Positions 1 through 63,891 are shown, counted from the whole stretch's first letter. The stretch is DNA of 63,891 bases, filler included, from Octopus bimaculoides (GCF_001194135.2; 7 parts of 6 records of this genome joined end to end with filler, not necessarily neighbours in it); one strand, 5' to 3'. The notes: generated by a model not told the origin, from the sequence alone. A program made the numbers and translations.

Positions 1-25795: not shown

Positions 25796-26009
25796 AGTTA
25801 CATTATTTACATTATTTACATTTGACGGATATTTGTCCTCATCTTTTTTGTTGTTAACACAACGTTTCGGCTGATATACCCTCCAGCCTTCGTCAGGTGT
25901 CTTGGGGAAATTTCGAACCTGGGTTCTCATTCCTAACGATGTTACTATTATTATATTATTATTATTATTACTATTATTAATCAGGTCGCTGCCGTGAATC
26001 GAACTCGGA
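25796..26009 (-). mobile_element. tRNA-headed SINE-like element with hammerhead tail (copy 1; B box kept, 5' truncated)
   Basis: Reverse complement: ccgaGTTCGATTCacggcagcgacctga, then (AAT)n, catcgttaggaatgagaacccagg, hammerhead, and a (TGTAAATAA)n tail. Confidence 0.75.
25856..25901 (-). ncRNA. Minimal type I hammerhead ribozyme motif (Penelope-type)
   Basis: GACAC-CTGACGA-A-GGCTG-GAGGGTATAT-CAGCC-GAA-ACGT-T-GTGTT. Shows CUGANGA and GAAA cores, 5-bp stem II, palindromic ACGU stem III and stem I GACAC/GUGUU. One extra A after the core; cleavage triplet GUU. Confidence 0.7.
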
Positions 26010-26113
26010 CACAACAACCTCCTAAGCAGACCGAGTGCAGATATGAATAGCATATGGGAACCGGTATTGAGGAAGGATAGATTTATAAGCCTTAAAATTC
26101 ACCCCTTAATTGC

Positions 26114-26395
26114 CCACGGGTATATGGCGTAGTGGTTAAGAGCGCGGGCTACTAACCCCAAGGTTCCGACCTGATTAATAATAGTAATAATAATAATAAT
26201 AATAATATAATAATAGTAACATCGTTAGGAATGAGAACCCAGGTTCGAAATTTCCCCAAGTCACCTGACGAAGGCTGGAGGGTATATCAGCCGAAACGTT
26301 GTGTTAACAACAAAAAAAAGATGAGGACAAATATCCGTCAAATGTAAATAATGTAAATAATGTAAATAATTCCTCATCTCTTAAATATAGAACTG
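26114..26395 (+). mobile_element. tRNA-headed SINE-like element with hammerhead tail (copy 2; A box kept, B box deleted)
   Basis: A box TGGCGTAGTGG at 26125-26135 and anticodon-like arm ggg-ctactaa-ccc. Then (AAT)n, hammerhead, (TGTAAATAA)x3 and the end ttaaatatagaactg. Confidence 0.75.
26260..26305 (+). ncRNA. Minimal hammerhead ribozyme motif (second copy, one stem I mismatch)
   Basis: GTCAC-CTGACGA-A-GGCTG..CAGCC-GAAACGTT-GTGTT. CTGACGA at 26265-26271. Confidence 0.65.
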
Positions 26396-26508
26396 AATGA
26401 TACTAGTGATATTGAAGTCGACGACAACAGTAACAACAAGTGAAAATAAAAGACTGTATGATTACTGTTGAAACGTTTAAGAAAAATATGGGATTGTTCC
26501 AGACTTAC

Positions 26509-26567
26509 CTGGGGCTAAACAACACTAGCAACAATAACAATGGCAAGGACAAAACGAGGTCAAATCT
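26509..26567 (-). CDS. Candidate exon encoding a hydrophobic signal-peptide/TM-like segment RFDLVLSLPLLLLLVLFSP
   Basis: Strong acceptor ggcatgtttttctttgcag and consensus donor CAG|GTAAGT. 59 nt; only the phase 0 to 2 frame is open. Confidence 0.5.
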
Positions 26568-27589
26568 CTGCAAAGAAAAACATGCCCCCAAGCAAATAAT
26601 TTGTTATCACGTTTTGGATTCTCAAGAAAATTACCAAATTCTATTTACTCTGTCCACGAAGGAGACCGTGCTAATACATTTGTTGAAGTATTGATGTATA
26701 TATAAATGGCGACAAGTCGTGACTGAATGTCGTCGCTAAGGCTTAATAAGCAATCACAAAAATTTCCTTGCTAAAGCGTCTAGATTAAGTCAGCATTAAA
26801 AAGATATAAAGCATTTCTCTACCAATGTAATGACATTGGTGTGAATAATTGATAGTTGCGGATCAAGCAACCGAGTTGTAGATTAGCGATTAGAACTATC
26901 ATTTTCTTATGTGCATGTTCCCATGTTTTGCGTTTATGCAAATGCAAGGCAGTTTATCTCCGTGTCTGCCTGTATAATGATCATTATAACATTTGTATGT
27001 ACGTATGTTCAGGTATATATAAATACATGCAGATGCATATATATATACCTACATATTTATGTGTTCACAAATGTTATCAGAACAGACAGCTTCTCAGTTT
27101 CCGGCACATAATGATGTCCATGGATGCAAATGAATAATTACAAAATCATATATCGTACATGTGCCTATATNNNNNNNNNNATATATATATATATATATGC
27201 ATGCTAACATAGGGACATGCATATACAGACACAACAGCAGAGAGACAAACACTTTACAGACACAAAAAACCTTGAAACTTGCTTTTCGAATACATATAGA
27301 TTTGTTACTTGATTCTTCCCCAATATATTTGTGCGAAGCAATATTTTTCACCAGTGGATATGTCCATAATACCTTACATAGATAGAGATACTTTAAGAAT
27401 ATTAACATATTTACAGCAATATATTTACATACGTGTGTGCCTGAGCATACATATATGTGTGTGTGCGTGTGTATAGAGAGAGAGAGAGAGAGGAAGAGGG
27501 AAAGAGAGGAGGAGGAAGAGAGAGAATGAGGAAGAGACATGCATATGTGCTTCATGCACATATATCCATATATATGTCTGCGTTTATAC

Positions 27590-27674
<85 letters not shown>

Positions 27675-27872
27675 GATAGATAGATAGATAGATAGATAGA
27701 CTGATAGATAGATAGATAGGTACACACATAGATAGATATAGATATAGATAGCGGTAAAGACATATATATATANNNNNNNNNNNNNNNNNNNNNNNNNNNN
27801 NNNNNNNNNNNNNNNNTTAATTAATTAANNNNNNNNNNNNNNNNNNNNNNNNNNNNNNNNNNNNNNNNNNNN

Positions 27873-27916
<44 letters not shown>

Positions 27917-28184
27917 GTATGGATAATGAAAACAACCTGAATAAGAAGAAAAATGATTCTGAGTACAAGAAAAAGTAAGAAAAATATATTTTTTAAATGT
28001 GTTGAAAAAAACATCTCAAGGTGGGGAGGTGTTGTGGCAGACACCACAAGGTGAGAAGTGGGCTGGTCCACTACTAATAAATAGTGAACGGACACAGTCA
28101 GTAGTGTCAGCCAGCGAGGTATGCTGTTAGAGCCAGTCCCACACAGACAACGAAATATGTCGCTATAATGCGGGACATAACAAG

Positions 28185-28990
28185 TAGCAATCGAATTCTG
28201 TTATCCAGAGCACTACATCAGCAGCGGAGAATGAATTTTTAAAGCATAATTGTTAGAATAAGAACAGGATAGTCAAAGTTAAGGATGCCAATATTATCTG
28301 GTAGTAAAGGCTTCTTGCTTAGAGTGAAAAGCAGATTGTATAAAGCCTGTATACATACAACTGTCACTAGAGAGGAGATGAAAAAGGCTTAAAACAAATG
28401 AAGCCAGGAGGTTCTGCTGGATGGGTGATGTCAGGGAGCGTGGATAACACAGTGTAAAGGATTTAAGAGAAAAATTGGGTATAAGAGGCATCAGTTGAAA
28501 TGCACAAGAGAGAAGACAGTAGTATCGTGTGATGCATATAGATGAGGACAGTTGCATAAAGAAGTGCTTCTTTCTACACCAATTGTGGAAGGAAGCTGTT
28601 AAACAGATAGACCCAGGAGGACATGGCAAAAATTGGTGAGAAATGGTCTTTTGACATTGGGCATTAAAGATAAGATAAAAAAGGACCAGCATTTCTGGCA
28701 GTTTTCTGCACTTCAGAAAACATGTCAATCTAAAGAAAGTCTTGGCCACCCATAAATACAGGCATCTCCTTTACAGTGATGACCCACCATGTCCTCTTGC
28801 AAACACATACACAATGGTGTCACATAAAAGCACCTGTGCCACAACCACTAAAAAGAACCATGCCAGTGTCAATTAAAATCACCTGTGCCAGTGCTACATC
28901 AAGAATATACGAGACAAACGTTCCAACACATGACAAAACTGAGAGCAGACATTGTATGATGATAATAATGGTAAAGATCATGATGAATTA
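28185..28990 (+). mobile_element. Old RTE LINE, 3' part (duplicated intronic copy 1)
   Basis: Relics of KGFLLRVKSRLYKAC, LREKLGIRGIS and RPRRTW, followed by a 3' UTR ending in a (GAT/AAT)n tail. Confidence 0.7.
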
Positions 28991-29121
28991 TTAGCAATTT
29001 TACCACAAACCACTACAAAAATGTAGAGTTTTCAAATTTTAATCTATAAATGAAAAGAAGATACTATGGCTTGGCCAAAATATAATAAACCCAAATAAAT
29101 TCACTGAAAAATAATACTTAC

Positions 29122-29172
29122 GTTTCTAGAGTTTCATCAATTACTCTGTTTCTTTCATTTCTTCTACCATTT
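29122..29172 (-). CDS. Micro-exon A1 (51 nt, phase 2-2): NGRRNERNRVIDETLE
   Basis: ctgtag| ... |gtaagt. Only one frame is open. Confidence 0.6.
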
Positions 29173-29921
29173 CTACAGAATTTAAAATATTGGCCATTAT
29201 TAAATTTCTATTCCATATTTATTTCATACTAGAAAACAAACCAAGTATATTTTAGTACCGTATTTCTTGAGATGCTCAGTGTTTCTTTCAATTAATTTTA
29301 AATATGACAAAGGATTTAATAAAATTTAGTTATTATTAAGCTAGTGTTAGGAACATCAATTGTGACTAATGTTTGGAAGTAGATTTTAATTCAGAACTTT
29401 TGAAAACAAGAAATTTGTACTTCAGAGCAAGAGGCAGTTTCAGATGTTTGGTATCGAACAGGATAAACAGGTCCAACTTTGTTACTCAAAATGAAAATGG
29501 TGAAAATTCAATTAGGAGTTACAATGGACAGTGTGAATAATTTCAGTTTGGTGAAGAGGGAAATCATAATGGAATGAAATGCTCTAACTGTTGTAGCAAA
29601 GAAAGAAGATATGTCTGATAGAGACAACAGTTAAGATTAAGAAATAGTGAGAAACATGTCATCAGTAGAGCAATATTGTAGTTGTATAAATGAAGGTTAA
29701 GCATGTTAAAGACGACATAAGATTTGAAGATCATCAGCTCTCACCATCCCATCTGTTTACTCCAAGAGAAATAATATTTTTAGAACTACAGCATCTGATG
29801 TGGGACTTTCTTTTTTCAAGTCAGCAATGTAAGGAATTTTCCATCATGGGAAGAAAGAAGATTAAAGGTTTTCAACAAAATATATTTAAACCCAATTTAT
29901 TCAATGAAAAGTGTCGCTTAC

Positions 29922-29972
29922 ATTGCTTCACCATCTTGATTTCTTTTCTTTTGACTTTCTCTAACATTTGTC
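29922..29972 (-). CDS. Micro-exon B1 (51 nt, phase 2-2): TNVRESQKKRNQDGEA
   Basis: ttttacttttag| ... |gtaagc. Confidence 0.65.
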
Positions 29973-30059
29973 CTAAAAGTAAAACATGGATTTTATCTTT
30001 TGTTTTTCATTCTAGAATTATTTCACAGAAATAAACAACGTTTTGGAAGTTAAATGTCA

Positions 30060-30915
30060 GAAAATGATTGCATTTTATAGGGAATAAATTACTCAGCAGA
30101 TTAGGAAGAGAGTTGGCCTGGATGAGATGCAGTTCTGTTTCATACCAGGAAGAAACACAACTGGTGCTGTCCCCTTGGTAAGGCAGGAGAAGTATTTATC
30201 CATGAATAAACCATTGTATCTAGCTTGAGCTGGAGTAAGACTTTCAAAAGTAAACCTCTCTCCTTGGCTATTGTGGGCCAAAGAAACCCTTGGACATGAC
30301 TATTATTGCTCCCTCAGTTGGTGGTCAATACTGAAGGTATGGATTGATGAGTTGTTTGAGACCATACAAGCCATGTACAAGCATGCTGTCAATAAGTTGA
30401 AGGTCCTAAATGAGTAAAGCAATGAATTAAGTGTACAAGTAAGCATTCACCAAAGACAAGTTCTTAGCCCATTCTTTTTTTTTTTAATCATAATCCTCAA
30501 GGACATAACAACGGAATTTAAGATTGGTTGCCCTTGCAAACACCTCCAAGACTGATCAATGTTGTATTTTATGTCAGAACTGTTATATACAATGCAGAGG
30601 AAATTTCAGGTGTGGCACCAGGTCAGAAATCATATAAACATAGAATTAATTTAGATGAGAGCAAAATTCTGACGAGGCATAAAATAGAAAAATCACACAT
30701 CCCTTCAGGGGGATGGCCCTGCTCAAAATGTAGGAAAGGTATTGGTAGAAACTCAATACAATGTATCCAGTGCAAGTTCTGCACACACAGAGTGCAGTAG
30801 TAAAATAAATACTAAAAGGTAAAATAAATACTAAAAGGTAAGATAAATACTAAGTATATACAGAGGAGAGACTCCCTCAAATGATTAGGATATCCTTAGA
30901 AGTAGTAATGAAATT
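30060..30915 (+). mobile_element. Old RTE LINE, RT and PHD-like region (copy 2, 3' part deleted)
   Basis: IRKRVGLDEMQFCFIPGRNT, EKYLSMNKPLYLA, HQRQVLSP and PSGGWPCSKCRKGIGRNSIQCIQCKFCTH. Confidence 0.75.
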
Positions 30916-31052
30916 CTATTATTGGAAAATTTACTACAAACCCCTACAAAAATGTAGAGTTTTCAAATTTTAATCTATAAATGAACAGAAAATACTATGG
31001 CTTCAGCAAAATATAATAAACCCAAATAAATTCACTGAGAAATAATACTTAC

Positions 31053-31100
31053 CTTTCTAGAGTTTCATCAATTCCACTGTTTCTTTCATTTCTACCATTT
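31053..31100 (-). CDS. Micro-exon A2 (48 nt, phase 2-2): NGRNERNSGIDETLE
   Basis: gtgtag| ... AG|gtaagt. Confidence 0.6.
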
Positions 31101-31491
31101 CTACACAATTTAAAATATTAACCATTATTATATATTTATTCCATATTTATTTCATACTAGAAAACAAAGCAAGTATATTTTACTACTGAAATTTAAAACA
31201 GGTCCAACTTTATTGCTCAAACTGAAAATGGTAGACATTCAATCAGGACTTGCAATTTGGTGGAAAGGGAGATCATCGAGGACAGAAATGCTATAGTTGT
31301 TGTAGATGAAATGTCTCATAGACACAACAGTTAAGATTAGGAATTCGTAGGAAGCTTGTAAAGAGTAGAGCAATATTGTAGTTGTATAAATAAAGGTCAG
31401 GCATGATAAAGATGACATAAAATATGAAGATTCCCAGCTCTCACCATACCATCTGGTTACTCCAGGAGAAATCATATTCTTAGAACTACAC

Positions 31492-32455
31492 TGTGTGTGG
31501 CAGATATGCAGATAAAATAAATAGTAAGTATATAGAGTAAAGACTCCCTAAAATGATCAGGGTATCTTTAGAAGTAGTAATCAAATTCTGTTATCCAGGC
31601 CATCCTGTTAGCAATGGAGAACGAATTTTTGAAGCATTATTGTTAGAATAAGAACAGGATAGTCAAATTTAATGGTGCCAGTATCTGGTAGTAAAACACC
31701 TCGCCCTAAGGGTGAAAAGCAGATTGAATATTGGCTGTGTACATACAACTAGGCAACATGACAGTGAAACATGAATTGTCACATGACATGCAAAAGGCTT
31801 AAAACAAAAGAAGCCAGGAGGTTCAACTGGTTGGTCATGTCAGTGTGCATGTATGATAAAATTGGGTATAAGAGGCATCAGTTGTAGTGCACAGAAGAGA
31901 AAACTGACAATATGTGATGCATATCGATGAGAATAGCTGCATAAAGAAGTGTTTATTTCTACTCCAATTGTGAGCGAAAACTTGGGAAAAAGTGGTGAGA
32001 AACAGTCTTCAGACACTGGGGTTTACAGGGATGATAAGAATGACCAAGATTTCTAGCAGTTTTTTGCACTTCCGAAGACACATCAAGCTAAGGAAAATCT
32101 TGGCCTCCCATACATACAGACATGCCCTTTACAGCTATGACCCACTACATCCCTGACTTGCAAGCACATACACAATGCCCCCATAAACACACCTGTTCCA
32201 GAACCACTAGAAATGACATTGCCAGTGTCAATTAAAAGCACCCATGCCATTACCACATAAAAACACCTGTGCCAATGCCACATCAAGAATATATGAGATA
32301 CTCTATAAAGTGGTTAGCATTAGAAAGATCCAGCTATAGGACCCATAAGGAAACAGACAATTGCAGCCTGGACAGACCTCCAGCTGGCGAGCTCCTGTCA
32401 AATATTGCACCACATCAAAAATTTGAGAATGGGCATTAACTGGTGATAATGATGA
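31492..32455 (+). mobile_element. Old RTE LINE, 3' part (copy 3, 5' part deleted)
   Basis: Colinear with 28185-28990 and 34230-35875. Confidence 0.7.
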
Positions 32456-32746
32456 NNNNNNNNNNNNNNNNNNNNNNNNNNNNNNNNNNNNNNNNNNNNN
32501 NNNNNNNNNNNNNNNNNNNNNNNNNNNNNNNNNNNNNNNNNNNNNNNNNNNNNNNNNNNNNNNNNNNNNNNNNNNNNNNNNNNNNNNNNNNNNNNNNNNN
32601 NNNNNNNNNNNNNNNNNNNNNNNNNNNNNNNNNNNNNNNNNNNNNNNNNNNNNNNNNNNNNNNNNNNNNNNNNNNNGAACTGAAAATACTATGACTTCAG
32701 CAAAATATAATAAACCCAAATAAATTCACTGAAAAATAATACTTAC

Positions 32747-32794
32747 CTTTCTAGAGTTTCATCAATTCCCCTGTTTCTTTCATTTATACCATTT
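32747..32794 (-). CDS. Micro-exon A3 (48 nt, phase 2-2): NGINERNRGIDETLE
   Basis: ctgtag| ... AG|gtaagt. Confidence 0.6.
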
Positions 32795-33316
32795 CTACAG
32801 AATTTGAAATATTAGCCATTATTATATCTTTATTCCATATTTATTTCATATTATAAAACTAAGCAAGTATATTTTAGGTTTAAATTTAAACAGGTCCAGC
32901 CTTGTTACTCAAAATCAAAACGGTGAAAATTCAATCACGAGTTGCAAGGAACAGTGTGAATAATTAGTTTGGTGGGAAAGGAGATCATTGAGAAAAGAAA
33001 GATGAAATGCCTGGTAGAGACAAAATTCAGATTAGGAATTCGTGGGAAGCTTCTAATCAATAGAGCAATATTGTAGTTGTATAAATGAAGGTTAGGCATG
33101 ATAAAGATGACATATGATTTAAAGATTTTCAGCTCTCACCATCCCACCTGGTTACTCCAGGACTAATAATATTGTAAGATCTACAGTATCTGTAATCAGA
33201 CTTTGTTTTATCAAGTCAGCAATGTAAGGAATTTTCCATCATGGGAAGAAAGAAGATTGAAGATTTTCAACAAAATATATTTAAACCCAATTTATTCAAT
33301 GAAAAGTGTTACTTAC

Positions 33317-33367
33317 ATTGCTTCAGCATCTTGATTTCTTTTCTTTTGACTTTCTCTAACATTTGTC
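33317..33367 (-). CDS. Micro-exon B2 (51 nt, phase 2-2): TNVRESQKKRNQDAEA
   Basis: gtttttcttttag| ... |gtaagt. Confidence 0.65.
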
Positions 33368-33469
33368 CTAAAAGAAAAACATAGATTATAACATTTTTTG
33401 TTTCTTATTCTAGAATTATTTCACAGAAATAGACACCATTTTGAAAATGAAATATAGTCAGAACATGAT

Positions 33470-35875
33470 TGTTTTTTATGGGGAATAAATTGCTCAACTG
33501 ATTGGGAAGAGATTTAAACTGGATGAGATGCAATTCTATATTGTGCCATAAAGAAACACAACTAGTGCTGTCCTCGTGCTAAGGCAATTGCAGGAGAAGT
33601 ATGTAGCCCTGAATAAACCATTGTATCTGGCTGTTATAGAACTGGAAAAAGACTTTCAAGTAGAAGCCTCTATCCTTGCCTATTGTCGACCTAAGAAAGC
33701 CTTGGACAGATGCTATTGCCCCTTCATCTGGTGGTCAATGCAGAAGGCATGGATTGATGAGTTGTTTGAGACCATACAAGCCATGTACAAGCATGATCTC
33801 AATATGTTGATGCAATGAGTATAGCAATGAATTTAGTGTACAGCTGAGCATTCACCAAAGACAAGTCCCACCCCGTCTTCTTTTTCTCATAGTCCTCAAG
33901 GACATAGCAGAGGAATTTAAGTCTGGTGCCCTTAGCAAGACCTGAAATGCTGATCAATTTTTTTCTCATAGCTGAACTGTTAGATGAAATCAAGAGGAAA
34001 TTTCAGGTCAGAAATCAAATAGCCTTATCATTAATTTAGCTAAGAGCAAAATTCTAATGAACTGTACACAGACAAATCACAAATCCCTTCAGGGAGATAG
34101 CCTTGCTCAAAATGTAGAAAAGGTGTTGGTAGAAACTCCATACAGTGTATCCAGTGCAAGTTCTGTACACATAAATGGTGCAGTAGTATCATGGGAAAAT
34201 GAACAATTCAAGTAGACATTCTGTGTGACAGATATGCAGGTAAAATAATTACTAAGTGTGTACAGAGGAGAGACTCCCTCAAATGACAGGGGTAATTCTC
34301 AGAAATAGTAATCAAATTCTGTTATCCAGGCCACCATGTTAGCAGTGGAGGACGAATTTTGGAAGCATAATTGCTAGAATAAGAACAGGCCGATCAAAGT
34401 TAAGGGTACCAGCATTTTCTGGGAGTAAAGGGTGTCTCCCTTGGAGTCATCATCATCATCATCATCATCATTTAACGTCCGCTTTCCATGCTAGCATGGG
34501 TTGGACGATTTGACTGAGGACTGGTGAAACCGGATGGCAACACCAGGCTCCAATCTAATTTGGCAGAGTTTCTACAGCTGGATGCCCTTCCTAACGCCAA
34601 CCACTCAGAGAGTGTAGTGGGTGCTTTTACGTGTCACCCGCACGAAAACGATACATTTATAAATTCGACCTAAAATGCATATACATATAATACATAGACA
34701 TTTTTTTTTTATATTTATAAAATATAAATATATATATATATAAAAGTATATGTAAACACAACCCATTTTTATGTNNNNNNNNNNNNNNNNNNNNNNNNNN
34801 NNNNNNNNNNNNNNNNNNNNNNNNNNNNNNNNNNNNNNNNNNNNNNNNNNNNNNNNNNNNNNNNNNNNNNNNNNNNNNNNNNNNNNNNNNNNNNNNNNNN
34901 NNNNNNNNNNNNNNNNNNNNNNNNNNNNNNNNNNNNNNNNNNNNNNNNNNNNNNNNNNNNNNNNNNNNNNNNNNNNNNNNNNNNNNNNNNNNNNNNNNNN
35001 NNNNNNNNNNNNNNNNNNNNNNNNNNNNNNNNNNNNNNNNNNNNNNNNNNNNNNNNNNNNNNNNNNNNNNNNNNNNNNNNNNNNNNNNGATATGAACCCA
35101 AATTAGGCAATCATCAGAAAAGCACATTTTATGATGCCTGTGTACATACAGCTAGGCTACATGGCAATGAAACATGAACTGTCACTAGAGATGACATGCA
35201 AATGGCTTGAAACAAATGAAGCTAAGAGGTTCTCCTGGATGGGTAATGTGAATGTATGACAGAGTGGATGCATATGAAGTGTTTGCTGGACAGCATATTG
35301 TGTGATGCATATGAAGTGCTTGAAGGGCAGCTACATAAAGAAGTGTTTGTTTCTACTGTAAGATGGGTAGATCCCAGAAGACATGGGAAAAAGTGGTGAG
35401 AAATGGTTTTCAGACATTAGGCTTTATAGAGAAAATAGTAAAGAACCAAGATTTCTGGCAGTTTTCTGCCCTTCAGAAGACATGTGAAGCTTAGTAAAGT
35501 CTTGACCATCCGTACATACAAGCATGCCCTTTACAGCTATGCCCCACCATGTCCTCTCTCTGCTGAGACATCCCTGTCTTGCAAGCATATACACGATGGT
35601 GTCACATAAAGGCACCCGTTCCAGAACCACTAGAAATGATCATGCCAGTGTCAATTACAAGCACCCATGCTGTTGCCACATAAAAGCACCTGTAACAGTG
35701 CCACATCAAGAATACATGAGACACTCCATAAAGTGGTTGCCATTGAGAAAGGCATCCAGCTATAGAAACTATAATAAAATAAACAATTGGAGCCTGGACA
35801 GTCCTCCAGCTCCTGTCAAACATTCCAGCACATAACAAAATTGAGAGCAGACATTAAATGATGATAATAATGTGA
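33470..35875 (+). mobile_element. Old RTE LINE (copy 4, most complete; interrupted by a young insertion and a gap)
   Basis: ORF 33576-33818 LRQLQEKYVALNKPLYLAVIELEKDF..IWWSMQKAWIDELFETIQAMYK, PHD-like cysteine cluster, 3' UTR and (GAT)n tail. Confidence 0.8.
34448..34649 (-). mobile_element. Young 5'-truncated RTE 3' UTR (or RTE-tailed SINE) with (GAT)n tail
   Basis: Near-identical reverse complement of 44178-44364 and 46905-47084. Confidence 0.85.
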
Positions 35876-36022
35876 TGATCATGATGAATTATTTGCTATT
35901 TTACCACAAACCCTCACAAGAATGGAGAGTTTTCAAATTTCGATGTAGAAATGAACAGAAAATACTATGACTTCAGCAAAATATAATAAATCCAAATAAA
36001 TTCACTGAAAAATAATACTTAC

Positions 36023-36067
36023 TTTTCTTGAGTTTCATCAATTCTTCTGCTTCTTTCTCTACCATTT
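36023..36067 (-). CDS. Micro-exon A4 (45 nt, phase 2-2): NGRERSRRIDETQE
   Basis: ctgtag| ... |gtaagt. Confidence 0.6.
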
Positions 36068-36303
36068 CTACAGAATGTAAAATATTATATTGTATTTTTA
36101 TATTATTATATTATATATGTGTTTATATATATTATTTTTTCCATATTATCATATTTTTATTCCATATTTATTTCGTAACAATGAGCGAAAATGAGATGAT
36201 TCTAAAGCATGAAAAAGCTATCGTCTGCTCACGATTCGTAAAGTAATACTTCAGTTATTTCCGGTTAATCTCACTTTTAAACGATGTTTGTTAAATACGT
36301 AGT

Positions 36304-36685
36304 GGAGGTGCAATGGCCCAATGGTTAGGGCAGCGGATTCGCGGTCTTAGGATCGCGGTTTCGATTCCCAGACTGGGCGTTGTGAGTGTTTATTGAGCGA
36401 AAACACCCAAAGCCCCACGAGGCTCCGGCAGTGGATGGTGGCGAACCCTGCTGTACTCTTTCACCACAACTTTCTCTCACTCTTTTTCTCTGTTTTTGCT
36501 GTACCTGTATTTCAAAGGGCCAGCCTTGTCACACTGTGTCACGCTGAATATCCCTGAAAACTACGTCAAGGGTACACGTGTCTGTGGAGTGCTCACCCAC
36601 TTGCATGTTAATTTCATGAGCAGGCTGTTCCGATGATCCGATCAACTGGAACCCTCGACGTCGTAAGCGACGGAGTGCTGAAGAA
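36304..36685 (+). mobile_element. Full-length tRNA-derived SINE (head type A) inserted in a Helitron-associated repeat
   Basis: A box TGGCCCAATGG and B box GTTTCGATTCC. Flanked by ATACGTA at 36295-36301 and 36691-36697 (TSD-like). The flanks rejoin into the sequence seen at 38390-38550. Confidence 0.85.
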
Positions 36686-36815
36686 GTTACATACGTATGT
36701 GTTTGTGTACGTCTGTGAGTGTATGTGAGAGAAAGGAAATCACACATGTATATATATATATATATATATTGATAAGAAGGACAACAAAAGAAAGTGACCT
36801 CGATATTACGTAAAT

Positions 36816-36846
<31 letters not shown>

Positions 36847-48480: not shown

Positions 48481-49872
48481 GGGGGGAATGGGATTTTTTA
48501 AAGTCGGCGTGAATGAGACAGAGAGAGCGCGATTGTATGAGGGAAGTTCTTTTGAAGTTGGCGTGAAGCGGAAGAATTGGTGTGTGTTTGATGAGGTGTG
48601 CGAGACAGAAGGTGCTTTTGTTAGTGTGTGTGAAATGCTGCTGTGTATGTATGTGAGAGAGAGAGCTAACTGATATTTTTTTGTTCACTTTTTGTAGTGA
48701 TTGATTGACAGGAGAAGCGAGAGAAGGAGGTTATGTATGAATGGCTTCGGGATGCTCCGGTTTTTATAGTGGGCAGCGCCACCGCCCATTTTCTACGAGG
48801 CTTCGAGCGACCGAACGAAGGATCAAATAGAGTCCCGACATTCGTGGACAGAACCACGCGTCCAGGGGGTGAATCCATCCGCCTGCGGGATTGGCTGCTA
48901 TCCCTCGATGCACGGATCATAACCGCACAGAAGTGAAAGTAGAAAAATATGACAAGGGACGTTACTGCTGGTTTGAGTTGATTCTTTGGCTACTGACAGC
49001 TAATACCATGACTCAAACCAGCAGTAACGTTCCTTGTCAGTTCTACTTTCACTTCTGACAGCTAATACCATGACAGTGCCAAAAATTTTATTCACTTTTT
49101 GTAGTGAGTGGAATGTGTAACTGACAGAGAAAAGGAGAGAGGTTATGTATGTATGTGTAAGGGACGACCGTGCGAACTCATAAAAGGAGAAATGGTGACA
49201 AATGGAAAAACAGAGGACTCCTTTTATTTTAACACGTCACACGGTCGAACACACAATAATATATCGATGATATGCATAATATGTTATACGACGATAACAT
49301 AGATGACCAGTAATGAAAGACCACAACCGTATTAGATGAATAACAGAGATATTTATTGTAGCGTTAAAGATGTATGTCTGTGTGAGAGTGTGAATGCGAC
49401 ATATAAGAACATTATCAAAGACAGGCCGTCATGCAAAGAAAAGTGTGTATGTGAGTGATACATGTATGTGTATGAGAATATTACAGCAGATGGAAAGAGA
49501 GTCAATATATATGGACCGAGACAAACTTGTTGGGTATGAGTTAAAGCTATTTATAACAAACTATTGGCTCCCGAAGGCTTCAGAATTTTACTCTATCACG
49601 TGACCTTATTAGGGGCCGTGATTGGTCAGTTTGCGTTCTGGCAGGAAAGGTTCTCTACTACGCTCGCATTTATTTATATTTATATGAGAAGATTGTATGT
49701 AATGGCGATAGTAGTTTGTATCTAATGGCGGGAGGTAGTTTCACTACATATGTATGGCTTCAGTGACACACACACACAGACGGTATGCCAACTTCAAAAG
49801 GACTTCCCCGGTCCAATCGCGCTCTTTCTGCCACTTTCGCTTTTATGCCGACTTGAAAGATACCCCCACCCC
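48481..49872. mobile_element. Old element bounded by diverged inverted arms of about 100-120 bp
   Basis: 48481-48600 (aagtcggc..agagcgcgattg..gggaagt.cttttgaagttggc) matches the reverse complement of 49772-49872. Confidence 0.45.
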
Positions 49873-50924
49873 ACATATATAANNNNNNNNNNNNNNNNNN
49901 NNNNNNNNNNNNNNNNNNNNNNNNNNTTAATTAATTAANNNNNNNNNNNNNNNNNNNNNNNNNNNNNNNNNNNNNNNNNNNNATATATGTATGTATGTAT
50001 GTATATAAATTCATATATACATATATATTTTCTATGTGTTGAGATCTAAGTATATATATATATATATATTGATGCACGAACACACACACACACAAGCACA
50101 CACAAACACATACGCAAGGACACTCATACACACATATATATGAAACATTTGTATATGTGCATATGCATACTTGTGTGCGTGTTTTTACGATATTTTATTA
50201 AGATATCGAGGTGCAAGTAAACTCTAAATTTTCGATGGGTAGATAAACTGCAATAGTTTTCTTGCATGACAGATTTATTGAGCTTTCATCTGGAAGGAAC
50301 AAATATATTTCTTTTGATATTCTTCATTGTACAATATTTTATACCAGTCACCGCCATATTCTCCACTTCCCAGCCGTTATGCATACAACTAGAATATGAA
50401 TTTTCGTTAAACATTTCATTTTCGTCTTTGTTGAATATACGTAACATTCATATGGTAGTGGTTGCAGAAAAGACAGTGACGCTACAAAAATAAATGTGTG
50501 TCTGTGTATTCGTATAATTCTGTAAGTATACATGTATACGTCTATTTTGCATACAAAGGAAACCAATATCTTAATGATTTTACATATAATATGTAAGCTA
50601 AATCCACTCACGAGAAAACTAAATATCCTCTCACTCAAATATACGTGCAGATACACATGCACGTACACATTAAAATATACACACGGACATATTTGTTTGC
50701 ACGCTCATACACACGTACGCCCGACACACACACACACACACAGACACGCACACTAACGGTTTGCGTCATAATTGTAGATCTTGAAATAAGTAAATTATAA
50801 AGTGATAGCATATAAAAAAATCTTTGCAAAGAAAATAAACGAAGGCCGTTCCACTTCGAGTTCTACATTTAAAATGAAATGACGTATCGTCCTTTCAAAG
50901 ATGCATGCTATTTTAGGTGGTAGG

Positions 50925-51160
50925 AACAAAGCTGGCAGAATCATTAGCACACCGGACGAGATAATCAGCGGTATTTCGTCTGTCGTTACGTTCTGAGTTT
51001 AAATTCTGCCGAGGTAGACATTGCCTTTCATCCTTTCGGGGTCGATAAATTAAGTACCAGTTACGCACTGGGGTAGATGTAATCGACTTAATCCCTTTGT
51101 CTGTCCTTGTTTGTCCCCTCTATGTTTAGCCCCTTGTGACAATTAAGCAATAAGAAACAA
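50925..51160 (+). mobile_element. Full-length tRNA-derived SINE with Meta-like central domain
   Basis: agctggcagaatcattagc..gttctgagtttaaattc..GCCTTTCATCCTTTCGGGGTCGATAAATTAAGTACCAG. The domain name is from recall of Sauria/MetaSINE sequences. Confidence 0.8.
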
Positions 51161-51957
51161 AGCTTCTAAAAGTAATGTTTCTCAAAAGATTGCTCTGTTC
51201 CAGCGGCAGAACATGTCGTGTGATTGTGAGTCCGTCTTCGACTTTGTATGCCCCTAAAATGATTTTAAACCTATATTTAAAATCTATGATTTATAGCTTA
51301 TTCTAATACAATTTCTCAGGTCAAACATTACTAAGTTTCCGTACTTTTAAAACACGATGAACAATCTTACTCGACTTTCGGACTTCATTGTGTTCTTATT
51401 AGAGCTGTCTGCAACAATTTGACCAAACCTATAGGGAAAAGCAGACACTATGTATATACTCAACAAACCAAGTAGCTGAAGAGAACTGAGGCAACTAATT
51501 TGCATACCATAAGTGTTTAATAATTTTATTTAATATCAGGTGCCCGTCATCTGGGATGGCAGTCCACAGAGTATCAAGGTGTTGTATATGTAATTTTATG
51601 AAGTACATAAATTAACAGAGGAAACTTAAATATTACTCTAATTCAGCTGTACACGACTAATGTTAGTCGACATGCCAGCAATGGCACGTAACCTATAGAT
51701 TAAAGAATGGTTTCGGTTGTGTGTTTGATTCATAATCATAAAATTGTATTTTAAATCTCTATCCGAGCCAGGAGGTCTAATGTCTTTCGACATAGCACTT
51801 TCGATGTTATTGAATACGAATCAATTTTCCTACGGGAGGGTGTTCATTCTAGCTGTCACGTCTTTGTCATTCCGTTAGGTCAAACGTGAGTTTGACATGA
51901 ACGTATTTACTTTTGCTCGTGTTTTCATAGATATGTGAAGCAATTAGGGTATATATA

Positions 51958-53478
51958 GACCCAGAATCACGTTAATAACTTAAGAGTAAAATTCATAATT
52001 TCTCGGTTTTCTGTGAATCGAGTTTGGTAAAATTTTTGCTGGGTGGTTTGCACACTATGGCACCACAATTGTTATGTTTTCATTATTCTGCGTAATATCC
52101 TTTCTTTTTTATTTCAAATTCTTCAGTTTTGGGGTGAACTACGCTAATAGCTTTAGAATGAAAATTTCCCATCCAGACGTTTTCTTTTAGAAAATAAAGG
52201 GTAATGATACATATTAAGCGTAGATTGAGAATATAGTAAACAGAAAACCATAATAATATCATAACATCTATTGACGTAATGAACTATTTAGCCACATGAG
52301 CGTGAAAGAAGGAACGATCCAATTGTGGAAACTCGAAGACTGACAGCTAGGGATTTAAAGAATATTGACCGCAAATTACGTTGGAATCCTGGACAAACAA
52401 GCAAAGCCATTTTCACCACCTACGGACTTTCTCATCTACCAAAAAACACCAGAAATCACATCCTCGGTACCGTGGCGTCCGTGCGAGAACCACCTTAAAC
52501 TGCCTCTTCACAGGAGTTTGCGGCTTCATGGGCCTAAAATACATGATGTTTGACTTGAGTTGTGTTCTGTTCACTGACGAAACCAAGGCGACCCTTCACG
52601 AACCTAATGGTTGGGCAAAGGGTTGAGTCTATTTTGGAGATGAGCATCACCAATGTTTACGGCAACAACAGAGTAGAGGAGTCAGGTTGTGGGCTGATAT
52701 CATTGGAGACGGACTTGTTGGCCCAGTCTGGGTTCCGAAGAGGTTGAAAAAGTTAAAATGACGGCAGCCTCCTACTACAATCTCCTAAAGGAGGTCTTGG
52801 ATCACTGGCTACCTGACATATTGCAGTCACGTCTAAGAAACCAAGTATTCATGTATGACAACGCTCCCTTCCGCTCTGTTAGACCCACCCACACATTCCT
52901 AGAGTCTTACGACATGCAGGGTAAAAGGTTGATGGTGTGGCCGTTAGCATTTCCGGATCTCAATCCTATCGAACATCTTTGGTCCATCATTAAGCAAAAT
53001 GTTTATGACGATGAACACCGATTTACGTCGAAAGATGTCTTATGGACGACCATGAAAGCTGCAGCCGAGGCGGTCAAACCTGTTACTATTAAGAACTTGA
53101 CACGTTCCATGACTAACAGGGTTTTTGAAGTTATCCGTCGTAATGGTGCTCAGGTGGCTAAATAATTCATTATGTCAATAAAGGTTATGATATTATGGTT
53201 TTCTGTTAAGTATATACTGAATCTAAACTTAATATTTATCATTACCCTTCATTTTCTGAAAAACAAATATGCCTAGATGGGCTATTTTCATTCAAAAGCT
53301 GTTAGTGTGGTTCACCATAAAACTGAAATAAAAACGGATAGACGTTACACAGAATAGGAAAACATATGGATAGTGTTGCCATAGTGTGTAAACCACCTGG
53401 GAAAATTTTATCAAAATCGATTCACAGAAAACCGGGAAATCCTAAATTTCTCTCCTAAGCTATTAGCTTATTTCTGGT

Positions 53479-53480
<2 letters not shown>
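51958..53480 (+). pseudogene. Tc1-superfamily DD37E (TRT-like) transposon relic with TIRs of about 340 bp
   Basis: VLFTDETKATLHEPNGW...MYDNAP-..-WPLAFPDLNPIEH, with 37 residues between the second D and E. TIRs at about 51958-52301 and 53147-53480, flanked by TA. Confidence 0.85.
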
Positions 53481-53513
<33 letters not shown>

Positions 53514-53673
53514 NNNNNNNNNNNNNNNNNNNNNNNNNNNNNNNNNNNNNNNNNNNNTTAATTAATTAANNNNNNNNNNNNNNNNNNNNNNNNNNNNNNN
53601 NNNNNNNNNNNNNACACACACACACACACACTGATGTATATAAATATATGTGTGCGTGTGTGTATGCACGCGC

Positions 53674-53721
<48 letters not shown>

Positions 53722-54112
53722 GTGTTTCTGTGTATGCATGTAATTACGGATATATGTATATATGCATGTACTGAAACTGGGCACTCCGTCGATTACGTTG
53801 ACGAGTGTTCCAGATTATCTGATCTATGGAACATTCTGCTCGTGAAAATAACATGTTAGTGGCCGAGTACTCTGCAGACACGCCTACCCTTATCGTAGTT
53901 TTCAAGAAGGTATTGGGCCTACACACTAACTACGACAGCGCGGCGCAGGATTTCTGCATCTTTAATGTTATCATCTACGTATACATCTACATCTGGAATG
54001 CTATCCTGCCATATGATCTGCAAGATGGAGCGCAGATGACTAAGTTGGACACGCGTCAGATACGTACGTACATACGTACGTACATACATACATACATACA
54101 TGCATACATACA

Positions 54113-54146
<34 letters not shown>

Positions 54147-54208
54147 CACACACACATACATACATACATACATACATACATACATACATGCTTACTTACA
54201 TACATACA

Positions 54209-54592
54209 TTGTTGTTGGCACTCCGTCGCTTACGACGTCGAGGGTTCCAGTTGATCCAATCAACGGAACAGCCTGCTCGTGAAATTAACGTGCAAATGGC
54301 TGAGCACTCCACAGACACGTGTACCCTTAACGTAGTTCTCGGGGATATTCAGCGTGACACAGTGTGACAAGGCTGACCCTTTGAATTACAGGCACAGCAG
54401 AAACAGGAAGTAAGAGTGAGAGAAAGTTGTGGTGAAGGAGTACAGCAGGGTTCGCCACCATTCTCTGCCGGAGCCCCGTGGAGCTTTAGGTGTTTTCGCT
54501 CAATAAACACTCACAACGCCCGGTCTGGGAATCGAAACTGCGATCCTATGACCGCGAGTCCGCTGCTCTAACCACTGGGCCATTGCTACTCC
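54209..54592 (-). mobile_element. Full-length young tRNA-derived SINE (head type A)
   Basis: Reverse complement of the 36304/55851 family with (AAC)n tail, embedded in (ATAC)n. A tail-only fragment also lies at about 53775-53870. Confidence 0.9.
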
Positions 54593-54617
54593 ACACATAC
54601 ATACATACATACATACA

Positions 54618-54650
<33 letters not shown>

Positions 54651-55251
54651 TCATGCATACATACAGAGGTTGGATAAAATAATGGAAACGCCAATTCTTT
54701 TGATTATTCTTTCTACTCCTGACATATTCAGAATTGAGTAAAATTGTATTGATATAAGCCTTATATTTTATGGTAAAACCCTCTGTATTTCTTTTTGGCA
54801 TGTGAGTTAAAATACGCGAACTCTTAAATTTCTAGAATGTATTGTTTATTGAACTTTGACGCTGAAGCTTCAATCATCAAACAGCTGAATTGTTTAATGT
54901 TTTGGGAGGTAAAGTCTCATGCTTGCATTCTAAAACCGAGGTAAAACCGACTCTGGTAAGTATAATTCTAGACAGAGAACATAGGTCGTAGAGGGCAACC
55001 GCAGAATTGTGAAGCGTATTGTATCTAAAATCCATCGAACAACGGTAGCAAATGTGACAGCAGAGATAAACTACATCTTTGCCAATCCTATATCGAAAAA
55101 CATCCTTTGCGAACTCCACATAGCTGGATACGATGGGGAAAACTGCAGTTACTGAATCTCTTCTGCTATTGTAGCAAGATTCGAAACCGAATCGACGAAT
55201 TGCTTTTGTGGCATTATATCTGTTTTGATGAATTATCATTCACTCTTTTCT

Positions 55252-55628
55252 GTGGTTGTGTGGTAAGTAGCTTGGTTACCAGCCACATGCTTCCGGGTTC
55301 AGTTCCATTGCGTGGCACCTTGAGCAAGTGTTTTCTATAACCTTGGGCCAACCAAAGCTTTGTGAGTTGATTTGGTAGACAGAAACTGAAACAAGCTCGT
55401 CGTATGTGTGTGTGTGCGTGTGTGTGTGTGTGTGTGTCTCCAGCATCACTTGACAACCGATGCTGGTCTGTTTTCGTCCCCGTAACTTAGCGGTTCGGCA
55501 AAAGAGACCGATAGAATAAGTACTAGGCTTACAAAAAATAAGTCCTGGGGTCGATTTGCTCGACTAATGGCAGTGCTCCAGCATGGTCGCAGTTAAATGA
55601 CAGAAACGAATAAAAGAATAAAAGAATG
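55252..55628 (+). mobile_element. Full-length tRNA/CORE-like SINE with internal (TG)n
   Basis: gtggttgtgtggtaag..ccgggttcagttcc..gtggcaccttgagcaagtg..(TG)n..gaataagtactagg..tail (AATAAAAG)x2. Confidence 0.85.
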
Positions 55629-55850
55629 TCTGGAGGCAGCTCAAAGAACCCTTCGATCCTGACTGTTCCTGTTATGAAGCATGGAGTTGACCCTGCAATA
55701 ATTTGGGCAGCCATTTTACGGGATTCACTTGGTCCATCAATTGTTTTTATATGACGAACTTAACATCAAATATTATCTCTGTTTCGGTTGACCATGTCTA
55801 TCCTATATTTCAAACATTGTTCTTTGTGGACTGCGTAACCTTCTTGGGGT

Positions 55851-56088
55851 GGAGGCGCAATGGCCCAGTGGTTAGGGCAGCGGACTCGCGGTCATAGGAT
55901 CGCGGTTTCGATTCCCAGACCGGCCGTTGTGAGTGTTTATTGAGCGAAAACACCTAAAGCTCCACGAAGTTCCGGCAGGGGATGGTGGCGAACCCTGCTC
56001 TACTCTTTCACCACAACTTTCTCTCACTCTTACTTCCTGTTTCTGTTGTACCTGTAATTCAAAAAGGTCAGCCTTGTCACATTTGTGT
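55851..56088 (+). mobile_element. tRNA-derived SINE head type A (truncated by gap)
   Basis: GGAGGCGCAATGGCCCAGTGGTTAGGGCAGCGGACTCGCGGTC..GGTTTCGATTCCC. Confidence 0.9.
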
Positions 56089-56655
56089 NNNNNNNNNNNN
56101 NNNNNNNNNNNNNNNNNNNNNNNNNNNNNNNNNNNNNNNNNNNNNNNNNNNNNNNNNNNNNNNNNNNNNNNNNNNNNNNNNNNNNNNNNNNNNNNNNNNN
56201 NNNNNNNNNNNNNNNNNNNNNNNNNNNNNNNNNNNNNNNNNNNNNNNNNNNNNNNNNNNNNNNNNNNNNNNNNNNNNNNNNNNNNNNNNNNNNNNNNNNN
56301 NNNNNNNNNNNNNNNNNNNNNNNNNNNNNNNNNNNNNNNNNNNNNNNNNNNNNNNNNNNNNNNNNNNNNNNNNNNNNNNNNNNNNNNNNNNNNNNNNNNN
56401 NNNNNNNNNNNNNNNNNNNNNNNNNNNNNNNNNNNNNNNNNNNNNNNNNNNNNNNNNNNNNNNNNNNNNNNNNNNNNNNNNNNNNNNNNNNNNNNNNNNN
56501 NNNNNNNNNNNNNNNNNNNNNNNNNNNNNNNNNNNNNNNNNNNNNNNNNNNNNNNNNNNNNNNNNNNNNNNNNNNNNNNNNNNNNNNNNNNNNNNNNNNN
56601 NNNNNNNNNNNNNNNNNNNNNNNNNNNNNNNNNNNNNNNNNNNNNNNNNNNNNNN

Positions 56656-56699
<44 letters not shown>

Positions 56700-56986
56700 A
56701 CCAGATCTCAATATAATCGAGCATTTAAGATGCATTTTAGAACTGCTTCCCTCCACCATCATCGAAGAAAGACCTAAAATGGGTTTTACTTAAAGAATGG
56801 CTCAAAATTCTCCTTACAACCGTTCAGAATCTGTACTAGAAAATTTCTCACTCAATTAAAGCTGTGGTTGGGGTAAAAGATGGACAGACCCCAAATTATT
56901 TTAACAAGTTTTTTTCCATTATTTTGTCCGACATTTTTATACGTAGGTATTTGCATGCATATGTAATATGTATATTCATGGATATA

Positions 56987-57869
56987 TGAGTTCTGATCAA
57001 TAAGTATCCGTACTGTTGCCATAGTAACGAAGCTAAAAGACGCAGAGTAAGCTGCTCGGCACAGATTGACCTTAAACTCTGCTGCGCATGCGCACTAAGT
57101 TTTGACGCTCTAACTCACTTCTGCTATTTACAGCAGTGCTTTCAAGGAAGGTGTGTAGCGTTTGATCGTTGCATTGTCCATGACGGAGAAAGTTGTCATG
57201 GCGATACCTGCTCAGAGGCCGGCACAAAGTTGCAGAAAGTGTATAGAGAGAAGTGTACGAACTGCACACATGTGTATGAGTGGTTCAGACGTTTCCGAGA
57301 TACCTGAAAAAATGTTGATATTGACGAAGGTTCTGGGAGACATACAACCAGCAGAATTGAGAAAAACATCACAGATGTGCGTGCAGCAGTGACGAAAAAT
57401 CCTCGAATCCCCATCCGTGAGTTATGAGAAGATGTGCAGTTTAGTTAAGGTTCAGTTCAGTCCATTATCGCTAAAGATTTTGGGAATGAGACGCGTGTCT
57501 GCTAAGTTTGTGCCAAAACTGCTTTCAGCTTACCGATAAGACGCTCGGGTTTCAGTTGCACGAGATATCTTTGATTGTGTCGAAAACGATGAAAACTTTT
57601 TGAAAACATTGCGTAGGCTTCTGAGCAGGTATCGCCAAGCTTTTGGCAAAATTTGATGCAGATTCTCTGCTCAATTTTCTCTGTCATGATCAATGCGACG
57701 ATCACACGCTACACACCTTCCTTCCAAGCACTGCTGTAAACAGGGAAGTAAGCTAGAACGTTAAAATTTAGTGCGCATACACAGCAGAGTTTAAGCCAAG
57801 CGGCTTTACTTTTCGTGTTTTAGCTTTGTTACTATGGCAACAAACCCGGTACTTATAAATCAGACCACG
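56987..57869. mobile_element. Mariner derivative built from two inverted 5' ends
   Basis: TA-flanked. The first about 200 bp are mirrored at about 57670-57869. Plus strand: MTEK..VYEWFRRF..MRRVSAKFVPKLL. Minus strand: MTEKIEQRICIKFCQKLGDTCSEA. Confidence 0.8.
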
Positions 57870-58286
57870 TACACATACTTGCACACATACATACATACAA
57901 ACATACGTAAGTACATACATTCGTACGTACATGCATGCACACACAAACAGACATATACACACAGACACACACACACACACACTAATACACTACATACTAC
58001 ACATACATGATGGCTGTCAACTCGTTAGACGAGTATGACCATCGGCGATTGGAGTCCGCAACTCCCATGCAAGGGTTTTAAATCGCGGCTCACACACCAC
58101 AGTAACTCTCACTAGAAATAGCAAGAAGCCCAGAGATAGGCAAAGTGCAAGAAATGCGGCTTAGTAGAGCATTAGGCTTTATTATACGGGTTAATCTCTT
58201 CCTAGAAGGATGTCTTGATAAAGACCAGGAGCCCCTCATTCCCAGTAGGTTTACAGCACCCTCGAACATTCCAGCGCATACATACA

Positions 58287-58615
58287 TTGATGGAGCACTC
58301 CGTCGGTTACGACGACGATGATCCCAGCTGATCCGATCAACGGAACAGCCTGCTCCTGAAATTAACGTGCAAGTGACTGAGCAATCCACAGACACGTGTA
58401 CCCTCAACATAGTTCTTTGGGGAGATTCAGCGGGGAAAGTGTGATGAGGCCGGCCCATTGAAATACATACTACTACTCATTTTTGCCAGCTGAGTGGACT
58501 GGAGCAACGTGAAATAAAGTGTCTTGCTCACGGACACAACGCGTCGCCGGGAATTGAACTCACGACCTTACGATCGTGAGTCAAATGCCCTAACCACTAA
58601 GCCACGCGCCTTCAC
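58287..58615 (-). mobile_element. Full-length tRNA-derived SINE (head type B, shared tail)
   Basis: Reverse complement GTGAAGGCGCGTGGCTTAGTGGTTAGGG..GTGAGTTCAATTCCC..GTGTCCGTGAGCAAGACACTTT. Confidence 0.85.
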
Positions 58616-58655
58616 TCACATACATACATACATACATAATGCACACATAATGCAT

Positions 58656-58707
<52 letters not shown>

Positions 58708-59412
58708 TTATACACATACAAACATACACGTCAAAAAAGATATTGGTAATATCAGTAATAATNNNNNNNNNNNNNNNNNNNNNNNNNNNNNNNNNNNNNN
58801 NNNNNNNNNNNNNNNNNNNNNNNNNNNNNNNNNNNNNNNNNNNNNNNNNNNNNNNNNNNNNNNNNNNNNNNNNNNNNNNNNNNNNNNNNNNNNNNNNNNN
58901 NNNNNNNNNNNNNNNNNNNNNNNNNNNNNNNNNNNNNNNNNNNNNNNNNNNNNNNNNNNNNNNNNNNNNNNNNNNNNNNNNNNNNNNNNNNNNNNNNNNN
59001 NNNNNNNNNNNNNNNNNNNNNNNNNNNNNNNNNNNNNNNNNNNNNNNNNNNNNNNNNNNNNNNNNNNNNNNNNNNNNNNNNNNNNNNNNNNNNNNNNNNN
59101 NNNNNNNNNNNNNNNNNNNNNNNNNNNNNNNNNNNNNNNNNNNNNNNNNNNNNNNNNNNNNNNNNNNNNNNNNNNNNNNNNNNNNNNNNNNNNNNNNNNN
59201 NNNNNNNNNNNNNNNNNNNNNNNNNNNNNNNNNNNNNNNNNNNNNNNNNNNNNNNNNNNNNNNNNNNNNNNNNNNNNNNNNNNNNNNNNNNNNNNNNNNN
59301 NNNNNNNNNNNNNNNNNNNNNNNNNNNNNNNNNNNNNNNNNNNNNNNNNNNNNNNNNNNNNNNNNNNNNNNNNNNNNNNNNNNNNNNNNNNNNNNNNNNN
59401 NNNNNNNNNNNN

Positions 59413-59645
59413 GTACTCTTTCACCACAACTTTCTCTCACTCATACTTCCTGTTTCTGTTGTGCCTGTAATTCAAAGGGTCAGCCTTGTCACACTGTCAC
59501 GCTGAATATCCCCGAGAACTACGTTAAGAGTACACGTGTCTGTGGAGTACTCAGCCACTTGCACGTTAATTTCACGAGCAGGCTGTTCCGTTGATCGGAT
59601 CAACTAGAACCCTCGACGTCGCAAGCGACAGAGTGCCAACAACAA
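59413..59645 (+). mobile_element. 3' half of a head-type-A SINE
   Basis: Colinear with 36470-36680 and ends gtgccaacaacaaca. Confidence 0.85.
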
Positions 59646-59667
59646 CATAGCATGATGGCGGAGGAAC

Positions 59668-59990
59668 CTATGGATGGTCGAAGTCAATCCAGCCATGATC
59701 ACGTCACCGATTTTCCTTTTTTTTCTCTAGAACATAGTGTATCAACACCTTTACTATTTAATGAGCACAGGTCTGTCGTGGTCGTGTAGAGACCTATGAT
59801 CAAAGATATTCCAGCCGTGACCACCACTACCTCAATATTTTTTTTTCTCTCATACATAGTAACATCAAGGACTATACTATTTTACGAGTACGGGTCAAAC
59901 GTGGCCGTGTTTAGCCCCATGGTCAAATTTATTTCCGTCGTGACAACCCCATCAGTTATTTTTCTTTCAGACATACTGTATCGAAGATTA
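59668..59990. repeat. Degenerate tandem repeat, about 125-bp unit x2.5
   Basis: Recurring CC(T/C)ATG..TCCAGCC(A/G)TGA..TTTTTTCTCT..ACATAGT..TACTATTT..GTGG(T/C)CGTGT. Confidence 0.6.
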
Positions 59991-60047
59991 TTCTGTTTAA
60001 TCTGTCCTTTCTCTTTTTTTTTTTTAATTTTTTTTATTTATTCGCTA

Positions 60048-60211
60048 GGCATAGGAGTGGCTGTGTGGTAAGTAACTTGCTTACCAACCACATGGTTCCG
60101 GGTTCAGTCGCACTGCATGGCACCTTGGACAAGTGTCTTCTACTATAGCCTCGGGCCGACGAAAGCCTTGTGAGTGGACTCGGTAGACGGAAACTGAAAG
60201 AAGCCCATCAT
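60048..60211 (+). mobile_element. tRNA/CORE-like SINE 5' half
   Basis: ggcataggagtggctgtgtggtaagtaacttgc..ggcaccttggacaagtgtcttctactatagcc..gacggaaactgaaagaagccc. Confidence 0.85.
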
Positions 60212-60321
60212 ATATATGTATNNNNNNNNNNNNNNNNNNNNNNNNNNNNNNNNNNNNNNNNNNNNTTAATTAATTAANNNNNNNNNNNNNNNNNNNNNNN
60301 NNNNNNNNNNNNNNNNNNNNN

Positions 60322-62678
60322 GTACGTACGAACGAACGAACGTACGAAAGAATGAACGAACGATTGAACGACAGAATGTACGTACGTACGAAAGAACGAA
60401 CTAACGAACGAACAAACGAACGAACGAAAAAACGTACGTACGTGCGAAGGAACGAACGAACAAATGAACGAACGAACGATATGAACGAACTAACGAACGA
60501 ACAAACGAAAGAACGAACGCACGAACGTACGTATGTTCCTACGTACATATATATGAATGAACGAACGAACGACCGAACGAAAGAACGAACGTACGAACGA
60601 ACGTATGTCAGAACAAACGTACGGACGCACGAACGAAAGAATGAAACCAACGGACGAACGAACGTACGTACGTACGAACGATCGTACGTATGAACAAATG
60701 ATCGAAGGAAAGAAAGAACGTGCGTACGTAAGTAAGTTCGTACGTACGAACGAATAAACGTTCGTACGTAGTGCGTAGGTTCGTTAGTTTGTTTGTTCGT
60801 TCGCTTGTTCGTTCGTTCGTTCTTTCGTACGTACGTATGTTCTTTCGTTCATTCGTTCGTACGTACTTACGTTCGTTCGTTCGTTCGAATAAACGAAAGA
60901 AGGAACGTAATTACGAACGAACGAAGAAACGAACGAACGTAATTACGAACGAAAGAACGAACGAACGAACGTACGGATGTTCCTACGTACATATATATAA
61001 ATGAACGAACGAACGAACGAACGAACGAAAGAACGTACGTACGAACGTACGTATGTCAGAACGAACGTACGGACGCACGAACGAAAGAATGAAACGAACG
61101 AACGAATGACCTAATGAACGTAGGTACGTACGTACGTACGAAAGAACGAAAGAACTAACGAATGAGGCAACGAACGAACGTCCGCACGTACGTACGGATT
61201 TACGTACGTAAGTACGTATGTAAGAACGATCGAACAAACGAACGATGAAAGAAACTGACGATCGTACGTACGAACGAAAGAACGAACTAACGAACGATTG
61301 AACGAACGAACGTACATAGGTACGAAAGAAACACGAACGAACAAAGAATTGAACGTACGTATGTACGAACGAACAAACGAACGAACGGACGAACAAACGA
61401 ACGTACATAAGTAGGTACATATGTACGTACGTATGAACGAACGAACAAACTAACGAACGTACACACGTACGTACGAACGAACGAACCAACGTACGTACGA
61501 ACGAATGAACGAAAGAACGTACGTACGTACGAAAGAACGTACGAACGAACGAACGCACAAACTAACGAACGTACGCACGTACGTACGTACGAACGAACAT
61601 ACGAAAGAATGAACGAACGATTGAATGAAAGAATGTACGTATGTACGAACGAACGACCGAACGATCGAACAAACACACTAATGAACGTACGCACGTACGT
61701 ACGAACGAACGAACGTACGTGCGTACGACCGAATGAACGAAAGAACGTACGTACGTACGAAAGAACGTACGAACGAACGAACGCACAAACTAACGAACGT
61801 ACGCACGTACATACGTACGAACGAACATACGAAAGAATGAACGAACGATTGAATGAAAGAATGTACGTATGTACGAACGAACGACCGAACGATCGAACAA
61901 ACAAACTAATGAACGTACGCACGTACGTACGTACGAAATAACGTACGAACGAACGAGAGAAAGAACGAACAAACTAACGAACGTACGCACGTACCTACGC
62001 TCGTACGCACGTACGTACGCTCGTATGTACGAACGAACGAACGTACGAAAGAATGAACGAACGATTGAACGAAAGAATGTACGTACGTACGAAAGAACGA
62101 ACAAACGAACGAACGAACAAACTTACGTACGTACGTGCGAAGGAACGAACGATATGAACGAACTAACGAACGAACGAACGTACGTATGTTCCTACGTACA
62201 TATATATGAATGAACGAACGAACGAACGTTTGTCAGAACAAACGTACGGACGCACGAACGAAAGAATGAAACGAACGAACGTACGTACGTACGAACGCTC
62301 GTACGTATGAACAAATGATCGAAGGAAAGAAAGAACGTGCGTAGGTAAGTAAGTTCGTACGTACGAACGAATAAACGTTCGTAGTTACGTGCGTACGTTC
62401 GTTAGTTTGTTCGTTCGTTCGCTTGTTCGTTCGTTCGTTCTTTCGTACGTACGTACCTTCTTTCGTTCATTTGTTCGTACGTACTTACGTTCGTTCGTTC
62501 GTTCGAATAAACGAAAGAAGGAACGTAATTACGAACGAACGAAGAAACGAACGAACGTAATTACGAACGAAAGAACGAACGAACGAACGTACGTATGTTC
62601 CTACGTACATATATATGATTGAACGAATGAACGAACGAACGAAAGAATGTACGTACGAACGTACGTATGTAAGAACGA
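60322..62678. repeat. CpG-rich (ACGA/ACGT)n-derived satellite with higher-order duplications and internal inversions
   Basis: 60340-61030 corresponds to 62040-62678, 61560-61790 corresponds to 61790-62000, and strand-flipped blocks lie at 60761-60885 and 62378-62503. Confidence 0.9.
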
Positions 62679-63774
62679 NNNNNNNNNNNNNNNNNNNNNN
62701 NNNNNNNNNNNNNNNNNNNNNNTTAATTAATTAANNNNNNNNNNNNNNNNNNNNNNNNNNNNNNNNNNNNNNNNNNNNCTGCATTGTGCTATACAGTCTG
62801 CTTTGGCATGGTTTCTACAGCTGGATGCCAACCACTTTACAGTTCTATGATTCGTGTATGAGTAGTTATAAAAACCCTGATTTTCGGCAAAATCTCCAGT
62901 GATCGTTGTATGTTACTCAAGTCCACGGCACTCACCCTTTTGAGTATAGGCTAATATATATGCCATGTTCAATACTCAAATCCGACAATATTGAATTGTC
63001 GTGAAACCTTATTAGTTAGAATGAGAAACTAGTTAATAATAAATTTAAGTCATAAATTCTCTACGATGAAATGCTTTGTTTCTAAATTTCTATAAATGTA
63101 AAAATATGTATATAATAAATTAATGTAGAAACTTAATTCCTTTTACTTCTCGTTTCTTTCAACTTGTTGAATTTATTTGTGTATGTTAATGAAACTGTAT
63201 TTTTTTTTATGTGTAACGGTCAAGAAAATATAATCTATATCTTCAACATACATGCACGTAATAAACACTCATTCAGCGTCTTGTCATGTATACATCATAA
63301 CATTTATGCAGCCTAAACTAAACTAAGAGTTATGCTTAGTGATAAATACTAATAATTAAGTTATAAGTAACGAAATTATCATTATAGCTTTTAATTAATA
63401 AACAATAATATTCGTTATAACTTACGAATGAAACGTCATTCTAGAAATAAACAATTACATCATCAAAATCCCAAAGCTACAAGATAATGCGTGATCAATT
63501 CAAAACAATGTGAATGAGTAAACATTACATTTCACACAGCAATAAGAATGCTAAAGGAGGAGGAGGAGGGTGATGACAACAACAACATCAAATAAAATCT
63601 TCTACAGCAAGAAACCTGTTCTGCTTTGGCTCCTTCTTTCATACCTTAATCCCTCATCTCCTAGCATAAAGCTCTTCCCTGGAGATTTGTAGTCCTGCAA
63701 GCTGCATGGTAACCTTACTAGTGCTGGTGTCACAGAAATTTTTAAAAAGCATCCAGTATACATTGAGATATGAA

Positions 63775-63891
63775 ATCAGATGTCACTGCTGTTCATATCA
63801 TCTGTGGATAAATTTTAAAATTGATGATATCACCAGCATTGACATAGACCGAGACCTTTGGAAATGTGCTGTGCGTGAGAAGACCCGGCAA
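63775..63891 (+). mobile_element. RTE LINE ORF end (runs off the window)
   Basis: DIDRDLWKCAVREKTRQ matches the RTE C-terminus seen degenerate at about 28680-28730. Confidence 0.65.

What the first reader, a model, noticed from the sequence alone, without database searches (positions are those of the whole stretch)
29122..36067. Array of six symmetric phase 2-2 micro-exons (two types) on the minus strand
Seen: four A exons (45, 48, 48, 51 nt) and two B exons (51, 51 nt), each bounded by AG and GTAAG(T/C). All lengths are multiples of 3, the A copies differ only by 3-nt indels, and the same phase 2-2 frame is stop-free in all six (the only open frame in A1 and A2). Spliced order A4-B2-A3-A2-B1-A1 gives NGRERSRRIDETQEK-TNVRESQKKRNQDAEAI-NGINERNRGIDETLER-NGRNERNSGIDETLER-TNVRESQKKRNQDGEAI-NGRRNERNRVIDETLET. 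Known: symmetric micro-exons can be skipped without frameshift, as in schistosome micro-exon genes. Inference: a modular, combinatorially spliced charged repeat region, invisible to the ORF track. Caveat: the A acceptors have weak polypyrimidine tracts.
Basis: partly seen in the sequence, partly recalled or inferred. Interest (0 to 1): 0.85.

Follow-up and report, generated by a model that had tools for sequence, protein, structure and literature searches.

The report
Repeated exon-like islands in octopus-type DNA
Six short exon-like segments sit in a 3.4-kb block of DNA that was copied in tandem; they and their flanks have changed much less than the junk DNA around them, so they probably do something, most likely as spliced exons, but nothing shows that they encode protein.

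Summary
On the minus strand there are four A segments (51, 48, 48 and 45 nt) and two B segments (51 nt each). Each is bounded by AG and GTAAG, and the same frame is open in all six. They are not six independent events. They are copies inside a roughly 3.4-kb tandem repeat whose unit is A, a 0.75-kb spacer, B, then a dead 5'-truncated LINE on the opposite strand. A and B are themselves old paralogs. The same pattern (AG...GTAAG, length a multiple of 3, an open frame) occurs 10 times by chance on the other strand of the piece.

What is more than chance is conservation. Units differ by 16-22% in the LINE and spacer, but by 2% in the B exon, 4.5-5% in the 107-110 nt after its donor, and 3-13% in A and its flanks. 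The best 160-column window is exactly B plus its donor flank (permutation P<=0.0014).

The flanks are at least as conserved as the A segments. About 9 of 10 substitutions inside the segments change the amino acid. No protein relative was found, and no transcript data could be reached.

Verdict: these are probably unannotated alternative cassette exons constrained at the RNA level. A protein-coding, combinatorial role is unproven. Both assembly gaps lie in putative introns, so the copy number is uncertain.

The parts
29122..29172 (-). A1 exon-like segment, 51 nt, ctgtag|...|GTAAGT
29922..29972 (-). B1 exon-like segment, 51 nt, cttttag|...|GTAAGC
31053..31100 (-). A2 exon-like segment, 48 nt (its unit has lost B and the first part of the LINE)
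32747..32794 (-). A3 exon-like segment, 48 nt
33317..33367 (-). B2 exon-like segment, 51 nt
36023..36067 (-). A4 exon-like segment, 45 nt; the repeat array ends about 110 nt upstream of it (minus-strand sense)
29005..29121 (-). Conserved donor-side flank of A1. Equivalent flanks: 30936-31052 (A2), 32677-32746 (A3, cut by gap 1) and about 35906-36022 (A4). The first 70 nt are 90-97% identical among copies.
29815..29921 (-). Conserved donor-side flank of B1 (equivalent flank of B2: 33210-33316), 95% identical. It shares the motif TTTTCAkTGAAT..GGGTTTAwwATATTTTGyTGAA with the A flanks.
29745..29759 (-). Third exon-like 15-nt segment 'C' in the spacer (ag|TAAACAGATGGGATG|GTGAGA), also at 31445-31459 and 33140-33154.
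30088..30920 (+). Dead 5'-truncated LINE (reverse transcriptase plus PHD-type finger family), antisense to the exon-like segments. Other copies or parts: about 27990-28975, 31493-32455, 33489-34431 and 35120-35890. Used here as the neutral yardstick.
29256..29467 (.). Repeat insertion present only in the unit-1 spacer
   Evidence: 83% identical to O. vulgaris L001:4342-4558
34438..34650 (-). SINE insertion present only in the unit-2 LINE, next to gap 2
32456..32676 (.). Assembly gap 1, in the putative intron 70 nt after the A3 donor; flanks collinear with the other units
34775..35088 (.). Assembly gap 2, inside an insertion within the LINE; the LINE is collinear across it

Best explanation
A genomic segment of about 3.4 kb was duplicated in tandem at least three times. 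Read on the minus strand, the segment is A, an intron holding an antisense dead LINE, B, then a 0.75-kb intron. One unit was later shortened by a deletion or unequal crossover.

A and B are old paralogs of one module: an acceptor, 45-51 nt of purine-rich sequence, GTAAGT, and a U-rich, GGG-containing stretch of about 70-110 nt. I think the modules are cassette exons of an unannotated minus-strand transcript, kept intact by selection on splicing. The signals under selection would be the consensus 5' splice sites, purine-rich exonic enhancers that compensate for the weak A acceptors, and enhancer elements in the intron just after the donor.

Because all the exons are symmetric and in the same phase, any subset could be included without changing the frame. 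If the transcript is coding, the exons would add a charged, low-complexity linker of variable length whose exact residues matter little. They could equally be non-coding exons (UTR or lncRNA).

Shown: the segments, the repeat architecture, the A/B paralogy and the conservation islands. Inferred: transcription, splicing, the enhancer roles and any coding.
For: - Exact AG and GTAAG boundaries, lengths that are multiples of 3, and one common open frame in all six copies.
- Repeat architecture with LINE homology only at 30088-30800, 33489-34352 and the matching 3' parts.
- Neutral yardstick: LINE copies are 78-82% identical and spacers 83-84%. Against that, the B exon is 98%, the B donor flank 95.5%, the A exons 87-96% and the A donor flanks 90-97%.
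- In every pair of units the top-scoring conserved segments are the A block and the B block.
- The best 160-column window in unit 1 versus unit 2 is 29816-29975, with 5 mismatches. Permutation gives P<0.0002 using all columns and P=0.0014 using only non-LINE columns.
- A and B align with the donor in register, the acceptor shifted by exactly 3 nt and no indel in the exon body. The two indels among the A copies are 3 nt each.
- Insertions (the LINE ends, and the repeat at 29256-29467) stay at least about 45-145 nt away from the exon-like segments.
- The LINE is antisense to the putative transcript.
Against: - No transcript, junction or ortholog data could be reached.
- The peptide has no relative at E<=10 in a database that does hold Octopus vulgaris proteins, and no Pfam match.
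- Substitutions inside the segments are almost all non-synonymous and fall at codon position 2, so there is no purifying selection on the protein.
- The A acceptors lack a polypyrimidine tract.
- Comparable pseudo-exons arise by chance on the other strand.
- Two shorter islands of 87-91% identity (cores 92-94%) also occur inside the dead LINE. Local gene conversion or rate variation therefore exists in this array and could contribute.
- No upstream or downstream conventional exon was identified in the 16-kb piece.
Confidence: 0.45

Rival explanations
1. Non-genic tandem repeat. The AG...GTAAG-bounded open segments are chance pseudo-exons multiplied by duplication. The conservation islands come from patchy gene conversion between units, or from selection on something that is not an exon, such as a regulatory DNA element or an unknown small RNA.
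For: - The pattern occurs 10 times by chance on the plus strand.
- There are effectively only 1-2 independent modules.
- Conservation is highest in the flank rather than in the segment for A.
- Amino-acid changes are unconstrained.
- Islands of 87-91% identity (cores 92-94%) also exist in the dead LINE.
- The array shows unequal-crossover products: the A2 unit lacks B.
- No protein or transcript support.
Against: - Conversion would have to hit the same two ~200-nt blocks independently in every pair of units.
- The conserved flank motif is shared between A and B across a much older duplication in which the exon bodies fell to about 55% identity. That points to long-term selection rather than recent homogenisation.
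- There is no Rfam match and no significant RNA structure for a small-RNA reading.
Confidence: 0.33
2. The segments are protein-coding micro-exons that are combinatorially spliced to give a family of charged repeat proteins, like the schistosome micro-exon genes.
For: - Symmetric exons of equal phase with an open common frame.
- Both indels among the A copies and the acceptor shift between A and B are multiples of 3.
- Fast amino-acid change next to conserved flanks resembles the high dN/dS reported for micro-exon genes (PMC4350168).
Against:
- Both indels are 3 nt, and at least one (AGA in AGAAGA) looks like trinucleotide slippage.
- No signal-peptide exon or terminal exon was found.
- No homolog.
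- With only about 10 substitutions, dN/dS cannot be told apart from neutrality.
- Micro-exon genes appear restricted to platyhelminths (PMC4350168).
Confidence: 0.2
3. The A and B modules are part of a mobile element, either the 5' part of the adjacent LINE or another repeat family. The array would then be head-to-tail element copies, and the islands would reflect constraint within the element.
For: - The A block begins about 25 nt after the LINE's microsatellite-like tail in each unit.
- LINEs with microsatellite-like tails can form tandem arrays (own knowledge).
- The best-conserved spots in the LINE coincide with conserved protein motifs.
Against: - A profile of the 166 N-terminal positions of 42 family members matches only its last ~25 positions (141-166), at 30088-30162 and 33486-33563, and nothing in A-spacer-B on either strand.
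- tblastn gives no collinear hit there.
- The plus-strand ORF across B has no relative among 1.84 billion representative proteins.
- A 21-kb Octopus vulgaris locus with three LINE fragments, five SINE copies and other shared repeats has no A/B module.
- There are no extra copies elsewhere in the piece.
- The LINE copies share the same truncation point and the same internal peculiarity, as expected for duplicates of one insertion.
Confidence: 0.07

Closest known systems
Tandemly duplicated alternative exons (cassette or mutually exclusive arrays, for example in Dscam or myosin heavy chain, and the symmetric charged PEVK exons of titin); own knowledge
   Same: Adjacent paralogous exons of equal phase and near-equal length. 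Splice sites are intact in all copies. Intron flanks are conserved. The charged low-complexity peptide would act as a length-variable linker.
   Different: No transcript evidence here. The copies multiplied by duplication of a whole 3.4-kb block that includes a LINE. No docking/selector complementarity and no significant RNA structure were found.
Schistosome micro-exon genes (MEGs) (PMC4350168, PMC10526429)
   Same: Short symmetric exons (MEG range 3-81 bp) separated by long introns of up to 5 kb. The surroundings are rich in transposable elements. The amino-acid sequence changes fast.
   Different: MEGs encode secreted proteins with a signal peptide, are known only from platyhelminths, and have documented exon-skipping transcripts. 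None of this is shown here, and there is no sequence similarity.
Conserved intronic flanks of alternatively spliced exons, with U-rich and G-run intronic splicing enhancers downstream of 5' splice sites; own knowledge
   Same: About 70-110 nt after each donor is conserved as well as the exon or better. This stretch contains a U-run at +7 to +16 and a GGG run.
   Different: Here conservation is measured between paralogous copies in one genome, not between species. No binding factor or enhancer activity was tested.

Membership tests
Schistosome-type micro-exon genes | Most of the coding region consists of very small symmetric exons (3-81 bp) separated by long introns | tested here: inconclusive
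   Six segments of 45-51 nt, all multiples of 3 and in the same phase, with 0.75-2.7 kb between them. Whether they are coding exons of a gene is unknown.
Schistosome-type micro-exon genes | The product has a signal peptide and is secreted or membrane-anchored | not testable with these tools
   No first exon was identified in the 16-kb piece. The peptide itself is charged and has no hydrophobic stretch.
Schistosome-type micro-exon genes | Transcripts show exon skipping that yields protein variants | not testable with these tools
   No transcriptome of this species could be reached. Look-ups of five window ORFs found no record.
Schistosome-type micro-exon genes | Sequence membership in a described MEG family, or platyhelminth origin | tested here: not met
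   No hit at E<=10 among 5.8 billion proteins and no Pfam family. The repeats match Octopus vulgaris DNA.
Tandemly duplicated alternative exons | Neighbouring exons are homologous and have the same phase and similar length | tested here: met
   The A copies are 87-96% identical and the B copies 98%. A and B align over about 170 columns with the donor in register.
Tandemly duplicated alternative exons | Splice signals are intact in every copy | tested here: met
   AG and GTAAG are present in all six copies. The A acceptors are weak.
Tandemly duplicated alternative exons | The exon and flanking intron are conserved above the neutral background | tested here: met
   Mismatch rate is 2-8% in the exons and 5-11% in their flanks (5-7% on the donor side), against 17% in the spacer and 19% in the LINE. 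Window permutation gives P<=0.0014.
Tandemly duplicated alternative exons | The exons are observed in spliced transcripts | not testable with these tools
   No RNA data are available.
LINE of the reverse transcriptase + PHD-finger family (as part of the element) | The A-spacer-B region is homologous to the element's N-terminal coding region | tested here: not met
   A profile of 42 N-termini matches only from 30088 and 33486 onward. tblastn gives nothing collinear. O. vulgaris LINE copies lack A/B.
Known structured RNA families (snoRNA, miRNA and others) | Match to an Rfam covariance model, or a stable conserved fold | tested here: not met
   No Rfam match in the A/B blocks at E<=1. Folding z-scores range from -1.2 to +2.4.

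The most novel reading that the evidence does not exclude
An octopus gene built like a schistosome micro-exon gene: an expandable tandem array of symmetric micro-exons, multiplied by LINE-containing block duplication and kept spliceable by strongly conserved intronic enhancers. Combinatorial inclusion of these exons would generate a family of fast-evolving charged proteins. This would be the first such system outside flatworms.
Probability: 0.1. Interest if true: 0.65.

Novelty: new member of a known kind. Interest (0 to 1): 0.3.

Why it matters
If the islands are real cassette exons, the locus would show two things. First, block duplication of an exon pair together with an embedded LINE can expand a modular, frame-neutral exon array in a cephalopod. 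Second, it would point to a gene that standard annotation misses. The strongly conserved 70-110 nt after each donor would then be candidate intronic splicing enhancers in a group whose splicing code is poorly known. If they are not exons, the locus is an ordinary tandem repeat with two small conserved elements of unknown role. It would also be a useful warning that splice-like, open, multiple-of-3 segments copied by duplication can mimic an exon array.

Tried and rejected
- Protein search with the 98-aa joined peptide found nothing at E<=10. Pfam also found nothing.
I used that search instead on the plus-strand ORF across B, which gave 0 hits.
- Exact-protein look-ups of five window ORFs, meant to find other assemblies or transcripts of this locus, found nothing on record.
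- Two metagenome scans, one for the conserved flank motif and one for the A exon plus donor, gave 0 matches.
- Rfam and tRNA scans found nothing in the A/B blocks.
- I tested whether exon and flank form a hairpin, such as an RNA-editing or selector structure. Folding z-scores were not significant, and no matching inverted repeat was found.
- I considered a box C/D snoRNA reading of A (UGAUGA in the exon, CUGA in the flank). I rejected it by eye: there is no terminal stem and B lacks both boxes.
- I tested whether A-spacer-B is the 5' part of the LINE. This was rejected.
- CpG decay inflating LINE divergence was rejected. The LINE copies hold only 2-3 CpG, and transitions are about equal to transversions.
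- Literature searches for cephalopod micro-exon genes or tandem exon duplication in octopus found nothing relevant.
Full report
**1. What is in the sequence**

The piece (27873-44077) is AT-rich animal DNA full of repeats. One SINE in it is 79-91% identical to five copies in a 21-kb Octopus vulgaris locus that I fetched for comparison. The source is therefore an octopus or a close relative (inference).

On the minus strand the six segments are exactly as described:
- A1: 29122-29172, 51 nt
- B1: 29922-29972, 51 nt
- A2: 31053-31100, 48 nt
- A3: 32747-32794, 48 nt
- B2: 33317-33367, 51 nt
- A4: 36023-36067, 45 nt

Each follows an AG and precedes GTAAGT (GTAAGC in B1). That frame is the only open one in A1-A3. 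A4 and both B copies have two open frames.

Two details need correcting or confirming. The A copies also differ at seven substitution sites, not only by indels. The B acceptors are better, at 0.65-0.75.

**2. Architecture**

The segments are not six independent events. They lie in a tandem repeat with a period of about 3.4 kb and a 1.7-kb sub-period.

Read on the plus strand, one unit is:
- the A block,
- a spacer of about 0.75 kb,
- the B block,
- a 5'-truncated, frameshifted LINE of the reverse transcriptase + PHD-finger family.

The LINE homology is at 30088-30794, 33489-34352, 28243-28353 and 31493-31741 (tblastn; family found). The LINE ends in a degenerate (ATG)n tail about 25 nt before the next A block. 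The LINE is therefore antisense to the exon-like segments.

Later changes to individual units:
- The A2 unit is a shortened unit that lost B and the first LINE part.
- Unit 1 gained a repeat insertion at 29256-29467.
- Unit 2 gained a SINE at 34438-34650.

The array ends about 110 nt beyond A4 and runs to the left edge of the piece.

A and B are themselves paralogs. They align over about 170 columns with the donor in register, the acceptor displaced by exactly 3 nt and no indel in the exon body. The exon bodies are only about 55% identical. The first ~70 intron bases after the donor are about 70-85% identical and share the motif TTTTCAkTGAAT..GGGTTTAwwATATTTTGyTGAA.

**3. The assembly gaps**

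Gap 1 (32456-32676) begins 70 nt after the A3 donor. Its two sides are collinear with the other two units, which have about 82 nt at that place. Gap 2 (34775-35088) lies within an insertion in the unit-2 LINE, and the LINE sequence resumes at the matching point on the far side.

Neither gap touches an exon-like segment, so frame is not at issue. Tandem arrays often collapse in assembly, so hidden extra units cannot be excluded. The count of four A and two B copies, and their order, are provisional.

**4. Is it more than chance?**

The bare pattern is not. With the same rules (AG, 30-60 nt, a multiple of 3, at least one open frame, GTAAG), the plus strand of the piece has 10 hits, several of them inside the dead LINE. 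A purine-rich 48-mer has roughly an even chance of one open frame (my estimate from composition). Duplication explains the repetition.

The conservation profile is more than chance.
- Between units the LINE is 78-82% identical and the spacer 83-84%.
- The B exon is 98% and the 110 nt after its donor 95.5%. The next 190 nt fall to 79.5%.
- The A exons are 87-96% and their first 70 intron bases 90-97%.
- In every pairwise comparison of units, the two best-scoring conserved segments are the A block (about 29005-29255) and the B block (about 29666-30033, core 29815-29990). These score 83-186, against at most 53 for any LINE segment.
- In unit 1 versus unit 2, the 160-column window with the fewest mismatches is 29816-29975, which is B plus its donor flank. 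It has 5 mismatches. None of 5000 permutations of all columns matches this, and the P value is 0.0014 when only non-LINE columns are permuted.
- CpG decay does not explain the contrast. The LINE copies hold 2-3 CpG, and transitions are about equal to transversions.

**5. What kind of constraint?**

The constraint does not look like selection on a peptide. Within A, the variable sites give R/I, N/S, R/S, V/G/R and L/Q changes and three different junction codons. There is one synonymous change (AGA/AGG).

The intron after the donor is as conserved as the A exon or more. Between A and B it is clearly better conserved than the exon. This fits constraint on RNA-level signals. By my own knowledge of splicing, those signals would be:
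- consensus 5' splice sites,
- purine-rich (75-80% purine) exonic enhancers,
- U-runs and a GGG run just downstream of the donor.

Conserved flanks of about 100 nt and lengths that are multiples of 3 are classical marks of alternatively spliced cassette exons (own knowledge).

**6. Alternatives tested**

Part of the LINE?
- A profile of the 166 N-terminal positions of 42 family members matches only its last ~25 positions, at 30088-30162 and 33486-33563. It matches nothing in A-spacer-B on either strand.
- tblastn gives no collinear hits there.
- The O. vulgaris locus, with three LINE fragments, has no A/B module.

Another protein on the plus strand?
- The 114-aa ORF across B has no relative among 1.84 billion representatives and no Pfam match.

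A structured RNA?
- There is no Rfam match in the blocks, no tRNA, and folding z-scores range from -1.2 to +2.4.

A dispersed repeat?
- There are no further copies in the piece and none in the O. vulgaris sample. Two metagenome scans were empty, as expected.

Gene conversion?
- This cannot be excluded. Two smaller islands occur in the dead LINE (87-91% identical in the segment scan, cores of 92-94% in 50-nt windows), and the array shows an unequal-crossover product.
- Conversion would have to strike the same two blocks in every pair of units. It also does not explain the flank motif shared across the much older A/B split.

**7. External evidence**

The joined peptide has no relative at E<=10 among 5.8 billion proteins. 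That database does include Octopus vulgaris annotation (P0118), so no annotated protein there contains these exons. Micro-exons are commonly missed by annotation, so this counts only moderately. No transcript resource for this species could be reached. Literature searches found no cephalopod micro-exon gene or comparable array.

**8. Comparison with known systems**

The locus works most like tandemly duplicated, symmetric alternative exons. It has three of their sequence-level hallmarks: homologous neighbours of equal phase, intact splice signals, and conserved flanks. The fourth hallmark, transcripts, is untestable here.

It resembles schistosome micro-exon genes in exon size (3-81 bp in those genes), symmetry, long introns, repeat-rich surroundings and fast amino-acid change (PMC10526429, PMC4350168). 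The defining secreted product with a signal peptide and the documented skipping isoforms are untested. Sequence membership is not met, and that family appears restricted to flatworms. I therefore do not file it there.

**9. Verdict**

- Most likely (about 0.45): unannotated cassette exons held by RNA-level constraint, with coding status open.
- Main rival (about 0.33): non-exonic conserved patches or conversion tracts in a non-genic tandem repeat.
- A mobile-element origin: about 0.07.
- Interest is modest (0.3) until RNA evidence exists.

Noticed in passing
29745-29759, 31445-31459, 33140-33154 (minus strand): A third exon-like 15-nt segment sits in each spacer. It has a good pyrimidine tract, AG and GTGAGA, and is conserved in all three spacers.
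   Followed up: partly
about 27990-28975, 30088-30920, 31493-32455, 33489-34431, 35120-35890 (plus strand): Dead, 5'-truncated copies of a LINE of the reverse transcriptase + PHD-finger family, 35-52% identical (significant tblastn matches) to proteins from cnidarians, bivalves, amphioxus and Octopus vulgaris. All copies share an extra ~16-residue stretch after the LEKAFD motif, consistent with duplication of a single insertion.
   Followed up: yes
34438-34650 (minus orientation): A SINE with an (ATG)n tail is inserted only in unit 2. Its 3' end resembles the LINE's 3' end. Five copies, 79-91% identical, occur in a 21-kb Octopus vulgaris locus.
   Followed up: partly
36303-36690: A SINE-like element with a tRNA-like head (ARAGORN calls no tRNA) is inserted, apparently with a short target duplication (by eye, from the sequence), into a repeat that recurs at 36190-36300, 38380-38497 and 40400-40515.
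   Followed up: no
38220-38519 and 40238-40537: A 300-nt direct repeat that is 99% identical, far younger than the A/B array. It could be a recent duplication or an assembly artefact.
   Followed up: no
37609-37902 and 37938-38231 (minus strand): Two paralogous 97-aa ORFs rich in R and E (QRRNEIREE.RL motif), 1.5-2.2 kb upstream of A4 on the same strand. Pfam gives nothing significant. They may be a transposon remnant, and no link to the A/B segments is shown.
   Followed up: partly
39200-39275 / 39339-39414: An inverted repeat (76-nt arms, 88% complementary) whose inner parts are TTAGGG-like telomeric repeats facing CCCTAA repeats. It lies next to a mariner-like transposase remnant at about 39560-39880, identified by eye; Pfam was not significant.
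   Followed up: no
30323-30397 and 30698-30772: Two short stretches inside the dead LINE are 92-94% identical between units, against about 80% elsewhere. They coincide with conserved protein motifs (WIDELFETIQAMY and the zinc finger). This is unexplained: possibly gene-conversion patches or chance.
   Followed up: partly
29690-30034 (plus strand): A 114-aa ORF runs antisense across the B block, and its frame is also largely open in unit 2. It has no relative among 1.84 billion representative proteins.
   Followed up: yes
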